Below the pieces are notes generated by a model, which saw only the letters and a program-made list of their open reading frames with translations, was not told the origin of the DNA and made no database searches. A program made the position numbers and the translations under genes. Below are positions 1 to 64,000 of a stretch of 64,000 nt of DNA, one piece after another. This stretch comes from an uncultured Nitrospiraceae bacterium. GTDB taxonomy: Bacteria > Hydrogenedentota > Hydrogenedentia > Hydrogenedentales > SLHB01. The stretch lies in contig CAZPMT010000010.1 in NCBI GenBank assembly GCA_964587655.1, positions 16,506 to 80,505 of the forward strand. Reading direction: 5' to 3'. Numbering within the stretch: position 1 is the first letter of the stretch; each line of letters opens with the position of its first letter.

Positions 1-352
1 GGACGACCCTGACGGGGTCGAACAGCGTGGAAACGAGGTTAATACTGCGTGTTCAACCCCTTCAGGGTTGTCTATCGCGTACGCGGGTTCCGTGGGTTTC
101 ACCCACGGCTATTCACGTTGCATCCCTTCGGGATGTCATACCGAACCTGTAACGTTATCTCGAGAACACACTACTAGTCGGTGGGTGGCGAATGTTTCGC
201 ACTGATTGTGCTTGGCAACATAAAACCGTGCTTGATCTTGCAGGCGAGTGAATGATATGGGAGGATGCCCGCTCACACACATGGCGGAAACGGCATTCAA
301 GAGGCTAGGAACGTCTTTGTCGAGTCAAACCAGGAAGCGGAGGAAGTGGACT

Positions 353-1303
353 ATGAACACGCGCTTGTGGCCCAGAGTTCTGTTGTTAGCGATAGCGGTT
401 ATCTTGACGGTAGTTCCCGTCGCCTGGGCGGCGGACAAACCAGTCGGCACGCCCAACGCCGAGAAGCTGGGATGGCGGCTGGGCTGTCAGGCGTACTCGT
501 TCAACAAGTTCACCTTCTTCGAGGCGGTGGACAAGACGGCTTCCGTGGGCTTGAAGTACATCGAAGCCTACCCCGGTCAGAAGCTCAGCGCCGAAATGCC
601 CGACGCGAAGTTCGACCAGAACATGTCTGAGGACGCGCAGAAAGCCGTGAAGGCCAAGCTCGACGCGGCGGGCGTGAAGCTGGTCAATTACGGTGTCGTG
701 GGACTGCCAAACGATGAAAAAGAATGCCGCAAGGTATTCGATTTTGCCAAGAAGATGGGCGTCGAGACGATCGTCTCCGAACCCTCCAAAGAAACACTGT
801 CGCTCCTGGACAAGCTGACGGAGGAGTACGGCATCAACGTCGCCATTCACAATCATCCTAAGCCCTCGCCGTACTGGGACTACAAGATAGAACTGGAGGC
901 GCTTCAGGGTCACAGCAAACGCATTGGCGCGTGCGCGGACACGGGCCATTGGATGCGCTCGTGCACCGACTCGGCCGAAACCGTCAAGAAGCTGAAGGAG
1001 CAGTATGGCCCGGATGCGGAGTCGCACATGCATTTTCTGAATTCCCTCGATGGCATCAAGGCCCTCGATGGACGTATTGTCTCGTTGCACCTGAAAGACC
1101 TCGATTCAGTGGGCAAGCTGGCGCATGATGTGCCGTACGGGACAGGCAAGACCGACATCAAAGGCATCTTGGCCGAACTCAAGCGTCAGGGCTTCAAGGG
1201 CGTGTTCTCGATCGAATATGAGTACAACATGGAGAACTCCCTTCCAGAGATCGCCAAATGCGTGGCCAATTTCGAGGCTATGGCCGCCGAACTGGCGAAG
1301 TAG
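353..1303 (+). CDS. Secreted sugar phosphate isomerase/epimerase (xylose-isomerase-like TIM barrel)
   Basis: ATG at 353 is preceded by GGAAGCGGAGGAAG (SD-like). The N-terminus MNTRLWPRVLLLAIAVILTVVPVAWA is a signal peptide. The body resembles AP-endonuclease/xylose-isomerase-like TIM barrels (HNHP, DTGHW motifs). The track ORF 248..1303 is an upstream extension. Confidence 0.7.
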   Translation: MNTRLWPRVLLLAIAVILTVVPVAWAADKPVGTPNAEKLGWRLGCQAYSFNKFTFFEAVDKTASVGLKYIEAYPGQKLSAEMPDAKFDQNMSEDAQKAVKAKLDAAGVKLVNYGVVGLPNDEKECRKVFDFAKKMGVETIVSEPSKETLSLLDKLTEEYGINVAIHNHPKPSPYWDYKIELEALQGHSKRIGACADTGHWMRSCTDSAETVKKLKEQYGPDAESHMHFLNSLDGIKALDGRIVSLHLKDLDSVGKLAHDVPYGTGKTDIKGILAELKRQGFKGVFSIEYEYNMENSLPEIAKCVANFEAMAAELAK

Positions 1304-1332
1304 CGTCGCGCATCAGCTCGTGTTCTCGTGGA

Positions 1333-1349
1333 TGCAGGCAAGATGCCTG
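1333..1349 (+). terminator. Hairpin GCAGGCaagatGCCTGC downstream of the isomerase gene
   Basis: Perfect 6-bp stem 30 nt after the stop codon. No clear T-run, so this is a weak terminator call. Confidence 0.25.
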
Positions 1350-1432
1350 CGTTACGCTGGAAATCGTATCGAGTCTTGGAGTATTATCCGGCCCTGATTG
1401 GCAGCAACCTACCGCAGTAAATAGGTGAAAAA

Positions 1433-3109
1433 ATGAGCCGTCGAGAGAAGAACTGCATGGACGATTCCCGCATGGGTCCGGATCGGATTCCGGGTGCACG
1501 TAAACGTAACAAGGACGCCCGGAAAACATCGTTGAGCAGTCCCCCTTTGAAGGGGGATTCCGCATCAAGTCCCCCTTTGAAGGGGGATTTAGGGGGATGT
1601 TCAAGCACCGCGTCAGAGGCATGTGGCAAAACACATCCCCCTAAATCCCCCTTCAAAGGGGGACTTGATGCGCATTCCCGCCGCGATTTCCTCGTGTCGA
1701 CGGCAGCGGGGGCGAGTCTTCTCTTTGTAGGGAAAGCCATCGCGCAGGAAGCGGCCGCGCCCGCGGCCCCGCCTGCCCCTGAAGCGCCAGCTACCGCACC
1801 TGCCACGCCCGCCGCGGCGCCCGTTGCTCCAGCGCCCGCTGCGCCTCCGGCGCCTGCTGTGCTTCCGTCGGGCACGAAGCTGAACGACCTGAATATCGCG
1901 TTGGTGGGTCTCGGCGCCGAGGGCATGGTGCTGACGGACGCCCTCCTCCGCATCCCGGGCATTCGGTTCAAGGCCGTGTGCGACATCTGGAAGTACAGTC
2001 TGAAACGCGGCTCCGGCATGCTGAAGAAGTACGGGTATCAGGTCAACGCGTACGTCGACTTCGATGAGATGCTGGCCGCGGAGAAGGACAACATCGATGC
2101 CGTCGTGGTGGCCACGCCCGATTTCGTCCATCACGCGCATACCATTGCCAGCCTCAAGGCCGGCAAGCACGTGTACTGCGAGAAGGAGATGTCGAACCGC
2201 CTCGAAAACGCCCGCCAGATGGTCCTCGCGGCGCGCGAGACCGGCAAGCTTCTCCAGATCGGCCACCAGAGGCGCAGCAACCCCCGCTATATCCACGCGA
2301 TCAACACGCTCGTGCACGAGAATCGGTTGCTGGGCCGCGTGACGCACGGCTACGCTCAGTGGAATCGCGCGAAGAGCGAGGACTTGGGCTGGAACCCGAA
2401 GTTAGAGATCGATACCGCCACGCTGGAGAAGTATGGATACGACTCGATGCAGCACTTCCGGAACTGGCGGTGGTATAAGAAGTACGGCGGCGGCCCGATC
2501 GTGGACCTCGGGTCGCACCAGATCGACATCTTCGCCTGGGTGTTCGGGGTAATGCCGAAATCCGTCATGGCCGGCGGCGGAATAAACTTCTACAAGACGC
2601 ACGAGTGGTACGACAACGTCCTGGCCACATTCGAATATGAGAACGCCGAAGGCGTCAACCGCGCCTTCTACCAGGTCCTGACGACAACTAGCAACGGCGG
2701 TTTCTATGAGAGCTTCATGGGCGAGAACGGCACGCTCGTCATCTCGGAAGTTTCGCAACGCGGCAATCACCTGCTCCGTGAGGCGCACGCTCCTGAGTGG
2801 GATCCCTACGTGAGCCGGGGGTTGCTCGATAAACCGCCCGCGCCGCCATCGACGGCGCAAAAGCTCAAGAACATCGTACTCGATGTGCGCGTCTCCGCAC
2901 CACTCGGCGTGTGGCCTTTGCCGGTGCAGTTCAACAAGCTGCCGCACCAGGCGCACCTCGAAAATTTCTTCGACGCCATACGGCTCGGCACGCCGCTGAG
3001 TTGTCCGGCGGAAGTCGGCTTCGAGACCGCCGTGGCCGTGCTGAAGGTGAACGAAGCCGTTGAAGCCGGCGTCAAGCTTGCTTACGCGCCAGAGGAGTTC
3101 AAGGCGTGA
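1433..3109 (+). CDS. Gfo/Idh/MocA-family NAD(P)-dependent oxidoreductase, Tat-exported
   Basis: ATG at 1433 with AGGTGA 6 nt upstream. Twin-arginine motif SRRDFLV followed by a hydrophobic stretch and AxA. Rossmann fold IALVGLGAEG and typical Gfo/Idh/MocA body. The first ~75 codons run through the MITE copy, so the effective start and mature N-terminus are uncertain. Confidence 0.8.
   Translation: MSRREKNCMDDSRMGPDRIPGARKRNKDARKTSLSSPPLKGDSASSPPLKGDLGGCSSTASEACGKTHPPKSPFKGGLDAHSRRDFLVSTAAGASLLFVGKAIAQEAAAPAAPPAPEAPATAPATPAAAPVAPAPAAPPAPAVLPSGTKLNDLNIALVGLGAEGMVLTDALLRIPGIRFKAVCDIWKYSLKRGSGMLKKYGYQVNAYVDFDEMLAAEKDNIDAVVVATPDFVHHAHTIASLKAGKHVYCEKEMSNRLENARQMVLAARETGKLLQIGHQRRSNPRYIHAINTLVHENRLLGRVTHGYAQWNRAKSEDLGWNPKLEIDTATLEKYGYDSMQHFRNWRWYKKYGGGPIVDLGSHQIDIFAWVFGVMPKSVMAGGGINFYKTHEWYDNVLATFEYENAEGVNRAFYQVLTTTSNGGFYESFMGENGTLVISEVSQRGNHLLREAHAPEWDPYVSRGLLDKPPAPPSTAQKLKNIVLDVRVSAPLGVWPLPVQFNKLPHQAHLENFFDAIRLGTPLSCPAEVGFETAVAVLKVNEAVEAGVKLAYAPEEFKA
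1538..1560. repeat. Solo partial copy of the MITE terminal repeat (AGTCCCCCTTTGAAGGGGGATT)
   Basis: Identical to the outer 22 nt of the MITE TIR. Lies in tandem immediately upstream of the full copy. Confidence 0.7.
1566..1666. mobile_element. Foldback MITE copy 1 (36-bp perfect terminal inverted repeats, about 101 bp)
   Basis: Left arm CAAGTCCCCCTTTGAAGGGGGATTTAGGGGGATGTT. Right arm AACACATCCCCCTAAATCCCCCTTCAAAGGGGGACTTG, the exact reverse complement. Each arm also contains a CCCCC-loop-GGGGG sub-hairpin. The internal ~30 bp differs from copy 2. Confidence 0.75.
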
Positions 3110-5190
3110 GGAGCACAGTTCTGCGAGCCGCTATGACTGCGGCGCTGGTTGGCGCGATCTGTATGCCCGCGTACGGCGCTCCGCGCAAGCACGTCATTGT
3201 CGACGGCAATCGGGCCCGCACCGTCCACACAATCCCGCTCTACGACGAGAACTATAAAGAGGTCCGTCCCGACGACGATATGCCGATGCCGTTCTCGACG
3301 CGGAACACCTGCGGCGACTGCCACGACTACGAGAAGATCGGCATGGGCTGGCACTTCAACGCGTCCCAGAACATCACCGATCCGGGGCGTCCGGGCGAGC
3401 CGTGGGTGCTCGTCGATGAGAGCGCGGGCGTGCAGCTTCCTCTTTCGTACCGAGGCTGGCCCGGGACTTGGAAACCGCAAGACCTCGGCATGACCGAATG
3501 GGACTTCGTGAAGACGTTCGGACATCACATGCCCGGCGGTGACATGGGGGAAAGGGAAGAGGAAGTCCCAAACCCGAACGCGCGGTGGAACGTTTCAGGA
3601 AAGGTCGAGATCAATTGTCTCGCCTGTCATAACGTATGCGCCGACCAAAATCAGAGCGAATGGGCCATTCAAATCGCGAGAGAGAATTTCCGATGGGCCG
3701 CAACCGCCGCCAGTTCGCTGGGCATCGTGCTAAACATGGCCTCCCGCCTCCCGGAGTATTACGACCTAATCGATGGGCCCAACAAGGACAATCAATGGGC
3801 CGCGGTCCCGGAGGTCAAGTACCAGTCATCGCGTTTCAACGAGAAGAACAAGATCTTCTTCGACGTAAACCGGAATGCCCCGAACAACCGGTGCTACTAC
3901 TGCCATTCGAGCGTTCCCAAGAACGTGGACACGGAGAAGGTCTGGGCGTGGGACGGCGACGTACATCTTCTGGCGGGGCTGACGTGCACCGACTGCCACC
4001 GCAACGGCCTTGACCACTTCATCTCCCGCGGATATGAGGGTGAGCGCGCGGACCCTTCGTACAGCACGCTTACCTGCCGCGGATGCCATCTCGGCGATCC
4101 GTCCGGCCGGGGTTTCGAGTTTAGAGGCGGGCGCATGACCGCTCCGCGGCCCCTGCACCGCGGGCTGCCGCCGGTGCACCTCGAGAAAATGACCTGCACG
4201 GCCTGTCACTCCGGATTTCTTCCGGGCGATAAGACCGAGCGGATCCGGACCGCCCGCGCAAACCGTCTCGGCATTCATGGACGCGCCCAGTGGGATACGG
4301 AACTTCCGTACATCCTCGCGCCGGTCTTCGTGCGGCAGGGCGACGGCAAGATCGAGCCGCACGAGATCATGTGGCCGGCGTTCTGGGGAAGCATGAAGGG
4401 CGGCAAGGTCACGCCGTTGTCTCTCGATGTTGTTTCGCCGATCGTGACGGCCATGCGCGACGCAGAGAAAGAGGCGCAGCTCGATATCGAACGCCAGAAA
4501 CAGGAGGCGAGCGCACCGCCGCAGGCCGAGGCAAGATCAGGCGAAGGTGAGGGTGAAGGCGAAGTTGAAGGTGAGGGTGAAGGTGAAGGCGAAAGCGAAG
4601 GTGAAGGCGAGGGCGAAGGCGAGGGCGAAGGCGAAGGGGAGGCCAATGAACAGGAACCCGCCGCGCCTGAGGTCATTATCGAGGAGATCCCGCCGCTCAC
4701 GGAACATCAGGTGGCCAAGGTCCTGACGGAACTAGCCGCCACAGTTGGGCCGGAGGCGCAGCCCGTCTACGTCGCCGGCGGCAAGTTGTACAAAGCCGCG
4801 TCCGGCGGCGCCGGGCTGGCTTCCGTGGACCATGACGCGGCGAAGCCGTACTCGTGGGCCTTCGCGCACGACGTTCGCCCAGCGTCGCAATCGCTGGGCG
4901 CGCGCGGTTGCACCGACTGTCACGATGAGGACTCGAACTTCTTCTTCGGCGAGGTCGAGCACGCGGCGCCGACGCCGCTGGGAACGCCCGTGTCGACGCC
5001 GATGTACGCGATGACCCAACTCGATCCGAAGCTCTTGACGGCGCTTGACGCGGAGGTCGAACTGCGCACGCCGCTTATTGTGGGCGCGATCGTCTTGATA
5101 ATCCTCCTTGGCGTGGCGCTCCTTCACTATGGGTTCATCGGGCTTGAGAGTTTCTTGAGACTTCTCGTCGCCCCCGGCGGCAAGAAGTAG
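3106..5190 (+). CDS. Membrane-anchored multiheme cytochrome c (7 CxxCH motifs)
   Basis: GTG start overlaps the upstream stop (GTGA), with AGGAG 8 nt upstream. Signal peptide MRSTVLRAAMTAALVGAICMPAYGA. CxxCH motifs: CGDCH, CLACH, CYYCH, CTDCH, CRGCH, CTACH, CTDCH. C-terminal hydrophobic helix LIVGAIVLIILLGVALL. Confidence 0.85.
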   Translation: MRSTVLRAAMTAALVGAICMPAYGAPRKHVIVDGNRARTVHTIPLYDENYKEVRPDDDMPMPFSTRNTCGDCHDYEKIGMGWHFNASQNITDPGRPGEPWVLVDESAGVQLPLSYRGWPGTWKPQDLGMTEWDFVKTFGHHMPGGDMGEREEEVPNPNARWNVSGKVEINCLACHNVCADQNQSEWAIQIARENFRWAATAASSLGIVLNMASRLPEYYDLIDGPNKDNQWAAVPEVKYQSSRFNEKNKIFFDVNRNAPNNRCYYCHSSVPKNVDTEKVWAWDGDVHLLAGLTCTDCHRNGLDHFISRGYEGERADPSYSTLTCRGCHLGDPSGRGFEFRGGRMTAPRPLHRGLPPVHLEKMTCTACHSGFLPGDKTERIRTARANRLGIHGRAQWDTELPYILAPVFVRQGDGKIEPHEIMWPAFWGSMKGGKVTPLSLDVVSPIVTAMRDAEKEAQLDIERQKQEASAPPQAEARSGEGEGEGEVEGEGEGEGESEGEGEGEGEGEGEGEANEQEPAAPEVIIEEIPPLTEHQVAKVLTELAATVGPEAQPVYVAGGKLYKAASGGAGLASVDHDAAKPYSWAFAHDVRPASQSLGARGCTDCHDEDSNFFFGEVEHAAPTPLGTPVSTPMYAMTQLDPKLLTALDAEVELRTPLIVGAIVLIILLGVALLHYGFIGLESFLRLLVAPGGKK
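4541..4643 (+). repeat. In-frame GGYGAR hexanucleotide tandem repeat encoding (Gly-Glu)n, about 17 units
   Basis: GGCGAAGGTGAGGGTGAAGGC... encodes SGEGEGEGEVEGEGEGEGESEGEGEGEGEGEGEGEA inside the cytochrome c, between the heme-rich domain and the C-terminal region. Confidence 0.9.
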
Positions 5191-5211
5191 AAGAATGCTG
5201 AAGGGAGCAGG

Positions 5212-5910
5212 ATGTTTCGTCTAATTGTTATCGCAGGCCTAGCCGCTACCATCGTGGCGGCATTGGGCCATCTCGTCATATTCGGCCCCAAGCGTGTCCC
5301 TGGAGCCGCGTCGAAGCGCTCTGTTAAGCGTTTCTCCTTCTGGGAACGCTTCATCCACATCGCGACCGTCGTCGGGTTCCTCGGCCTCGTTGGAACCGGC
5401 TTCTACGCCGTCATCGTCCAGCGAAGCGACCTGCACGGCTGGCTTTGGGTCATCCATGCGGCGTCGGCCCCCGTTTTCTCAATAGGACTCGTTATGCTCG
5501 TGACAACATGGGCCAAGGATGGCTGTTTTGCCCCGTGTGATTGGGAATGGGCCATGAAGTTCGGCGGCTACCTGTGGGGCGGCAAGCACGCGCCGGCGGA
5601 ACGGTTCAACGGAGGCCAGAAGGCCTATCTGTGGGCCGTCGGCGCACTGGGCCTTACGGCCCTTGTTACCGGTCTTGGCCGCGCGGTTCCGGTCCTCGAT
5701 GCGACCGGGCAGGAGGTCCTGTACCAGATTCACCGCTACGCCGCGTTGCTGTTCGCAATGGCCGGCGTTATCCACCTGTATCTCGGGACCTTGGCCAATC
5801 CCGGGACCTTCGGCGCCATGCTGACCGGCAAAGTGACCAGGGAATGGGCCGAGAACCATCATCCCCTGTGGTGGAAGGCCGTCAAAGATTCTGAGAAAGG
5901 GAACAGGTAA
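5212..5910 (+). CDS. Cytochrome b subunit (Ni/Fe-hydrogenase / formate dehydrogenase gamma-type, PF01292-like)
   Basis: AAGGGAG SD upstream. Four predicted TM helices with conserved His (FSFWERFIHIATVVGF, HRYAALLFAMAGVIHLYL). Lies 22 nt downstream of the multiheme cytochrome c. Confidence 0.65.
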   Translation: MFRLIVIAGLAATIVAALGHLVIFGPKRVPGAASKRSVKRFSFWERFIHIATVVGFLGLVGTGFYAVIVQRSDLHGWLWVIHAASAPVFSIGLVMLVTTWAKDGCFAPCDWEWAMKFGGYLWGGKHAPAERFNGGQKAYLWAVGALGLTALVTGLGRAVPVLDATGQEVLYQIHRYAALLFAMAGVIHLYLGTLANPGTFGAMLTGKVTREWAENHHPLWWKAVKDSEKGNR

Positions 5911-6026
5911 GTAGTCGAAAGTCGTCTGATATAATGGTGGAAGCGGCATCCCCGCCGCTTTCCGAACGCAACGAGGAGGCGGATTACCGCACGAAGCGTG
6001 CCGCCGTCAGCCATAAGGAGAAGGAA

Positions 6027-6710
6027 ATGAGTAAGAGAAGTGCAATGTGGGTGTGCATCGCCCAGGTGGTCATGTTCGCGGCATTCGTGATTGCCCCGAA
6101 AGTGATGGCCGAGGACATGGAGCCGCTGAAGATCGAACTCCCGAAACCGATGTTCGTCGGGACCCCGAAGAACATCGTGTCGCCGAACCTTGAACCCCCG
6201 ACCGGCAAGCCGCGCTCGCCGTTCATGGCGCCCAAGGGCGTGACGAACGTGGCCGAGAAGAAGCCGGGGACCGCGAGCGACAAAGAGCCGATCATCGGCG
6301 AACTCGAGATGCTCACCGACGGGGATAAGGAAGGCGCCGACGGCAGCTTCATCGAATTCGGTCCCGGCGTTCAGTGGGTCCAGGTCGATCTCGGCGCGCC
6401 GCAGGAGATCTTCGCGGTGGTGTTGTGGCACTATCACTCGCAGGCCCGCGTATATCGCGACGTCGTCCTCCAGCTTTCCGACGACCCCGATTTCGTGAAG
6501 GATGTCAAAACGGTCTTCAACAACGATCATGACAACACCGCGAAGCTCGGCGTCGGCCCGGACAAGGAATACATCGAGACCAACGACGGCCGCCTGGTCG
6601 ACTGCAAAGGCGCCAAGGCCCGCTATGTCCGTGTATACAGCAACGGCAATACTTCGAACGACATGAACCATATGATCGAGCTCGAGGTCTACGGCCGGCC
6701 GGCGAAGTAA
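6027..6710 (+). CDS. Secreted F5/8 type C (discoidin/galactose-binding-like) domain protein
   Basis: AAGGAGAAGGA SD, then ATG at 6027. Signal peptide MSKRSAMWVCIAQVVMFAAFVIAPKVMA. The C-terminal half has discoidin-like motifs (WVQVDLG, ARYVRVYS). Confidence 0.65.
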   Translation: MSKRSAMWVCIAQVVMFAAFVIAPKVMAEDMEPLKIELPKPMFVGTPKNIVSPNLEPPTGKPRSPFMAPKGVTNVAEKKPGTASDKEPIIGELEMLTDGDKEGADGSFIEFGPGVQWVQVDLGAPQEIFAVVLWHYHSQARVYRDVVLQLSDDPDFVKDVKTVFNNDHDNTAKLGVGPDKEYIETNDGRLVDCKGAKARYVRVYSNGNTSNDMNHMIELEVYGRPAK

Positions 6711-6805
6711 CGCCTTCACGGCAACGAACTCGTTTGCACGGATGTACAGGAGCAAGCGCGCAAAAACGCGCCCAGTCCTGTGCATCCCTTTTTTCTTTCA
6801 ACGGT

Positions 6806-6918
6806 CTTTTGTGTTCTTTGTGTTCTTTGCGGTTAAGAGTCTATGGACTTGCCCGTTTGGTTGCGGCTATGCTGCGCTGTGTTCATCTGTGTTCATCCGT
6901 GTTCATCCGTGGTTCAAC
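6806..6918 (+). promoter_or_regulatory. Tandem direct-repeat array upstream of the GT39-like gene: (TCTTTGTG)x3 and (YGTGTTCATC)x3 ending in CATCCGTGGTTCA
   Basis: TCTTTGTGTTCTTTGTGTTCTTTG at 6806-6829. CTGTGTTCATCTGTGTTCATCCGTGTTCATCCGTGGTTCAA at 6878-6918, which is 14 nt upstream of ATG 6932. The repeats are phased at about 10 bp. Confidence 0.45.
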
Positions 6919-6931
6919 TGACGTTTCTAGG

Positions 6932-8632
6932 ATGATTGACTTGACCCGAGAGAGCACACTGCGCGTCCTGGCGGCCGTTCTGGTTCTGACGGTCGCCGTT
7001 GGCGCATTCGTTTTCCGCGCGCCGCGCCTAGATCTCCGCCCAATGCACACCGATGAAGCCGTGCACACCATCAAGGCGGGCATGCTCCTCGAAAAAGGCG
7101 TCTACACTTACGATCCCAACGATTACCACGGCCCGACAATCTACTACGCGGCCCTGCCCTTCATATGGGCCGGTGGCGCCCGAACCCTCGCCGAGACTTC
7201 CGAATGGCAGTTCCGCATTGTGCCGGTCGTGTTCGGCGTGGGCCTGGTGCTTCTCCTCCTGCTCGTCATCGACGGACTCGGCGCGTGGGAAACCGTTTTC
7301 GCCGCCATCCTTACCGCCGTCTCTCCCGCGATGGTCTTCTACAGCCGCTATTACATCCAAGAGATCCCCTTTGTCTTCTTCACCTTCTTCGCTATCGCGG
7401 CGGGTTGGCGATACAGCCGATCTCCGCGAATCGGCTGGGCGCTCCTTTGCGGCGCGAGCCTCGGCCTCATGTTGGCCACAAAGGAGACCAGCATCCTGTC
7501 CTACGCGGCCATGTTGTGCGCCCTGCCGCTCACGCTCATCTGGACGCGATGGCGCGGCGGCGCCAACGCTCGCATTCGGGACTTCCTTCACCCATGCCAC
7601 ATTGCCGCCGCGTTCGTTCTCGGTTTGTGCGCATGCATCACCCTCGTTTCAGGCTTCTTCTCAAACCCGCGCGGCGCCATCGACATATTCTTGACCTTTC
7701 TCAGCTACTTCCATCGCGCGGGCGGAGTCGGGATTCACGATCACCCCTGGGACTACTACTTCCGAATCCTGTTAGGGCTTGACAATCTTCCGGGGCCTCA
7801 GTGGAACGAAAAGCTGATTGTAGTCATGGCAATTGTCGGCGTCCTCGTCGCCTTGCTGAGCAAGCGCAATCCCGCATCAAGTCCCCCTTTGAAGGGGGAT
7901 TCAGGGGGATGTTCTGATGGCGTCTCAACGCAACCCGTTGCGACAACACATCCCCCTGAATCCCCCTTCAAAGGGGGACTTGCTCCAAACGCAGCTCCAC
8001 GCCTTCTGCGTAACCCAAGCCTCATCCGCTTCGTCGCCCTCTACACCCTCTTCCTCGCCGCGGCATACTGCGTAATCCCATACAAGACCCCCTGGTGCAT
8101 GCTCGGATTCCTCCACGGAATGATCCTTCTCGCGGGCGTGGGGTTTGCCGGACTTGTGCGTCTCGTACGGCACAACGGGCTGCGGGTGATTCTCGTTCTT
8201 GCCGTGGCATTCGCCGCGTTTCGTCTCGCGGATCTCGCCTACCAGGCGAGTTTCAAGTTCTACGCCGACACGCGCAACCCCTACGTCTACGGACATACCT
8301 CGACCGACATGTTGCGGCTCGTCAAGCGAATCGATGACATAGCGCGCCTTTCCCCGGACGGGCGGAACACGCTCATCAAGGTCGTCGCCCCGGACCCTTG
8401 GCCGCTGCCGTGGTACCTCCGGGCGTACACAAAGGTCGGGTATTGGCCCAACGCAGCGGATGACGTCGATGCCCCCATTGTTATCACATCGCAGGAACTC
8501 CAATCGGAAATCGAGAGCCGCCTGCGCGACACGTACCAGAGCGAATTCTACGGACAGCGTCCGGAAGTCCTCATGACCGTCTTCATCAGGAAGGACCTGT
8601 GGGACGCCTTCATCAAAACCCGGACAAGCTGA
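6932..8632 (+). CDS. GT39/PMT_2-like (TIGR03663-type) polytopic membrane glycosyltransferase-family protein, carrying an in-frame MITE insertion
   Basis: ATG 6932 with AGGA upstream. Many TM helices. Conserved regions HTDEAVH, YDPNDYHGP, DPWPLPWYLR. Residues encoded at 7876-7982 (SSPPLKGDSGGC...ESPFKGGL) derive from the MITE. Confidence 0.65.
   Translation: MIDLTRESTLRVLAAVLVLTVAVGAFVFRAPRLDLRPMHTDEAVHTIKAGMLLEKGVYTYDPNDYHGPTIYYAALPFIWAGGARTLAETSEWQFRIVPVVFGVGLVLLLLLVIDGLGAWETVFAAILTAVSPAMVFYSRYYIQEIPFVFFTFFAIAAGWRYSRSPRIGWALLCGASLGLMLATKETSILSYAAMLCALPLTLIWTRWRGGANARIRDFLHPCHIAAAFVLGLCACITLVSGFFSNPRGAIDIFLTFLSYFHRAGGVGIHDHPWDYYFRILLGLDNLPGPQWNEKLIVVMAIVGVLVALLSKRNPASSPPLKGDSGGCSDGVSTQPVATTHPPESPFKGGLAPNAAPRLLRNPSLIRFVALYTLFLAAAYCVIPYKTPWCMLGFLHGMILLAGVGFAGLVRLVRHNGLRVILVLAVAFAAFRLADLAYQASFKFYADTRNPYVYGHTSTDMLRLVKRIDDIARLSPDGRNTLIKVVAPDPWPLPWYLRAYTKVGYWPNAADDVDAPIVITSQELQSEIESRLRDTYQSEFYGQRPEVLMTVFIRKDLWDAFIKTRTS
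7876..7982. mobile_element. Foldback MITE copy 2 (same 36-bp TIRs), inserted in frame in the GT39-like CDS
   Basis: CAAGTCCCCCTTTGAAGGGGGATTCAGGGGGATGTT ... AACACATCCCCCTGAATCCCCCTTCAAAGGGGGACTTG. The arms differ from copy 1 at one position each, with the change compensatory between arms. Confidence 0.75.
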
Positions 8633-8647
8633 CGACAGGAGCGTGAC

Positions 8648-9571
8648 ATGAGCGACGAGCCGTTTCGTTTCCCGCATGAAGCCATGGCCACCACTTTCCA
8701 GGCGATGATCGTTGCAGATTCGCGGAGCTACGCCGAGCAGGCCGCCATGGACGCATTCGCCGAAGTGGACATCATCGAGAAGGAGATCAGCAACTTCATC
8801 GAGACCAGCGACGTCTCACAGATCAACCACCTCCCCGCGGGACAGTGGGCCCGCATCGGGATCCACACCTGCGAATGCCTCAAAGCCGCCGCCCAAGTCA
8901 GCGCCGAGACCAACGGCGCGTTTGACGTAACCGTCGGGCCTCTAGTCGCCTGCTGGCGCAACCCCGACAAGTCCCCGCGCCAGCCCTCCGAAGACGAACT
9001 GGCCAAGGCACGCGCCCTGGTCGGGATGAAACTGATCGAGTTGGACGCAGCGGAAAACCGCGTCCGCGTCAAGACTCACGGCGTCAGAATCGACCTCGGC
9101 GGCATCGGAAAAGGTTACGCCGTCGACCGCGCCATCGAGACCCTCAAAGAATGGGACATCGAATCAGCCCTGGTCAACGCAGGCGACAGCAGCACCTTCG
9201 CACTAGGCAACCTCAAAGGCCAGCAGGGATGGCCAGTCGGCGTCGGAGGCATCCGCGACGAAGAAAAGCCCCCCTACATAATCGACCTCTGCAACCAGTC
9301 CCTGAGCGGCAGCGGAACACACGTGAAAGGCGCGCACATCATCGATCCCCGGACCGGACGGCCCGTCGCCGGCAAAATCGCCGCCTGGGCCCTTCATCCC
9401 AACGCAACCATAGCCGACGCCCTTTCCACCGCATTCATGGTAATGTCCTCAGCGGAAGTCGAACAATACTGCCATGCCCGCACCGACACCGGAGCTCTCC
9501 TAGTCCCCAAGAATGAAGGTCAGATCACTCGTCAGCGCTACGGAAACTGGAAAGGGCTGCATGACGCATGA
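8648..9571 (+). CDS. apbE: FAD:protein FMN transferase (ApbE family)
   Basis: Hallmark ApbE motifs IDLGGIGKGYAVDRA and GSGTHVKGAHIIDPRTG. The length fits soluble ApbE. Confidence 0.85.
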   Translation: MSDEPFRFPHEAMATTFQAMIVADSRSYAEQAAMDAFAEVDIIEKEISNFIETSDVSQINHLPAGQWARIGIHTCECLKAAAQVSAETNGAFDVTVGPLVACWRNPDKSPRQPSEDELAKARALVGMKLIELDAAENRVRVKTHGVRIDLGGIGKGYAVDRAIETLKEWDIESALVNAGDSSTFALGNLKGQQGWPVGVGGIRDEEKPPYIIDLCNQSLSGSGTHVKGAHIIDPRTGRPVAGKIAAWALHPNATIADALSTAFMVMSSAEVEQYCHARTDTGALLVPKNEGQITRQRYGNWKGLHDA

Positions 9572-9586
9572 TCCCACCCTGCGCGC

Positions 9587-9608
9587 GTTCCCCCTCGAAA
9601 GGGGGAAC
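9587..9608. repeat. Perfect palindrome GTTCCCCCTCGAAAGGGGGAAC just after the apbE stop
   Basis: 8-bp stem with a CCCCC/GGGGG core like the MITE sub-hairpin. No T-run follows. May be a terminator or a REP relative. Confidence 0.4.
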
Positions 9609-9782
9609 CGCGCGAAATACAGATAGGCCTCCTCGCCGCTCCCACGCGAAACCCCAGCCCGCCTTGCGAACGTCAAGTAATCCGTCCAATCCGTCTGATC
9701 CGTCCGCGCGGCCACCCACCCTCACACACGACCCGCATCACGGTCCCATCCCCCCGTACACCGCGGATTCCTAAGACCTCAA

Positions 9783-9895
9783 CGCCAAGAGCCCAAGAGA
9801 CGCCAAGAGCCGCTGCCCTTCTTTGTGGCTTCGTGTCTTTGTGTGAGGAGAAATATGACTCACACGGAGCCACGGAGACCACGGATGAACGCGGA
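9783..9895. repeat. Intergenic repeat block: (GCCAAGAG)x3, (CTTTGTG)x2, (CACGGAG)x2 and an inverted copy of GTTCATCCGTGG
   Basis: Composition mirrors the 6806-6918 array. ACCACGGATGAACGCGG at 9879-9895 is the reverse complement of the CGTGTTCATCCGTGGT motif. A direct copy CATCCGTGGTTCA recurs at 10011-10023. Confidence 0.5.
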
Positions 9896-10108
9896 TAGCC
9901 ACTTCGCATTCATGCAACCGCCAGGTACTTCGAGGATCCAATCCCAGTTGCCGCGTTGTTCTCCGCCATTCACCGGGTGGATAGCGGTCAGGGTTCTCAT
10001 AACCGTTTTACATCCGTGGTTCAAGCCGAATTCAGGGGCAACCTTGCGGGGCGTATGGGAAATCTGCAATATGCATAATCCGGGGATCCGATAACGGAGG
10101 GAACATTG

Positions 10109-10615
10109 GTGGCTCTCGGCAACGCGGGGCTGTATCTGGATTTCGCTACGAAGGCGTTTCGTCAGCGTTTGGCCTATCGAACCGACGTCCTGATGGGTGT
10201 GGCGCGGTCGTTCTTGATTCTGTTCGTCCAGGTCACCGTGTGGCGCGCGTTATTGGCGGCGCGGCCCGCGGCCAACGGCATTACGATGCAGGACATGGTC
10301 ACGTACATCATTGTCGGGATGATGCTGAACAGTCTGTCGCGATCCCGCGTAGATCTCCGCATAGCGCAGCGTATGGAAGACGGATCGATCGCGTCCGATT
10401 TTGTCCGCCCGGTGAATTTCAAGTACTACATGATGAGCGAGGACATGGGCGAGAACGTTTTCTCGACTCTTTTCACGACGCTGCCGGCGTGCCTGTTGGG
10501 AATACTGCTTTGGGGCCTGCGCCTTCCTGAAAACCCGATAACATTCGCGCGACGACACCCTTGGACAGGCGTCACGGTTGGTGCCCCGCGGGAATCTGCT
10601 GCTCTTCAGAGCTAA
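10109..10615 (+). pseudogene. N-terminal remnant (about 160 aa) of an ABC-2 family (PF06182-like) transporter permease
   Basis: GGAGG SD, then TTG/GTG start. The N-terminus and the first three TM helices look intact. The reading frame then runs into nonsense (PWTGVTVGAPRESAALQS) and overlaps the convergent HD-domain gene. No cognate ATPase is nearby. Confidence 0.4.
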
Positions 10616-11207
10616 TCTCCAACTCGATATCGTAAACTCGCTCGAACAAGACAGCCTTCCGCTTGGCCGTATCGACATCAATACCGCTAGATGTGTTGTT
10701 ATGCACATACAATATGGCCAATCTGTGTGTATGTTCTACCCGCAATAGCGTAGTAAGGCCCGAGTGCGACCGATCCAGCCCGTCTCCAACCCGAAGGATC
10801 GCAGCAAGCTTCATAACGGTTTCCTGGTCGTCCTTCCCGAGCGCTTTGTACCCCGAATGCGACGGTTTTGGGTCTCCCTTTCGGTGGTAACGGGCAATGC
10901 ACGCAACCATGGCCAATTCGCGCGATGAGAATCCCTCCAAGCCCGAAGCGAGAATCAAATCCCGCGAACCCTTATGATGCTGCATCGGACGATTCGCATA
11001 GCCCGTGTCATGCATCAAGGCTGCCGCCTCCAGAAGGAACCTCTCGTGTTTGCCCAGTCCATGCAGGTCCTGAAACGCGTCGAACAACGCCAGACTATTC
11101 CTGCACACATGAAGTGCGTGGTCCGGATCGGGATCGTGCGCGCGCATGAACGCCTTCGCCGCTTTAATCGAAGCGATCCGTTGCATAGAGGGCCGTTCCT
11201 TCATCAC
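10572..11207 (-). CDS. HD-domain phosphohydrolase (Ppx/GppA C-terminal HD-like)
   Basis: HD motif in LMHDTGY, HH..GS..L and downstream conserved residues. The choice between the MMK and MQR starts is uncertain. Confidence 0.6.
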   Translation of the reverse strand: MMKERPSMQRIASIKAAKAFMRAHDPDPDHALHVCRNSLALFDAFQDLHGLGKHERFLLEAAALMHDTGYANRPMQHHKGSRDLILASGLEGFSSRELAMVACIARYHRKGDPKPSHSGYKALGKDDQETVMKLAAILRVGDGLDRSHSGLTTLLRVEHTHRLAILYVHNNTSSGIDVDTAKRKAVLFERVYDIELEISSEEQQIPAGHQP

Positions 11208-11447
11208 AAATCCTGCTCATACCGAAGCCTTGATTATACTCGAATCGGCGTCGGTCAACGATTTGTATTGCATCGTATCGTATGCGATCCTGAACGTCGC
11301 GTGAGGAGACGTAACGCATGGACCTCAACGAAATGAGATCGTAGGGCGACCTTAACATCTCGCCCCTGCGCGCACAATGGGCGCGAGACAACATCGACGC
11401 GGAAACGCCGGCGTGGCTGGACGAGGACGCGAAATACTTTGCCCGGT

Positions 11448-12425
11448 TTAGCCACTCTCTTGTGGAAGGAAGGCGACCTTGACCGCATCTTGATGTCTAA
11501 GCAAATCGACGGCGCGACCGTACTCTTCGAGCCGCATCACGTCCGTCACGAGGGCGCCAAGGTCGAGCCGCCCTTCCGCAAGACGATTGATCGCATACTC
11601 TGCGGCCTCGCGCGTATGCGGCTGCGTGCCCGCGAGGGTTAATCCGGCCCAGAACTTCGGCGCAAACACGTAGGGCTCGCGCTGGACCGCAAACAAGACC
11701 ACGAGGTGGTTTGTGAGTTCCATCGCCTGATGTACGACAGCCGCCGTTCCCACACAGTCGAACGCGCAATCGAATGCGTCGAGCTGGCCGCGCCTCGGGA
11801 GGTTCTCGAGGGCTTCCTCGGTGGGATCGATAGCGGCGTCGGCGCCAAGTTGATGCGCAAGCTCCCGCCGGGCCTTGAGCGGATCAAAGCCCACGATGTA
11901 CGACGCCCCCGCGGCCCACAACAACTGAACACAAACAAGACCGGCGGGACCGAGACCGAAGACGCCCACGCGGCGTCCGGCGATCATGTCGAGCTTCTCG
12001 GCAAACATGACGTGCGCGCTCACGCACATGGCGAGTTCGAGCGGCGCGCACGCTTCCGGCGGCAACATCAACGGCGCTGAGATGAGATCCTCGGCGGGCT
12101 TGACGACGTACTGGGCGTAACACCCTGGAAGATGATGTCCGGGATCGCGCCAGGCGCACACGCGCTCGCCAACGTGAAACTCGCGGACTTCCGAACCGAT
12201 CTCGGCCACGTCGCCGCACGCCTCATGCCCCGGCTGCCCCAACGTGTAGGGGTACTTGAGATCCATACCCGGAAACATCGGCTGGTCTCCCAGGATATGC
12301 ATGTCCCAATGCGGACATGTGGTCACGGCCAAGACCTTGAGCAGAACTTCACGCGGACCCGGCTTGGGCATCGGAACGTCCCGAATGACGAACTCGCCCG
12401 GCGCTGTAATCTGAAGTGCCTTCAT
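11448..12425 (-). CDS. Zinc-dependent alcohol dehydrogenase (MDR superfamily)
   Basis: ATG at 12425-12423 with GGAGG upstream. GHEACG zinc motif and Rossmann GLGPAGL. The track ORF to 12605 is an N-terminal over-extension. Confidence 0.8.
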   Translation of the reverse strand: MKALQITAPGEFVIRDVPMPKPGPREVLLKVLAVTTCPHWDMHILGDQPMFPGMDLKYPYTLGQPGHEACGDVAEIGSEVREFHVGERVCAWRDPGHHLPGCYAQYVVKPAEDLISAPLMLPPEACAPLELAMCVSAHVMFAEKLDMIAGRRVGVFGLGPAGLVCVQLLWAAGASYIVGFDPLKARRELAHQLGADAAIDPTEEALENLPRRGQLDAFDCAFDCVGTAAVVHQAMELTNHLVVLFAVQREPYVFAPKFWAGLTLAGTQPHTREAAEYAINRLAEGRLDLGALVTDVMRLEEYGRAVDLLRHQDAVKVAFLPQESG

Positions 12426-13627
12426 CTTCCGCCTCCCCTCGCTTTGTTTGTCCGAGCGAAGAGGTCCCGCCGGGACCAATAGCGGCGCACGTATAGCGGA
12501 CGCGTATCCGATACATGCCGCGCCTGCACAGCCCGGGTCCATTCTTCGAGCAGGCAGCTTGCTTCGTTCCATGCGGCTTGCGCATCGGGAGGCACGGCGA
12601 CCCACTGAGCCTCGAGCTTGTCGCGCTGATCAACGAAGAGCGGCATCAACTCCCGTGGACTGCGCATCACGGTTTGGTGCAGACGTTCGTGCCGCCACCA
12701 AAGGGACGCATCCGGACCTTTCGTTGGGAAGGGTCCCGTATCGATGGGCGTCCCGATGCGAAGGGGTTTGAAGACGCCCGTACACGGCGCCGCCGTGCCG
12801 GTCACCCAGTGTTGACAGGCTGTTGGGCGCAACTCGGAGATCCACGAAGCGGTGGTCTGCGATGCGGCCAGGAGTCCGCCTGCGTGCATGCACGGCGCGG
12901 ACATTCCTCCATTCATCCATGCGTAACGCGGTTCAGAATTCCCGACGCCATGATCGCGGAGGAGACTGAAGAGATCCAGTACGCCATGCGCACGTTCCGC
13001 CAGACGCTGCGTGCATTCGCGTCTGGCGCGGCAGGCGCTGACTCGCGTATAGAGGCGATCGGAGAACTGCTCCGCGAACCCGGCGACCGTAAGCCCGTTC
13101 GAGATCGTGCGCACACCGCCGGCTTCCTCGATGGCCCATCGTTTCGCGGCGGTGTCGAGAACGAATGCGCGTTGCGGGTCGGCTATCATGAAACTGTTGT
13201 GGTAAGTGAATCTCCGGTTTTCGTAACCACAGCCTCCCCCTTGTCCGTGCTGTTCGAGGAGGCCCGTGATGATCTCGCACGCATGCCGCGCGTTGTCGGC
13301 GCGTTCGAGACCGAGTCGCACGAGATCCATGCCGGTCAACCCAACGCTTTGGTACGGTTGACGAGTAAATACGGCCTCGTTCCCTATCGCGACGCCGCAC
13401 TCGTTCGCGCCCATCTCGGCGCCCCACATCCAGAAGGGGCGGCTGATCAGCACGGCGTGAGTCTCGCCGACCTGCGGAATCGCGATCCAGGTGCAGCGAA
13501 GTTGCGTCCCCGGTTCGTAGGTCTGTCGCGGACGCCACTCGATCCCCTGGGCCTCATTTGGGTCGCGGTCAGAGTTCTTGGCGAACAGGACGCCTTCGGG
13601 TCTGACGATAACTACCGTGTCACACAT
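12422..13627 (-). CDS. Ntn-hydrolase peptidase, C69/secernin-like (N-terminal Cys nucleophile)
   Basis: Begins MCDTVVIV...FAKNSDRDPNE, as in the C69 dipeptidase/secernin N-terminus. Stop overlaps the downstream start (ATGA). Confidence 0.55.
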   Translation of the reverse strand: MCDTVVIVRPEGVLFAKNSDRDPNEAQGIEWRPRQTYEPGTQLRCTWIAIPQVGETHAVLISRPFWMWGAEMGANECGVAIGNEAVFTRQPYQSVGLTGMDLVRLGLERADNARHACEIITGLLEQHGQGGGCGYENRRFTYHNSFMIADPQRAFVLDTAAKRWAIEEAGGVRTISNGLTVAGFAEQFSDRLYTRVSACRARRECTQRLAERAHGVLDLFSLLRDHGVGNSEPRYAWMNGGMSAPCMHAGGLLAASQTTASWISELRPTACQHWVTGTAAPCTGVFKPLRIGTPIDTGPFPTKGPDASLWWRHERLHQTVMRSPRELMPLFVDQRDKLEAQWVAVPPDAQAAWNEASCLLEEWTRAVQARHVSDTRPLYVRRYWSRRDLFARTNKARGGGR

Positions 13628-13664
13628 GAGTGCTCCGGTCCTTCAATCCGGGTTCCGCTTTGCC

Positions 13665-14690
13665 CTAGCGCTGTGGTTCGACGATCACCTTCAGGGAGTC
13701 TTTGCCGCCTGCCACGAGCTTGAAACCCAATCCCGTATCGGCAAGACTCAGGCGATGCGTGATCATGTCGCCAACAGGCAGCCTGCGGGCGCGAAGCAAC
13801 TTGATGGCCACCTCGGCGTCGTAAGGACTGTTCGCATAGCTTGGCAGGACCGTGATGCCGTTCCTCCAAAAATCGTTGATCGGAATTGGAAGCTCGACGC
13901 CCGGATCGCTGGTCGCAAAGCACAGCACGCTCCCGCCGCGATCGACAGATTGCAGCGCCTGTTTGAAAGCCGGGAAAGCGCCGGTGCAGACAATCACGAG
14001 GTCCGCGGCACGGTTGCCGTTCGCCACGCGCGCCAACGCCGGGACATCTTCTCGGGCATCGATGGCTACGTCCGCGCCGAACTCGAGCGCCTTTTTCAGA
14101 CGGAATTCGCTGATGTCCGTCGCGATGATCCGGCCCGCGCCCATCGCGCGCGCCAGCATCAGATGCAACATGCCTGAAATGCCGCTGCCGATGATGAGCA
14201 CGGTCTGTCCCGCGCGGAAGTTCGCGACGCGCTGGCCCCGGATGACGCAAGCCAAGGGTTCGACAAACGCGCCTTCTTCAAACGAGACCTCGCCGGGCAG
14301 CACGAACGTACCACGGTCTACATTGATCCGAGGCGCGCGAATGTATTCCGCGAACCCACCCGGATCGAAATTGGTCGTGTGCAGCGTTTCGCACACGGTG
14401 TGATTGCCATGAAGGCAGTACGAACAGGTGTTGCACGGGACGTGGTGCGAGACAAAGACACGCTGGCCCACCTTAAAGCGGTCGACCCCCTCCCCCACTT
14501 CGACGATCTCGCCCGTGATCTCGTGTCCGAGAACGCGCGGGGCCTTCTTGATGCGATACCACTCGAGCACGTCGCTGCCGCAGACGCCGCTCGCGATCAC
14601 TTTGACGAGGATCTCGCCCGGTCCGATTACGGGCACGGGCATCTGCTCCAACCGCACATCGTTGTTGTTGTAATACATCGCCACCCACAT
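13665..14690 (-). CDS. Zinc-dependent dehydrogenase (threonine/sorbitol dehydrogenase-like MDR)
   Basis: GSDVLEW, GHEITGEIVEVG, and a C..C..C..C structural-zinc motif (CNTCSYCLHGNHTVC). Rossmann GSGISG. Confidence 0.8.
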   Translation of the reverse strand: MWVAMYYNNNDVRLEQMPVPVIGPGEILVKVIASGVCGSDVLEWYRIKKAPRVLGHEITGEIVEVGEGVDRFKVGQRVFVSHHVPCNTCSYCLHGNHTVCETLHTTNFDPGGFAEYIRAPRINVDRGTFVLPGEVSFEEGAFVEPLACVIRGQRVANFRAGQTVLIIGSGISGMLHLMLARAMGAGRIIATDISEFRLKKALEFGADVAIDAREDVPALARVANGNRAADLVIVCTGAFPAFKQALQSVDRGGSVLCFATSDPGVELPIPINDFWRNGITVLPSYANSPYDAEVAIKLLRARRLPVGDMITHRLSLADTGLGFKLVAGGKDSLKVIVEPQR

Positions 14691-14723
14691 TTGCCGCTTC
14701 CCTCCTCACCTAGCCCGCGTCGC

Positions 14724-14936
14724 TCAGGCCTCCGGCCGCACCACGAGATAACCCTTCTCGATCAGCCAATGGTGAAACTCGTAGGTCGTGTGAATGCAGT
14801 GATTGATGCAGACATCCCGGACCTCGTTGTATCCGCTCGAGTTGGCTTCCTGCCGATCCAGCAGCAACTGTATCGGGCACTCGATGTCTTTGCAGTATTC
14901 GCGGCGCTGATAATCAACGTAACCCGGAATCGACAT
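14724..14936 (-). CDS. Small Cys/His-rich hypothetical protein (70 aa)
   Basis: ATG with AGGAGAGG SD 7 nt upstream. MSIPGYVDYQRREYCKDIECP...VCINHCIH...EFHHWLIEKGYLVVRPEA. It is the C-terminal in-frame part of the spurious track ORF 14724..15713. Co-directional with and immediately upstream of the dehydrogenase. Confidence 0.45.
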   Translation of the reverse strand: MSIPGYVDYQRREYCKDIECPIQLLLDRQEANSSGYNEVRDVCINHCIHTTYEFHHWLIEKGYLVVRPEA

Positions 14937-15194
14937 TTGCTGTCCTCTCCTGTTTCTGCACCTGTTCTGTGCAAGATTAGCATATGCACGCGTGTCTACA
15001 AAGCCCAAACGTAGGGCGGAGGATTTCCCAAACGTGCAACGACAACGGGCTTCAATCAGACAAGGGGTTGCAACCCCTTGCCCAATGCTCGAATACCTCA
15101 TCGAATTCGCGATCAAGAGTCTTTGGGCACTGCCACTCATGACACTTCGTGTGCTATACTTGTTGCGTGTGGTAAACGCGGAGGCGCCCAAGCC

Positions 15195-15494
15195 GTGGAA
15201 TTGCAGATAGAAGTGGACAAGGAGCGGGTTGCCGCTTTTTGCCGGAAGCATTATATCCGAAGACTCGCCTTTTACGGTTCGGTGCTTCGGAGTGATTTCC
15301 GTGACGACAGCGACGTGGACGTTCTCGTAGAATTCGACTGCCAACATGTCCCTGGTCTGATGGCCCTTGCGGAGATGGAGGAGGAGTTGTCCGAGATGCT
15401 CGGCAGAAAAGCCGATATGCGGACTCCGGAGGATCTCAGCCGCCATTTCCGGGACGAAGTCGTGCATACGGCGCTGGTCCAGTATGCTGCTTGA
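15195..15494 (+). CDS. mntA: MNT-type nucleotidyltransferase antitoxin
   Basis: GTG at 15195 with GGAGG 10 nt upstream. Minimal nucleotidyltransferase motif GS...DSDVDVLVEF. The ORF may instead begin at ATG 15078. Confidence 0.65.
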   Translation: MELQIEVDKERVAAFCRKHYIRRLAFYGSVLRSDFRDDSDVDVLVEFDCQHVPGLMALAEMEEELSEMLGRKADMRTPEDLSRHFRDEVVHTALVQYAA

Positions 15495-15834
15495 TTCGGA
15501 CAGGACACGGGTAATCCACATGTTGGAAGCGGCGCGCGAAGCGCTCGGATATGTGGAAGGGCGGACTCGGAGCGATCTCGATGGCAACCGTCCACTGCAG
15601 CATTGCCTTATACGGTGTATCGAGATCATGGGCGAAGCAGCCAGTCGAATTACATCCGAATTCCGGCTCGCGCACCCTGAGATTCCGTGGCGGCTTCCGA
15701 TTGCCATGCGCAATCGGCTTGTTCACGCGTATTTCGACATCAACCTGGACATCCTCTGGCAGACGGCTGATGCCGAACTTCCCGCCCTCGTAAAAATCCT
15801 CGAGCCACTGCTCAAGGGCGGCAAGGAAACCTGA
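15484..15834 (+). CDS. hepT: HepT-like (DUF86) RNase toxin
   Basis: ATG overlaps the mntA 3' end by 11 nt. Conserved R(x)4HxY motif RNRLVHAY. Confidence 0.7.
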   Translation: MLLDSDRTRVIHMLEAAREALGYVEGRTRSDLDGNRPLQHCLIRCIEIMGEAASRITSEFRLAHPEIPWRLPIAMRNRLVHAYFDINLDILWQTADAELPALVKILEPLLKGGKET

Positions 15835-15983
15835 GATCGGTTTCCCTCCCTCCTGCTAGGATCCCTTTGACAAGATCCGGCATTATTCGTTAACCTTGTT
15901 TCGTGCTGCGGAAAACGCAAGGGGCATATTGAGCCCCGATCCCCTGTCTATAGCACGGGATTGTATCCCTCTGCGCGAGCACA

Positions 15984-18900
15984 GTGGGAAAATGGGAGTC
16001 GAACATGGAACAGGCTGAATCCTACAAGCCCCGGCATCACGTCCGTCTTGTGACGGCGACGTCGCTTTTTGACGGGCATGACGTGGCGATCAATATCATG
16101 CGCAGGATTCTCCAGGATTCGGGCGCGGAGGTCATTCATCTCGGCCACAACCGGAGCGTGTCGGAAATCGTGGACGCGGCAATTCAGGAAGACGCGCATG
16201 CCATTGCGGTGAGTTCATATCAGGGGGGGCACGTCGAGTTCTTCCGGTTCATGATGAGCCTGTTGAAAGAACGCGGGGCGGACAACATTCAGGTGTTCGG
16301 CGGCGGCGGCGGCGTGATCGTGCCGTCGGAAATCCGCGACATCGAGGCCATGGGCGTGACGAAGATCTTCTCGCCGGAAGACGGACGGAGCATGGGGTTG
16401 CAGGGGATGATCAACCACATGCTCGAATGCGTGGATCGCCCGCTGAACACGGACGGCCTCCCGGAACGCGCGCCTGAACTGAGTCCCTCGAACGGCGGGC
16501 TCGTTGCGCGCTACATCACCGGCATCGAGGAAGCGAAGTCCCAGCAGAACGGCCGTCTCACGGCCCTAATGCAACCGCTCATGAAGAAGATCTGCCGCAA
16601 TATCCCCATCTTCGGCGTGACGGGCACCGGCGGGGCGGGCAAGTCTTCGCTTGTCGATGAGCTTGTCACGCGCTTTCTGAACGATTTCAGCGACAAAGCG
16701 GTCGCGATCGTCTCCGTGGATCCCACGCGAAGGAAGTCGGGGGGCGCGCTGCTCGGAGACCGCATTCGGATGAATTGCCTGCGTCGAGATCGCGTCTATA
16801 TGCGTTCTCTGGCCACGCGCGACGCGAGCGTCGAGATATCGGACGCCCTCGCGGAATGTTTGACGGTGCTTCGCGCCGCGAACTTCGATTGGATCGTGGT
16901 CGAAACGGCCGGCATTGGGCAGGGCGACGCTGCAATCGTCCCGCATGTCGATGCGACTGTTTACGTGATGACGTCGGATTTCGGTTCTCCTTCGCAGTTG
17001 GAGAAGATCGACATGCTCGACCTCGCCGACTTCGTGGCGATCAACAAGTTCGATCATAAAGGTTCCGACGATGCCCTGCGCGACGTGCGCAGGCAGTATC
17101 AGCGGAACCACCGGCGCTTCGACGAGAATCTCGAGGATATGCCGGTCTACGGGACCATCGCGTCGAAGTTCAATGATGACGGGATCGCCGCACTCTATCA
17201 GGCCATCGCGCGCATCATGAACGAACGCACGCGATGCGGGTGGAATTCCTCGTACCCGCCTCTCAACAACAAAGTCCCCTCCTCCAAGGCTGTGATCATC
17301 CCGCCTGGGCGGGTCCGTTACCTTGCTGAGATCGCGGATAGCGTCGAGTCCTATCACAAGTCCGCGTCACGACAGGCGGAGATCGTCGAGCAAATCTGGC
17401 AACTGGACGGCGCCATGTCCTTGCTGACCGACAATCAAAGCGACGCCATGAAGCCGCTCCAGCATAGACGCGACCAGTTGGCCAATGAGATCTCAGCCGA
17501 CTGCCGGGCAATCCTAGAGCGTGCCCCCAAGATCCGCGAGCAATATGAACAGGACGAGATCGTATATACAGTTCGCGGAAAAGAGATCCACACCGTCCTG
17601 CATCGCCGGAGTCTGTCGGGCACCAAGATCCCTCGCGTCGCCCTGCCGAAATATCGCAATCCTGGCGACCTTCTCCGCTGGATCTATAAGGAGAACCTGC
17701 CGGGGCGGTTCCCCTTCACCGCCGGCGTCTTCCCCTTCAAGCGCGAAGATGAGGACCCCACGCGCATGTTCGCCGGCGAAGGCGACGCGGCGCGCACGAA
17801 CTACCGGTTCAAGTTTCTGTCGGCCAGTCACGATGCGAAACGGCTCTCGACGGCGTTCGACTCCGCGACGCTGTACGGTCGAGACCCGGACGAGCGACCC
17901 GATATATACGGCAAGATCGGCACGTCCGGGGTGTCGATATGCACACTCGACGATATGAGAGTGCTGTTCGACGGGTTTGACCTGTGCGGGGCCAGTACGA
18001 GCGTGTCGATGACGATCAATGGACCCGCTCCGATCATCCTGGCCATGTTCTTCAACGCGGCCATCGACCAGCAGCTAGTCCGGATCGAGCAGGAATACGG
18101 ACGGCCTCTCAGTCCCGACGAGACGGCGCGGTTCAAGGCTTGGACGCTCGAACGGGTCCGTGGGACGGTCCAAGCGGACATTCTCAAGGAGGACCAGGGA
18201 CAGAACACCTGTATTTTCGCGATTGATTTTGCGTTAAAGATGATGGGCGACATCCAGGAGTACTTCATCGAGCACCGGATCCGCAATTTCTACTCGGTGT
18301 CGATCTCCGGCTATCACATCGCTGAAGCGGGCGCGAATCCGATCTCGCAGCTTGCGTTCACGTTGGCGAACGGGTTCACGTACGTCGAGTATTACATCTC
18401 GCGGGGGATGGACATTGACGAATTTGCTCAGAATCTGTCCTTTTTCTTCTCGAACGGAATGGACCCGGAGTATTCGGTGTTGAACCGTGTCGCCCGGCGC
18501 ATCTGGGCGATTGCGATGCGCGACAAGTACGACGCGAACGAGCGCTCGCAGAAGCTCAAGGCGCACATTCAAACGAGCGGACGGTCGCTTCACTCGCACG
18601 AGATCCAGTTCAACGACATCCGCACGACGCTTCAGGCGTTGACGTCGATCTACGACAACTGCAATTCGCTCCACACGAACTCCTATGACGAGGGCATTAC
18701 GACGCCGAGCGAGGAATCGGCCCGGCGGGCGCTGGCGATTCAGCTCATCATCAACCGCGAATACGGCCTCACGATGAACGAGAACCCGCTGCAGGGATCG
18801 TTCCTTATGGAGGAGCTTACGGATCTCGTCGAGGAGGCGGTGCTTCATGAGTTTCGCCGGATCGCGGAACGCGACGGGGTGCTTGGCGCGATGGAGACGG

Positions 18901-19265
18901 GTTACCAGCGCGCGAAGATCCAAGAGGAATCGCTGTACTACGAGTCACGGAAGGTAAGCGGAGAACTCCCGATCATCGGCGTCAACACCTTCATCAACCC
19001 CCACGAAGACATCGATGCCGTCACCAGCAAGATGGAGTTGGCGCGATCCACCGACGAAGAAAAGCAGTCGCAACTCGCGCGCCTTCGCGACTTCCATACG
19101 CGGCACGCGCAAGAGGCCCCAGCAGCGTTAAAGCGACTGCAAGACGCCGCCTTGTCCGGCGGGAACGTCTTCGCCGAGCTCATGGAGACGGTGCGGTCTT
19201 GCTCACTGGGCCAGATTACGCAGGCGCTGTTTGAAGTCGGGGGCCAATACCGGCGAAACATGTAG
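15984..19265 (+). CDS. icmF: Fused isobutyryl-CoA mutase IcmF (B12-binding domain, MeaB-like G-protein, mutase TIM barrel)
   Basis: N-terminal B12 domain (FDGHDVAINIMRRIL). P-loop GTPase FGVTGTGGAGKSSL. C-terminal methylmalonyl-CoA-mutase-like substrate domain. 1093 aa and the domain order match IcmF. Confidence 0.9.
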   Translation: MGKWESNMEQAESYKPRHHVRLVTATSLFDGHDVAINIMRRILQDSGAEVIHLGHNRSVSEIVDAAIQEDAHAIAVSSYQGGHVEFFRFMMSLLKERGADNIQVFGGGGGVIVPSEIRDIEAMGVTKIFSPEDGRSMGLQGMINHMLECVDRPLNTDGLPERAPELSPSNGGLVARYITGIEEAKSQQNGRLTALMQPLMKKICRNIPIFGVTGTGGAGKSSLVDELVTRFLNDFSDKAVAIVSVDPTRRKSGGALLGDRIRMNCLRRDRVYMRSLATRDASVEISDALAECLTVLRAANFDWIVVETAGIGQGDAAIVPHVDATVYVMTSDFGSPSQLEKIDMLDLADFVAINKFDHKGSDDALRDVRRQYQRNHRRFDENLEDMPVYGTIASKFNDDGIAALYQAIARIMNERTRCGWNSSYPPLNNKVPSSKAVIIPPGRVRYLAEIADSVESYHKSASRQAEIVEQIWQLDGAMSLLTDNQSDAMKPLQHRRDQLANEISADCRAILERAPKIREQYEQDEIVYTVRGKEIHTVLHRRSLSGTKIPRVALPKYRNPGDLLRWIYKENLPGRFPFTAGVFPFKREDEDPTRMFAGEGDAARTNYRFKFLSASHDAKRLSTAFDSATLYGRDPDERPDIYGKIGTSGVSICTLDDMRVLFDGFDLCGASTSVSMTINGPAPIILAMFFNAAIDQQLVRIEQEYGRPLSPDETARFKAWTLERVRGTVQADILKEDQGQNTCIFAIDFALKMMGDIQEYFIEHRIRNFYSVSISGYHIAEAGANPISQLAFTLANGFTYVEYYISRGMDIDEFAQNLSFFFSNGMDPEYSVLNRVARRIWAIAMRDKYDANERSQKLKAHIQTSGRSLHSHEIQFNDIRTTLQALTSIYDNCNSLHTNSYDEGITTPSEESARRALAIQLIINREYGLTMNENPLQGSFLMEELTDLVEEAVLHEFRRIAERDGVLGAMETGYQRAKIQEESLYYESRKVSGELPIIGVNTFINPHEDIDAVTSKMELARSTDEEKQSQLARLRDFHTRHAQEAPAALKRLQDAALSGGNVFAELMETVRSCSLGQITQALFEVGGQYRRNM

Positions 19266-19294
19266 CATTCCCCGGAGCATTGAGGAGTACGTCC

Positions 19295-20356
19295 ATGGGC
19301 AAAGTTAGGATCGGATTTGTCGGTGTGGGAGGAATGGGACAGTGCGCGCATCTTCGGAACTATGCCACCTACGGCGAGTGCGAGGTCGTCGCCATAGCCG
19401 AGATTCGGAGGGAACTTCGCGAGAAGGTCGCCGCGAAGTACGGCGTTTCCAAGGTCTATCCGGAACACACGGCCATGTTGGCGGTCGAGAAGCTGGATGG
19501 AATCGTGGCGTCGCAGCCGTACAACCGTCACGGGGTCCTGCTTCCGGATCTGTTCGAGGCCGGCGTGCCGGTGCTGACGGAAAAGCCGTTGACGTGCTCA
19601 CTCGAAGCCGGCGAGAAGATCCTGGCGGCGTTGAACTCGAGCAAGGCGCGGCACATGGTGGGTTATCACAAGCGCAGCGATCCGGCCACCATGTACGCCA
19701 AGAAGGAAATCGACCGGCTTAAGGCGAGCGGCGAACTGGGCGCGATGAAGTACGTGCGGATCCTGATGCCCGCGGGAGACTGGGTGGCAAACGGGTTCAT
19801 CGATCTGCTTTCGTCCGATGACACGATGCCGCCGCTTCACCATGACCCGGCCCCGAGCGACATGGGTCCGGAAACGCGCAAGGAGTATGACGCGTTTGTG
19901 AATTATTACATCCATCAGGTGAATCTGATGCGGCATCTTATGGGAGAGAACTACAAAGTGTCATATGCGGATCCTTCAAAGGTGATGCTGGTCGTGCACG
20001 GTGAGAGCGGCGTGACGGGGGTGATCGAAATGTCGCCGTATTGCACGACGATCGACTGGCAAGAAGAGGCGCTGATCGCCTTCGAGAAGGGCTGGATCAA
20101 GATCGAGTTGCCTGCGCCGCTCGCAAGCAATCGTCCCGGAAACGTCGCCATATATCGCGACCCGGGCAACAACGCCACACCGGAGAAGATCGTGCCGCAG
20201 TTGCCGTGGGTACATGCGATGCGGCAGCAGGCCATCAACTTCGTCAACGCCATCAAAGGTGAAACTACGCCGCTGTGCGAGGCGGCGGAAGCGCTCGAAG
20301 ACTTGAAGATCGCCCGGAACTATATGGTTGCCTTGAAGGGTTCGCTCAAAGAGTAG
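19295..20356 (+). CDS. Gfo/Idh/MocA-family oxidoreductase
   Basis: GAGGAG SD, then ATG 19295. Rossmann IGFVGVGGMG. Family-typical EKP motif (LTEKPL). Confidence 0.8.
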   Translation: MGKVRIGFVGVGGMGQCAHLRNYATYGECEVVAIAEIRRELREKVAAKYGVSKVYPEHTAMLAVEKLDGIVASQPYNRHGVLLPDLFEAGVPVLTEKPLTCSLEAGEKILAALNSSKARHMVGYHKRSDPATMYAKKEIDRLKASGELGAMKYVRILMPAGDWVANGFIDLLSSDDTMPPLHHDPAPSDMGPETRKEYDAFVNYYIHQVNLMRHLMGENYKVSYADPSKVMLVVHGESGVTGVIEMSPYCTTIDWQEEALIAFEKGWIKIELPAPLASNRPGNVAIYRDPGNNATPEKIVPQLPWVHAMRQQAINFVNAIKGETTPLCEAAEALEDLKIARNYMVALKGSLKE

Positions 20357-20368
20357 CGAATTCAGTAA

Positions 20369-20461
20369 GGGCGGTTTTTCCAAAACCGCCCCACAGTTGC
20401 TGCAGCCGCGCGCGCGGACGTTTGTGGTGTTGGGTGGGGACGGTTTTGGAAAAACCGCCCC
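20369..20461. terminator. Pair of inverted GC-rich/T-tract hairpins (GGGCGGTTTTTCCAAAACCGCCC and GGGGACGGTTTTGGAAAAACCGCCCC)
   Basis: First hairpin has a 10-bp perfect stem. The second is an imperfect inverted copy 45 nt downstream. Located between the stop at 20356 and the next ATG at 20495. Confidence 0.4.
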
Positions 20462-20494
20462 TACTTTGCATGTACGTTTTGAGAAGGATACGCG

Positions 20495-23400
20495 ATGACG
20501 CGAATGATGCAGACGGTCTCGAAATGCTTGTGTTGCGTTGTTGCTCTATTGTTTTGGGCGGCCCCTGCACCGTTTGCTGCCGCTCAAGGACCTATAGCAA
20601 CGGCGGCGCTTTTCCGGGGAGGCCTTCCCGGCGAGGACCTGGGACTTGTAACGGCGTTGCGCGATGAGCTGCGGAGTCGCGGTTATAGTGCGATCGAGTT
20701 CGATGCAGGTGCTCTCTGCGATCCGGCGAAGCTTGCGACGTCCGATGTGGACGTCCTGGTCCTTCCTGATGCTGCGAATCTCCCCGCAGCCTCCGTTACG
20801 CCCATAACGAGGTATCTCGAATCCGGTGGCGATATCATCGCGCTCAATGCACCGCTGTGGCAGAGACTCTATATCAAGCCGGCGGGGGAATGGCAGACCG
20901 TCGACGAGTATGAACGGACGACGGCTGCCGAACCGCCCGAGCACGTGCTGTTCGACTTCGCCCCGGACGCCATCGCCAGTTGGCAGCGGGCCTATTTCCC
21001 TGCCGAAAGCACCGCCACCTATGAAACCGTGGACGAAAGCCCCGCGCCCGGGCGGCGTTCGCTCCACGCGAAGATCGACGACCTTCGCAACTGGGATAAC
21101 TTCGGTCCGGTGGAACTCGACAAGCCATTTCCGGAAGGACACACACTGACGGTGTTCGCGGCGAAAGGCGGGCCTGATACGCGCAGGCTCGCCATCGAGT
21201 GGCAGGAGACCGACGGGTCGAGATGGATTGCCACGGTAGCCCTCACGACGGAGTGGCGGCGCTATGTGTTGACGCCGGAGGACTTCAAATACTGGGAAAG
21301 CGTGCCCGCGCGCAGCGGCGACCGGTTTCACCCGGAGAATGCAAAGCGGATGAACATCGGCATGGCGTTCACGCACACGGGAACGACGCCTGGGCCGCAA
21401 GAGTTCTGGGTGAGCCGCTTCGGGACTTCCTCGATGAAACCGGATATGAAAGAGATCCTTTTCACGCCCGCGATCCCCTCGATGGACACGCTCGCGCCAG
21501 GATACAAGTTCTTCGAGTCGCATGGGGTCACGCAGCTTGCCACACGCGGCGAGCAGGCCGTCATTCCAGCGGCGACATTCGATGTTCCCGCGATATTGCG
21601 CTCGGCACAGCCGCGCCCCAGCGGGGGAGGGTTCGACAAAGGAAGGTCGTGGCGCTGGATCCCTCTGATCGAGGCAAAGGCGGACAGCGGACAATGGCGC
21701 GGTGCGCCGGCCACGCTCATGATCCACTCGCAGGACCGGTTCAAGGGATGTCAGTGGGCGGTTTTCGGTGCGGGCAACGCGGAATGGTATCGGTCCCCAG
21801 CCGTTCTAGGTTCCATTGGCGCCGTGGCAAGTAAGATGCTGTCCGGCGTTTACATCATCGATGGCGGGTCGGACTTCTATACTTACTTTGAGGACCAGCC
21901 CATGTTGCTCGGCGTTTCCGCGGCAAGCGTGGGACGCCTAGAGATGTCCGGCCTTCTTGCGAGGGTTAACGTTGTCAACGCGGATACCGGCGAATTTGCG
22001 TTCAGCAAAGAGTGGCCGCTGAGTCTCTACGCGGGCGAACAGAAGTCCGTGCAAGAGTCATGGCGCCCTGCCGCATGGCCGGCAAAGGGATTCCGCATTA
22101 CGGCGGAACTGCTGCACGACGGGAATGTGATAGATCGCGTGACGCACGAAGCGAATGTCTGGACGCCGAAAGAGAAAGAGTCGTATATCGAAATTCGCGA
22201 CGGCGACTTTATGCTCGATGGGAAACGCTGGCGGGCGAATGGCGTCAACTACATGCCCTCATCGGGCATCGGCACGGACGATGGAGAGTATTTCGAGCAG
22301 TGGCTCGGGGCGCGCTCTTACGATCCTGAGATCATCCAGCGCGATCTCGAGCATATCAAGGACCTTGGTCTCAATGCCGTAAGCATTTTCATCTACGAGA
22401 AATCGATCAAGGCGCAGAACTTGCTGGACTTCTTGCGCCGGCTTGATGCGCTCGGGTTGAAGGCGAACCTATCGCTGCGTCCGGGAACGATTGGGGATTT
22501 CCAGTGGCCCGGCATGCAGGCGGCCATCGAGTATTACCGGCTCTGGGAACATGACTGCATTTTCGCTTATGACCTCGATTGGGAGCCGATGTGGTTGACG
22601 CACAAGGAACGCATGAAGTGGGATCGTGCCTGGGAAACGTGGGTTGTTGAGCGATACGGGAGCGTCGATAGCGCGGAGCGTGACTGGGCTTTCGCCGCAC
22701 CCAAGGATCCCGCAGGCATTATCACAAATCCAGCGGATGAGCAACTTCAAGGGAATGGCGATTGGCGTGCGATGGTGGCGGCATATCGCCGATTCCTGGA
22801 CACGTTGCTTTATAAGGAGTACGGCGCGATGCGGGAACGCGTGCGCGCCGTCGATCCGCATCACTTCGTAAGCTTCCGCATGACCGAAGCGGGCGACCCG
22901 ACGATGAGCTGGGGCGGGGTGCTTCCGTATGATTATCCGTACCTCGCGGCGGCCGTTGACATCATCGAGCCGGAGGGCTACGGGCGCATCGGCGATTGGG
23001 AGAAGGTCAAGCCGGGCTGGTTCGAATACGAGTACGCGCGATGGGCCGCTCCGCAACATCCGCTCATGTGGGCCGAAGCGGGCGTGCACGCGTGGGACAT
23101 GGCCGCGGGGACGTTTACGCCGAAGCTGCTCGAGATCCAGGGCAAGTTCTATCGCGATTTCTATAGAATGCTGATCGGCAGTGGTGCCGACGGCATATTC
23201 TGGTGGTGGTATGCTGGCGGTTTCCGTTTTGGCGAGAATAGCGATTACGGTATCATCAATCCCGACGGAACGGATCGCGAGTGTTCAAGAGCCATTCGCG
23301 AGAACGGGCCGAAATTCATCAACGGCCCGGATGCGAAGCCCGTGGACACGTGGATCGAGATCGATCGCGACCTGTACCCGAACGGAGTGGTCGGAATATA

Positions 23401-23911
23401 CACGGCGGCAAAGGATGCCTTCTGGAAAGCAATTGATGAAGGCCGCACGCCGGGACTGAAAACGGCCGGAACCGGAACGGCGTCGTCCGATTGCCCGTTG
23501 GTTGCCGTGGGCAATGCGCAATGTAACGGCGCGAATCCGCCGAAGTATCTTGACGGCGTGTTCGATAAGGTCGAAGTTATGGATCGGAAGGGCCGTTGGG
23601 TGACCGTTGCAAAAGGCGACAGGGTCGAAGTGGCTGGCGATAAGCCCGTGCAGGCCCGATTGGCATTCACGAACCTCGGGGAAGCGAAGTGGATCCATGA
23701 AGGACCGGGCGCCGTGTACATAACGGTAACGTCAACGAAGATCGTGCGCGCGCCGTTGCCCAACCCGGTTCCGCATATGGGTTCGGCGCAAGTGCAAGAG
23801 CTTCGGTTGACCTCCGAGGTCCTCAAGGGATCCCAAGAGGTCACGATCAGCTTCGCAGCCGGAGATCGCACGCCCTTCGGCGAGAAGTTTAGGGTCGCGT
23901 TAATTCCGTAG
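20495..23911 (+). CDS. Large secreted multidomain protein, glycoside-hydrolase-like (GH42-type trimerisation-like N-domain plus cellulase-like TIM barrel)
   Basis: Signal peptide MTRMMQTVSKCLCCVVALLFWAAPAPFAAA. Central region GVNYMPS...NAVSIFIYE resembles a GH TIM barrel. Family assignment is uncertain. Confidence 0.5.
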   Translation: MTRMMQTVSKCLCCVVALLFWAAPAPFAAAQGPIATAALFRGGLPGEDLGLVTALRDELRSRGYSAIEFDAGALCDPAKLATSDVDVLVLPDAANLPAASVTPITRYLESGGDIIALNAPLWQRLYIKPAGEWQTVDEYERTTAAEPPEHVLFDFAPDAIASWQRAYFPAESTATYETVDESPAPGRRSLHAKIDDLRNWDNFGPVELDKPFPEGHTLTVFAAKGGPDTRRLAIEWQETDGSRWIATVALTTEWRRYVLTPEDFKYWESVPARSGDRFHPENAKRMNIGMAFTHTGTTPGPQEFWVSRFGTSSMKPDMKEILFTPAIPSMDTLAPGYKFFESHGVTQLATRGEQAVIPAATFDVPAILRSAQPRPSGGGFDKGRSWRWIPLIEAKADSGQWRGAPATLMIHSQDRFKGCQWAVFGAGNAEWYRSPAVLGSIGAVASKMLSGVYIIDGGSDFYTYFEDQPMLLGVSAASVGRLEMSGLLARVNVVNADTGEFAFSKEWPLSLYAGEQKSVQESWRPAAWPAKGFRITAELLHDGNVIDRVTHEANVWTPKEKESYIEIRDGDFMLDGKRWRANGVNYMPSSGIGTDDGEYFEQWLGARSYDPEIIQRDLEHIKDLGLNAVSIFIYEKSIKAQNLLDFLRRLDALGLKANLSLRPGTIGDFQWPGMQAAIEYYRLWEHDCIFAYDLDWEPMWLTHKERMKWDRAWETWVVERYGSVDSAERDWAFAAPKDPAGIITNPADEQLQGNGDWRAMVAAYRRFLDTLLYKEYGAMRERVRAVDPHHFVSFRMTEAGDPTMSWGGVLPYDYPYLAAAVDIIEPEGYGRIGDWEKVKPGWFEYEYARWAAPQHPLMWAEAGVHAWDMAAGTFTPKLLEIQGKFYRDFYRMLIGSGADGIFWWWYAGGFRFGENSDYGIINPDGTDRECSRAIRENGPKFINGPDAKPVDTWIEIDRDLYPNGVVGIYTAAKDAFWKAIDEGRTPGLKTAGTGTASSDCPLVAVGNAQCNGANPPKYLDGVFDKVEVMDRKGRWVTVAKGDRVEVAGDKPVQARLAFTNLGEAKWIHEGPGAVYITVTSTKIVRAPLPNPVPHMGSAQVQELRLTSEVLKGSQEVTISFAAGDRTPFGEKFRVALIP

Positions 23912-23955
23912 AGACTGTCATGGGTTAAGACCCATGCGACTAACGAGGTGCTCTT

Positions 23956-24837
23956 ATGGCAAAGGAAATCACGGTTCCGTTGCTCCGAACGTTCCTGCCG
24001 AAACGCCCCGTCGATGCGCACAAGGGGACTTTCGGTCATCTCTTCGTGATTGCGGGTTCTCGCGGTTTCACAGGCGCGGCCAAACTTGCCTGCGAAGGCG
24101 CGGGGCGTTCGGGCGTGGGACTTGTCACGGCCGGCGTGCCGAAGCCGTTGGGCGACTTCGTGGCCTCCTCGCTCACGGAAGCGATGAGTTTCATGTTGCC
24201 GTCCACGGATGCCGAGACACTTTCGCGAGCTGCGTTGGACCCTGCTTTGGAGTTTGCCGCAACAAAGGATGCCGTGGTGTTGGGGCCGGGCCTCTCGCAA
24301 CACCCCGATACGCAGTCGTTCGTGCTCGAGTTCGTGCGCCGATGCCCGATCCCTATGCTCATTGATGCTGACGGACTGAATGCGTTGAGCGCGAAGCCCG
24401 AGGCGTTGATGGAGCGTTCGGCGCCGTGCGTGATTACCCCGCATCCCGGCGAGATGAGCCGTCTGCTCGGAAGGAAGACCACGGAAATCCAGGCGGACCG
24501 CGAAGGCGCCGCACTCGAAGCCGCGCGGAGGTACGATTGCGCCGTGGCGCTGAAAGGAAATCGAACGATCATAACGGATGCCTCCGGCGACGTGTTCGTC
24601 AACCTGACTGGCAACAGTGGTCTCGCCAAAGGGGGAACCGGCGACGTGTTGGCCGGGCTTATCGGCGGGTTGATGGCCCAGTGCATGATTCCGTTCCAGG
24701 CGGCGTTGCTGGGCGTGTACCTGCACGGCCTGTCCGGCGACATCGCAGCGCGCGAAAAGACACAACGCGGGATGACCGCCGACGACGTGGCTCAGTGTCT
24801 TCCGGCGGCGTGGCGCGTCATCGAGTGGGAGGGATAG
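23956..24837 (+). CDS. nnrD: ADP-dependent NAD(P)H-hydrate dehydratase (YjeF C-terminal family)
   Basis: GHLFVIAGSRGFTGAAKLA and GNSGLAKGGTGDVLAG motifs. Confidence 0.85.
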   Translation: MAKEITVPLLRTFLPKRPVDAHKGTFGHLFVIAGSRGFTGAAKLACEGAGRSGVGLVTAGVPKPLGDFVASSLTEAMSFMLPSTDAETLSRAALDPALEFAATKDAVVLGPGLSQHPDTQSFVLEFVRRCPIPMLIDADGLNALSAKPEALMERSAPCVITPHPGEMSRLLGRKTTEIQADREGAALEAARRYDCAVALKGNRTIITDASGDVFVNLTGNSGLAKGGTGDVLAGLIGGLMAQCMIPFQAALLGVYLHGLSGDIAAREKTQRGMTADDVAQCLPAAWRVIEWEG

Positions 24838-24840
24838 GGA

Positions 24841-25815
24841 ATGGAGACCGTCGGATCGATAGGCGAGTTCGGGTTGATCGCGCGCATCGCCCGGCTCGTG
24901 CCGTCTGCTCCGTCGGTGATCGAGGGCATTGGCGATGACTGCGCCGTCGTGCGGCTCGGCAGTCGCGTCATGCTGGTCTCATGCGACCTCTCGATAGAGA
25001 ACGTCCATTGGCGCCGGTCCCACGCCCCGGCGGAGAGCATCGGTTGGAAGGCGGCCGCCTCCGCATTGAGCGACATCGCGGCGATGGGCGGAAAGCCGCT
25101 CTTCTGCCTCGTGTCGCTTGCTTGTCCCGCCGACACGGAAGTTTCATTTATCGAGGGCATGTATGATGGCATGCTTGATGCGGTCGCGCAATGCGGCGCG
25201 TCCATCGTCGGCGGCGATACGACCCGTTCGACCGAAGGCATCGTCGTAGATGTCACGGTCATTGGTGAGCCCGTCGGGCGTTACGTGACGCGGAGAGGGG
25301 CGCTGCCAGGCGACATGCTGGCCGTGACGGGCCGCCTCGGTCTGGCCGCAGCCGGACTCGATGCCATCGAGACCGGGACCGCGGCGCCGGAACTTGTCCG
25401 CGCGCTTTATCATCCCACGCCGAGGTTCCCGGAAAGCCAGTGGCTCAGCGACTGTCCCGATGTGCATGCGATGATAGATATCAGCGACGGGCTGCTACAG
25501 GACGCCGGACATCTGGCCGAGGCGGCGCGACTGGGCGTCGACATCGACCCGGCGCTGCTGCCCGTCGCGCCCGAGTTGGCGGCACACTGCGCCGGGCGTG
25601 GCGTAAACGCGTATGACTTAATTCTTTCCGGCGGCGAGGACTACGAACTCGCGTTCGCCGTGGCAGCCGAACGCGCCGGCGAGATCGTCCTCGCCTTCCG
25701 CCGCCAGTTCCACACCGGCGTAAACGTCGTGGGGACCTTCACGGACGCCTGGCGCGACGTTCGCGTCGCCGGCGCGATCCCCGGCGCGCGGGGGTTTGAC
25801 CACTTTAGCCGGTAG
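24841..25815 (+). CDS. thiL: Thiamine-monophosphate kinase
   Basis: EFGLIARI, GDDCAVV and AIR-synthase-related fold motifs. 4-nt gap after nnrD. Confidence 0.85.
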   Translation: METVGSIGEFGLIARIARLVPSAPSVIEGIGDDCAVVRLGSRVMLVSCDLSIENVHWRRSHAPAESIGWKAAASALSDIAAMGGKPLFCLVSLACPADTEVSFIEGMYDGMLDAVAQCGASIVGGDTTRSTEGIVVDVTVIGEPVGRYVTRRGALPGDMLAVTGRLGLAAAGLDAIETGTAAPELVRALYHPTPRFPESQWLSDCPDVHAMIDISDGLLQDAGHLAEAARLGVDIDPALLPVAPELAAHCAGRGVNAYDLILSGGEDYELAFAVAAERAGEIVLAFRRQFHTGVNVVGTFTDAWRDVRVAGAIPGARGFDHFSR

Positions 25816-25886
25816 GGTCGCGGTCCTTGGCGGCCGGACGGTCGAGCGGAAGCTCGACCCTGTCGATTCGTTCAGCGGATCAACTT

Positions 25887-25916
25887 TTGACTCCGGTTCC
25901 GTACGTGTGCTATTCT
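25887..25916 (+). promoter_or_regulatory. Putative sigma70-type promoter (TTGACT-18-TATTCT) for nadX
   Basis: Sequence match only. Followed by a ~130-nt leader containing the perfect palindrome TCCGAAATCATTTCGGA (25989-26005) and a T-run (26025-26030). Confidence 0.3.
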
Positions 25917-26051
25917 CTGTGTTGTTTTCAGATAGTGTGCGCGTCTTAGCACAACCTGTGTGAAGCTTCGGTTTTCTGTATGGTGGATCCGAAATCATTT
26001 CGGACCTACACGGGGGCTGTGAGCTTTTTTCTTGTTGGTTTGGAGTTGACA

Positions 26052-26873
26052 ATGGCCAAGATGAAGGTCGGCTTGGTCGGCTGCGGAAACATCGCGGCCG
26101 ACTTGTGCATCGCACTGCAAAAGGGAACGATCCCTGCGGAGATCGCAGCCTTAACGGACATTGATGAGTCCCGTGCAAGGCTTATGCTCCGCACGTTTCA
26201 GTTGAATGCAGCGGTATGCGGGCTGGACGAGAACGCGTCGCTCGCGGATTTCATCGTGGAATGCGCCGTGGCCGACGTCGTGGAAGGGGTGCTCCTGGCC
26301 TCGATGAAGCGTCATCGGGACTGCCTGATCATGAGCGTGGGCGGTTTGATGGCCCACCCCGATCTTTTGGAGCAGGCCCGGAAGAGGAACATCCAGGTGC
26401 ACGTGCCCTCGGGGGCGGTGTGCGGGCTGGATGGAATTCGCGCCGCGATGGAGGCGGGACTTCACAGCGTCACGTTGACGACGCGGAAACCGCCGCGCGG
26501 TCTGGCCGGGGCGCCGTACCTGGTGGAGAACAACATCAACCTCGATGACCTGAGCGAGCCGCTGGTCATCTTCGAGGGAACGGCGTTGGAGGCCATCAAG
26601 GCGTTTCCGCAGAACGTGAACGTGGCCGGGGCGCTGAGCCTGATGGGCATCGGTCCGCTGGAAACGCGGGTACGGATCATCGCCGACCCGCGCGCCACCG
26701 CCAACACGCATGAGATTGTAGCCGAGGGCGCATTCGGGCGCCTTCAAACGATAACGGAGAACATGCCGTCGCCGCGCAACGCGAAATCAAGCTATCTGGC
26801 TTCACTTTCCGCGTGCGCGGTGTTGCGCGCGGCCGCGGCGGCGTTCGCGGCGGCGCATGGTGAAAACGACTAG
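26052..26873 (+). CDS. nadX: L-aspartate dehydrogenase (DUF108 family)
   Basis: GGAG SD, then ATG 26052. Rossmann KVGLVGCGNIA. Conserved AsDH core GAVCGLDGIRAA and FEG.A.EA..FPQNVNVAGAL. Confidence 0.75.
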   Translation: MAKMKVGLVGCGNIAADLCIALQKGTIPAEIAALTDIDESRARLMLRTFQLNAAVCGLDENASLADFIVECAVADVVEGVLLASMKRHRDCLIMSVGGLMAHPDLLEQARKRNIQVHVPSGAVCGLDGIRAAMEAGLHSVTLTTRKPPRGLAGAPYLVENNINLDDLSEPLVIFEGTALEAIKAFPQNVNVAGALSLMGIGPLETRVRIIADPRATANTHEIVAEGAFGRLQTITENMPSPRNAKSSYLASLSACAVLRAAAAAFAAAHGEND

Positions 26874-26917
26874 GCCATCCCGGAAACGACCGGGCCGGCC
26901 ATGAGTGGAGAACAGAC

Positions 26918-27229
26918 ATGTACGCGGTAGTGGAAACAGGTGGAAAACAAGAGAAGGTATCTGTCGGCGACGTCTTTCGGACGGAACTGCTGGACGCGCC
27001 GGTGGGCGAAATCGTCGAGCTGACGGGCGTACGTCTGTTGGTCAAGGACGATGCCATTGTGACGTCGCCCGCCGATCTTGCCAACGCTAAGGTCGTGTGC
27101 GAAATCGTCGGCCAGGATCGGAGCAAGAAGATCATCGTATTCAAGCGCAAGCGCAAGAAGAACTACATGCGCAAGAATGGACATCGCCAGTTCTACACGT
27201 CTTTGAAGGTCAACGAAATCGTCGGCTGA
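26918..27229 (+). CDS. rplU: 50S ribosomal protein L21
   Basis: [11 protein letters not shown]... is the canonical L21 N-terminus. Confidence 0.95.
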
Positions 27230-27278
27230 GACGGGAACCCGCGCGCGGCGTTTCGCGCAGCGATTTTGGAGAGGGATT

Positions 27279-27542
27279 ATGGCTCACAAGAAGGGCGGCG
27301 GCAGTTCGAGAAACGGTCGCGACAGTAATTCACAACGGCTTGGCGTCAAGAAGTTCGGCGGCGAGCACGTCATTGCGGGCAACATCATCGTGCGTCAACG
27401 CGGGACGCAGTTCCACCCGGGGCGGAACGTTGGTCTGGGAAAAGACCACACGCTGTTCGCGCTTATCGAAGGCGTCGTTCAGTTCCGGCAGGTCCGCAAG
27501 CATCGGATGTGCATTGACGTCGTTGCCGCGCCCGCCAACTAG
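27279..27542 (+). CDS. rpmA: 50S ribosomal protein L27
   Basis: [16 protein letters not shown]... is canonical L27. Confidence 0.95.
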
Positions 27543-27617
27543 GCCGACCATCGCCGCCGAGCGCCGTTTCCGCCACGTCGGATCGGAGATGCCTTCGGCG
27601 CGGGACAGCAGCTTGCC

Positions 27618-28871
27618 ATGTTCGTCGATCAAGCACGGATTAAGGTGACCGCGGGCGCGGGCGGCAATGGTTGCTGCAGTTTCCGGAGAGAGAAGTACGT
27701 TCCACGCGGGGGGCCCAACGGCGGGGACGGGGGCAAGGGCGGCGATGTGTTTTTCGTGGCCGACTTGCGTCTTACGTCCATGCTGGACCTCCGTCATCAC
27801 GCCCACTGGAAATCCGAACGCGGCGAACACGGCCAGGGCAGTGACTGCCACGGAAAAAGCGGCGCCGACTCGCTGGTATCGGTCCCGCTCGGCACGCTGG
27901 TGCGCGATTTCGAGACCAGCGAGATCCTTGCCGACCTTGTCGAAGAAGGGCAGCGCTTTCTGGCCGGCCGCGGCGGCCGCGGCGGCCGCGGAAATGCGCG
28001 GTTCGTAAGCTCAACAAACCGCGCTCCCAAGTTTGCAGAACTGGGAGAGCCGGGCCAGGAACGCGAGTTCCTGCTCGAACTGAAGGTAATCGCGGAAGTC
28101 GGAATCGTGGGGCTGCCCAACGCTGGAAAGTCCACGCTGCTGGCGGCGGCCAGCGCCGCGCACCCGAAGATCGACGACTACCCCTTCACGACGCTCTCGC
28201 CGAATCTCGGCGTCGCGCAACTCTCGGATTACCGCACGCTGACGATGGCCGACATCCCGGGGATCATCGAGGGCGCCGCGGACGGCAAGGGATTGGGCCA
28301 CGACTTTCTGCGGCACATCGAGCGCACGAAGCTGCTCGTGTTTCTTATTGATCTGGGGGATGATGATCCCGTCAAGACCCGCGAAGTGCTTGAAAACGAG
28401 CTTGCGCAGTATAGCGATGTCTTCAAGGATCGTCCGCGCGTCTTCGTGCTGAATAAGGCAGACATCCCGGAGAATCGCGAACGCTTCGGCGCTGTAGCCG
28501 AGGCATTCGACCATCCCTTTCTAATATCCGGCGTCACGGGCGAAGGCGTTGCGGATCTTATCGAAGCGCTTTGGGGCATCGTTGATCGCATCCGCAAGGA
28601 AGGCGACGCCGCCGCGATCCCACTCACCGAGCGAGAGTATACTTATGAGGCGCCGTTCACGGTCGAGGCGTTTGGCGATTCCTTCCGGATCGAGGGGAAG
28701 AGGATCGAGCAGGCGGTCAAGATGACGAACTTCGAGAATGAATTTGCGGTGCGTCACCTGCAACAGACGCTCCAACGGATGGGCGTCCTCAAGGCGCTCA
28801 AGCGGATGGGCGCGCGCGAAGGCCAGGAGATCGCCATTGGAGACGTCCAACTTGAATACCGTCCCGACTGA
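27618..28871 (+). CDS. obg: GTPase Obg/CgtA
   Basis: Obg fold N-domain (GGxGGxGG repeats), G domain GLPNAGKST, C-terminal OCT domain. Confidence 0.95.
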   Translation: MFVDQARIKVTAGAGGNGCCSFRREKYVPRGGPNGGDGGKGGDVFFVADLRLTSMLDLRHHAHWKSERGEHGQGSDCHGKSGADSLVSVPLGTLVRDFETSEILADLVEEGQRFLAGRGGRGGRGNARFVSSTNRAPKFAELGEPGQEREFLLELKVIAEVGIVGLPNAGKSTLLAAASAAHPKIDDYPFTTLSPNLGVAQLSDYRTLTMADIPGIIEGAADGKGLGHDFLRHIERTKLLVFLIDLGDDDPVKTREVLENELAQYSDVFKDRPRVFVLNKADIPENRERFGAVAEAFDHPFLISGVTGEGVADLIEALWGIVDRIRKEGDAAAIPLTEREYTYEAPFTVEAFGDSFRIEGKRIEQAVKMTNFENEFAVRHLQQTLQRMGVLKALKRMGAREGQEIAIGDVQLEYRPD

Positions 28872-29979
28872 TATCCGCACACTGGTCGTCAAGATCGGCA
28901 CGACACTGCTGAGCGGGGAACGTCCGTTCGACGGGCAACTGCTCGAGGACATCGTCAAGGATCTGGCGCGGATCAAACGTGAACGGGTGATGAACGTGTT
29001 GATCGTCTCGTCGGGGGCCATCGGTTGCGGCATGAACGCACTCGGGATAACGGAACGTCCGAAACTGCTCCCGCTGAAACAAGCGACCGCCGCGGTGGGC
29101 CAGTCCATTCTAATGCATTACTACGAGGCCCTCTTCCGCGCGTACGGCGAGGGACTGAAAACGGCGCAGGTGCTGCTGTCGGCTTCGGATCTCGACAACC
29201 GGCAGTCGTATCTCAACGTCAGAAACACGATCAAGACCTTGTTCGATCTCGAGAACGTCATACCGATTGTCAACGAGAACGACTCGACGGCCATCGAGGA
29301 ACTCAAGTTCGGCGACAATGACACGCTCGCCGCGAAAATCGCGGCCAAGATTGACGCGGATCTCCTGATTATTCTCAGCGACGTGGACGGCCTCTATGAC
29401 GGGAACCCCGCCAAGAATAAGTCGGCGAAACTCATCGAGCACGTCGCGAAGATAACGCGGGAGATCGAAGCGCTCGCCGGCGATACCGTCGTCGAGACCT
29501 CCGTCGGCGGAATGCTAACGAAACTCGCGGCGGCGAAGATCACATGCTCCGCGGGCGTCCCCATGGTCATCGCAAACGGCCGCACGCCGCACATCATCGC
29601 CGACGTGCTGGCGGGCAAGGCGCGCGCAACGGTATTCGGCCCTGCCCAAGAGGCGCTTTCGCACCGCAAGCGGTGGATCGCTTTCGGGCGAAAGGTGCAG
29701 GGGGCGGTACACGTCGACGACGGCGCGCGCAACGCGCTGCTGAATCGCGGAACGAGCCTGCTGCCGGCGGGCATCACGCGCGTCGAGGGCAGCTTCGGCG
29801 TCGGCGCGGCCGTGCGCGTCGTGGATTCATCAGGCAGGGATATCGCGCGGGGCCTTGTCAACTTTTCATCCGAAGAGATCGTGCGCATACTGGGCCGAAA
29901 GAGCAAGGAGATCCCGGCCATCCTTGGACACCGGGATTTCGACGAGGTCATTCACCGCGACAACCTTGTCATCCTGTAA
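28852..29979 (+). CDS. proB: Glutamate 5-kinase with C-terminal PUA domain
   Basis: TLVVKIGTTLL kinase N-terminus and a PUA region. Probable TTG start at 28852 (GGAG 9 nt upstream) overlaps obg by 20 nt. The track ORF from ATG 28738 would overlap obg by 134 nt. Confidence 0.8.
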   Translation: MNTVPTDIRTLVVKIGTTLLSGERPFDGQLLEDIVKDLARIKRERVMNVLIVSSGAIGCGMNALGITERPKLLPLKQATAAVGQSILMHYYEALFRAYGEGLKTAQVLLSASDLDNRQSYLNVRNTIKTLFDLENVIPIVNENDSTAIEELKFGDNDTLAAKIAAKIDADLLIILSDVDGLYDGNPAKNKSAKLIEHVAKITREIEALAGDTVVETSVGGMLTKLAAAKITCSAGVPMVIANGRTPHIIADVLAGKARATVFGPAQEALSHRKRWIAFGRKVQGAVHVDDGARNALLNRGTSLLPAGITRVEGSFGVGAAVRVVDSSGRDIARGLVNFSSEEIVRILGRKSKEIPAILGHRDFDEVIHRDNLVIL

Positions 29980-30038
29980 CACGCGGCCGGTATCGCGTAT
30001 CATTACTCGCCAGCCGGTTGCAGCGGGAGATCGTGAAC

Positions 30039-31292
30039 ATGGATTTTCAGGAAGAGATGGAACGGATCGGACGGCAGGCGCGTGTTGCGGCCCATGCTTT
30101 GCGCTCGATGACAAGCGCGGTGAAGGATGCGGCCTTGAATGGAATCGCGGGGAAACTACGCGCATCGAAGGAACTGCTGCGGCGGGAGAATGAAAAGGAT
30201 CTGAAAGCCGGGCGCGACAAGGGGCTGTCGGACGCCATGCTGGACCGCCTCGAGTTGAGCGACAAGCAGATCGAGGCGATGGCCGAGGGGTTGGAAACGG
30301 TCGCGGCGCTCGCGGATCCCGTCGGCGAAATCGTCACGCAAACAGTACGCCCGAACGGTCTCCGGATCGCGCAGATCCGCCAGCCGATCGGCGTGGTGGG
30401 CATCATATACGAAAGCCGTCCGAACGTGACGGCGGACGCGGCCGCGTTGTGTCTGAAGTCGGGCAACGCCTGCATCCTCCGCGGCGGATCGGAAGCGATC
30501 CACAGCAACCTGGCGATTGCGCGCGTCTTTGTCGAGGGAGCCGTTGCCGCGGGTGTTCCGGAGCACGCGGTGCAGATGGTGGCGACGACGGATCGCGAGG
30601 CAGTCGGGGCTATGCTCAAGATGGACCGATATATCGACGTCATTGTGCCCCGTGGAGGCAAGGGCCTCATCGCGCGAATCCTCGATGAGTCGCGGATCCC
30701 GGTGGTGGCGCACCTCGACGGCATCTGCCATACGTACGTTCACGATGACGCGGACCTCGCCATGGCGAAGAAGATCTGCATCAACGCGAAACTGCAACGG
30801 CCCGGCGTCTGCAACGCAATGGAAACGCTGCTGGTCCATGAGGCGGTGGCGGGCGCGTTCCTGCCCGACGTCGCGCGGGCGCTCCGGGAAGGCCAGTGCG
30901 AGTTGCGGGGTTGTCCGAAGACGCGCGCGATTATCGAGTGCCTCCCGGCGACGGAAGAAGACTGGCGCACCGAGTACCTTGACCGCATCTTGTCGATCAA
31001 GGTCATCGGATCGCTTTCAGAAGCCGTCGAACACATCAACTCCTACGGTTCGCACCATTCGGACGCGATCATTACGGAGGGTTACGCGCCCGCGGAACGA
31101 TTCCTCGACGAGGTGGACAGCGCGACCGTCTATGTGAATGCATCGACGCGGTTCACGGACGGGTTCGAGTTCGGCCTGGGCGCGGAAATCGGCATCAGCA
31201 CTAACAAGCTACACTGCCGAGGTCCGATGGCCCTTCGAGAGCTAACGACGCTGAAGTATGTCATTCGAGGATCGGGCCAGATACGTGAGTAA
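30039..31292 (+). CDS. proA: Gamma-glutamyl phosphate reductase
   Basis: GGGAGA SD, then ATG 30039. Aldehyde dehydrogenase fold with the ProA catalytic Cys region. The track ORF from 29544 is an N-terminal over-extension. Confidence 0.9.
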   Translation: MDFQEEMERIGRQARVAAHALRSMTSAVKDAALNGIAGKLRASKELLRRENEKDLKAGRDKGLSDAMLDRLELSDKQIEAMAEGLETVAALADPVGEIVTQTVRPNGLRIAQIRQPIGVVGIIYESRPNVTADAAALCLKSGNACILRGGSEAIHSNLAIARVFVEGAVAAGVPEHAVQMVATTDREAVGAMLKMDRYIDVIVPRGGKGLIARILDESRIPVVAHLDGICHTYVHDDADLAMAKKICINAKLQRPGVCNAMETLLVHEAVAGAFLPDVARALREGQCELRGCPKTRAIIECLPATEEDWRTEYLDRILSIKVIGSLSEAVEHINSYGSHHSDAIITEGYAPAERFLDEVDSATVYVNASTRFTDGFEFGLGAEIGISTNKLHCRGPMALRELTTLKYVIRGSGQIRE

Positions 31293-31881
31293 GCAGGAGC
31301 GGATCGGGATCTTCGGGGGCACGTTCGACCCGATACACAATGCCCATATCGACATCGCGCGGGCCGCGCTCGAGGAGGCGCGCCTCGACCGAATCATCTT
31401 CGTGGTCTCCGCGCGCCCTCCGCATAAGCAAGGGGGGCCCTACGCTTCGCCGGAGGATCGGTTTGCCATGGCCGCCGCGGCGGTTCAGGAGAACCCGCGA
31501 TTCAAGGTCTCGCGAGTGGAGATCGACCGCGAAGGGCCATCCTACATGGTTGACACGCTCGACGAGATCGCAGAGATGCATCGCGATGCCGCGTTGTTCC
31601 TCATCATCGGGCTCGACTCCTTTCTCGATCTTCCGAAATGGAAGAATCCCGAAGGAATACTGTCTCGTGTGCGGCTGCTGGTCATACGCAGACCGAACCT
31701 GCCCAATGAAGCGCCCGCCCTGTTGAAGGGCCGCTATGACGTGCTCGCGTTTCCGGAAACGGAGCTATCCTCGACTGAAGTGCGCGACCGGATCGTTGCG
31801 GAAGCCCCCTTTGGGGACCTCGTTCCTCCGCCGGTAGCCCGGCTCATACGCGAAAGAGGGATCTACCGTGTCGATCATTGA
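31258..31881 (+). CDS. nadD: Nicotinate-nucleotide adenylyltransferase
   Basis: GIFGGTFDPIHNAH (H/TxGH motif) and SxRPPHK. Start is ATG 31258 or GTG 31285. Confidence 0.85.
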   Translation: MSFEDRARYVSKQERIGIFGGTFDPIHNAHIDIARAALEEARLDRIIFVVSARPPHKQGGPYASPEDRFAMAAAAVQENPRFKVSRVEIDREGPSYMVDTLDEIAEMHRDAALFLIIGLDSFLDLPKWKNPEGILSRVRLLVIRRPNLPNEAPALLKGRYDVLAFPETELSSTEVRDRIVAEAPFGDLVPPPVARLIRERGIYRVDH

Positions 31882-32455
31882 GACCGCACGCGCCAAGGAA
31901 TTCGTGAGCCTGCTGCGGGCGCGCGTGCCCGACCATACGCTGCAGCATTGCATTTTCGCGGCGGAATATATGGCGTCGTTCGCCGTTCAGGCGGAGATCA
32001 CAAACGATCAGGCCGTCACCGCCGCTCTCTTGCACGATCTGTGCAAGGGGATGGCCGATGCGGAACTGCTGGCGGCCGCGAACGAGCACGGCATCATGCC
32101 GAACGACACGCAGCGGCTGAAACCGGGTCTCCTGCACGGGCCGGTGGCCGCAGAAGAATGCCGGCGCGATCTCGGCATCGCCGATCAAGCCGTTTACGAC
32201 GCGATCTATTGGCACAGCACCGGACGTCCCGAATGGGGCAACGTGGGCTTGGCGCTCTACGTGGCCGATTTCGCCGAGCCTTCGCGGACGTACTCGGAGG
32301 CGGAGGAGGCCCGGCGAATTCTCCGCCGCGAGGGCTTCAAGCCTGCGTTGCGATACGTGTCAACGAGAAAACTGGAACATGTCCGCACAAAACCTCACGT
32401 GGACCCAGCTACGGAAGCTTTCCACGCGTGGCTCACGGCGGAGTTCGATCGATGA
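31868..32455 (+). CDS. yqeK: HD-domain protein YqeK (bis(5'-nucleosyl)-tetraphosphatase family)
   Basis: HC..A...A, LLHDL and YWHSTG motifs. Conserved position downstream of nadD. GTG start overlaps the nadD end. Confidence 0.8.
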   Translation: MSIIETARAKEFVSLLRARVPDHTLQHCIFAAEYMASFAVQAEITNDQAVTAALLHDLCKGMADAELLAAANEHGIMPNDTQRLKPGLLHGPVAAEECRRDLGIADQAVYDAIYWHSTGRPEWGNVGLALYVADFAEPSRTYSEAEEARRILRREGFKPALRYVSTRKLEHVRTKPHVDPATEAFHAWLTAEFDR

Positions 32456-33231
32456 TCCCGCAGGACTCCTTCGGCGAGCTCGCGCCCTACTATGACCGGA
32501 TCATGGACCACGTGAACTACGACCGATGGTACATGGTCACGACGACGCTGGCCGCCATGCTTCCCGCCGGCTTCATGCACCTTGACGCGGCGTGCGGCAC
32601 CGGCACGTTGATCAAGCGGCTGCGCTCGAAAGGATGGAAGAGCGTAGGCACGGACCTCTCCTTCGCGATGATAAGGACCGGGAGGCAAACCGGGGCCGCG
32701 TTTCCGGGGGCTGCGAGCGATCTGCGCGCGTTGCCTATTTGCGGCGGGATCGATTACGTCACGTGCCTGTTTGACAGCGTCAATTTCCTGTTGTCGATCG
32801 AGGAGTTGATGAAAGCCTTCGGCGAATTCCGAAGCGTCATGACTCCGCGAGGCGTTCTTTACTTCGACGTGGTGACCGAACGGATGGTGACCGAGCATTT
32901 CGAAGACCAGGACTGGACCGAGGACAACGGGCGGTTCTCAACCGTGTGGCGAAGCCGCTACTCACGCAAGACGTGCATTGCCGAGACCTCCGTGCGCGTT
33001 AACGGCGGGCCGGAAGGCAGGGTTCGCGAGCGCATTTACACACAGAAGGAGATCGAACACGCGCTGGAACAAACCGGGCTTTCGTTGTTGGGGGCGTTTG
33101 ACGCACATACATGGAAGCCGCCGCACAAGCGCACGGTGCGAATCGACTTTGTCGCGGCCATCACGCCGTCGCGCGCGTTGCGCAAGCGGTTCGATTCGGT
33201 ATACGCTGAAGTTCGAGAACAACTCGCCTAG
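32452..33231 (+). CDS. Class I SAM-dependent methyltransferase
   Basis: ATGA overlap with the yqeK stop. Motif I LDAACGTGTL. The track ORF from 31948 is an over-extension in another gene's shadow. Confidence 0.7.
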   Translation: MIPQDSFGELAPYYDRIMDHVNYDRWYMVTTTLAAMLPAGFMHLDAACGTGTLIKRLRSKGWKSVGTDLSFAMIRTGRQTGAAFPGAASDLRALPICGGIDYVTCLFDSVNFLLSIEELMKAFGEFRSVMTPRGVLYFDVVTERMVTEHFEDQDWTEDNGRFSTVWRSRYSRKTCIAETSVRVNGGPEGRVRERIYTQKEIEHALEQTGLSLLGAFDAHTWKPPHKRTVRIDFVAAITPSRALRKRFDSVYAEVREQLA

Positions 33232-33252
33232 CGCAGGAAAGGTAGAGCCTTC

Positions 33253-34146
33253 GTGAAACCCAGAGAGATTCCCATCGCGCGTCGAGGCGCGGTCGCGCTT
33301 CCGCTGATCCTTCTGATGTTGGGGTGCGCCACGCGCGCGGAAAACGTTCATGAGATAACGAACGTCGCGCGGATAGAGGATTATCATCCGCATTGGGAGC
33401 CGCTGTTCAAGGGGATCGATCTTGCGCAAGGGCGGAAGATAGCGCCGGATCCTTTGGCCGTCTACGCAGTCCGGATGGATCTGAAGGAATCATCGATTGA
33501 ATTCCTGGCCACGCCGTCCAACGGAGATCGCCCCCTCGAAACGGACGGCAGAAAGACCAGCACTTTCCTGAAGGAGTTTCACTGTCAACTGGCGATAAAC
33601 GCCTCGCCGTTTTCGCAGGTCGAGGAAGGGGAAGGCGCCCCCAAGGACATTCTCGGGCTTTCGGCGTCCCGTGGCGATGTCTATTCACAACCTCACACTT
33701 CCCACTGCGCGCTGTTGATCTCGAAAGACAACAAGGTGTCCATCGCGGAGCCGCCGTTCAAAACTGAAGGCGTCTACAATGCCGTGAGTGGGTTCGGTAT
33801 GCTCCTCAAGAAGGGACGGAACGTCGGGAGCAACGATCAGCGGCACCCACGGACCGCGGCGGGCGTATCGAAGGATGGCCGCTATCTTTACTTGCTGCTG
33901 ATTGATGGCCGGCAGCCGCTCTACAGCATCGGCACGACGACGCAGGAAACAGCGGAGTGGATGAGACAGATCGGCGGGTATGATGCGCTGAACCTCGATG
34001 GCGGCGGCTCGACCACTCTGGTCATCTCCAATGGACAAGGCGGCGCGCAGATTCTGAATCGCCCCATCCACAACAAGATCCCGGGCACGGAGCGCGTGAA
34101 CGGAAATCACCTGGGCGTATGTGCAAAGCCGCTGAGAGCCAAGTGA
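33253..34146 (+). CDS. Lipoprotein, phosphodiester glycosidase (NAGPA/DUF2233) family
   Basis: Lipobox LLMLGC. Signature YDALNLDGGGSTTLVI near the C-terminus. Confidence 0.65.
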   Translation: MKPREIPIARRGAVALPLILLMLGCATRAENVHEITNVARIEDYHPHWEPLFKGIDLAQGRKIAPDPLAVYAVRMDLKESSIEFLATPSNGDRPLETDGRKTSTFLKEFHCQLAINASPFSQVEEGEGAPKDILGLSASRGDVYSQPHTSHCALLISKDNKVSIAEPPFKTEGVYNAVSGFGMLLKKGRNVGSNDQRHPRTAAGVSKDGRYLYLLLIDGRQPLYSIGTTTQETAEWMRQIGGYDALNLDGGGSTTLVISNGQGGAQILNRPIHNKIPGTERVNGNHLGVCAKPLRAK

Positions 34147-34208
34147 CAACCGCTCGGCCAGTCTCCGGAGAGCTGACCGGCGTTTCTAGGTTGAGCGTCT
34201 CCCCACTC

Positions 34209-34850
34209 CTAATCGTCGGCGCAGATCTCCGGGATGCCGATGTCCGCGATCACGAGCCGCCCGATGTATGGTCTTGAGGCGGGGTTGTCGAATCCGCGTT
34301 TCGCGAATTGAAAGGTTACGGTCACATCGGCGCGAATGCAGCATCCGCACGGCAGGCCTGTGTCCGCGTCAAGGCCTGAGGGCAGATCGACGGCAACCGT
34401 TCTTACATTGGGCCACGCCTTGATCGCGGCGCGCATGACGCCGCGGACCTCGCCCGAGATGCCCGTGCCAAGCAGGGCGTCCACAAGGACAGCACAACTG
34501 TCGAGACCTCGGAGGGCATCAGTGACGGCCGCCTCATCCTGAACGCTGTGAATTGTCCCGCCGAGGCGCTCGTAGACCTTCATGAAAGTCAGCGCGTCGC
34601 CTTGAATCGCAGCGGGGTCCGCGACGAGCACAACGCGCGTATCGAGTCCTGCAAGCATCGCGAGGCGCGCGACGACAAACCCGTCGCCGCCGTTGTTGCC
34701 CTTGCCGCAGACGATGCCCACCGGGCCGCGGTCAATCTCGCGAAACACCGCAAGCCCGGCGTTGTTCATCAATACGGCGCCGGGAATGCCAATCTCGTGA
34801 ATACAACGCCGATCCGCTTCACGCATCTGCGCCGCCGTGAGTGATTTCAT
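34209..34850 (-). CDS. nnrE: NAD(P)H-hydrate epimerase (YjeF N-terminal family)
   Basis: GIVCGKGNNGGDGFVVAR and LDALLGTG motifs. Stand-alone, not fused to nnrD. Confidence 0.8.
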   Translation of the reverse strand: MKSLTAAQMREADRRCIHEIGIPGAVLMNNAGLAVFREIDRGPVGIVCGKGNNGGDGFVVARLAMLAGLDTRVVLVADPAAIQGDALTFMKVYERLGGTIHSVQDEAAVTDALRGLDSCAVLVDALLGTGISGEVRGVMRAAIKAWPNVRTVAVDLPSGLDADTGLPCGCCIRADVTVTFQFAKRGFDNPASRPYIGRLVIADIGIPEICADD

Positions 34851-34873
34851 CGCGATGATGCTTTCTTCGGTGG

Positions 34874-36349
34874 TCAGTACTGCACACGGACGCGGTACTT
34901 GAGAACGGTCTCGCCGTTTACCGGGACCGGCAATGAGAACACGGCCGTCCGCGAATCTTTCTTCACAAACTCGTGGGATTTTTCGAGGATGGTCCAGTCT
35001 TCCGTCATGGGTTCGACGACGTCCACGGTAATGTTGTTCTGTTTGTGATTACGGATCTTGATCTCGTAGGCCGACTCGAAAATGCGGTCGGACAGCCGCT
35101 GAAAGTCGGTCTGCGTGCGTTCGCCGACAACGTCAAAGGCGTTGCCGAGGCGCAGGCGCACCTCCTCGTCTTTCGGCGTGTGTTTGATGTGGTCCTCGCC
35201 CGCGAACTGGAGCATTTTCTCGCTGTCTTCCTGATATACGCGCATGACGCCCGCGGGCAGGGGCATGCCGAGGTGGTTTTCCTCCTTGTTCATCATCTTC
35301 AGGAACACGCCCACTTTCTCTTCCTTCTGGGGCGGTATCGGCTGGCTGTAGAACCCCTCGTTCCCGCGATACTCGTAGACTTTGGCCACGGGCACGGCGG
35401 CGGCGGTAAGCAGACTGACTTGTTTCGACTCGTTCTGCTTGATGGTGGTCCGCCGCGGCAGCGTGTACAGGTGATATTCCGCGAAGGTTTCCTCGCGCAT
35501 CGGCGCGGGCCTGGCCATTTTAGCCATCGCCCCATCTGCCGCCATGGCAAGCCCCGCTCGCAACTCAGGTTGCACGATGTTGACTTCCCCGGCGACGACC
35601 TTCATCCGGGCGTTCGTGTATTGCGCGCCGGACTGATTGTTTAGGGTGACCCAACCTTCAAGATCCAGTTTCGTCTCCGTCTTGTCGAGCGTCACGACAT
35701 AGTCGGCGCTCCAACCGATTCCCGCGGTAAGATACGTCACCTCGACGTCGTGATCGGTGCCGTTGTTCTGAAGGATCCAGATCAGGGTGGGCTTGGCAAT
35801 CAGATTCTCCGGGATCTCGGGAAGGACGACTTGGCCGGGATGACCGAGGTAGATGTCCCTTCCAACCTTGTAGACCGGGCCTCCGTTGACGCTGAGGAGC
35901 TCGGCATCCACCTGCGAGAAGCTGACCTCGGTGCTCAGGTTGACCAAGCGGACTTGTTTGCCGACGTATTTCTCCATGAGCTTGGCGGGACTCACGAGGT
36001 CGTACGCGTAGTTCTGTTCAAGTATGGCCAAGGCGCCCGGCGCGCTGATGGACTTCAGACTGACGGTCTCGGGGCGGATCTTCTCGGCGACATCCATGAA
36101 CCTGAGGGACTGTTCGCCCGGGAGAAGCTTTATCTTGCGGCGATCGCGCACGAGTGCAAGGTCGTTGTTGTATATGGTCACGGCCACGTCTGTTTGATCT
36201 TGGAGGGTCGTTTCCGCCGAGACCACGGAGTTCTTCAGCGGATCGTTGAGTTTGGTTTGGGCGGGCGCCGGAGCCGCAGCTTCCTGTGCCGCGGCCATGC
36301 CCGTCAAGATGACCACGCAGGTCAGGGTCAAGGTCAAGTATCTGCTCAT
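34874..36349 (-). CDS. Secreted DUF4139/DUF4140-family protein
   Basis: ATG at 36349 with AAGGAGG 7 nt upstream. Signal peptide MSRYLTLTLTCVVILTGMAAA. The overall sequence resembles DUF4139 (mucoidy-inhibitor-like) proteins. Confidence 0.55.
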   Translation of the reverse strand: MSRYLTLTLTCVVILTGMAAAQEAAAPAPAQTKLNDPLKNSVVSAETTLQDQTDVAVTIYNNDLALVRDRRKIKLLPGEQSLRFMDVAEKIRPETVSLKSISAPGALAILEQNYAYDLVSPAKLMEKYVGKQVRLVNLSTEVSFSQVDAELLSVNGGPVYKVGRDIYLGHPGQVVLPEIPENLIAKPTLIWILQNNGTDHDVEVTYLTAGIGWSADYVVTLDKTETKLDLEGWVTLNNQSGAQYTNARMKVVAGEVNIVQPELRAGLAMAADGAMAKMARPAPMREETFAEYHLYTLPRRTTIKQNESKQVSLLTAAAVPVAKVYEYRGNEGFYSQPIPPQKEEKVGVFLKMMNKEENHLGMPLPAGVMRVYQEDSEKMLQFAGEDHIKHTPKDEEVRLRLGNAFDVVGERTQTDFQRLSDRIFESAYEIKIRNHKQNNITVDVVEPMTEDWTILEKSHEFVKKDSRTAVFSLPVPVNGETVLKYRVRVQY

Positions 36350-36519
36350 GACAAGCCTCCTTCTGGTGTTGTGCATCGAGTTCACGGAACATCATTCTAC
36401 CACGGATGTTCCTTGAACGTTAGACCCCAAACCCCGGTCTAGGTTCGGTGAGCGGGCGCACGAAGGAGAAAGGGGCAACTGAAGAACCAGTTGCCCCTGC
36501 GTTGCGCAATGATGCGGCG

Positions 36520-38361
36520 TTACTTCTTCGGCGGCACGTCCGTGTAGATGCCGTCAACCATCCAGGACAGTTGGCCTTCCAGGAATTCCTTGCCGACTTT
36601 GTCGATCAGGTTGTCATGGCTGCGGTCCCACACGAGGCTGTAGTTGGTTTCGATGCGGCGGCGGGCAATTCTGCAGAACAGGTCAACCACGTCATTGATG
36701 GTGTTGTTGCTGGGATCCTGTGCCAGGAGAGCTTCGGCGCGAGAGAGACTGGCGGTCATTGCGTAAAGGTCCGTGCCGACGTCCACGAAGCGGGCCAGGA
36801 TGAGGGTCTTGCGCTCAAGCTTGGGACCGTACACGGCCATCGGGTAGAAAATCCGCCGCGACAGGCGCTTGCAGCCGCGCGCTACGTAGGCGAGGTGGGC
36901 GCGATTCTTCGCGGAGAGGTACTTGACGTTGCCCGGGGCGAAGGCCGGGAGGATCGTCGTCGGCAGCCATGTGGCATAGAAGAAGGCCGCCTTGAAGACC
37001 AAGGAGATCTTCTGCCCAATCGGCGTCTTCGGGTTCGCGATCGCCACGACCTTGCTCATATGCATGTCGGTGGCTTCGCGGGCGATGATGAGCTGCATGA
37101 TCTCGCTTGTGCCTTCGAGGATACGCGACACGCGGCAATCACGCATGTTCCGCTCGCATATGACCGGCTCTTCGCCGCGGTTCCGGAGCGAGTCAAAGGA
37201 TTCATAGCCGCGTCCGCTGCGGACCTGCATGAAATCGTCGCCGACGCGCCACCCGGCTTCCGTCGCGAAGTACTTGGCCATAGCGGCTTCGAGCCGGATA
37301 TCGACGCCGCCCTTGTCGGCCAGCGCGCAGGCGAGCCAATTGATGCTCTCTATCGCGAAGGTCTCCGCGGCCATACGCGAGGTCATGTTCGCCACGGCTT
37401 GGTGCTTCCCGATGGGGAAGCCCCACTGAATGCGGACGTTGCACCACTTGTGCCCGTAGAAGAGCCCCTGTTTCGCAGTAGCCCCGGCAAGGGCGGGAAC
37501 CGTCAGGCGGCCAGTGTTCAACGTCATCAAGGCGATCTTGAGGCCGTCACCGGTTTTCCCCAGGATATTTTCCGCCGGGACCTTCATGTCCTTGAAACGA
37601 AGCAGTCCGTTCGATATGCCATGAAGACCCATGAACCGGCAGCGGCTGGCGACCTCGAACCCCTTCGCGGTCTCCGGGTCCTTGCGGTCGACCACGAACG
37701 CGGTGATCTGCGGACGCTCTTTGCCCTTGATCACGGCGGCCGGCGTCTGCGCCATCACGATAAGGATATCGGCATCGGGACCGTTCGTGATCCAAAGCTT
37801 CTCGCCGTTGATCAGGTAGAACTTGCCATCCTCGGTCGGCGTGGCGCGCGTTTTCATATGCGCGGGGTCGGAACCTGCGTCCGGCTCCGTAAGGGCAAAC
37901 GCGGATATCTCGCCGGCGGCGAGGCGCGGGAGCCACTTCTTCTTCTGTTCCTCGGTCCCCACCATTTTCAGCGGCTGCGGTACGCCGATGCTCTGGTGAG
38001 CGGACAACCAGGTGGCCGTGCTCTGGCAATAGGTGCCTATGTAAGCTACAAGGCGGCTGTAGTTCGTCTGAGAAAGGCCGAGCCCCCCATACTCCTTGCC
38101 GATCTTCAGTCCAAAGAAACCGGCTTCCCCCATGGCCTTGAGCGCTTCCTTGGGATACTCGTAGGTCTGGTCGACCTTGTCGGGATCGAGGGTCCGTTCG
38201 AGGACCTCCTTCGCCTTCTTCATCATCTCGTCGCCGATCTTCTTGTCTTCGGGGTCCTGAATCGGAAATGGATGCACCAAGTCCCAGCGGAAGTTGCCTC
38301 TGAACATTTCCGCAATAAAACTTGGGTATTTCCACTCCTTCTCACGCGCCACTTCGGCCAT
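36520..38361 (-). CDS. Long-form acyl-CoA dehydrogenase (about 610 aa)
   Basis: AGGAG SD. ACAD N-terminal, middle and C-terminal domains (TEPDAGSDPA, GGLGLSQ), plus a C-terminal extension as in VLCAD/ACAD9-type enzymes. Confidence 0.85.
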   Translation of the reverse strand: MAEVAREKEWKYPSFIAEMFRGNFRWDLVHPFPIQDPEDKKIGDEMMKKAKEVLERTLDPDKVDQTYEYPKEALKAMGEAGFFGLKIGKEYGGLGLSQTNYSRLVAYIGTYCQSTATWLSAHQSIGVPQPLKMVGTEEQKKKWLPRLAAGEISAFALTEPDAGSDPAHMKTRATPTEDGKFYLINGEKLWITNGPDADILIVMAQTPAAVIKGKERPQITAFVVDRKDPETAKGFEVASRCRFMGLHGISNGLLRFKDMKVPAENILGKTGDGLKIALMTLNTGRLTVPALAGATAKQGLFYGHKWCNVRIQWGFPIGKHQAVANMTSRMAAETFAIESINWLACALADKGGVDIRLEAAMAKYFATEAGWRVGDDFMQVRSGRGYESFDSLRNRGEEPVICERNMRDCRVSRILEGTSEIMQLIIAREATDMHMSKVVAIANPKTPIGQKISLVFKAAFFYATWLPTTILPAFAPGNVKYLSAKNRAHLAYVARGCKRLSRRIFYPMAVYGPKLERKTLILARFVDVGTDLYAMTASLSRAEALLAQDPSNNTINDVVDLFCRIARRRIETNYSLVWDRSHDNLIDKVGKEFLEGQLSWMVDGIYTDVPPKK

Positions 38362-38535
38362 ACCCCTCGACTCCTGTCTTTCTTTGTTGGCTACTCGCAT
38401 AGCATCACCCTCTTTTCCCGCGTCTTGTTACATCAACAACACCTACTTGAACGCCCAAAGTCTAGTGCGTCTACCCGACGAAGTCAAAACGAACTGCGCT
38501 AAAGGCTAAAGCCGCGCGAACGGCAAAAAGGCCGT

Positions 38536-40095
38536 TTAGGCGCCGGATGCTCCCGCAGATCCACCTTGCGCCATCTCACGAAGTTTTCGCTTCAACAGTT
38601 TTCCCGTTGGCCCCTTCGGAAGGACCGGTAGAATGACCACGTCCCTGGGGACTTTGTAGCGCGCCATCCGTTCCTGGCAGTAGGCCCGGATCTCTTCGGG
38701 CTTCGTGTCCGCGTCACTACGGAGCGCCACGTAGGCCCTCACTTCCTCGCCGCGGGCCTCGTCCGCCACGCCGATGACGCATACCTCGACGACGTCCGGG
38801 TGCCCATAGATAACTTCTTCGATCTCTCTGGGGTAAATGTTCATGCCGCCGCGTATGATCAGATCCTTCTTGCGGTCGACGATGAAGAAGTAACCGTCTT
38901 CATCCATCTTGGCCAGGTCGCCGGTGTGGAACCAGCCGTCGACAACGACCGATTCGGTGGCGCCGGGCTTCTTGTAATAGCCCTTCATAACGTTGTGGCC
39001 GCGGACGACGATCTCACCGACCTCGCCCACGGGCGCAAAGGAGCCGTCTTCGCGCATGAGTTTCATTTGGCAGCCCCAGATGGGGGTTCCGATGGAGCCC
39101 GCTCTGCTGGGTTTGTCGGGCATATTAAACGAGGCGATTGGACTCGTTTCGGTAAGTCCGTATCCCTCGAGGATCCGCACGCCGAACCTCTTCTCGAACT
39201 TGTCGAGGACCTCGACGGGTAGGGCCGAACCGCCCGATACCGTCACACGAAGCGAGGATAGATCGTAGACATCGGCGTCTTCGTAGTTGAGCATCCAGAA
39301 GAACATCGTGGGGACGGCCGCGAGGAAGGTAACCTTGTCCCGCTGGATGATCTCGAAGGTCTTCTTGGTGTCAAACTGGGGCATCATGGTCAGGGTCATG
39401 CCCGCCAACAAGCCCGCATTCATCACACAGGTTTGCCCGAAAGAATGGAACAGCGGCAACACGACAAGACCGACGTCTTCCGGAAAGCCCTTCACGATAT
39501 GGTCCTTCGCGTAGAAGGCGTTGAAGAAGACGTTGAAATGCGTGAGCTCGGCCCCCTTTGGCGTGCCCGTGGTGCCGGAGGTATAGAGGATGACGGCGGT
39601 GTCCTCGGGCATGGTTTGCACCATGTCGAACTCGCTGGGCGCGGCAAGGAGCAGCGGCATGAGGAGTTCACCGACGGGCGGCGGCTCCATGTCCATGATA
39701 GTGCTCACGACAAGGAGGTGATGGCACGTTTCGGTTTGAAGGAACGCCTTGCCGGATTCTTCGAGGAAGCCCTTCCAGGTGAAAAAGACCTCCGCATCGG
39801 AGTCCTCGAGCTGGTACTGGATCTCGGAACTCTTGAGCAAGCAGTTGATCGGAACGACAGTGGCGCCGCAGTTGAGAATACCGTAATAGATGATGGGAAA
39901 GTGCGGCGTGTTGGGAATCATGAGCGCGACCTTGTCGCCCTTCCCAATGCCGCGCTCTCTGAGGATGTTCGCAACCTTCCTGGCGGAGATCAACAACTCC
40001 GTGTAAGTCATGCGGAGATCGTCGAGGATCAAGGCTGTCTTGTTAGGATACTCTTGCGCACTTGCATCGAGAAAAAAGGCGAGGTTTAGACTCAT
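38536..40095 (-). CDS. Long-chain-fatty-acid--CoA ligase (AMP-binding family)
   Basis: GGAGAG SD. AMP-binding motif YTSGTTGTPKGA and motif II GYGLTE. Confidence 0.85.
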   Translation of the reverse strand: MSLNLAFFLDASAQEYPNKTALILDDLRMTYTELLISARKVANILRERGIGKGDKVALMIPNTPHFPIIYYGILNCGATVVPINCLLKSSEIQYQLEDSDAEVFFTWKGFLEESGKAFLQTETCHHLLVVSTIMDMEPPPVGELLMPLLLAAPSEFDMVQTMPEDTAVILYTSGTTGTPKGAELTHFNVFFNAFYAKDHIVKGFPEDVGLVVLPLFHSFGQTCVMNAGLLAGMTLTMMPQFDTKKTFEIIQRDKVTFLAAVPTMFFWMLNYEDADVYDLSSLRVTVSGGSALPVEVLDKFEKRFGVRILEGYGLTETSPIASFNMPDKPSRAGSIGTPIWGCQMKLMREDGSFAPVGEVGEIVVRGHNVMKGYYKKPGATESVVVDGWFHTGDLAKMDEDGYFFIVDRKKDLIIRGGMNIYPREIEEVIYGHPDVVEVCVIGVADEARGEEVRAYVALRSDADTKPEEIRAYCQERMARYKVPRDVVILPVLPKGPTGKLLKRKLREMAQGGSAGASGA

Positions 40096-40340
40096 TGCTC
40101 ATCTCTCCAATCTTGATTGGTATTCTACACGGGAAAGGTTGTTCCAACCACGAATTGAATTACCGCGGACACGCGCGGGGAAAAGACGGTGACATCCCGT
40201 ATTGCCCCGGCAGCAGGCCACTTCTCCGCCACTTCAACTCCCTCCAGACATTAGGGCTTCTACCACTATTGGCCCACGGGATGCAAATTTCCAGAAAGGG
40301 CCTAACCATGAGGTCCGAGACTCTCCGTCCGGTCGTTCCG

Positions 40341-41445
40341 TCATTCCCCCAGAGAGCGCCAATCCATGTTGAAGGCATCGGCGACGGCCTTGTATGTGAT
40401 CTTGCCGTGATAGAGATTGAGGCCCTTTCGCAGGGCGGGAACCTCCTCCATGGCCTGTTCGATGCCTTTGTCCGCGATAGCCAGGCCGTAGCCGAGCGTC
40501 ACATTTGTCAGCGCATAGGTGGCGGTGCGCGGGACGGCGCCGGGCATGTTTGCCACGCAGTAATGGACGACGCCGTTGACGTGGTAGATCGGATCATGGT
40601 GGCTGGTGGGCCTCGAGGTCTCGCAACAACCGCCTTGGTCTATAGCGATGTCCACAATAGGAGATCCCGGTTTCATCCGCTTGACGAGGTCCTTGGATAT
40701 CAGGCGCGGCGCGCGCGCCTGGGATCAGAACGGAGCCTATGACCAAGTCCGCCTGCGTCACCTCATCGGCAATGGTGGCGGTGTTCGACATGATCGTCGT
40801 CACGCCGCGGCCCATGACGTCGTGCAGATAGCGAAGCCGTTCAGTATTCACATCAAGCACCGTCACGTGGGCGCCGATGCCTGCCGCCACCTGGCAGGCG
40901 TTGCCGCCGGATACCCCGGCGCCGAGGATCACGACCTTGCCGGGCTTTACGCCGGACACGCCGCTGAGAAGTATGCCGCAGCCTTTGGAGGCTGCCTCGA
41001 GGCAGAAGGCCCCTTTCTGAATCGAGAGGCGCCCCGCCACTTCGCTCATCGGCACGAGGAGAGGCAGTGCGCCGTCGGCGGTTTGGATGGTCTCATACGC
41101 CATCCCAACGATCTTCTTCTCGACGAGTGCGCGCGTCAGCGCCTCATTCGATGCGAGATGAAGATACGTGTAGATGATCTGTCCCGGCTGCATCCACTTG
41201 ATCTCGTCGCCGAGGGGCTCTTTGACTTTCATGACCATGCCGGCGCGTTCCCAGACCGACTTGGCCTGCTTGACGATCTTCGCGCCCGCGGCGCGATAGG
41301 CCGCATCCGGAATTCCGCTGCCGAGACCGGCCCCACGCTCCACCAGCACCGCGTGTCCGTGGGCAATGAATGCCGACACCCCTGACGGCACTATCGCTAC
41401 CCGCCCTTCATCCTGCTTAATCTCTCGAGGCACGCCGACTATCAT
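40341..41445 (-). pseudogene. ald: Alanine dehydrogenase interrupted by a +1/-1 frameshift near 40680-40700
   Basis: The N-terminal 283-aa ORF (MIVGVPREIK...VLIPGARAAP) and the C-terminal 111-aa ORF (MKPGSPIVDIAIDQGGCCETS...) together cover a full Ald. The frame change sits in the GC-repeat tract GGCGCGCGCGCCGCGCC. Reading +1 after GARA restores LISKDLVKRMKPGS. Confidence 0.7.
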
Positions 41446-41529
41446 CTTTGCTCTCCCTGCTGCTGACCGGCGCCCACCGGGTTCCTACAACCTTCCGCGT
41501 TCATAGAGGAAAGCGGCCTATGCATTTCT

Positions 41530-42105
41530 CTACCGCGCTGCGATGGCTTCCGCGGCCTGTTTGACGATCTTTGCCACGGCGCGGCTCATGGCTGAGGGAA
41601 GCGCGGCAGGCTCGTTGCGTTCGAGGGGTTCGCTTTCCGTCAGCGTGGCCGCCCAGACGGCCTGGGGCTGCTGAGTATCGCGAAGTTCTAGGCGCACCTC
41701 ACACTCGGCCTTCCACGGATCCGTGGTGCGGACAACGTCGAACTTGCGGAGCTCGCCAGTGAGAACGAGGTCGGGAAGGGCAAGGTCCTCCGCGTTCCCA
41801 ACGTCCTTGAAGTGATGCGTGGCCAAGATCGCATCGGTCAGGATGCGGGTGACGACGTCGGCGGGCAGTTCCGCCCATTCGACGGAACTGTATTCTCCGA
41901 GCACGAAGCCGCTCTCCCTGTACACGACTTTCTGCTTGTAGGGACGCGCCGCGACGAGCGGACGAATGCCGAGCGTCTTGTCCGGAGGCTGCTGCGCCGC
42001 TGCAACCTGGACGTCCGATTCGAGCACGTACTTCGTGGGCGGGCTATACGACGTTGCGCAGCCGATCGCGATCACCGCGATGAGAGGAATTCCGTAACGC
42101 ATCAT
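41530..42105 (-). CDS. ABC-type transport auxiliary lipoprotein (PF03886-like)
   Basis: Lipobox AIGCA. Positioned after the MCE-protein gene, as in Mce/Mla operons. 4-nt overlap with the upstream gene. Confidence 0.55.
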   Translation of the reverse strand: MMRYGIPLIAVIAIGCATSYSPPTKYVLESDVQVAAAQQPPDKTLGIRPLVAARPYKQKVVYRESGFVLGEYSSVEWAELPADVVTRILTDAILATHHFKDVGNAEDLALPDLVLTGELRKFDVVRTTDPWKAECEVRLELRDTQQPQAVWAATLTESEPLERNEPAALPSAMSRAVAKIVKQAAEAIAAR

Positions 42106-43070
42106 TTTTCTCCCTTTGGTTTGCCTTTGCCGCGGATCAGCGCGGAGGGATCCTGTTGCAGGTATTGGACCAGTTCGCGGACGGCCTCGAGGGAGGCGTT
42201 CAACGTGCGCAGGCTCTCGCGCAGATTGTACTCGACATTGTCGGCCTCGTGCAGGGCGCGCCGCGACACGGTATCGATGGCCCCGGCCGTTTCCTGCAAG
42301 CGCTTCGACATCGCCGAGATGTCCTTCAAGGTTTGATTGGCATTGTCACCGAGCTCGCCGACCTGTAGTTCTTCGACCTTCTTAGTTACGGTCTTGACGG
42401 CTTCATCGGTATCCTTCAGCAGCTTCTTCACGTCTTTCGTCAGGTCGTGGAAATCGTCGAGACTGGCTTTTGCCTCGCCCTGGAGGTCGCCGAGGGTAGT
42501 GTTGGCCTTATCGAGGAATTCCTGGCCCCGCAAGATGAGACCGTCGATATCGTCCAGGAGCAAGGCGAGATCGCCTTCCTCCATACCGGTCATGCTGCTC
42601 TTTATGGTCTCGAGGATCGTATTGGTCTTGTCGAGGAACATCTCGATCTGGCTGCTGAACGACTTGACGAGGGAAGGCTTGGAGTGAATCTCACAGCCAG
42701 GAGGAAGAACCGGTCCGCTCGGGTCCCCACCCTGGAGCGAAATGCACATGGTGCCGGTTGCGAGACTGTACATCACAAGCTGGGCGGTGACGCCCTGATG
42801 CAGTTTCACCTTGTTGGCGAGGATCAGTAGATCACAGTGGGCCTTATTGGTCGGCGTCACATAGATGTTGCTCACTTTTCCGACGGTAACGCCCATGTAC
42901 ACGACGAGGCCGTCGGAGGCCAAACCGAGCACGGACTCATCGAACTCGACCCAGTACGGGTTTTTCGCCTCGTACTGAAAACCCGATATGAGCGTGAGGC
43001 CGCCGGCGATGAGCAACACGCATATGATAACGAACAGTCCCACCTTGATTTTCTGCGCGTGCGTTGCCAA
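42102..43070 (-). CDS. MCE-family substrate-binding protein (MlaD-like) with a long C-terminal coiled-coil region
   Basis: N-terminal TM helix, MCE domain (VGKVSNIYVTPTNKAHCDLLI), then low-complexity helical repeats. Confidence 0.75.
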   Translation of the reverse strand: MATHAQKIKVGLFVIICVLLIAGGLTLISGFQYEAKNPYWVEFDESVLGLASDGLVVYMGVTVGKVSNIYVTPTNKAHCDLLILANKVKLHQGVTAQLVMYSLATGTMCISLQGGDPSGPVLPPGCEIHSKPSLVKSFSSQIEMFLDKTNTILETIKSSMTGMEEGDLALLLDDIDGLILRGQEFLDKANTTLGDLQGEAKASLDDFHDLTKDVKKLLKDTDEAVKTVTKKVEELQVGELGDNANQTLKDISAMSKRLQETAGAIDTVSRRALHEADNVEYNLRESLRTLNASLEAVRELVQYLQQDPSALIRGKGKPKGEK

Positions 43071-43169
43071 GGCTCAATCTCCCGTTGTTCCGGCTACGCC
43101 GGACTTCTTCTCATCGCGGACCCGCGGTCTTCGTCCCACGATGCCGTTTCCCGGCGCGGGTTCGCTGCA

Positions 43170-43934
43170 TCAAATATTGCGTTGCATGATGAAATCATCG
43201 GCACGCCTTTCGAAGAATTGACGGACCCGGGGTACCGTCGTACTCTCGGCTTCCTCGATCGTGCCCGTGAAAATGGCGCTGCCCCGATCGAGCATGATGA
43301 CCCGGTCGGCGACTTTACGGATCGAATCAAGCTCGTGCGTAACGATGACGAACGTAATCCCGAGTAACTTTCGCAAGTTGAGGATGAGGTCGTCAAGTCC
43401 CGAGGCCATAATGGGGTCCAGCCCGGAAGAGGGCTCGTCGAAGTAGACCACGGGCGGATCGAGCGCGATGGCCCTTGCGAGACCCGCCCGCTTGCGCATC
43501 CCGCCGGAGAGTTCGTCCGGCATAAGATGCTGCGCGGCGGCAAGCCCCACCAGGCTGAGCTTCAGCCGGACTATCGAATCGATGAGATTCTCGTCCATCT
43601 CGCCATACTCGCGCAGGGGCAGCGCCACGTTGTCGCCGACGGTCATCGAGTTGAACAGGCCGCTCGACTGAAACGCGATGCCGATGTTGCGCTGCATCTT
43701 GGACAACTCATCCTCGTCCATCCCCGCGATGTCGCTGCCCAGGAAGAGGATGCGCCCGGACGTGGGCTGCAACAGGCCGGTGAGGTGTTTGAGGAGCGTT
43801 GTCTTTCCACATCCACTGCCGCCGATGATAACAAAGATCTCGCCCTTCGTTATCCGGCACGAGACGTGATCTAGCACCAGCGTCTCGCCGTAATGCGTGA
43901 CCAGATCCTGCACTTCGATAATCGTATCGTTCAT
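43170..43934 (-). CDS. ABC transporter ATP-binding protein (MlaF-like)
   Basis: Walker A GGSGCGKTT, signature LSGGMRKR, Walker B VVYFDEP. Confidence 0.85.
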   Translation of the reverse strand: MNDTIIEVQDLVTHYGETLVLDHVSCRITKGEIFVIIGGSGCGKTTLLKHLTGLLQPTSGRILFLGSDIAGMDEDELSKMQRNIGIAFQSSGLFNSMTVGDNVALPLREYGEMDENLIDSIVRLKLSLVGLAAAQHLMPDELSGGMRKRAGLARAIALDPPVVYFDEPSSGLDPIMASGLDDLILNLRKLLGITFVIVTHELDSIRKVADRVIMLDRGSAIFTGTIEEAESTTVPRVRQFFERRADDFIMQRNI

Positions 43935-43946
43935 TTTCGCTTGCTC

Positions 43947-47365
<3,419 letters not shown>

Positions 47366-47510
47366 CTATCGGCAGGGTATATTGGCAGAGAAGAATCGAA
47401 ACAGCACTGGAGACATGCGACTCGGCGCGCCGCACGGGAAATGACATTCAAGACCACCCGGAGAACGGGTGGAATGAGGAAGGCCCCATAAAGGGGCCAG
47501 GCACTTTTTT

Positions 47511-47640
47511 CGTGCTCGTGCTCGTGCTCGTGCTCGTAATCGTAATCGAAGACACGAATGATCAGAGTCATACAGCAGAGATCAGCGGATATTTCATTTG
47601 CTCGATTACGATTACGATTACGAGCACGAGCACGAGCACG
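47511..47640. repeat. Palindromic hexanucleotide repeat array: (CGTGCT)4(CGTAAT)2 - 52-bp centre - (ATTACG)3(AGCACG)3
   Basis: The two 36-39-bp arms are near reverse complements and could form a long hairpin or cruciform. Intergenic, between ligA and the hydrolase gene. Confidence 0.8.
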
Positions 47641-47855
47641 AAAGCTGCGCTGGAACGGCAGAGCCTTATGAGTTCTCACCGGCAAAGCCGGTGGATCAGC
47701 TTTGATTCAGCTTGAAGTCCGCGAGGCGATGTATCTACCATGCCCGTTGTGCCGGATATGACGTTACGTGAGACGCGCTGACAGCATAGATTGAGATTGC
47801 ACAGGGCCTTCTGAGATGCTAGCATGCCCGTGTTGACGTGGGAGAGAAAGGTCAA

Positions 47856-48824
47856 ATGGTAAACCTTGCCAAAGTGAGCAGCCTGCCGGGCTGGCCCGCC
47901 GTCAGAAGCCAGATCGAGTCTGCCGTGCTGTCCGTGTTGGGACCGATCGCGACCAAAGATCGCGTCGAGTTGCAAACCAAGACGGTGGATGAACTGTCTT
48001 TTCCCGGTCACGTGCGACGGCGCGTCAACTACTTCGTGGACGAGTGCGAACGCGTTTCGGCGTGGCTTTTTGTGCCGGAGCGCAAGGACGAGATGCCGGC
48101 CATTCTCTGTTGCCACTCCGCGTGCCCGCAGGGCAAGGACGAAACGGCTGGCCTCGAGGGAGAGCCGCTGCTGGCGCTGGCGCAGCGCTATGCCGAGCTG
48201 GGTTATGTGACGATTGCCCCCGACTGCATCACCGCGGGCGACCGGATTTCGTCCGGGCTTGCCCCTTATGACACAAAGTCGTTCTACAAGGACTACCCGA
48301 AGATGTCCGCCATGGGCAAGATGCTGTCCGATCATATTTACGCGATGGACGTTCTCTGCGAGATCAAGTGTGTGGACAGCGCGCGCATGGGCGTCATCGG
48401 ACACGGCCTCGGCGCATCGAACGCGCTGTTTCTGGCGGCGTTTGACGAGCGCATCCAGGCATGCGTCGCCAGTTGCGGGTTCACGCGATTCGCGAACGAC
48501 AAGAATCCCGAGCGGTGGGTCGAGGACAACGGGTTCGTTCTTTTCCCGCAGTTGCGCGAGGCCGTCAAGAGCCGCAGCTTCCCATTCGACTGGGAACATA
48601 TCCTCGCATTGCTTTCCCCGAGCCCCACACTTGTGATCACAGCCCTCAATGACTTGATGCACTCCAATGCCAAGAGTTGCGAGAAGGCCGTGCAACTCGC
48701 GAGCGCGGTATACAAGCTCCTGGGCGCCCCCGAGGCCCTGAGCTATTTCACGCACGACGGCGGACACCGCATGACGCCGGAAGGTATCGAAGTAGCCGAC
48801 GAATGGTTTGAACGGTGGCTCTAA
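47856..48824 (+). CDS. Alpha/beta-hydrolase fold esterase (dienelactone-hydrolase/acetylxylan-esterase-like)
   Basis: GGGAGAGAAAGG SD, then ATG 47856. Nucleophile-elbow-like GHGLG, and catalytic His near the C-terminus (HDGGH). Confidence 0.6.
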   Translation: MVNLAKVSSLPGWPAVRSQIESAVLSVLGPIATKDRVELQTKTVDELSFPGHVRRRVNYFVDECERVSAWLFVPERKDEMPAILCCHSACPQGKDETAGLEGEPLLALAQRYAELGYVTIAPDCITAGDRISSGLAPYDTKSFYKDYPKMSAMGKMLSDHIYAMDVLCEIKCVDSARMGVIGHGLGASNALFLAAFDERIQACVASCGFTRFANDKNPERWVEDNGFVLFPQLREAVKSRSFPFDWEHILALLSPSPTLVITALNDLMHSNAKSCEKAVQLASAVYKLLGAPEALSYFTHDGGHRMTPEGIEVADEWFERWL

Positions 48825-48845
48825 CCCGCTGACGTGAGGATTTGG

Positions 48846-49793
48846 ATGGACTCAAGAACCTCGGAGAAGATCAAACGTCTTATCGACAACATCGAGCAGG
48901 TCATCTTCGGCAAGCGCGACGTCGTGAAACTGTGCGTGACGGGGCTGCTGGCGCGAGGCCATATCCTGATCGAGGACGTCCCCGGCATCGGCAAGACGAC
49001 GTTGGCGCAGGGATTGGCGAGATCGATCGCGTGTTCTTTCACGCGCATCCAGTTCACAAGCGATATGCTTCCGTCGGACATTATCGGCGTCTCGATCCTG
49101 AATCCGAAAACGAGTGAATTCGAATTCCGTCAGGGGCCGATCTTCGCCAACGTCGTCCTGGCAGACGAAGTGAACCGCACGCCGCCGAAAACCCAGAGCG
49201 CGCTCCTGGAAGCGATGAGCGAGTGCAGCGTTTCGGTGGACGGCGTGTCGCGGCGGGTGCCGCAGCCGTTCGTTGTCCTGGCCACGCAGAACCCCATCGA
49301 ATACGAGGGCACGTATACGCTTCCCGAGTCGCAACTGGATCGCTTCATGCTCCGCCTCGAAATCGGATACCCGCCGTCCGCCGACGAGATCCGCATCATG
49401 CGGCGGCGCGACCCGATCCAGGCGCTCGAAAGACTTCAGCCCGCGCTGACCGCCGCCGAGGTAATCGAACTGCAGGGCGCCGTGGGACAGGTCATGGTCG
49501 ACGACAGCGTGGCGCACTACATGCTTTCGATCGTCCATGGGACCCGGCAGAACGAGCACATTCAACTTGGAGCGAGCCCGCGCGCTTCGCTTGCGCTGTA
49601 TGAGGCATGCCAGGCGCGCGCGCTTGTCGAGGGACGCGATTTCGTGACACCCGGCGACGTGAAGCAGATGGCGGTGGCGGTTCTTTCGCACCGTCTGCTT
49701 GTGAAATCCCGCGGAGGCAATCTCGTCGCCGCCGCGCGCGAACGCGCCCAAACCCTCGCGGAAGTGGTCAACAGCATCCCGATTCCCGTGTGA
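48846..49793 (+). CDS. MoxR-family AAA+ ATPase
   Basis: GAGGA SD. Walker A GVPGIGKT, Walker B LLADEVNR, C-terminal AAA lid. Confidence 0.85.
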   Translation: MDSRTSEKIKRLIDNIEQVIFGKRDVVKLCVTGLLARGHILIEDVPGIGKTTLAQGLARSIACSFTRIQFTSDMLPSDIIGVSILNPKTSEFEFRQGPIFANVVLADEVNRTPPKTQSALLEAMSECSVSVDGVSRRVPQPFVVLATQNPIEYEGTYTLPESQLDRFMLRLEIGYPPSADEIRIMRRRDPIQALERLQPALTAAEVIELQGAVGQVMVDDSVAHYMLSIVHGTRQNEHIQLGASPRASLALYEACQARALVEGRDFVTPGDVKQMAVAVLSHRLLVKSRGGNLVAAARERAQTLAEVVNSIPIPV

Positions 49794-49822
49794 TCCCAAC
49801 GGCCGGCGAGCAGGTACGCTCG

Positions 49823-50902
49823 ATGAAATCCCGCCAGAGAACACGCACACGAACGCGGATTTGCGCGGCGGGATGGGTGTTTGCAGTGAGCTTCGTTCTT
49901 CTTGTTCTTGCCGCGTGGAACACGGGCGCCAACCTCCTCTACATAGTCACCGGCGGGATGGGAAGCTTCATCCTTATCTCGTTTGTCCTGACGGGCCGCG
50001 GGCTCCGCCGCCTGGAGGTGTCGCGCGAAGGTCCGGACGCCGTTCATCGAAGCGAGAAATTCGCCGTAACCGTGCGCATCGAGAACCGGCGGTGGCTGCT
50101 GCCGGTCTTGTCCGTCCGGATCGAGCGCGCGGCCACTCCGCGGCAGTCGGCCGCATACGTGTTGCGCATTCCCGCGCGCCGCGCCGCGGTAGTGCGCATG
50201 ACGGAAGTTTTCGAGAAGCGCGGCGTGCATTCCTTGCCCGAGATCGTGCTTGTCAGCGGATTTCCATTCGGGCTGTTCGAACGCAGGCGCCACGTAACCG
50301 ATACGAACGAAGTGGTAGTTTATCCGCGCGTGATCTCGGTTCGCGCGGCGCTCCTCGAACAGCTCCCGGGATCGTGTCCGATGCCGTCCATCGTCCGAGG
50401 CGACGGCGATGACTTCTTCAGCCTTCGCGACTATGTGCCCGGGGATGACGTTCGCCACATGGCATGGCGCGCGAGCGCGCGGCGAGGGACGCTCCTTGTG
50501 AAGGAAATGGCGAGAGAGACATCTCGGTACATCGTTTTCGTTATCGATACGGGCCTGCGATACCACGTCGATCTATTTGAAGATCGATTCGAGGAAGTCA
50601 TCGAAATAGCGGCTTCCCTGGCCGTCACACTGCTGAGCAAACAGTACACGGTTTCGATTGTCACACCCGCATACGGGCTCGTAGGCGGAGAGGGCAAGAC
50701 ACAGGAGCGGCGCGTCCTGGAAACTCTCGCGCGGGTGATGCCTGACGAGACGACGCCGGAGGGATTCACGTGGTTCTCGCCCGGCGAGGAGTGTGGCCGC
50801 GCCTCATACGTCTTCGCGTCGCCCGACCCGAGCGATTGGGGCCGCCGCGGTCCTCGCATGGGGAGCAGGATACTGGATCCGCGGGAGGCCGTACGTGCGT
50901 AG
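49823..50902 (+). CDS. DUF58-domain protein (vWA-like, MoxR partner)
   Basis: N-terminal TM pair, then a DUF58 core (DYVPGDDVRHMAWRASARRG). The track ORF from 49607 is an over-extension. Confidence 0.75.
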   Translation: MKSRQRTRTRTRICAAGWVFAVSFVLLVLAAWNTGANLLYIVTGGMGSFILISFVLTGRGLRRLEVSREGPDAVHRSEKFAVTVRIENRRWLLPVLSVRIERAATPRQSAAYVLRIPARRAAVVRMTEVFEKRGVHSLPEIVLVSGFPFGLFERRRHVTDTNEVVVYPRVISVRAALLEQLPGSCPMPSIVRGDGDDFFSLRDYVPGDDVRHMAWRASARRGTLLVKEMARETSRYIVFVIDTGLRYHVDLFEDRFEEVIEIAASLAVTLLSKQYTVSIVTPAYGLVGGEGKTQERRVLETLARVMPDETTPEGFTWFSPGEECGRASYVFASPDPSDWGRRGPRMGSRILDPREAVRA

Positions 50903-53180
50903 GACGATCCTTACAGGCTTGCGCGTGTCTTCGGCGGTCTTCGTGGCCATGGGCTACCTCGCCCTCGCCGCTACCCCGTCCTACCCGCTGATCGTCATTC
51001 TTATTCCTTTGATTCTTCTTCTCCTGGCGCCGATGGGCGAGCGCCTTGACAAACACTTCCCCATGTATCGCCGCATCACATACTGGGTCAGCATAGCCGT
51101 GCTGCTGGCCGCGATTGCGTCGATCTTTTTCATTCAACTCCTGGGAAGCGTGACGGTGTTGGTCATGTACATTCAGGCCTACACGATAATGCACCGGAAG
51201 AGCGTCAGGAACTATTACCATCTTTACCTGATGTCGTTCTTCCTTCTCTTGGCCGCGTGCGTGATGTCGCCCGAGCCGGAGATCGGCGTGGTCATGGGGC
51301 TATTTCTTGTCAGCGCCGTGGTCGCGATGATCCTGCTCAGTCTCCACAAGGAAATGGAATCGAATCCTGAGCGCACCCCGCCGGTAATCCTTCGATTGGA
51401 GGTGCGAGACCTGCCGCTCGCGATAGGCCGTCCACCGCGCGTGGACATCGGGGTCTTTGTCTCGATGGCCGTCGTGGTGCTTGCCTCTTTCTTGTTCACG
51501 GCCGCGATCTTCTACGTGACGCCTCGCATGCAGGCGGGCTTTCTCGGACGCACGGACCCCTCGCAGTTTCGTCCGGAGATAACGCCGACGATTGAACTCG
51601 CGGGTGGCGGAAGGATCGTTCCGGACCAGACGCCGGTCATGCACGTCGAGTTCCCCGAGGAGCCTGGCCGGCGTTTCGAAGGCGGTATGTTTTGGCGCGT
51701 TTCGTCTCTGAATCAATACCAGCAGTCGCAATGGAGACGGCGTCCCTTGGCCGGAACCGACCGTGAACCCCGCCTCGCTCCGTACGGCGCAACGCCCGCC
51801 GTTCCCACTCGGACCACCGCGGCGAACAGGCCCTTGGGGAGAGCCCGGGGGAGCGCCCGGGGCGCCAACAGGGTCAACGCCCGGCCGGATGTTGGGACCA
51901 CGGAGGTTACGCGCGACGCATTCGGCACGGGCCGCCTGGTGCATCAGTCAATATACATGGACAGCGTCCCAAAGGAAGGTGTGCCCGTGCTGACGCTAGT
52001 CCAACGGATGCAGTGCGCTCCAGGCACCCGCAATGCCGCCTTGTCGTGGGACGAAAACGGCGACTTTTCGGTGGCGCTCGCGCGAACGGGACAGCGCTGG
52101 CTGCAGTACGACGCGTGGTCTGAAATCGAGGAATTCACGCCACAGCAGTTGCGGGAAGCGCCGGACAACTACGAAGACGTGTTTCGAACCGCCGCATACG
52201 AGGTTCTCACCTACCAGGATCTCGAACCGCGAACACTGGAGCTCGTCAAGACGATCGTCGCCGGCAAGACAACCGTCTACGATAAGGCCCTCGCCATCAG
52301 CGCCTATTTCAACAGCGGCGCTTACTATTACACGCTGGACCTTCCGATACTCCCGGCCGATCATCCGGTCGACGCGTTCATCCACGAGACCAAGAGGGGA
52401 CATTGCGAACTCTTTTCGAGCGCGATGGCGCTTATGCTGAGAACGCTCGGGATTCCTACGCGCGTCGTCGCGGGCTATCGGGGCGGCGAGTGGAACCCAG
52501 GCGATCTCGCTTACATTGTCAGGAGCGATATGGCCCATTTATGGGTCGAGGTGTACTTCATCGGTCTCGGTTGGGTCACCTTTGATCCGTCCCCTTCGGA
52601 CGATGGGAGCCTGGCTCGGTCGCGAAACTGGATCGCACGGACAATGGCGCGTTACACCCTCAAGGCAAAGATGGCGTGGTATAGAAACGTCATCGCCTAC
52701 GACCGCGGACTGCGGGTTGACTCGCTGCGAGACCTAACCATCGGAATAGTCGGCCTGGGCAGTGGCTTCATCGATAGCGTCGGGGAGATTCGGCAATATC
52801 GCGGCGTCGCCGCCATCGTGCTGCTCGGGGTGCTCCTGGCGGCGCTCCTGACAGGCGGCGGCGGACTTTTGTTGCTCCGCGGACATGGTCAACGCACGGG
52901 CAGAGTCCCGTTGACCGCGGACCAAACTCGAGCAATCCGCCTCTACCAGCGGCTGCGCCGCAGACTCGATATCCTCGGAGCAAGTTCCCGAGGAAAGACG
53001 GCGGAGGAATTATCGCTGGAGATCCACGATGTCGACGAAGCCCAGGCTGCGCCCGCCATCGAGGTGATCAACTTATACAACGAGGTTCGTTTCGGCGGAA
53101 GGCCGCTGCCGTGGGACCGTTACGCGCGCCTTGTCCGCACCGTCAAGAAGTTCCACTTCATCAAGAAGACGACGGCCTAA
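50793..53180 (+). CDS. Transglutaminase-like membrane protein (TgpA-like: N-terminal polytopic domain, transglutaminase core, C-terminal DUF4129-like domain)
   Basis: Cys-His-Asp core in KRGHCELFSSAMALMLRTLGIP...HLWVEVY...FDPS. Start is uncertain: ATG 50793 overlaps the DUF58 gene by 110 nt, with GTG near 50894 as an alternative. Confidence 0.7.
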   Translation: MAAPHTSSRRPTRAIGAAAVLAWGAGYWIRGRPYVRRTILTGLRVSSAVFVAMGYLALAATPSYPLIVILIPLILLLLAPMGERLDKHFPMYRRITYWVSIAVLLAAIASIFFIQLLGSVTVLVMYIQAYTIMHRKSVRNYYHLYLMSFFLLLAACVMSPEPEIGVVMGLFLVSAVVAMILLSLHKEMESNPERTPPVILRLEVRDLPLAIGRPPRVDIGVFVSMAVVVLASFLFTAAIFYVTPRMQAGFLGRTDPSQFRPEITPTIELAGGGRIVPDQTPVMHVEFPEEPGRRFEGGMFWRVSSLNQYQQSQWRRRPLAGTDREPRLAPYGATPAVPTRTTAANRPLGRARGSARGANRVNARPDVGTTEVTRDAFGTGRLVHQSIYMDSVPKEGVPVLTLVQRMQCAPGTRNAALSWDENGDFSVALARTGQRWLQYDAWSEIEEFTPQQLREAPDNYEDVFRTAAYEVLTYQDLEPRTLELVKTIVAGKTTVYDKALAISAYFNSGAYYYTLDLPILPADHPVDAFIHETKRGHCELFSSAMALMLRTLGIPTRVVAGYRGGEWNPGDLAYIVRSDMAHLWVEVYFIGLGWVTFDPSPSDDGSLARSRNWIARTMARYTLKAKMAWYRNVIAYDRGLRVDSLRDLTIGIVGLGSGFIDSVGEIRQYRGVAAIVLLGVLLAALLTGGGGLLLLRGHGQRTGRVPLTADQTRAIRLYQRLRRRLDILGASSRGKTAEELSLEIHDVDEAQAAPAIEVINLYNEVRFGGRPLPWDRYARLVRTVKKFHFIKKTTA

Positions 53181-54463
53181 CGCTTCGGGGAAGGCTCCTG
53201 TTTCGCCGGGGACCCGAGGAGAAATGCAACTGCGTTCTCTTCCCAAAGGGCCACCAGCAGATCGACGCCGCCATCCTTGTTGAGATCCGCCGCGCAGAGG
53301 GCGCGCGGCCGCCCTTCGGCGAATTTATACGTCTCTCGCAGGAACGTTTGGGGAAGCGCGCTACCCGATGACTCGTTGATCAACACGGCCACCTGCTTGG
53401 ATGCGAAACATGCCGCGGCGATATCGGGCTTCCTGTCGGCATTAAGGTCCGTGACTACGGTGTCCCGTATCTCGTGTTCAAGAACGTTCCGGTCCGCGCC
53501 CAGCGTGATCTCCTGCGACGTGCTGAAGGAGAACGTGCCTTCCCCGTAGAAGATCACAATCGAGTCGTCCGAGTAGCAGTGCGAAACGATAACGTCGGGC
53601 TTGCCGTCGCGGTTGATGTCTGCTATCTGGATCTTGCTGGGCAGCCGCCCCCGCGAACTGAATCGCGCCGCCGCCTCGAAACTCCCGTCGCCTTTCCCTT
53701 TCCAGATCCCCACTTCGTTGGAACTGTAAAGCGCGACTGCGAGGTCGAGCGCCCCGTCGCCATTGAAATCCGCTGCTTTCACGTCGCGTGGGCCCTCCGC
53801 GGCCGGAGTGAGCTTCGGATCGCCAAAGTACTTGTCTGGAACGCCCGGGAAATAGATCAAGACGTCGCTCGACCATCCTGCGGCCACCACGTCGCGGTAA
53901 CCATCGCCGTTGAAATCGGCCAAGACGATTGACGTGATGCCTGGGGCCGCAAATACGGGACGCTGGTCGCCGTCGAGCATCCGTTTGTAGGAAAGCGTCT
54001 CATCGGGCACGCGAAACGAAGCCGACTCGAAAAGATTATCGCCGATGTTACGGAACAGCCAGAGGTCGTTGTGATGAGTCGCCATGAAGCATCCGACTAC
54101 GATGTCGGGGGCCTTCAAGGCATCCACGTTTCCCACGACGACCGCGTACGGCGCGAAATCCGTGCGGAGTCGCGGCTGGGCAATGTATTCAAGGTTGCCG
54201 GCGGCCACCAGCACGGACACTTCGTCATTCGCAGGGCGCTCCTGGCGGGGATCGCTCATCGTCCCCGTGTCCGTGGTCACGATCTCCGGAAGCCCATCGT
54301 CGTTCAGATCGGCCGCGACAATGGCATTCGGGTTCGGGCCGGCCTGTACCGTCTTGCCGTACCTCTTGAAGACCTCGGCGGCGCCGTCGAACGAAATCGC
54401 AACGACGGCCGCGAGCAGCACGGCGCGGGCCATGCAAGGGCAAAAACCGTAAGACCAGCGCAT
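53177..54463 (-). CDS. Secreted FG-GAP/VCBS repeat (integrin-alpha-like beta-propeller) protein
   Basis: Signal peptide MRWSYGFCPCMARAVLLAAVVAISF. Multiple DxNxDGxxD calcium-binding FG-GAP repeats (DFNGDGYRD, DFNGDGALD, DINRDGKPD, DLNADRKPD, DLNKDGGVD). Confidence 0.7.
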   Translation of the reverse strand: MRWSYGFCPCMARAVLLAAVVAISFDGAAEVFKRYGKTVQAGPNPNAIVAADLNDDGLPEIVTTDTGTMSDPRQERPANDEVSVLVAAGNLEYIAQPRLRTDFAPYAVVVGNVDALKAPDIVVGCFMATHHNDLWLFRNIGDNLFESASFRVPDETLSYKRMLDGDQRPVFAAPGITSIVLADFNGDGYRDVVAAGWSSDVLIYFPGVPDKYFGDPKLTPAAEGPRDVKAADFNGDGALDLAVALYSSNEVGIWKGKGDGSFEAAARFSSRGRLPSKIQIADINRDGKPDVIVSHCYSDDSIVIFYGEGTFSFSTSQEITLGADRNVLEHEIRDTVVTDLNADRKPDIAAACFASKQVAVLINESSGSALPQTFLRETYKFAEGRPRALCAADLNKDGGVDLLVALWEENAVAFLLGSPAKQEPSPKR

Positions 54464-54470
54464 TCTGTCG

Positions 54471-55472
54471 CTATGCTCCTCTTGTCTTCTCGCGTGCGAA
54501 ACGGGCGGCGAGGTCGATGGCTGCGCGTAGACTGTCCTCGCGCGCGACGCCCTTCCATGCGATGTCGTAAGCCGTCCCGTGGTCAACGGAGGTGCGGATA
54601 ATCGGGATACCCAACGTGACGTTGACGCCCTCATCCATCGCGACAAGCTTCGCGGGCGAATGCCCTTGATCATGGTACATCGCGATCACCAGATCGAACT
54701 CGCCCTGCCATGCGCGCCTGAAAATGGTGTCCGCGGGATACGGGCCCGAGCAGTCGATGCCTTGGCTGCGGCATTGCTCGATGGCGGGGATAATCTCGTT
54801 CAACTCTTCCACACCAAAAGCGCCTGCTTCGCCCGCGTGGGGGTTCAGGCCGGCTACCGCGATTTTCGGATTGCCTATGCCGAGTTTCCTCAGTCCCTCG
54901 CATCCGATACGGATTGAGGCGGCGATCCGATCAGACTTGACGCCGTCAATGGCCGCGCGAAGCGCCATGTGCGACGTGATGTGAACAATCCTCAGCCTGC
55001 CCGCAAACAGGCACATCCGGTAGTCGGGGCTCGATGTCATCTCGGCGATCAATTCCGTGTGCCCGGCGTATGCGAATCCCGCGCGATGGATGCCTTCCTT
55101 ATTGATTGGACACGTCACGACGGCATCAACGCGCCCGGACATGGCAAGACGCACCGCACATTTCACCCACTCGACCGCGCAACGTCCGGCTTGAGCATCG
55201 AGCGAGCCGGGATGCACCTTAGGCGCGGGATAGCCCGCGTCCAAGACGGGCACGCGGGCACGCACGGGCGGGATCTCGACAAGCTCCGTTAGCGCCTGCG
55301 GCGGAGGACACCCGGGCGCGAACTCGCGCGCCTTCTCCAGCACGCCAGCGCTGCCGATGACGCATGGCCGGCACGTTTCCCATACGGCATCGTCCGCAAG
55401 CGCTTTCGCGAGGATCTCCGGGCCGATGCCGTTTACGTCGCCCATCGTTATCGCAAGGATCGGACGCATCAA
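54471..55472 (-). CDS. pdxA: 4-hydroxythreonine-4-phosphate dehydrogenase family (PdxA/PdxA2)
   Basis: ITMGDVNGIGPEI N-terminal motif and a conserved metal-binding His region. May be the PdxA2 paralog. Confidence 0.8.
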   Translation of the reverse strand: MMRPILAITMGDVNGIGPEILAKALADDAVWETCRPCVIGSAGVLEKAREFAPGCPPPQALTELVEIPPVRARVPVLDAGYPAPKVHPGSLDAQAGRCAVEWVKCAVRLAMSGRVDAVVTCPINKEGIHRAGFAYAGHTELIAEMTSSPDYRMCLFAGRLRIVHITSHMALRAAIDGVKSDRIAASIRIGCEGLRKLGIGNPKIAVAGLNPHAGEAGAFGVEELNEIIPAIEQCRSQGIDCSGPYPADTIFRRAWQGEFDLVIAMYHDQGHSPAKLVAMDEGVNVTLGIPIIRTSVDHGTAYDIAWKGVAREDSLRAAIDLAARFAREKTRGA

Positions 55473-56101
55473 ACCTTTCCACCCAGTGTCTGAAACAGCG
55501 TGAGGGCCATAAGCATGTGGCCGTTGCTCATGGGATGCACGCCGTCCGTGGTCCAGGGTCGCTCCGGATTGGCGTCAATCACTCGCCAGAACGCCTGATT
55601 TATCGGGACCAGCAACGCGTCAAACTCGCGGGCGAGTCGCGCTATGCAGGCGTTGTACCCGTCAATGATCGGGTTGTGCGCCTCCTCGCGCGATTCGCCG
55701 ATAACGGTCGCCTCGCAAAGAACTAACTTGCAGCCCACGTCGTCCCGCGTTTGCGTCAGCAGCCGCCGGTATGCGTCTTCAAACTCGTCCAGAAACACCT
55801 GCTCCGGGTTTGGCGGCTCCTGGAGTTGCCGCCACACGTCGTTCACGCCGATGCTGACTGACAACACATCGGGTTTCTCCGCGATGACATCGCGCCGCCA
55901 ACGCATTTCGAGATGGCGGATCGTATCGCCGCTGATCCCTCGATTGACGATTTCAAACTTCCGGTCGGGATATGTCGACCAACAGAGATCCCGAAGCATT
56001 CGCACATAGCCGAAACCAACCTTCTCCGGATCTTCAGAACGCCCCGCATCCGTGATGCTGTCGCCAATCAACAAAAACCGCTGTCCTGACTGCAAGAGCA
56101 T
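55469..56101 (-). CDS. SGNH/GDSL hydrolase
   Basis: AAGGAGAAAGG SD, then ATG 56101. Block I LLIGDSITDAG, block III GVND, block V DGVHP. Confidence 0.7.
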   Translation of the reverse strand: MLLQSGQRFLLIGDSITDAGRSEDPEKVGFGYVRMLRDLCWSTYPDRKFEIVNRGISGDTIRHLEMRWRRDVIAEKPDVLSVSIGVNDVWRQLQEPPNPEQVFLDEFEDAYRRLLTQTRDDVGCKLVLCEATVIGESREEAHNPIIDGYNACIARLAREFDALLVPINQAFWRVIDANPERPWTTDGVHPMSNGHMLMALTLFQTLGGKV

Positions 56102-56269
56102 GGCCTTTCTCCTTGTCGCCGCGATGTTATTCATGAGCCGGCATAGAATAAGCAATCCGGGGGAACATGTCCATTCCGATAAGCGCGATCCAAATCGCAA
56201 GGTGTCACTTGGCTTTTCGCGGTGATATACTCTTCCTAAATCTCATCTCCCGCGCGAAACGAGGGGCTC

Positions 56270-57988
56270 GTGAGCACGAATACGCCGGAAGTCAGCGTCG
56301 ATGGCAAAGCCCGCGTGGGCCGGCTTTATGGCGCCGTATTCATGACGGTAGTCCTTGTATGCGCCGCCTTCGGCGCAGCGGCCTCTTGCCTCCTTCTGAT
56401 CACTTACACCCTTCAGAGTATCCCGCAACAAGACGGCACTCTCCTCAAACTCGCGACCAAAGCCGTCTTCTTTCTCCTAGTTTTGATCGGCGCCTCATTC
56501 TCTCTGTGGAGAACAAGATTCCATACGCGTACCGCCCTCTCCGAGATCGAGACTTCGACGGTCTACACTCGGAAAGGGATCCTGGGTCTCGTTGCGGTCC
56601 TCCTGCTAATCGCTTTCGAGGTCGCCCCCAATCTCTCGCGATATCCGTGGGCCGCCCCCGACGAAGCCCACCATCTCATCGTCGCCCGCAATCTCGCGAC
56701 GCACGGTCTTTACGCATCGGGAGATCCGAACTCGGGTTTCAGGCTGTTCGATCCATACGATTCCGTAGGCGCGCCCGTGATTGTACCGGTCGCGGGCGCA
56801 TTGCGCCTCGCGGGAATTGCCCCCTTGCCCGATGCAATGCTGTCAGCAGCCCGCTTCGTAATGGTCCTCTACTATCTGCTGTTGTGCGCGGCGCTATTCT
56901 TCCTTGCCCGAAGCGTCCTCGGACCAGCGGCCACGCTCGCCGGGATCCTCGTGATGACGGCGAGTTTCGGCTCGACGTATCTGGCCCGCACACTCTACGG
57001 CGAGGCGCCGGCCCTAACATTTCTCGCGATTGGCCTGATTCTCTGGCGCCGGGGACTCGTGCAACCCGGGCTCTCGCGATGGCTTCCGATGGCCGGCCTG
57101 TTCTTTGGCGTCTCCATTCTCTGCAAGTCGATCTTCGTACTCACCGCGTTCGCGTTCCTGGGCGCCTACGCGTATGACCTCGCCACTTTCCGACGCACTC
57201 GTTTCATTCACTATTTCGCACCAGGATTGTGCGGCCTTCTCGTTATCATCGCATGGTGGGCGTTGCAGGCATCACTCCAATACGACGTCGCCACGGAAGC
57301 GGCCGGCGCCCTCGGCATGTATCAACATAACCTTATGTTCGGATACCGCTCCGCCGGCCGCGCCCTCGCGTGGATTTTTCGGGAACCGCTGGCCTTGCTG
57401 GGGCTGCTCTGCGGCGTGATCCTCGCCGTCCCCGCCCTTTTCCGCAAACGCTACGATCCGCCCCTCATCGTGTTGTTCCTAGTCGGGGCATTCTTTGCCT
57501 TCTGGTGGATCTTTTTCACTCCCGGGCAGATCCCGCGCTACGTATGGTTCAGCTACGCGATAGCCGCCCTATTCGCGGGCGCGCTCGTCTGGAACGCCTT
57601 GCGCGACGCCTTTAACAGCCGCCGGCCGTTGCTCCGCCGAGCGGTTTCCGTCGCACTGGTCCTTATCGTTCTGATCCCCGCAGGCGAACGCGTCGCGCGC
57701 GAGTCTACCGAGATCCTCACTCTCGATGAAATGCGCGATGACCGCGAACTGGCGGTCCTCCTTCGCAATCTGCCACAATCCACCCGCGTTTCCACGACAT
57801 ACTGGCCGTTGGCGCGCACGCTCAATTTCCTCGCAAGCCGGCATGTCGAGGCAATTGACGAGATACCCGCGCGGATTGACGCAGGCGCGCTTGTCATTGC
57901 GGACCTCATGACACAGCCGGATTCGGTGAAGGGCCACAAGCCCGCGGTCCGGATTGGGCGCTACGCCCTTTTCGCGGGAGCGCCCTAG
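56270..57988 (+). CDS. GT39/ArnT-PMT_2-like polytopic membrane glycosyltransferase-family protein
   Basis: About 13 predicted TM helices. The N-terminal DE..HH region (APDEAHHLIVARNL) is typical of the GT-C PMT_2 family. Confidence 0.6.
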   Translation: MSTNTPEVSVDGKARVGRLYGAVFMTVVLVCAAFGAAASCLLLITYTLQSIPQQDGTLLKLATKAVFFLLVLIGASFSLWRTRFHTRTALSEIETSTVYTRKGILGLVAVLLLIAFEVAPNLSRYPWAAPDEAHHLIVARNLATHGLYASGDPNSGFRLFDPYDSVGAPVIVPVAGALRLAGIAPLPDAMLSAARFVMVLYYLLLCAALFFLARSVLGPAATLAGILVMTASFGSTYLARTLYGEAPALTFLAIGLILWRRGLVQPGLSRWLPMAGLFFGVSILCKSIFVLTAFAFLGAYAYDLATFRRTRFIHYFAPGLCGLLVIIAWWALQASLQYDVATEAAGALGMYQHNLMFGYRSAGRALAWIFREPLALLGLLCGVILAVPALFRKRYDPPLIVLFLVGAFFAFWWIFFTPGQIPRYVWFSYAIAALFAGALVWNALRDAFNSRRPLLRRAVSVALVLIVLIPAGERVARESTEILTLDEMRDDRELAVLLRNLPQSTRVSTTYWPLARTLNFLASRHVEAIDEIPARIDAGALVIADLMTQPDSVKGHKPAVRIGRYALFAGAP

Positions 57989-57999
57989 GATGACGCTTT

Positions 58000-58713
58000 A
58001 TGGATGAACGTTCGGTGTCGGTCTTTTTCCCCTGCTACAACGATTGGGGAACCATGGGCAGCATGGTGCTGCTTACGGTCCGGACGGCGCGACGCCTCGG
58101 TCTCGACTTCGACATCACCGTCGTCGACGACGGCAGCGCCGAACATACGCAGGATCTGCTGAATGAAATCCAGGAGCGCTTCCCCGAAGTGCGCATCGTG
58201 CGCCATCCGAAGAACCGCGGTTATGGCGGCGCGCTCCGCACAGGTTTTGCCTCCGCCTCTCGCGAGTGGATCTTCTATACGGACGGCGACGCCCAGTATG
58301 ACGTGCGCGAACTCGAGGTACTGCTCAAACACGCCGGACCGGACGTAGACATCGTGCAAGGTTATAAGATCGCACGCGGCGACCCGCTTCATCGCAAGAT
58401 TATCGGGCGTGTTTATCATTGGGGAGTCAGGATCGCGTTCGGACTCCCCTACCGCGACGTCGACTGCGATTTCCGTCTCATACGCCGCGCCGTGTTCGAC
58501 AAGATCAGGCTCGAGCACGACAGCGGCGTCATCTGCGTCGAGATGATGTCGAAGATCCATCGGGCCGGATTCCGGCACGTCGAGGCGCCCGTCCACCACT
58601 ATCAGCGTTCGCACGGCAAGTCCCAGTTCTTCAACTTTCCCCGCATCGCGAGGACGCTGTGGAACCTCAGCGGGTTGTGGATAAGAATGATCGTGCTGCG
58701 GAAAGAGGGCTGA
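58000..58713 (+). CDS. GT2-family polyprenol-phosphate sugar transferase (DPM1/ArnC-like)
   Basis: FFPCYND, VVDDGS, YTDGD(A)Q motifs. Confidence 0.8.
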
Positions 58714-58721
58714 ACCGCGCC

Positions 58722-59843
58722 ATGGCCGAAATCACGATTCCATTTGGAGAGCTTAAGCGCCAGTTCCGAAGCATCGAGAAAGAAATCCGCGCCGCACTCG
58801 ACGACGTCATCGAGAGCTCATGGTACGTCTTCGGGAAGCATTGCAGGGCCTTCGAGGAGGAGTTCGCCGCGTACGTCGGCGCACGCTACACGCTGGGCGT
58901 CGGTTCCGGCACTGAAGCCATTCACCTCGCGCTTCGCGCCGTCGGCGTGAATCCGGACGACGAGGTAATAACCGTTGCGAACACGTGCGTCCCCACCGTC
59001 GCCGGCATCGCGGCAAGCGGCGCCACGCCCGTTCTCGTCGACGCGGATCCCATGACGCTGACGCTCGATCCGTCAAAGCTTGACGCCGCAATCACAGAGC
59101 GTACGAAAGCTATCGTGCCCGTCCACCTGTACGGACATCCCTGCGACATGGATGCCATTCTAGATATCGCCGCCCGGCGAAGCGTTGCGGTCGTCGAGGA
59201 CTGCGCACAGGCGCACGGCGCCGCGTGTCGAGGAAAACGATGCGGTTCCTTCGGAGCGGCCGCCGCCTTCAGCTTCTATCCAAGCAAGAACCTCGGCGCT
59301 TACGGCGACGCCGGGGCCGTCACCACCAATGACGCCGGCGTTGCCGAGAAGGTTCGCATGTTGCGCAACTATGGCGAAGACAAGCGTTATCACCACGCCG
59401 TGAAGGGATTCAACAGCCGTCTCGATGAGATCCAGGCGGCCGTATTGCGGGTGAAGCTTCGACGCCTCGATGAGTGGAACGACGCGCGACGCGAGCGCGC
59501 GGCAGCTTACGTGCGGCTACTTCGGGGATCTCCGATAACATTGCCCTCAGAAGCCCCTTGGGCCTATCACATCTATCACCTCTTTGTCATTCGTTCGCCG
59601 CGGCGCGACGAACTTCAGGCCCATCTCACGTCCAACGGCATCGGCACGATCCTGCACTATCCAGTTCCAATTCACCTGCAAGAGGCGTATGCCGATCTAG
59701 GCTGCCACCGAGGAGCGTTTCCGCAGGCCGAGAAGGCGTGCGACGAAGTCCTCTCGCTGCCCATGTATGCTGAATTGCCCTTTGAGCACATCGAGCGAAT
59801 CGCCGAGTGCGTTCAGCAATGGAACTCGCGACACAAACCGTGA
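58722..59843 (+). CDS. DegT/DnrJ/EryC1/StrS-family PLP-dependent sugar aminotransferase (ArnB-like)
   Basis: ATG 58722. GSGTEA, conserved Lys region [16 protein letters not shown]. Confidence 0.85.
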
Positions 59844-59849
59844 TCCGCC

Positions 59850-60596
59850 ATGAAACAAGACGAATACCAGATAATGTTCGAGGTGGAAGACGCGCACTGG
59901 TGGTATCGCGGGCTGCGCGCGAACCTTGACCTCTTCTGGCATCGCCACGTCTCGCGCGAAGACGATTGCGCAAAGACGACGCGCGTTCTCGACGTGGGTT
60001 GCGGCACCGGCGCCGTGCTCAAGTGGCTCGCGGGACACGCCCGCCCGTTCGGCATCGATTTCTCGACCGACGCGATCCGCTTCTGCCGTCAACGCGGGAA
60101 TGAGCACTGCGCTGTCGCAAGCGCCCTCGCGTTGCCCTGCGCGCCGCAGTCCTTCGACGCGGTCCTGTCCTTTGACGTCCTCTGCCACAAGTCCATCCCG
60201 GACAAACTCACGCCGCTGCGGGAAATGCATGCCGCGCTTAGGCCCGGCGGCCTGCTCTTCCTGAACCTTCCCGCGTATCAATGGCTGCGCTCATCTCACG
60301 ACGCAGCCGTTTACACGGATCGCCGATTCACCCGTTCGCAGGTCGGCGACATGCTCAGTGCCTGCGGATTTCAGACCGTTTCCATTACGCACTGGAACAC
60401 ACTCCTTTTCCCGATCATTCTTCCGGTCCGCCTGTGGCGCAAGCTATCTCCCCCGGCACAGTCCGATCTTGCGGATAAGATAAACCCCTTCTCGAACGCG
60501 GTGTTCGGCCAGGTCCTCAAGTTCGAGCGCGCGCTCATGCGCGTGATCCCGCTTCCCTTCGGCCTTTCCATCTTCGCCGTGGCGCGCAGAATCTGA
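59850..60596 (+). CDS. Class I SAM-dependent methyltransferase
   Basis: Motif I VLDVGCGTGA. Follows the aminotransferase after a 6-nt gap. Confidence 0.75.
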   Translation: MKQDEYQIMFEVEDAHWWYRGLRANLDLFWHRHVSREDDCAKTTRVLDVGCGTGAVLKWLAGHARPFGIDFSTDAIRFCRQRGNEHCAVASALALPCAPQSFDAVLSFDVLCHKSIPDKLTPLREMHAALRPGGLLFLNLPAYQWLRSSHDAAVYTDRRFTRSQVGDMLSACGFQTVSITHWNTLLFPIILPVRLWRKLSPPAQSDLADKINPFSNAVFGQVLKFERALMRVIPLPFGLSIFAVARRI

Positions 60597-60605
60597 CGAT
60601 CCGCC

Positions 60606-62516
60606 CTACGCGCGGGTTTGCTCCCTGTACTGAAGCTGGTAGAGCCGGTAGTAAATGCCGCGGCGCGCAAGCAGTTCCTGGTGCGTGCCCATCTCGCGTA
60701 TCTCGCCGTGATGCATCACGACGATCCGATCCGCGTGCTGCACCGTCGAGAGGCGGTGCGCGATAACGATGGACGTCCGGCCTTCCATGAGTTTCCCAAT
60801 CGCGTCCTGAATGAGCGACTCCGTTTCCGTATCCACGCTCGAGGTCGCCTCGTCCAGCACCAGGATCTGCGGGTCGTGTGCGAGGGCGCGCGCGAACGCG
60901 AGCAACTGCCGTTGACCCGTCGATATATTGCACCCGCGCTCGCCCACATTATAGCGATAGCCGCCCGGCGATCTCTCGATAAAAGGGGCCGCGTTGACAT
61001 GACGCGCGCAATCGCGCATCTTCCGTTCATCCATCTCCTTGTTACCGAGACGGATGTTGTCCTCGATGCTGCCCGAGAAAAGGAACACGTCCTGCAACAC
61101 CACACCGATGTTCCTTCTGAGGGACGTCTTGTCATAATCGCGCACGTCTATCCCATCCACCTTTATGCCGCCGCGCTGCACGTCGTAGAACCGGCTCAGC
61201 AGGTTGATGAACGTGGTCTTTCCCGCGCCCGTGTGCCCCACTATGGCAATACGTTCCCCCGGGGCGATGCGCAGATTCACCCCCTTGAGCACCCATCGCG
61301 GAACCGCGCCGGAGTTCTCGTCCGCTTCCGAGGCATACGCGAACCACACGTCCTCGAATTCGACTTCGCCGCGAGTTCGATCCGCCACTACGGCATCCGG
61401 TTTGTCAGGCAGTTCCTCCGGCGTGTCAAGCAACTCGAAGACCCGCTCCGACGAAGCCATTGCTTCCAGAAGCAAGTTGTACCGATCGGCGAGCGCGCGG
61501 ATCGGACCATACAGCCGCTCCGACCATTGGACGTAGGCAAAGAACATTCCCACGTCCGCCGGCCCGCCGGAAACGGCTTGCAGCTTCAGGAGGTACCGGC
61601 CTCCGTACCAGATGATCAGCGCCAGCGACAAAGTGCCCAGGAAGTCGACGACCGGAAAGTAATAGGCGTAGTACTTGATCTGGCGAAGCCATTCATCGCG
61701 GTGCTCGGCGTTTCGCCTCCGGTACTCCTCGAAGTTATCCGCCTCTCGACCGAATATCTGGACGACCCGCATCCCGCTTATGTTTTCCTGCATGTAGGCG
61801 TTCAAACGCGCGATCTTTTTGCGGACCTCGAGATACGATTCCTGCACGTAGATCCGGAAGACGTAGCTTGTCACGAAGAAAAGCGGTATCGGACTCAACA
61901 CGATCAGCGTCAGCTTCCAGTTATTCCACGCCATAAACCCGATAACGACGAAGATCACGAACAGATCGCTGACGACCTGCACGACGCCGCTCACGATCGT
62001 CTCCTGGATCTTCTCCACGTCATTCGTCACGCGCGTTATCATCCGGCCGACGGGATTCCGATCCAGGAACCGCAGCGACATCCTCTGAAGATGCCCGAAG
62101 ATGTCGAGGCGCATCCGCATCATCGTCTTCTGCCCCACGTACGCGATGATGACCATTTGCCCGTAATGCAGCACGCCCTCGCACAGCAACAAGAGGATCA
62201 TGGCAAAGACAAGCTTCAAGAGGTCGGCCTTGTCCAGCGCTGCCTGTTGAGCCAGCGCCTGGTGTATAGCAGCGTCGGGAGAAGAGGCGGCCTGCTGCTC
62301 GAGAGCAACGCGCACCGGATCGTTGATGTACCACGCGATGGCTTTCCAGTTCAGCCACGGAACAACGCTGCTCAGCATCGTCGTGAAAAGGAGAAGGATC
62401 GTTGCCGCCAACATCAGCCTGCGGTACGGGCGCACATAGGCCAGCAGCCGCCGCATGAGATGCGAATCATACGACCGCTTCTGAAGTTCGTCCTCTATGT
62501 GATAGCCTTCGCTCAC
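60606..62516 (-). CDS. ABC exporter, fused TMD-NBD (type I exporter half-transporter)
   Basis: Six-helix TMD, Walker A GHTGAGKTT, signature (STGQRQLLAFARAL), Walker B ILVLDEATS. Confidence 0.85.
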   Translation of the reverse strand: MSEGYHIEDELQKRSYDSHLMRRLLAYVRPYRRLMLAATILLLFTTMLSSVVPWLNWKAIAWYINDPVRVALEQQAASSPDAAIHQALAQQAALDKADLLKLVFAMILLLLCEGVLHYGQMVIIAYVGQKTMMRMRLDIFGHLQRMSLRFLDRNPVGRMITRVTNDVEKIQETIVSGVVQVVSDLFVIFVVIGFMAWNNWKLTLIVLSPIPLFFVTSYVFRIYVQESYLEVRKKIARLNAYMQENISGMRVVQIFGREADNFEEYRRRNAEHRDEWLRQIKYYAYYFPVVDFLGTLSLALIIWYGGRYLLKLQAVSGGPADVGMFFAYVQWSERLYGPIRALADRYNLLLEAMASSERVFELLDTPEELPDKPDAVVADRTRGEVEFEDVWFAYASEADENSGAVPRWVLKGVNLRIAPGERIAIVGHTGAGKTTFINLLSRFYDVQRGGIKVDGIDVRDYDKTSLRRNIGVVLQDVFLFSGSIEDNIRLGNKEMDERKMRDCARHVNAAPFIERSPGGYRYNVGERGCNISTGQRQLLAFARALAHDPQILVLDEATSSVDTETESLIQDAIGKLMEGRTSIVIAHRLSTVQHADRIVVMHHGEIREMGTHQELLARRGIYYRLYQLQYREQTRA

Positions 62517-64000
62517 GCCCTCTCGAGTTCCTCTTCAAGGAGTTGCCGCTGATACATGTCCGCGTACAGCCCGCCGCGCGCCACCAGTTCATCGTGCGCG
62601 CCCCGGTCGGCGATCCGGCCTCCGTCCACCACGAGTATCACGTCCGCGTGCCGGATCGTCGAGATGCGGTGCGAGATTATGATGCTGGTCCGCGTCGCCA
62701 TCACGCGCTTCAGCCGCTGGAGGATCTCCTCTTCCGTTTGCGTATCGACGCTGGACAGCGCGTCATCGAGGATCATGATGCTGGGGTCCCGGATCACGGC
62801 GCGCGCAATCGCGAGACGCTGCTTCTGCCCCCCGGAAAGGTTTACGCCGCGTTCCCCGAGCAGCGTGTCGTACCTGTCCGGCAGCGCGTCGACCGTTTCG
62901 TTGAACTGCGCCACCTCGCACGCGGCATCGATCCGCTCCTGAGCGGCATCCGGAACGCCAAACGTGACGTTCGCGCGGATCGAATCGGAGAAGAGAAACG
63001 TATCCTGCGGCACAAATCCAATGGCGCTGCGCAACACCCGTACCGGGATCCGGCGCAGGTCGCATTCATCAATCAGGATGCGCCCCGCGGTGGGATCATA
63101 CTCACGCGTCAACAGCGATATGATGGAAGACTTCCCCGAACCCGTGGGCCCGACAATGGCAGCGGTCTTTCCGGCGGGAATCTCGAAACTCACGTCGTGC
63201 AAGACGGTCGTGGGCTCGATTGAGACCCCTCCCTCCTTCGTGTGGCGATAGGCGAAACACACGTTTTCGAAACGAACCCCGCCGGACGTGACTACGAAGT
63301 CTCGACGTGTGTTCTCGTCGTCGCGGATTGCGGGCGTCTCTTCGAGTATCTCATTGATCCGCCTCATGCCCACCGCGCCGCGCTGGTACAAGGTCAAGAT
63401 CCAGCCGAACTCCGCCAGCGGCCAGATCAGCATCAGCATGCACACAACGAACCCCGTCAGGTCCTCGAGTTTGAGCGTCCCGTCAATGGTCATGACGCCG
63501 CCGCGCCATACCACCAGCACGATCATGAAGGCAATCGTCATGCCGATCAGGGGCCACGCCAGAGACATCACGTACGCGAGACGCATGTTTTCGCGCATAT
63601 AGGTCTCGGATTCCCGCGCGAAGGCCGCGATCTCGCGGTCGGCAATCCCATACGCCTGGACCACGCGCGCGCCCGCGAGACTTTCTTGCGTACGGGCCGT
63701 GATTACCGAGTATTGCTGCTGGACGCGCTCGGACTGCCGGTGCATGAACGACACGAAACCGTAGACCAGCAGGGATACGAGCGGAAGCGGGATCAGGGAA
63801 AGCAGCGTCAGCTTCGGGCTTAGGTAGATCATCAGCGCAAGCGTGAACGGGAGCTGCATCATGTCGATGGTGCCCATGATGCCCGGCCCGATGAACATCC
63901 GCACGTAATTCAGGTCGTTCGTGGCCCTGGCCATGATGTCGCCGGTCTGCGTGCGATGGAAAAAGTCCTGCGACAACATCTGCACGCGCCGGAACAGATC
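62513..64000 (-). CDS. ABC exporter, fused TMD-NBD, 5' end outside the window (partner of the preceding gene)
   Basis: Walker A GPTGSGKSS, signature LSGGQKQRLAIARA, Walker B MILDDALS. The minus-strand reading frame is still open at position 64000. 4-nt overlap with the downstream partner, so a heterodimeric pair is likely. Confidence 0.8.
   Translation of the reverse strand, partial: DLFRRVQMLSQDFFHRTQTGDIMARATNDLNYVRMFIGPGIMGTIDMMQLPFTLALMIYLSPKLTLLSLIPLPLVSLLVYGFVSFMHRQSERVQQQYSVITARTQESLAGARVVQAYGIADREIAAFARESETYMRENMRLAYVMSLAWPLIGMTIAFMIVLVVWRGGVMTIDGTLKLEDLTGFVVCMLMLIWPLAEFGWILTLYQRGAVGMRRINEILEETPAIRDDENTRRDFVVTSGGVRFENVCFAYRHTKEGGVSIEPTTVLHDVSFEIPAGKTAAIVGPTGSGKSSIISLLTREYDPTAGRILIDECDLRRIPVRVLRSAIGFVPQDTFLFSDSIRANVTFGVPDAAQERIDAACEVAQFNETVDALPDRYDTLLGERGVNLSGGQKQRLAIARAVIRDPSIMILDDALSSVDTQTEEEILQRLKRVMATRTSIIISHRISTIRHADVILVVDGGRIADRGAHDELVARGGLYADMYQRQLLEEELERA

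Follow-up and report, generated by a model that had tools for sequence, protein, structure and literature searches.

The closest described relatives of the elements reported here are the BoxC, PIT and TM_ECO repeats (Bachellier, 1990s; Hoyne and Maher 2000; Holder et al. 2015, PMC4666352). The TM_ECO/BoxC repeat of E. coli forms a triplex according to CD, NMR and in vivo DMS, and is found either single or as palindromic pairs (PMC4666352). The window, the whole 64-kb stretch of Hydrogenedentota DNA that was analysed, contains two foldbacks whose arms belong, by their sequence, to this class.

Two foldbacks inside protein-coding genes

The original prediction of two in-frame foldbacks in two different genes was borne out, the copies extending over 1566-1667 and 7878-7982 with arms of 35 nt. 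The features are as follows.

1433-3109, plus strand: host gene 1, Tat-signal Gfo/Idh/MocA oxidoreductase, long form from the ATG at 1433
1528-1678, plus strand: whole site 1 insert, 151 nt in place of the 10 nt of the empty allele, a net gain of 47 codons
1538-1560, plus strand: solo Y-R hairpin AGTCCCCCTTTGAAGGGGGATTC, without mirrored tail
1566-1600, plus strand: copy 1 left arm, with Y at 1570-1577 (TCCCCCTT), loop TG, R at 1580-1587 (AAGGGGGA), linker TTT and tail at 1591-1598 (AGGGGGAT)
1601-1632, plus strand: copy 1 spacer, 32 nt
1633-1667, minus strand: copy 1 right arm, with the triplex motif on the minus strand at 1635-1663
6932-8632, plus strand: host gene 2 (P0001), TIGR03663 / Agl23-like PMT_2 membrane protein of 566 aa
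7878-7912, plus strand: copy 2 left arm, triplex motif at 7882-7910, linker TTC
7913-7947, plus strand: copy 2 spacer, 35 nt, in frame
7948-7982, minus strand: copy 2 right arm, motif on the minus strand at 7950-7978, linker GAA complementary to TTC
9587-9608, no strand assigned: intergenic hairpin 3' of apbE, of doubtful kinship to the foldback family

The limits of the site 1 insert were taken from an alignment of occupied (window, L121/L122), collapsed (L207) and empty (L205 = L124, L206) alleles. Host gene 1 has the Pfam GFO_IDH_MocA and C-terminal domains, and its orthologues share the same ATG, with an n-region of 30-45 aa ahead of RRDFL; the placement of copy 1 between the start codon and the RR motif is thereby upheld, the insertion lengthening this segment. 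The NCBI product of the gene (P0126) starts about 142 codons downstream of ATG 1433. Copy 2 sits, as had been proposed, in a loop of the membrane protein, and this loop varies in length among orthologues. Each strand of the palindrome has a single stop-free frame (SSPPLKGD.GGC...HPP.SPFKGGL); this and the insert lengths, which preserve the host frame, would explain why the foldbacks survive in their host genes.

The arms of copy 1 show perfect complementarity over 35 nt and 96% over 47 nt when extended (1554-1600 with 1633-1679); those of copy 2 are 100% complementary over 35 nt. The 20-mer GTCCCCCTTTGAAGGGGGAT occurs five times in the window, against 0.00 expected from 100 shuffles, and the single-strand units have folding energies of -83 to -104 kcal/mol (z = -10 to -13). 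The two spacers are unrelated to each other, as had been stated of the internal segments. The solo unit reported ahead of copy 1 corresponds to the hairpin at 1538-1560; it is probably a collapsed second unit, and collapsed two-hairpin forms are present at the matching sites in L207 and L124. The palindrome following apbE had also been regarded as related, a claim that is not sustained: its minus strand yields a partial 5/6 mirror tail and no proper mirrored third block, and no hairpin was found at the matching position 3' of apbE in L120, L121 and L124, L121 having an unrelated palindrome there.

Architecture of the arm

The arm proved to be more than a terminal inverted repeat (TIR), which is how it had been described. 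It reads TCCCCCTT-tg-AAGGGGGA-ttt-AGGGGGAT. The criteria of Holder et al. define a triplex motif by a pyrimidine block, the purine block that pairs with it in Watson-Crick fashion and a third block, in direct succession on the same strand, with stems of 6-15 nt and loops of 1-6 nt. In each of the four arms in the window, the Y, R and mirrored blocks are perfect and 8 nt long and the two loops measure 2 and 3 nt; 8/8 triads obey the purine-motif rules (G·G:C, A·A:T, T·A:T), the third, G/T block being antiparallel to the purine block. This architecture agrees with the published class II C-G-G motif (PMC4666352). Judged from its sequence, the window arm belongs to the BoxC/PIT/TM class of intrastrand purine-motif triplex motifs in single-stranded DNA, and this flavour would fold as a triplex. 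A perfect mirrored tail is carried by 69 of the 111 unique arms flanking DUF559 genes (62%) versus 7% of non-cognate (cross-flavour) stem/tail pairs. Opposite the A positions of the purine strand, the tail base was T in 123 cases, A in 71 and another base in 14. The three blocks covary across flavours. Expression as RNA hairpins, which had been raised as a question, is unlikely to be the relevant level, because purine-motif triplexes are reported absent in RNA (Holder et al. 2015, PMC4666352).

Distribution of the arm

The further copies to be expected of a mobile element were found at more than 119 loci, and genomes from several phyla carry the arm with 100% identity. Among the matches listed, the mirrored tail was present in 136 of 150 arms and an inverted partner in 24 of 150; at most 19 of 140 arms lay inside long ORFs and about 86% outside. 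At least four other in-frame arms are in real genes (RecC, a PMT_2+TPR protein, a DUF1501 protein and a rhamnosidase), and elsewhere the arm DNA is read in other frames (KSPFEGGFRGM, IPLNPPSKGD). Most other arms share the intergenic location of TM_ECO, from which both window copies depart. No transposase family recurs near the arms among the 119 loci listed, where DUF559 is the only recurrent gene adjoining them. A phmmer search with E. coli RayT gave no match in 1.16 Mb of motif-bearing loci.

Cassettes with a DUF559 gene

Inward-facing triplex motifs bracket the gene of a DUF559 (Vsr-like) nuclease of about 125 aa at 56 of 73 metagenomic loci (30 two-sided; strict detector). Among distant viral DUF559 genes, the same detector found such motifs at 3 of 76; in background sequence it found 14 per 129.5 kb. 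The flanking inverted repeat was better than every shuffle at 54 of the 73 metagenomic loci, and the distance from motif to domain match had medians of 28 and 18 nt. Among the 19-mer matches listed, a DUF559 ORF lay exactly between inverted arms at 6 of 119 loci; because DUF559 is nearby at only these, most motif copies are solo and far from a nuclease gene. No DUF559 gene is present in the window.

The cassette gene matches Pfam PF04480 with 94-100 bits (cut-off 20.6), and its product has invariant D67, E78, D80 and H84 (alignment A4; D...E.D..H core), resembles 3hrl (E = 3.5e-13) and belongs to the Vsr/DUF559 clan of PD-(D/E)XK nucleases. It is too small for an obvious transposase. DUF559 proteins from cassettes of one flavour share 57% identity, and those from different flavours 49%; 0 of 2000 permutations reached this difference, which shared descent alone could account for. 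Some cassettes have two arms of different flavours, an observation equally compatible with a unit element and with the insertion of a gene between motifs that were already there.

In L163/L208, a DUF559 gene is enclosed by a perfect TIR of 42 bp whose sequence is that of the window arm, and the neighbouring proteins are 63-66% identical to Hydrogenedentota proteins, one of them encoded in the window. This is an identical-arm cassette from the window's own phylum; the partner element with identical TIRs encodes DUF559, not a known transposase. We found no description of DUF559 genes bracketed by triplex motifs in the searchable literature. The linkage makes DUF559 a candidate partner enzyme for the long-unexplained class of BoxC/PIT-type repeats.

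Spacers and orthologous sites

The copy 1 spacer of L121 matches the 3' end of the L163 DUF559 CDS at 21 of 24 nt, collinearly and in the same frame (MAEECG), a match equalled by 6 of 5000 shuffles. The search covered 26 spacer/strand entries, or about 14 distinct spacers (p of about 0.001 per test for L121); the remnant was found in this one spacer only, the window's own spacers being without significant similarity. By way of this orthologue, the window copy 1 spacer (1601-1632) would be a diverged 3' remnant of a DUF559 gene.

Both sites are occupied in L121/L122, and the relatives that share both insertions have only 75-80% DNA identity. Between orthologous copies, the arms show 0-3 differences in 68 nt, whereas the flanking coding DNA diverges by 27-36% and the spacers by 43-66% (P from 4e-5 to 3e-11 for the contrast). 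The linkers differ in a compensatory manner (TTC/GAA in the window, TTT/AAA in L120). In copy 2, 15-23 of the 35 spacer positions differ among orthologous copies, and between species this spacer evolves about neutrally. The insertions, which might have been recent, are instead old and actively conserved, since the arms are near-invariant among orthologous copies and identical across phyla.

The insertions are lineage-specific, as had been supposed: copy 1 is absent from L205/L124/L206 and every distant orthologue, and copy 2 from P0006 and every more distant orthologue. Site 1 is empty in L206, which comes from the same sample as L121 and is 89% identical to it, and L207 has the collapsed form there; for copy 2, L124 has the collapsed and L120 the intact form, these two being 94.6% identical. 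A recombination breakpoint was located at the polymorphic site. Together with the presence/absence polymorphism, it is circumstantial evidence that the cassette may be homing. Target-site duplications, which the original prediction had led one to look for, were found neither at the empty/occupied pairs nor around 34 full cassettes with motifs on both sides, and no insertion chemistry was definable from either set.

Origin and maintenance of the foldbacks

We propose, with a probability of about 0.55, that the window copies are gene-less internal-deletion derivatives of cassettes made of DUF559 and triplex motifs, tolerated in frame and with their arms maintained at the DNA level. In this model, two inward motifs would form the ends of a cassette whose cargo is the nuclease gene, and internal deletion of that gene would leave foldbacks, which would have landed in the Tat-signal n-region and in the membrane-protein loop. 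A DNA-level process would hold the arms near-invariant and let the spacers drift. Most probably, the cognate DUF559 nuclease would act on the motif, either by homing-type cleavage and then gene conversion from intact copies, or by Vsr-like mismatch-specific nicking that restores the consensus. We infer both the recognition of the motif by DUF559 and the mode of spread and maintenance of the elements. Several points count against the cassette reading: the window lacks a DUF559 gene, most motif copies are far from one, the remnant is in one of the spacers searched, no target-site duplication was found, the 35-bp hairpin of a foldback competes with the triplex, and the arm conservation could come from a host function. 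More tentatively, the cassette might be a kind of selfish DNA not recognised before, in which a Vsr-like nuclease recognises the single-stranded DNA triplex of its own terminal repeats, or repairs it towards the consensus, and so spreads and polices BoxC/PIT-type repeats. If this were true, thousands of such repeats, in-frame copies in proteins included, would be policed across many bacterial phyla, and BoxC would have its missing partner in E. coli YcjD.

The order of events may have been the reverse, which we consider doubtful though by no means negligible: motif pairs would be an independent repeat, the centre of which is invaded by a homing-endonuclease-like DUF559, and the window copies would be uninvaded or cured targets. 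The cassettes with two arm flavours, the large excess of solo motifs and gene-less pairs over cassettes, and the presence in the Vsr/DUF559 clan of a proven homing endonuclease, I-Bth0305I, all agree with such an invasion. The remnant in L121 indicates, however, that that copy once held the gene, so that it may have been cured and cannot have been never invaded; moreover, gene and flavour co-diversify, and the spread of the motifs is left without explanation. A conventional MITE, recent in both genes and mobilised by a classical transposase, DDE-type or other, that is encoded elsewhere and acts in trans on the 35-nt TIRs, is improbable. The MITE claim of the original prediction stands as regards a small, dispersed, repeated foldback with TIRs and no coding capacity or transposase gene of its own, and the site 1 polymorphism suits it; a MITE-like origin is partly retained too, through the gene-carrying version with identical arms and the gene remnant in one spacer. 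What failed is the expectation of a target-site duplication and of a transposase or RAYT; DUF559 is the sole recurrent neighbour at the 119 loci listed. Arm conservation far beyond neutrality in species as distant as those sharing both insertions also speaks against a MITE, and TIR binding does not explain the three-block mirror architecture. A REP/REPIN-type system, a parallel reportedly to be found in work by Bertels and Rainey of 2011 and by Nunvar of 2010, would treat the hairpins as REPs and the foldbacks as REPIN doublets spread by RAYT, a Y1 transposase. Both systems have single units, inverted pairs separated by short spacers, copies that are mostly intergenic and a small gene between repeats, but in the cassettes this gene is DUF559, whose fold is different, RayT had no match in the motif-bearing loci and the mirrored third block is foreign to REP, which makes this origin very improbable.

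A host function, in replication or transcription pausing, recombination hot spots or nucleoid organisation, with the intragenic copies as tolerated by-products and DUF559 as either a repair enzyme of the host or a neighbour without relation to the motifs, seems rather unlikely. It would account for the extreme in situ conservation of the arms and their identity across phyla, and PIT elements block DNA polymerase in vitro while TM_ECO loci are unusually rearranged (PMC4666352). Yet published tests saw neither promoter nor terminator activity nor an effect on polymerase in vivo (PMC4666352), the sites are dispensable, with empty or collapsed alleles in close relatives, occurrence is patchy among strains and species, and a host function does not explain why motifs bracket DUF559 tightly on both sides. 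That selection favours the peptide which the foldbacks encode (SPPLKGD...SPFKGGL), as a module useful to the protein, is scarcely credible. The peptide is kept in frame in orthologues, but synonymous positions are equally conserved and other proteins use the arm DNA in different frames, by which this explanation is largely refuted; most of the arms listed, besides, lie outside long ORFs, and collapsed variants are tolerated.

Comparison with known systems

With BoxC/PIT/TM_ECO, the window element has in common the Y-loop-R-loop-R' blocks, purine-motif triads, short loops and G/C-richness, very high conservation, occurrence as single units or opposite-strand palindromic pairs, patchy distribution, and local deletions that leave a hairpin. 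It differs in phylum and in flavour, with 8-nt blocks (CCCCCTT/AAGGGGG/GGGGGAT) where TM_ECO has 9-nt CCCTCNCCC blocks. TM_ECO was reported as always intergenic, and a mobility-related gene was never found by its authors (PMC4666352), whereas the window copies are intragenic and in frame, and DUF559 is bracketed by the motif. The Rickettsia palindromic elements (RPE; Ogata et al. 2000, summed up in PMC10969869) are likewise palindromes, some 100-150 bp long, that sit in frame within unrelated coding genes, add a peptide without destroying the host protein and are retained across species. The likeness is functional only. The host phylum of the RPE is unrelated to the Hydrogenedentota; RPE are not known to have a triplex-type arm or an associated nuclease gene, and intragenic copies are a minority of the window arm family.

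REP/REPIN with RAYT resemble the present system in their hairpin singlets and inverted doublets, a small single-copy gene flanked by repeats, the lack of target-site duplication and a structure presumed active in single-stranded DNA; they differ in using an HUH Y1 transposase instead of a Vsr-like PD-(D/E)XK nuclease, and the arm described here carries a mirrored third block. As in MITEs, the TIRs are identical to those of a gene-carrying element and one spacer holds the 3' end of its gene, but here target-site duplication and transposase are lacking and orthologous copies are kept over long divergence. Vsr-like/EDxHD homing endonucleases such as I-Bth0305I share the clan of the nuclease. The DUF559 cassette, with its putative nuclease, differs from these enzymes and from TnpB in lying outside an intron or intein and in having no guide RNA; with TnpB homing (PMC10690162) it shares the idea that a cassette-encoded nuclease may keep copies intact by break-induced conversion.

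Two foldbacks inside protein-coding genes

Both foldbacks of the original prediction were recovered by direct reading of the sequence and by a repeat finder. Their coordinates, and that of a solo hairpin, are as follows (forward strand of the window).

Copy 1: arms 1566-1600 and 1633-1667, 35 nt each, perfectly complementary; spacer of 32 nt
Copy 2: arms 7878-7912 and 7948-7982, 35 nt each, 100% complementary; spacer of 35 nt
Solo hairpin: 1538-1560

When extended, the pairing of copy 1 reached 47 nt at 96% (1554-1600 with 1633-1679). The 20-mer core of the arm occurred five times in the window against 0.00 expected from shuffles, and single-strand folding of the units gave -83 to -104 kcal/mol (z about -10 to -13). 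An Rfam search of positions 1-12000 returned no matching family, only sub-threshold miRNA-hairpin noise. The hairpin following apbE (9587-9608) had also been proposed as a relative; it is a doubtful member of the family.

The predicted in-frame position held for both copies, which lie inside long open reading frames; on either strand of the element, only one of the three frames lacks a stop. The host of copy 1 (host gene 1, 1433-3109) encodes a Gfo/Idh/MocA oxidoreductase and that of copy 2 (host gene 2, 6932-8632) a PMT_2 protein of the TIGR03663/Agl23 type. Named homologues and the similarity of neighbouring genes point to Candidatus Hydrogenedentota as the source of the window. The orthologues of host gene 1 have the same start codon and an n-region of 30-45 aa ahead of the RRDFL motif, which makes the ATG at 1433 the likely start, with copy 1 contributing 47 additional codons. 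The public product for 1433-3109 (P0126, 416 aa) begins about 142 codons downstream and leaves out both the Tat signal and the element; the N-termini of the orthologues support the putative long form. With the 42-aa insert peptide as query, phmmer matched one sequence among 1.8 billion representatives, the query being too short for counting in-frame insertions.

Several other features were observed in the window. Tandem short repeats at 6808-6830 and 6869-6908 (GTGTTCTTT twice and GTGTTCATCY three times) lie just upstream of the ATG of the Agl23-like gene at 6932, and complementary-looking CCACGGAG/CCACGGAT repeats are present about 3 kb downstream (9866-9895). A GGTGAAGGCGAA repeat with a 12/18-nt period (4527-4658) encodes a (Gly-Glu)n tract in a multihaem cytochrome ORF (3106-5190). 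Positions 90-135 gave a weak match to the Rfam Acido-Lenti-1 sRNA (25.3 bits, E = 0.026; gathering score 37).

The arm as a predicted intrastrand triplex motif

The 29-nt arm, TCCCCCTTTGAAGGGGGATTTAGGGGGAT, follows a general order of hairpin, linker and AGGGGGATG. Across sequence versions of the motif (hereafter flavours), the block after the hairpin mirrored the purine strand, with T or A standing where that strand has A. Purine strand and tail read, for instance, GGAGGGG..GGGGTGG, AGAGGGG..GGGGTGT, AAGGGGG..GGGGGAT and AAGGAAGGG..GGGATGGAT. A perfect mirrored tail was found within 8 nt in 69 of 111 unique arms, compared to 7% of non-cognate pairs, and the tail bases opposite an A of the purine strand were T in 123 cases, A in 71 and another base in 14. 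An antiparallel purine-motif triplex requires a mirror repeat that can form G·G:C, A·A:T and T·A:T triads. The arm is thus a predicted intrastrand triplex motif of the BoxC/PIT/TM class. This architecture was derived from the data first and the match in the literature was found afterwards.

The Escherichia coli flavour, TM_ECO, is defined as CCCTCNCCC-N3-6-GGGNGAGGG-N3-GGGNGAGGG, and its triplex folding was established by CD, NMR and in vivo DMS (Holder et al. 2015, PMC4666352). It exists in single and palindromic configurations, has a patchy distribution and is always intergenic; hairpins remain after local deletions, and these authors never found remnants of a transposase or integrase near it (PMC4666352). 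Since purine-motif triplexes do not form in RNA, as stated in the introduction of the same paper, the relevant level would be single-stranded DNA. Other identities were considered for the arm. A role of the tail as an alternative Watson-Crick partner was rejected, the tail being a mirror and not a complement. A G-quadruplex was rejected because each strand has only three G-runs, a CRISPR repeat because the arms are irregularly spaced and oriented, and an integron attC site was likewise set aside.

Distribution of the arm

Further copies, on which the original prediction depended, were found beyond the window at at least 119 loci in a scan for a 19-mer with one genome per species. Hydrogenedentota dominated the matches listed, which also included Balneolaceae, KSB1, Calditrichota, Bacteroidota, Nitrospiraceae, Scalindua and Acidimicrobiia, as well as isolates, Pontibacter and Cohnella among them; the 35-nt arm was 100% identical in many of these taxa. 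Among the 150 arms of the matches listed, 136 possessed the tail, 96 had a 3-nt linker (some had long linkers) and an inverted partner lay within 110 nt of only 24. Of 140 arms in these matches, no more than 19 were inside long open frames. At least four lay in real genes, encoding RecC, a PMT_2+TPR protein, a DUF1501 protein (immediately after the Tat signal) and a rhamnosidase (after the signal peptide), with three different reading frames of the arm being used. In an Acidimicrobiia MAG, six long-linker arms occupied 750 bp (L073, 5933-6677), three of them in tandem at a spacing of about 95 nt, which looks like local amplification. Only two viral contigs of IMG/VR carried the exact arm (L215, 6523-9135, and L216, 461-489).

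Association with DUF559 nuclease genes

All-against-all clustering of the ORFs at the loci listed (at least 119) revealed no recurrent transposase. The sole family always adjoining arms was DUF559 (PF04480), a Vsr-like nuclease of the PD-(D/E)XK type, present beside arms at six loci from five lineages among the matches listed, with the gene exactly between inward-facing arms. A metagenome search with a DUF559 alignment yielded 80 loci, 73 of which had enough flanking sequence. A flanking inverted repeat scoring above every shuffle was found at 54 of these 73, and a strict triplex-motif detector found motifs at 56, on both sides in 30 cases. Among 76 distant viral DUF559 genes, used as a control, the detector found motifs at 3, and in 129.5 kb of distal DNA, a second control, it found 14. 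With so few motifs at viral DUF559 relatives, and only two exact viral arms, phages are not an evident vector. The metagenomic cassettes measured 351-588 nt between motifs, the median distance from motif to domain match being 28 and 18 nt, and no target-site duplication was found around them. DUF559 proteins were 57% identical when the arms were of the same flavour versus 49% otherwise, a difference reached in none of 2000 permutations.

The cassette of GCA_016278185.1 (L163/L208) had a 42-bp perfect terminal inverted repeat identical to the window arm, and its neighbouring genes were 63-66% identical to Hydrogenedentota proteins, one of them encoded in the window. The open frame of its left arm continues into the DUF559 coding sequence and a stop lies just before the right arm. 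Therefore, a full cassette inside a gene would truncate the host protein, and a deletion removing the stop would restore it. In L121, a contig syntenic with the window, the copy-1 spacer matched the last codons of this DUF559 gene at 21 of 24 nt; the match shares the reading frame (RAMAEECG versus ERMAEECG) and is collinear with the right arm, and only 6 of 5000 shuffles were as good. No significant DUF559 similarity was found in the spacers of the window, which have probably diverged beyond recognition, or in ten other foldbacks. No DUF559 gene was present within the 64-kb window, and the majority of motifs were far from any such gene.

In Fodinibius salsisoli, a cassette (L063, 1450-2850) reads in frame through its right arm into a coproporphyrinogen-oxidase-like ORF, a possible fusion of an entire cassette with a host gene. 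In E. coli K-12, the DUF559 gene ycjD has a degenerate triplex motif at its end (L214, 5030-5850; NC_000913.3, 1351029-1351849), with a duplicated fragment of the ycjD 3' end downstream and an intact BoxC/TM_ECO about 170 bp away. A metagenomic DUF559 protein 49% identical to YcjD was encoded between TM_ECO-type arms. No paper was found linking DUF559 or ycjD to BoxC/PIT/TM-type repeats. Milman et al. (2023) list DUF559, without comment, in a table of gene families enriched for predicted inversions, which fits the presence of flanking inverted repeats.

Age and dynamics of the insertions

Alignment of orthologues agreed with a lineage-specific insertion. The loop of host gene 2 was short in P0006 and in all more distant orthologues, the same insert was present in its closest relatives P0002 and P0003 (75-76% identity), and decayed versions were found in P0004 and P0005. 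Sites 1 and 2 were both occupied in the syntenic contigs L121/L122. Site 1 was empty in L124 (the same as L205) and in L206, a contig from the sample of L121 with 89% identity to it; in L207 it had collapsed to two back-to-back hairpins. Site 2 was intact in L120 and collapsed in L124, these contigs being 94.6% identical. The collapsed foldbacks (L124, 8135-9805; L207, 471-1910) had lost the tails and spacer and kept the host reading frame, resembling the hairpin-preserving deletions reported for palindromic TM_ECO. Judging from these alleles, the insertions are old and dynamic.

Empty site-1 alleles retained the ancestral G(A/T)TRRDFL, whereas occupied alleles had xH(S/T)RRDFL in common, with no target-site duplication visible between the two. 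Between L206 (1-5419) and L121 (1383-6948), DNA identity fell from 95% to 86% exactly at the copy-1 site, which suggests a recombination breakpoint at the element. This drop and the allele-specific flank make allele exchange by recombination likely.

Between orthologous copies, the arms differed at 0-3 of 68 positions, compared to 27-36% in the flanking coding DNA and 43-66% in the spacers (arms versus flanks, Fisher P = 4e-5 to 3e-11). The copy-2 linkers, TTC/GAA in the window and TTT/AAA in L120, formed a compensatory pair. Synonymous positions were conserved too, which places the constraint on the DNA and not on the peptide; together with the use of several frames of the arm, this refutes selection on the encoded peptide. 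The arms are maintained by a DNA-level process.

Discussion

On their sequence, the window foldbacks are pairs of triplex motifs with no gene between them, and we propose that they most likely arose from DUF559 cassettes by internal deletion. Their open frame and their length would leave the host proteins readable and so allow them to survive in genes. We favour the action of the cognate DUF559 nuclease as the process keeping the arms: no other gene is tied to the motifs, the DUF559 clan includes both a homing endonuclease and Vsr, a mismatch nickase with sequence specificity, and nuclease-driven conversion would explain both the conservation in situ and the identity among copies. Conservation of the arms above that of their host genes requires a mechanism of upkeep acting on the DNA; homing-type conversion and sequence-specific mismatch repair are possible forms of it, and each would be a new path to concerted evolution of repeats.

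Cassettes with left and right arms of different flavours (L125, L146, L139, L175 and L191) imply either recombination between elements or insertion of DUF559 between unrelated motifs. They would also fit the alternative that DUF559 invaded pre-existing palindromic motif pairs, which we consider unlikely, if the least so of the competing explanations; a function of the motifs for the host appears slightly more doubtful. The original prediction of a MITE was right as to a repeated, gene-less foldback, but a classical MITE is very improbable, neither target-site duplication nor recurrent transposase having been found at the loci covered, and a REPIN/RAYT system even more so, the search for RayT in 1.16 Mb of motif-bearing loci being negative.

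Known for about 30 years, the BoxC/PIT/TM repeats are abundant and extremely conserved and have neither a known function or origin nor a known gene for their mobility. A candidate partner is the small Vsr-like DUF559 nuclease, whose gene lies between such motifs in many phyla, and E. coli offers its own example in ycjD and the adjoining BoxC, which makes this old question directly testable. The repeat class of the arm is already known; what is new, as variants within it, are the DUF559 cassette and the in-frame copies conserved for long inside genes. In contrast to the intergenic TM_ECO, the window copies are in frame inside protein-coding genes and long conserved. Triplex motifs can thus persist for long inside such genes, adding peptides to signal sequences and loops, and in this they resemble the Rickettsia palindromic elements, which are likewise long-lived inside protein-coding genes.

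Follow-up and report, generated by a model that had tools for sequence, protein, structure and literature searches.

What donates electrons to a pair of haem proteins encoded side by side in an uncultured Nitrospiraceae bacterium, in which direction do the electrons run, and why does an FMN transferase gene stand in the same string? The locus lies in a 64,000-nucleotide stretch of DNA, called the window here, in which a sequence-only reading had described five genes from position 3106 onward as a quinol-linked electron-transfer module. All five genes (MHC, CytB, DISC, GT39 and ApbE) were found where that reading placed them, co-directional and head to tail, and HMM searches matched all the families that it had named, that is, multihaem c, cytochrome b, discoidin, PMT/GT-C and ApbE. 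The start of the unit had to be moved from 3106 to a Tat-Gfo/Idh/MocA gene upstream, at 1433-3109. The close adjacency of MHC and CytB stands, and the gap from the MHC stop to CytB is 21 nt instead of 22 nt. The features of the region are as follows.

248..1303, + strand: secreted xylose-isomerase-like TIM-barrel protein (PF01261, 69.5 bits) with a signal-like N-terminus MNTRLWPRVLLLAIAVILTVVPVAWA
1433..3109, + strand: GFO, Tat-signal Gfo/Idh/MocA NAD-binding oxidoreductase, the proposed catalytic subunit (PF01408, PF22725, PF02894)
1550..1679, no strand assigned: palindromic repeat element, copy 1, within the coding sequence of the GFO ORF, in its 5' part
3106..5190, + strand: MHC, c-type cytochrome with seven haems, a signal peptide and a membrane anchor at the C-terminus; proposed as the electron wire
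5212..5910, + strand: CytB, FdnI/HydC-type cytochrome b that has one additional TM helix at its N-terminus; proposed as the membrane subunit that reacts with quinone (PF01292)
6027..6710, + strand: DISC, secreted or anchored protein with a predicted CBM32/discoidin fold (PF00754, PF22633; ORF from 5934, likely start 6027)
6932..8632, + strand: GT39, GT-C-fold membrane protein of the TIGR03663/Agl23 family (ORF from 6734, likely start 6932)
7862..7982, no strand assigned: palindromic repeat element, copy 2, in frame in the GT-C gene, within a loop predicted to be cytoplasmic
8648..9571, + strand: ApbE-family FAD:protein FMN transferase without an export signal (PF02424, 203 bits)

The TIM-barrel gene is accessory and lies outside the core; in 18 of 49 loci a homologue is encoded no more than 6 kb upstream of MHC, and its class, PF01261, is one of enzymes acting on keto-sugars or inosose. 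Copy 1 of the repeat is outside the dehydrogenase-cytochrome system as well. A promoter and terminator scan stayed at background level, and operon boundaries cannot be set by it.

What is the gene in front of the cytochromes? Their catalytic partner had been called unknown, a description that no longer holds, because the gene of a Tat-exported dehydrogenase, GFO, lies immediately 5' of MHC in 68 of 70 related loci and is the most constant neighbour. In the window the GFO stop overlaps the MHC start by 4 nt (GTGA), and the median identity across related loci is 56% for GFO versus 41% for MHC. The protein has the marks of the Gfo/Idh/MocA family, namely GxGxxG (Rossmann glycines G159/G161/G164; PF01408 match 67.7 bits), an acidic residue after beta-2, a catalytic Lys and Asp-x3-His, and RRxF, GxGxxG, D184, K251, D358 and H362 are kept in at least 95% of 69 orthologues. 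When MHC-linked GFO was compared with 73 paralogues from the same loci, 71 of which carry an RR (Tat-like) motif, it formed a distinct orthogroup, with EKP changed to EKE, D186 changed to W, and two insertions; judging by these residues, the rim of its active site is remodelled. The nearest solved structures are DgpA, 1,5-anhydro-D-fructose reductase and GFOR. Against NF058561, which describes glycoside 3-dehydrogenases of the BT2158 type, GFO scores 72.4 bits, far below the equivalog cut-off of 750, so BT2158 is a relative in kind and not an orthologue. One exceptional locus (L028) has MHC-CytB without GFO; the genes upstream there (secretin, isochorismatase, TPR) are unrelated to the cluster and thus offer no alternative donor.

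The cytochromes themselves agree well with their first description. MHC is a seven-haem c-type cytochrome, with exactly seven CxxCH motifs (residues 69, 171, 263, 294, 324, 364 and 602), an N-terminal signal-like segment and a C-terminal helix (residues 641-687), which is its sole TM anchor. All seven motifs are invariant among 61-71 orthologues, as are seven further His (H41, 83, 287, 304, 351, 358 and 588). Bis-His ligation is therefore possible for every haem, and with no coordination site left open MHC fits a wire better than a catalyst. It passes only the generic Pfam families Cytochrome_C7 and c3_2; NCBIfam scores for named multihaem families (NrfB, DmsE, c7/c3, MtrC domains) are far below cut-off, for example 28 versus 167 bits for NrfB, and no PDB match was found by single sequence, profile or Foldseek. 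The MHC family consists of 340 clusters at 50% identity. CytB is an FdnI/HydC-type di-haem cytochrome b as had been proposed, scoring 62.3 bits against PF01292 (cut-off 30.1) and containing the four FdnI-type His (H49, H82, H174 and H188) together with H20. Its score against TIGR01583, 100.5 bits, is below the cut-off of 115.85, which makes it a member of the superfamily and not an FdnI orthologue. H82 and H174 are kept in 60 of 62 homologues; solely the periplasm-side His pair is conserved in many relatives, so a cytoplasm-side quinone site is not universal. The extra N-terminal helix, TM0, weakly matches the FdnH anchor family PF09163. Do the two cytochromes belong together? CytB genes are not consistently apart from MHC in relatives; they adjoin it, and are fused to it in 7 of 80 loci (L008, L014, L015, L027, L038, L047 and L063), which bears out the claim of a conserved functional pair.

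At least 535 GTDB species-representative genomes, spread over several phyla, were confirmed to carry the operon. All relatives are MAGs, and many of the host lineages are labelled as sediment or anoxic-habitat. Of 54 loci, 20 have a 3-keto-disaccharide hydrolase gene (PF06439) no more than 5 kb upstream; also recurrent among the neighbours are MFS transporters, a cytoplasmic Gfo paralogue and TIM-barrel proteins.

What could such an operon do? Its layout resembles that of formate dehydrogenase-N, with a Tat-exported GFO, a wire on a single C-terminal TM helix and an FdnI-like CytB in conserved order. On balance we lean, on evidence that is comparative throughout, towards the reading that the products of genes 1433-5910 are the three subunits of one periplasmic dehydrogenase, bound to the membrane, similar in build to formate dehydrogenase-N and feeding quinone. 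GFO would fold with its NAD cofactor in the cytoplasm and then be exported by Tat, and in the periplasm it would oxidise a sugar, glycoside or cyclitol; oxidation at C3 seems most likely because the neighbours process 3-keto-sugars. The three subunits may form a physical complex, in which electrons from GFO would enter the seven bis-His haems of MHC, held by one C-terminal helix, and pass through the FdnI-type CytB to the quinone pool. The quinol-linked outward flow that had been suggested by likeness to CbcL is thus revised, since a gene for a dehydrogenase donor is attached; with GFO as donor, flow into the quinone pool is most plausible, as in FdnGHI and opposite to CbcL. Transfer from NADH (-320 mV) to menaquinone (-74 mV) is downhill, and the reverse is not. 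Then how would the two-electron hydride of NADH be converted to one-electron steps? No enzyme is known in which a tightly bound NAD(P)H gives its hydride straight to haem c, and so a flavin or similar mediator is expected; no site for one was found in the three core proteins GFO, MHC and CytB. Against a dehydrogenase of this kind stands the fact that ApbE, the lone flavin-related gene, has no export signal and is tighter with the GT-C gene than with the cytochromes.

Is ApbE then the source of the flavin? Its motifs DLGGIxKGY, H230 and DALST are conserved (residues D149-G151-G154-K155-G156, H230 and D257/S260/T261), and alignment to solved ApbEs works. An export signal or hydrophobic N-terminus/lipobox is absent in the ApbE of the window, in the locus orthologues and in 119 of the 120 nearest relatives. 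The earlier assignment, that it flavinylates extracytoplasmic proteins, is therefore not simply transferable to this clade. The absence of a canonical flavinylation motif from the neighbouring proteins was seen again and extends to every real ORF of the window: a six-frame scan for Dxx[ST]G[AS][ST] gave three matches, all in spurious low-complexity ORFs. In 80 related loci with about 1,000 ORFs the same pattern gave nothing recurrent, no conserved [S/T]GA[S/T] site is present in GFO, MHC, CytB, DISC or GT39, and no FMN_bind or [S/T]GA[S/T] substrate gene lies near ApbE. Some individual sites were considered and rejected. The closest candidate, DxxT(G/A)TQ of MHC, reads DESAGVQ in the window; 'TASD' in DISC is the ordinary start of a discoidin domain; 'TG' in CytB we read as a TM motif of its family; and T417/T418 of GFO are Asn-Asn in a locus where ApbE adjoins (L071). 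A flavinylation survey centred on extracytosolic ApbEs and [S/T]GA[S/T]-type substrates (PMC8238504) does not include the GFO-MHC-CytB/ApbE cluster.

DISC passes the cut-offs of both PF00754 and PF22633, and its AF2 model (pLDDT 87.7) finds CBM32 modules as top Foldseek matches (E about 1e-7), which gives a predicted discoidin/CBM32 beta-sandwich fold. At least 6,298 homologues exist, and the best 120 of them share 60-96% identity. GT39 passes PMT_2 and PMT and fits TIGR03663/Agl23 best (182.9 bits versus a cut-off of 126.25); it has 11 predicted TM segments, with the N-terminus in and the C-terminus out, and its DE and HGP motifs, both invariant, are in the first outer loop (HxDEA). A MIR domain, expected of a GT39 protein O-mannosyltransferase, was not detected in it, and no PDB homologue of DISC or GT39 was found by single sequence or profile. 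Two relatives (L053 and L063) have a GT39-ApbE fusion, joined at the GT39 C-terminus, which is predicted to be periplasmic. The idea that stop-codon read-through gives such fusions everywhere was dropped, since a shared frame in 8 of 29 loci is at chance level. A Dpm1/Agl22-like GT2 is encoded beside DISC/GT39/ApbE in many relatives and is absent from the window. DISC, GT39 and ApbE, often with GT2, are a separable module. This accessory module, which includes the signal-less FMN transferase, may handle a polyprenyl-phosphate-linked sugar and may mature or equip the periplasmic system, possibly supplying flavin for the NADH-to-haem step.

Is this module tied to the cytochromes at all? DISC, the Agl23-like GT-C protein, ApbE and GT2 might instead be an independent envelope-glycan module beside sugar-catabolic operons, with ApbE unrelated to the cytochromes and its substrate encoded elsewhere; we regard this as a serious possibility, though somewhat short of an even one. 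DISC and GT39 occur without MHC, CytB and ApbE, beside Gfo/TIM/ThuA/3-keto-hydrolase genes, in two loci (L081 and L082), and DISC-GT39-ApbE-GT2 stands alone, without cytochromes or a nearby GFO, on a Phycisphaerales chromosome that is complete (L084). The closest relative of the window has its ApbE gene on a different contig (L086 versus L002). Among 7 loci sampled through ApbE, 6 have ApbE straight after GT39 and only 3 have MHC. The lack of a conserved flavinylation motif in any cluster protein points the same way. Placement of ApbE independent of the cytochromes, which the sequence-only reading had named as the sign of mere coincidence, is thus seen in part. The proximity that it had described is nevertheless far above chance, with ApbE within 9 kb of the MHC-CytB pair in 34 of 42 loci; this nearness spans several phyla and at least four gene orders, which argues for selection rather than inherited synteny, and it still adjoins CytB in two loci that have neither DISC nor GT39 (L013 and L071). 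For the cytochromes, one may also suppose that CytB and MHC are a CbcL-like quinol oxidase sending electrons outward, with GFO unrelated or a second donor to the same haem hub. The parts are the same two as in CbcL and are fused in 7 of 80 loci, extracellular electron-transfer proteins typically have such a bis-His multihaem wire, many host MAGs bear sediment or anoxic-habitat labels, and the retention of the periplasm-side CytB ligands alone in many relatives is expected for a periplasm-side quinol site. But we consider it unlikely: a near-invariant, translationally coupled Tat-dehydrogenase gene (68/70) is left unexplained, the 80 neighbourhoods show no recurring porin, outer-membrane cytochrome or terminal reductase, and an NAD-bound GFO is not reducible by quinol without energy input.

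The flavin might also be carried by GFO itself. If the signal-less ApbE flavinylated GFO in the cytoplasm before export, a covalent FMN would convert hydride to one-electron steps towards the haems. Of the conserved proteins of the cluster, GFO alone folds in the cytoplasm, given its Tat motif, and it has subgroup-specific conserved Ser/Thr and insertions (S361, T417/T418, S438 and S488); the ApbE clade is without export signals, and there is precedent in cytosolic ApbEs that modify soluble enzymes (PMC12052999). However, GFO has no [S/T]GA[S/T]-like site, T417 and T418 become Asn in L071 despite the adjacent ApbE, the fusions attach ApbE to a predicted periplasmic end of GT39, and DISC-GT39-ApbE occurs in L084 with no GFO nearby, so that we hold this route to be quite improbable. 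More speculative still, and to be given very little credence, is a scheme in which ApbE, acting at the cytoplasmic side of the membrane, and with it the Agl22-like GT2 and the Agl23-like GT-C/flippase, would put flavin across the membrane, for example as FMN esterified to a polyprenyl-phosphate-linked sugar. There it would be tethered by the GT-C protein, by the highly conserved CBM32-like protein or by both, to mediate the NADH-to-haem step of GFO, and the substrate of ApbE would not be a classical FMN-binding domain. If true, this would be a new supply route for a periplasmic flavin cofactor, and it would give NAD-type dehydrogenases of the periplasm the converter from two-electron to one-electron steps that has been missing.

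There is a further question: what would a periplasmic GFO-MHC-CytB dehydrogenase explain? Planctomycetota, Verrucomicrobiota, Bacteroidota and related phyla have very many Tat-exported Gfo/Idh/MocA enzymes in the periplasm, and these start the 3-keto-glycoside route of glycan breakdown. Their re-oxidation is an open question because NAD(P) cannot exchange, as stated for the periplasmic Tat-Gfo-type glycoside 3-dehydrogenase BT2158, whose acceptor is given as unknown (PMC8121099). The conserved operon of GFO, seven-haem c and cytochrome b is a concrete and testable answer. If the answer is right, many uncultured polysaccharide degraders can conserve energy from sugar oxidation outside the cytoplasm. 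The parts (FdnI-type b, multihaem c and Tat-Gfo) are known, and the literature searched suggests that their combination in one cluster is undescribed; no description of a Gfo/Idh/MocA-multihaem-cytochrome b cluster was found in it, a weak negative since 'Gfo/Idh/MocA' is poorly matched by full-text search. The cluster also exposes an orphan clade of signal-less ApbE, genetically coupled to lipid-linked-sugar machinery.

How does the locus compare with known systems? Its ApbE is like that of Klebsiella pneumoniae, a cytosolic enzyme with a soluble fumarate reductase as its flavinylation target, in having no signal peptide and intact catalytic motifs, and unlike it in having no FMN_bind or [S/T]GA[S/T] substrate nearby and in being coupled to a GT-C gene, with fusions in two relatives. 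The combination of a GT2 polyprenyl-phosphate hexose synthase with a TIGR03663 GT-C-like membrane protein is shared with Agl22/Agl23 and Gtr/Arn-type systems, and Agl23 of Haloarcula hispanica translocates lipid-linked sugars in proteoliposomes (PMC11182771); unlike Agl22/Agl23, the present pair is bacterial and goes together with a CBM32-like secreted protein and ApbE. With Zymomonas GFOR and Bacteroides BT2158, GFO shares the fold, the Tat signal and an expected tightly bound nicotinamide cofactor, as well as 3-keto-disaccharide hydrolase and TIM-barrel neighbour genes. Their cofactor is thought to be regenerated by a second sugar substrate and they have no cytochrome partner, whereas GFO has a proposed one, and it also differs by EKE for EKP, by specific insertions and by its NF058561 score (72 versus 750 bits).

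The proposed periplasmic sugar oxidation via a membrane-anchored multihaem c to the respiratory chain is a feature in common with the FAD-glucose, fructose and gluconate dehydrogenases and glucoside 3-dehydrogenase/LacABC, and the probable C3 oxidation is a point of likeness with glucoside 3-dehydrogenase (G3DH). These flavoprotein-cytochrome c enzymes have a GMC/FAD flavoprotein as catalytic subunit and a tri-haem cytochrome that reduces quinone directly, while the present locus has an NAD-type Gfo/Idh/MocA protein with no recognisable flavin site, a seven-haem protein and a separate cytochrome b. CbcL of Geobacter sulfurreducens reportedly joins a HydC/FdnI-type b and a multihaem c with nine haems in one polypeptide and oxidises quinol towards extracellular acceptors. 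The same b and multihaem c domains are found here and are fused in 7 of 80 relatives; compared with CbcL as described, the window has two genes, seven haems instead of nine and a dedicated periplasmic dehydrogenase gene, and to judge by the gene content the electron flow is likely opposite. As to FdnGHI, the catalytic subunit here is an NAD-type Rossmann enzyme and not a molybdoenzyme, the wire has seven c-type haems versus four FeS clusters, and CytB has an extra N-terminal helix and a TIGR01583 score below cut-off. What the two have in common is a Tat-exported catalytic subunit, a transfer subunit with one C-terminal TM helix, a four-helix PF01292 cytochrome b with the FdnI His pattern and, as proposed here, flow from a periplasmic donor to quinone.

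Seven closely spaced, co-directional ORFs were called on the + strand of the window between 248 and 9571, and were assigned by Pfam and NCBIfam profile searches as follows.

248-1303, + strand: TIM, a secreted xylose-isomerase-like TIM-barrel protein
1433-3109, + strand: GFO, a Gfo/Idh/MocA oxidoreductase with a twin-arginine (Tat) signal
3106-5190, + strand: MHC, a c-type cytochrome of 694 aa
5212-5910, + strand: CytB, a PF01292 cytochrome b (TIGR01583, formate-dehydrogenase gamma, 100.5 bits, slightly below the cut-off)
5934-6710 (likely start 6027), + strand: DISC, an F5/8-type-C (discoidin) protein
6734-8632 (likely start 6932), + strand: GT39, a PMT_2/PMT membrane protein with best fit to TIGR03663/Agl23
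8648-9571, + strand: ApbE, an FAD:protein FMN transferase (PF02424, 203 bits)

The sequence-only reading had described the five-gene string from MHC to ApbE accurately, all five genes being assigned by the profiles. It had one important omission, however: it missed GFO, whose stop codon overlaps the MHC start in GTGA. The spacer from MHC to CytB is 21 nt long, with a ribosome-binding site GGGAG inside. A palindromic element of about 130 nt, with 47-nt arms that are 96% complementary, has two copies, at 1550-1679 and 7862-7982. The first falls in the 5' part of the GFO coding sequence (Tat n-region), and as no start codon occurs in frame from there to the RR motif, the element appears to be translated; the second lies in frame in a predicted cytoplasmic loop of GT39. 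Both copies translate to ...SSPPLKGD...PFKGGL.... Other strong inverted repeats are at 47182-47275, 47508-47643 and 20364-20465, one of them made of (TCGTGC)n/(TAATCG)n units. A 1,093-aa ORF at 15984-19265, unrelated to the cluster, carries B12-binding, MeaB GTPase and methylmalonyl-CoA-mutase domains (IcmF-like fused mutase).

Is this gene string kept in relatives? In a scan by alignment across GTDB, with one genome per species, at least 535 relatives of MHC were confirmed, and the best 80 of these loci, every one from a MAG, were analyzed in detail. They are labelled Hydrogenedentota, Planctomycetota (Pirellulales, Phycisphaerae, Sedimentisphaerales), Verrucomicrobiota, Aminicenantes, Calditrichota, Omnitrophota and others. 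A search of 1.84 billion cluster representatives puts the size of the MHC family at 340 clusters (E<=1e-30). To count neighbors, the seven window proteins were used as tblastn queries on the 80 loci, with the loci having enough sequence as denominators. GFO is immediately upstream of MHC in 68/70 loci with a median identity of 56%, compared with 41% for MHC itself, and a recognizable CytB is immediately downstream in 47/75 (29%). The loci without one mostly have at that place a divergent small membrane protein, which aligns with CytB and matches PF01292 weakly. Within 9 kb downstream of MHC, DISC was found in 33/42 loci (median identity 60%), GT39 in 32/42 (40%) and ApbE in 34/42 (45%); all three are downstream in 30/42. 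At least four gene orders were observed, where GT2 is a Dpm1/Agl22-like glycosyltransferase absent from the window:

...CytB-[transporter]-DISC-GT39-ApbE-<GT2
...CytB-ApbE-DISC-GT39
...CytB-GT39-ApbE-DISC
...CytB-ApbE alone

Thus the proximity of these genes has been maintained despite rearrangements. Some Planctomycetota clusters (L042:13904-14782, L050, L001) have a PF03781 (formylglycine-generating-enzyme-like) gene between the transporter and DISC. Some bacterial versions of the cluster are labelled 'Bathyarchaeia archaeon' or 'Nitrospiraceae' (L004, DATKVG010000120.1; L002/L007); their closest sequences are Hydrogenedentota, and the labels are probably binning or labelling errors.

The catalytic partner of the cytochromes had been left blank in the sequence-only reading; the position of GFO directly upstream of MHC in 68 of 70 loci now points to this Tat-exported enzyme for that place. 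At least 95% of 69 GFO orthologues keep the Tat motif RRxF, the Rossmann GxGxxG, an Asp after beta-2 as is usual in NAD binders, and the catalytic residues Lys/Asp-x3-His known from inositol-dehydrogenase-type enzymes. The closest relatives with a solved structure are oxidoreductases acting at C3 or C1 of sugars (DgpA, 1,5-anhydrofructose reductase, Zymomonas GFOR), with glucuronide 3-dehydrogenase as a more distant match. The same loci contain up to five paralogous Gfo genes, 71/73 of them with an RR (Tat-like) motif, yet these have only 23-35% identity to the window GFO. Relative to these paralogues, some 50 positions are changed in the MHC-linked group, examples being EKP to EKE, D186 to W, an Arg-rich HQRRSNP segment, S361 adjoining the catalytic His, and two insertions. 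It is a distinct orthogroup. What might the substrate context be? Proteins with PF06439 (3-keto-disaccharide hydrolase), as giant HEAT+PF06439 or TIM+PF06439 fusions, are within 5 kb upstream in 20/54 loci, and TIM barrels, MFS or NCS1-like transporters and a cytoplasmic Gfo paralogue also recur. This neighbor set is the gene vocabulary of a 3-keto-glycoside pathway. For BT2158, a periplasmic enzyme of the Tat-Gfo type, the electron acceptor is stated as not known (PMC8121099).

MHC has exactly seven CxxCH motifs, none of which varies when 23, 61 or 71 relatives are aligned, and seven additional His are likewise invariant, so every haem could be bis-His. A signal-like N-terminus and a single C-terminal TM helix are predicted. 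No relative of MHC was found among solved structures by sequence or by Foldseek. A Gly-Glu linker at residues ~478-512 (window 4539-4640), encoded by a (GGx-GAx)n repeat, is lineage-specific and was modelled with low confidence; in relatives this position is occupied by other variable linkers. The pairing of the multihaem protein with the cytochrome b, as first read, is real: in seven loci (L008, L014, L015, L027, L038, L047, L063) both are one ORF, in which the haem domain is followed by five TM helices and the MHC anchor takes the place of an additional N-terminal helix of CytB. In the window this helix (TM0, 5212-5290) matches the FdnH anchor family weakly, and a His in it is conserved in about half of the family. 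The window CytB holds two pairs of His, H49/H188 and H82/H174; many relatives conserve just the pair on the periplasm side (60/62), sometimes with a TM0 His instead. As judged from this variation, the quinone site may differ between lineages.

The anatomy of GFO-MHC-CytB matches that of formate dehydrogenase-N, and on this ground a route from periplasmic oxidation to quinone is proposed. GFO would oxidize its substrate in the periplasm, the electrons would cross the seven low-spin haems of MHC, and CytB would reduce quinone. Thermodynamics favors this direction, as does the fact that a dedicated donor enzyme is present; it is likely the reverse of the flow in CbcL, the Geobacter quinol dehydrogenase. 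The weak point of the route is the chemistry of passing the NADH hydride to haem. For a hydride on bound NADH, a mediator that converts two-electron into one-electron steps is needed, usually a flavin, and GFO, MHC and CytB show no sign of one.

Could ApbE flavinylate a protein of this cluster? With its motifs conserved, the enzyme appears catalytically competent. The absence of a canonical flavinylation motif from the neighboring proteins, already remarked from the window, holds more widely: an [S/T]GA[S/T]-like site is conserved in none of five partner families and does not recur in the 80 loci. The nearest approach to the ApbE target motif DxxTGAT, one residue short of it, is an MHC hairpin (residues 98-118, window 3400-3440) with the conserved sequence PWxxxD-x-x-T-(G/A)-T-Q-(I/L)-P-L-S-Y-R in L001-L080. 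Its DxxT(G/A)TQ has the Thr in 66/71 orthologues, and the window has DESAGVQ. A large flavinylation survey focused on extracytosolic ApbEs with [S/T]GA[S/T] substrates, and the present cluster is absent from it (PMC8238504). The location of ApbE gives conflicting signs. No signal peptide or lipobox was found in the window ApbE, in the locus orthologues or in 119/120 of the nearest database relatives, and the extension ahead of the first strand has a median of 22 residues; cytosolic ApbEs are known (PMC12052999). The clade has a specific, conserved Cys pair, C77/C275, which would be compatible with an oxidizing compartment and proves nothing. In two loci (L053:4196-6904 and L063:15505-18153), however, an in-frame fusion joins ApbE to the GT39 C-terminus. 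For GT39, which has no detectable solved homologue, hydropathy, the positive-inside rule and the positions of all its conserved motifs together predict 11 TM helices and a periplasmic C-terminal domain, so the fused ApbE would be periplasmic, contrary to the signal-less free enzymes. The predicted topology may be wrong, the two fusions may be atypical, or ApbE may take another export route, e.g. Tat hitch-hiking.

The linkage of ApbE was also re-examined by sampling loci through ApbE and DISC instead of MHC. DISC and GT39, a translationally coupled two-gene unit in L081-L083, occur without MHC, CytB and ApbE in Gfo/TIM/ThuA/PF06439 clusters (L081:9015-12243, L082:9009-12348) and beside only a transporter (L083:8084-10640). 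In 6/7 ApbE-sampled loci GT39 is directly followed by ApbE, often with start/stop overlap; L089 has the pair without MHC. A complete Phycisphaerales chromosome (L084) carries DISC-GT39-ApbE-<GT2 on its own, and the MAG closest to the window has ApbE and the cytochrome cluster on separate contigs (L086 vs L002). Hence the placing of ApbE in the cytochrome string is only partly upheld: it lies within 9 kb of MHC in 34/42 loci, but DISC, GT39 and ApbE are separable from the cytochromes, which L084 lacks. GT39 belongs to the Agl23 family, and the GT2 adjoining ApbE in many loci is of the Agl22-like kind by Pfam. In Haloarcula, Agl23 translocates lipid-linked sugars, with Agl22, a dolichol-phosphate-hexose synthase of the GT2 type, as its partner (PMC11182771). 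A predicted model of DISC has, by Foldseek, the fold of a CBM32-type lectin module. DISC, GT39, ApbE and GT2 form a separable module, with a predicted role in handling lipid-linked sugar at the membrane, which often, though not obligatorily, neighbors the dehydrogenase-cytochrome genes. ApbE, GT39 and DISC may be linked to electron transfer.

We found no published description of a Gfo/Idh/MocA-multihaem-cytochrome b cluster or of this ApbE clade, which is a weak negative as the family name searches poorly. We propose that GFO-MHC-CytB is a periplasmic dehydrogenase:quinone oxidoreductase whose NAD-type catalytic subunit is without precedent and which has an orphan flavin transferase close by. 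The core has parts in common with CbcL, but the number of haems, the gene structure, the attached donor and the probable direction set the two apart. Like FdnGHI (formate dehydrogenase-N), it combines a catalytic subunit exported by Tat, a wire subunit anchored through one C-terminal TM helix and a cytochrome b of the FdnI type. The core would work like FdnGHI and the flavoprotein-cytochrome c sugar dehydrogenases, while being a member of neither.

Follow-up and report, generated by a model that had tools for sequence, protein, structure and literature searches.

A palindrome of hexamer arrays between ligA and an esterase gene of Candidatus Hydrogenedentota is probably the foldback core of a recently inserted mobile element

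REP, BOX, and Correia repeats are normally lineage-specific. The palindromic elements of Rickettsia are selfish in-frame insertions in genes, and in the foldback and subterminal-repeat transposons of eukaryotes, such as Drosophila FB and Ac/Ds with its AAACGG hexamers, the short repeats are bound by the transposase of the element itself. REPINs are REP doublets that form hairpins and are moved by RAYT transposases (PMC3116915). By comparison with these systems, the palindrome described here appears to belong to an element that is MITE-like in behaviour and REPIN-like in its singlet and doublet-hairpin organisation, with a cross-phylum compound hexamer array as its apparent hallmark.

The palindrome was found in a window of 64 kb (the whole stretch of DNA that was analysed), where it occupies part of a 784-bp spacer separating ligA from a divergently transcribed gene for a dienelactone-hydrolase-type esterase. 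Nearly all of the closest named relatives of ligA belong to Candidatus Hydrogenedentes/Hydrogenedentota and share about 64-67% identity with it. The flanking genes and the parts of the palindrome are as follows.

45032-47071, minus strand: ligA, NAD-dependent DNA ligase, a flanking gene with transcription directed away from the element
47508-47549, no strand assigned: left arm, TT (TCGTGC)4 (TCGTAA)2 TCGA
47550-47604, no strand assigned: unique centre or loop, with partial complementarity persisting in the ~15 nt at either edge
47605-47643, no strand assigned: right arm, TCGA (TTACGA)3 (GCACGA)3 AA
47856-48824, plus strand: dienelactone-hydrolase-type esterase gene, a flanking gene with transcription directed away from the element

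The palindromic hexamer arrays of the original prediction were recovered at the same positions by both tandem- and inverted-repeat calls, and its unit counts (4+2 versus 3+3) were correct. The tandem calls comprised (TCGTGC)4.7 + (TCGTAA)2.5 on the left (47510-47548) and (CGATTA)3.5 + (ACGAGC)3.7 on the right (47603-47641), with units that are 100% pure in both arms. The palindrome is perfect across 33 nt (47516-47548 and 47609-47641, separated by 60 nt) and extends to arms of 56 nt with 86% complementarity (47508-47563 and 47588-47643) around an unpaired centre of 24 nt. The gap between the hexamer blocks measures about 58-60 nt instead of the 52 bp first proposed, and the palindrome-to-ATG distance is 213 nt, in agreement with the predicted ~215 bp upstream of the esterase gene; the ligA ATG is about 440 nt away. 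Neither the rest of the 64-kb window nor the fetched related loci contain a match to the centre (47550-47604). Searching the window with a 15-mer of the repeat unit and allowing at most two mismatches returned eight matches, seven of them within the element, where 0.4 are expected in the whole window, and the palindromic hexamer arrays are far above chance expectation. Because the arm counts are unequal, one unit per side is left unpaired. Folding of a 381-nt region as RNA resulted in z = -10.8 and -10.6 on the two strands, with a stem of ~40 bp predicted on either strand, and folding of the 264-nt element as DNA resulted in -81.8 kcal/mol (z = -12.9).

Coding, CRISPR, and structured-RNA readings of the arrays were examined. 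On one strand the arrays translate as DY/EH, RL/RA, or IT/ST, and five of the six frames are open. A search for the DY/EH motif returned only 16 orphan ORFs of 32-86 amino acids, which lack Pfam domains and have unrelated flanks. Arrays hold no constant frame with respect to the genes downstream, and in some of them a conserved insert varies by a 1-nt indel from genome to genome; a coding repeat was rejected, as had been predicted. The prediction that the arrays are not CRISPR-like was likewise borne out, as a CRISPR array requires repeats of at least 20 bp with unique spacers of similar length and the units here are 6 bp and contiguous. The ORFs of the element are short or repeat-driven only (the longest being 118-120 amino acids), and protein look-ups of the longest pair and of the peptide motifs found none on record as a real protein. 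Rfam 15 gave no match in the window, the best score on the element (E = 0.26) being far below threshold, and no match covering any array in 18 related loci.

To establish the history of the spacer, metagenome contigs with orthologous esterase genes were compared with the window. In one of these (L120), which is 94.6% identical to the window at the nucleotide level over 3,677 nt on the esterase side, the spacer aligns base for base apart from exactly 259 bp that are missing. The filled site of the window reads ...GGGAAATGAC-ATTCA-(AGACCACCC ... GGATCAGCTTTG-ATTCA)-GCTTGAAG, with the inserted block in parentheses, and the empty site of L120 reads ...GGGAAATGAC-ATTCA-GCTTGAAG. Five more orthologous spacers (L121, L122, L123, L159, and L161) are uninterrupted at the insertion point of the window. 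Since all six are empty there, the empty state is ancestral and the window represents a recent gain; the palindrome is not native to the ligA-esterase spacer. The inserted block, its parts, and the repeats that bound it are as follows.

47446-47450, no strand assigned: left direct repeat ATTCA, 5 bp, the target site and present as a single copy in the empty allele (L120 alignment)
47451-47709 (equivalently 47446-47704), no strand assigned: inserted block of 259 bp, missing from the spacers of L120, L121, L122, L123, L159, and L161
47454-47472, no strand assigned: left outer hairpin CCACCCG-GAGAA-CGGGTGG
47482-47510, plus strand: small hairpin GGCCCC-ATAAA-GGGGCC, then a 6-nt gap and TTTTTT; not called as a terminator
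47677-47693, no strand assigned: right outer hairpin CACCGG-CAAAG-CCGGTG, 74% identical to the left outer hairpin as a direct repeat
47705-47709, no strand assigned: right direct repeat ATTCA (L120 alignment)

As in MITEs, the inserted element is small and non-coding (259 bp) and shows insertion polymorphism with an intact empty site. The palindrome does directly follow the T-run of a previously proposed sRNA candidate, but that T-run and its hairpin are themselves part of the 259-bp insertion. The indel boundaries lie ~60 nt outside the arms, and the arrays were rejected as the termini of a mobile unit in the window. At the actual ends only gapped similarity was found (AGACCACCCGG versus the reverse complement AAGCTGATCCACCGG), which amounts to weak terminal inverted repeats (TIRs), and the 5 bp of ATTCA at both ends could also be microhomology. 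The similar outer hairpins are situated 3 nt and 16 nt inside the ends, with ATTCA preceding the left end and closing the right end; this subterminal-hairpin and ATTCA combination, which may recall palindrome-associated elements derived from IS200/IS605, is not shared by the sister element described below, and no tnpA or tnpB was seen. No further copy of the 259-bp element, or of either outer hairpin, is present in the window or the fetched loci.

Two Logan contigs from independent assemblies (L001 and L002, from SRR13723394 and SRR13723397) carry the esterase gene with identical sequence, and both start at window position 47667, inside the element and 24 nt past the right arm. This break indicates that both samples hold the filled allele and that the assembly graph is tangled there, and the element may help account for two assemblies breaking beside the palindrome. 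Exact-protein look-ups returned no contig that spans the palindrome, only these two short contigs starting at 47667.

Alignment of the orthologous spacers also revealed a conserved block next to the esterase ATG, downstream of the insertion. Among orthologous loci with 82-95% identical esterases, the conserved blocks are 47320-47445 and 47710-47855, and they include a direct repeat, CTACCATGCCCG.../CTAGCATGCCCG... (47735-47754 and 47819-47838). By our own reading, with no tool call, a putative proximal promoter (TTGCAC-17-TAGCAT) precedes the esterase gene, and TTGA..-19-TATATT is located further upstream in the conserved blocks; these blocks are candidates for a promoter or leader of the esterase gene or of the sRNA proposed earlier. 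If the proximal promoter is indeed TTGCAC-17-TAGCAT, neither gene need be disturbed by the element. The same spacer holds a REPIN-like palindrome at 47182-47275 with 29-nt arms (GCGTCATTCCCGCGAAGGCGGAAATCCAG and CTGGATTCCCGCCTTCGCGGGAATGACGC) that are 36 nt apart; the L120 sequence is different and shorter at this position, making this a second polymorphic palindromic insertion in one spacer. Other long intergenic palindromes of similar design occur at 1554-1679, 7878-7982, and 20364-20465 (arms of 29-47 nt, spacers of 32-44 nt), and two of these three have a common arm, CAAGTCCCCCTTTGAAGGGGGATT.AGGGGGATGT. The source genome carries several REPIN-like families. A second hexamer repeat in the window, (AGGCGA/AGGTGA) x16.5 at 4539-4637, encodes a Gly-Glu repeat in one frame, appears to extend the flanking reading frame, and is unrelated to the palindrome.

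A like palindrome was found in a sister lineage, the esterase of which shares about 83% identity with that of the window. Two contigs of this lineage, L123 and L159, carry an independent insertion of ~310 bp in the same spacer but at a different position, near ligA, with the palindrome at its centre, and L121, L122, and L161 (96-98% identical to each other or to L123) provide the empty site. The empty site reads CCCGGCCGAGTCGTC, and L159 has copies CCCGGACGAGTCGTC and CCCGGCTGAGTCGTC of these 15 bp around the insertion, a convincing target-site duplication that in both L123 and L159 flanks plausible imperfect TIRs, as read from the sequences. The window and sister insertions share nothing beyond the arrays and about 9 nt adjoining them. 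Unit numbers differ between the sister alleles in both arms: L123 has (TCGTGC)4(TCGTAA)3 on the left and (TTACGA)2 followed by ~6 GCACGA-like units on the right, and L159 has (TCGTGC)2(TCGTAA)2 on the left and (TTACGA)7 GCACGA TTACGA (GCACGA)3 on the right, so that the arms within one allele can reach 4 versus 12 units. A change in unit number between alleles, the check proposed with the original prediction and the expected outcome of slippage, is thus seen for the sister copy. As the arms vary independently between alleles, a perfect hairpin is not being maintained. Palindrome-bearing blocks have been inserted recently and repeatedly, and their unit number changes rapidly and independently in each arm.

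Related arrays were collected with an exact 22-mer spanning the junction of the two unit types (GTGCTCGTGCTCGTAATCGTAA), searched on both strands of 596 Gb; this one exact 22-mer defines the sample. More than 117 stretches were found where about 0.07 are expected by chance, so that the genome search for other arrays of the same units, which had been suggested with the original prediction, found them in large numbers. The carriers are at least 42 species-representative assemblies labelled as at least 11 phyla, a count that may be inflated by mis-binning of metagenome-assembled genomes (MAGs). Among the matches listed, the labels were Planctomycetota (11 assemblies), Verrucomicrobiota (5), Sumerlaeota, Riflebacteria, Acidobacteriota, and Desulfobacterota (3 each), Hydrogenedentota and Bacillota (2 each), Bacteroidota, Victivallales, and Nitrospiraceae (1 each), and unclassified bacteria (7); Lentisphaerota and Nitrospirota are among the 11 phyla in whose intergenic DNA the array recurs. 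One carrier is a closed isolate chromosome (CP050848, Planctomycetales bacterium ZRK34) and two are chromosome-level MAGs, closed chromosomes with arrays come from Planctomycetota, Desulfobacterota, and Verrucomicrobiota, and the GC content of the array loci listed ranges from 42 to 68%. The low-GC loci and closed chromosomes indicate that the cross-phylum spread is real despite possible mis-binning. A single MAG (JAJFUE01) contains more than 40 array loci. A phage origin was rejected, the 22-mer being present in only 2 of 2.9 million viral contigs. Sequence-string and keyword searches found no description of these arrays in the papers searched, and the cross-phylum repeat family is apparently undescribed.

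Among the 121-124 arrays listed, the TCGTGC block (n = 2-7) always precedes the TCGTAA block (m = 2-8), usually with a TCGA end. An inverted partner lies within 350 nt of 34 of 124 arrays, making up about 17 pairs, and the other 90 (73%) are solo. The partner is downstream of the forward array in 30 of the 34 cases, which places the GC-rich units outward and the AT-rich units toward the loop, matching the arrangement in the window; loop sequences are unrelated and about 12 to 110 nt long. Nearly all arrays listed are intergenic, and the four arrangements of flanking genes are about equally frequent (23, 19, 16, and 16), as expected for insertion at the DNA level. A gene boundary is within 45 nt of the TCGTGC end in 72 of 124 arrays and of the other end in 30 of 124, the GC-rich end is often 0-25 nt from a start codon, and arrays follow the stop codon of a same-strand gene in 32 cases and precede the start codon of an opposite-strand gene in 40; these distance and orientation statistics are approximate, as the gene calls at the related loci are home-made and unreliable at high GC (shadow ORFs). 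In one instance orthologous znuB-like genes, 84% identical in amino acids and 80% in nucleotides, have retained an array immediately upstream even though the spacer around it cannot be aligned. Direct repeats of at least 10 bp showed no general excess around arrays (31/124 versus 151/591 controls), no transposase or multi-copy gene was present among 1,971 ORFs near arrays, and no long DNA repeats were found between array loci. A variant unit with an insert, TC-AGCGAAGCG-GTGC, is common to arrays at four loci (L011, L015, L028, and L112) labelled Bacteroidota, Bacillota, and Planctomycetaceae, a second cross-phylum signature inside the arrays; in Thermoguttaceae the right-arm form is CCGCT(A)TCGCTGA.

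In two lineages the arrays ride on classical MITEs with unrelated ends. A Planctomycetaceae MAG has three ~197-bp copies of one MITE with a perfect 13-bp TIR (GGCTCTGTAGAAA), the hexamer palindrome in mid-element, and 9-bp target duplications (GGTCACCCG, GGTCGGGAG, and an imperfect third). The other family, from Sumerlaeia and JAJFUE01, consists of 130-190-bp elements with a ~20-25-bp TIR (TAGAGCGCTTGACAAAAGTT), TA at both flanks, and a single array immediately inside the left TIR that varies among copies (n = 2-7, m = 1-7). Elsewhere, a 12-bp direct repeat surrounds a degenerate palindrome (L131), and the two copies of an exact 36-bp duplication enclose an array (L055). At L118 (~4829-4871) the array is in frame within a membrane glycosyltransferase-like ORF and adds DYDYDYEHEHEHEHE between two hydrophobic segments, the only convincing copy in a coding region among the matches listed. 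Tandem repeats of an array and an identical 38-nt hairpin spacer were observed in L075 (minus strand, 7858-7990), and an "inside-out" pair with GC-rich units by the loop is repeated three times in L057 (880-2510), where a Thermoguttaceae chromosome is very rich in repeats. A Planctomycetaceae contig with an array MITE also encodes, at a non-adjacent position, an Acido-Lenti-1 RNA (L022, 3668-3713; Rfam RF01687, 50.4 bits).

The array elements resemble MITEs such as the Correia elements of Neisseria in being small (130-310 bp), non-coding, and intergenic, in their presence/absence polymorphism among close relatives, their target duplications, and the long hairpin formed by the whole element, and in the clear TIRs of two array-bearing families, one of them TA-flanked. 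In contrast to MITEs, their conserved part is an internal compound microsatellite and not the termini, this one module spans unrelated TIRs, duplications of 2, 5, 9, and 15 bp, and many phyla, and the window copy has only weak TIRs and is single in the window and fetched loci. Like REPINs, the arrays occur as singlets and inverted doublets with a non-conserved spacer, have hairpins predicted in ssDNA and mRNA, and are scattered extragenically (PMC3116915); the window additionally holds classical REPIN-like palindromes. However, a REP is itself a small palindrome whereas the hexamer array is not self-complementary, array singlets outnumber doublets (about 90 versus 17 pairs) whereas most REP classes are mainly doublets, and REP families are lineage-specific whereas the hexamer arrays are identical across phyla. 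Membership in the REP/REPIN class was rejected on the non-palindromic unit and on the predominance of solo arrays (90, with 34/124 paired). Inverted arms of short tandem repeats that differ in number between copies and ends, and hexamer motifs inside rather than at the termini, recall the eukaryotic foldback elements, but the hexamer arrays occur with several unrelated termini and none of the 1,971 nearby ORFs is a transposase. Simple sequence repeats of contingency loci share the short tandem units and slippage-driven number change (L123 versus L159), but the array does not sit in any particular gene's promoter spacer or reading frame and is a compound of two units in fixed order, present in tens of copies per genome and borne on insertions. 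The in-frame array of L118, which reads DYDYDYEHEHEHEHE, is reminiscent of the Rickettsia palindromic elements; it is, however, a single case, nearly all arrays being intergenic with no domain-bearing proteins containing the motif.

Taken together, we consider the palindrome to be, with reasonable probability, the foldback core of a 259-bp non-coding, non-autonomous mobile element that recently inserted into the ligA-esterase spacer of Candidatus Hydrogenedentota, where it is most likely a tolerated passenger between divergent genes and not a built-in regulator. Such an element would be mobilised in trans by a transposase that the window does not encode. Its arrays would grow and shrink by replication slippage, which would give both the 4+2 versus 3+3 asymmetry and the purity of arrays whose flanks diverge, and they may be all that can still be recognised of an old element lineage that spread horizontally. 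The arms would pair in ssDNA or RNA as a stem of ~40 bp, and alleles with very unequal arms suggest that this pairing is not under strong selection. A recombination hotspot, one of the roles first proposed for the palindrome, is compatible with the data. The single copy in the window and fetched loci, the weak TIRs, and the failure to find a transposase near any array speak against a mobile element, and because the direct repeats vary (2, 5, 9, 12, and 15 bp) no single transposition chemistry fits. The 5-bp repeat could alternatively be microhomology of a templated insertion, and, if the hairpin provoked template switching or microhomology-mediated repair, copying of the 259-bp block from elsewhere would account for the variable direct repeats (5 to 15 bp, with 12 bp in L131) and for the unrelated outer parts of the window and L123 elements; the copies of a 36-bp exact duplication that flank the L055 array also fit such copying. 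It is nevertheless improbable, as two array-bearing families have clear TIRs with fixed-length target duplications and the 15-bp duplication in L123/L159 adjoins plausible imperfect TIRs. The leading idea of the original prediction, a phase-variable contingency repeat that tunes esterase or ligA expression through spacer length, gains from the different unit numbers of the sister-insertion alleles, but no sigma-70 promoter-like site was called around the palindrome, the relatives lack the whole element, the ATG codons are 213 nt and about 440 nt away, the conserved esterase-proximal block with its possible promoter (our own reading) is downstream of the insertion, and arrays elsewhere have no fixed relation to promoters; we regard it as extremely unlikely. 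A terminator or RNase III-type processing hairpin that insulates the divergent genes is also very unlikely: the ~40-bp RNA stem is predicted on both strands, but it is followed by AAAGCU on the plus strand and AAAAAAG on the minus strand, and hence by no U-tract on either, terminator calls at the big hairpin returned zero sites, divergent genes leave no read-through to stop, and the solo arrays that make up 73% of the family are unable to form the hairpin. The earlier suggestion of a complex terminator was abandoned on these grounds.

A purely selfish mobile element leaves unexplained the several types of termini and duplication lengths, the cross-phylum identity of the hexamers, the polarity of the GC-rich end to gene boundaries, and the retention of the array at the znuB-like genes. 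Identical arrays in elements with unrelated ends from at least 11 named phyla, together with the znuB-like retention, hint at a selected function. The hexamer array might then be a selected cis-acting module, either a protein-binding platform or an outward promoter with an unstructured leader, that is ferried by mobile elements, and the inverted pair in the window would be a bidirectional cassette facing ligA and the esterase gene. Consistent with this, the hexamers are identical across genomes of 42-68% GC, the arrays are common to elements with different ends and different target duplications, the GC-rich end is the one near gene boundaries (72/124 versus 30/124, although from crude gene calls), the array is retained upstream of znuB-like orthologues with unalignable flanks, and the GC-rich ends in the window point to both divergent genes. 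We nonetheless consider this rather unlikely, as same-strand stop codons and opposite-strand start codons are about equally represented (32 versus 40), the four flanking-gene arrangements are about equal, promoter calling returned no site, the element is absent from close relatives, one allele has arms of 4 versus 12 units, and turnover by slippage alone suffices for array purity. A broader version, in which the compound array (TCGTGC)n(TCGTAA)m is an unrecognised, selected cross-phylum module repeatedly captured by or colonising unrelated mobile elements, or is the hallmark of new mobile DNA with variable-length target duplications, is similarly doubtful. Such a selected module could serve as tandem binding sites for a conserved protein that recognises DNA or RNA, or act as a portable leader or regulatory element.

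Against the lineage-specificity of REP, BOX, and Correia repeats, a single exact compound hexamer array has been found across at least 11 labelled phyla, in genomes of any GC content and on differently ended mobile elements. The arrays could find practical use as a hypervariable strain-typing marker. If they are only junk maintained by slippage, then a microsatellite can outlive the rest of its transposon family and would mark horizontal transfer between phyla. If they are selected, a conserved partner that binds them, or a portable regulatory element, would be expected in poorly studied phyla.
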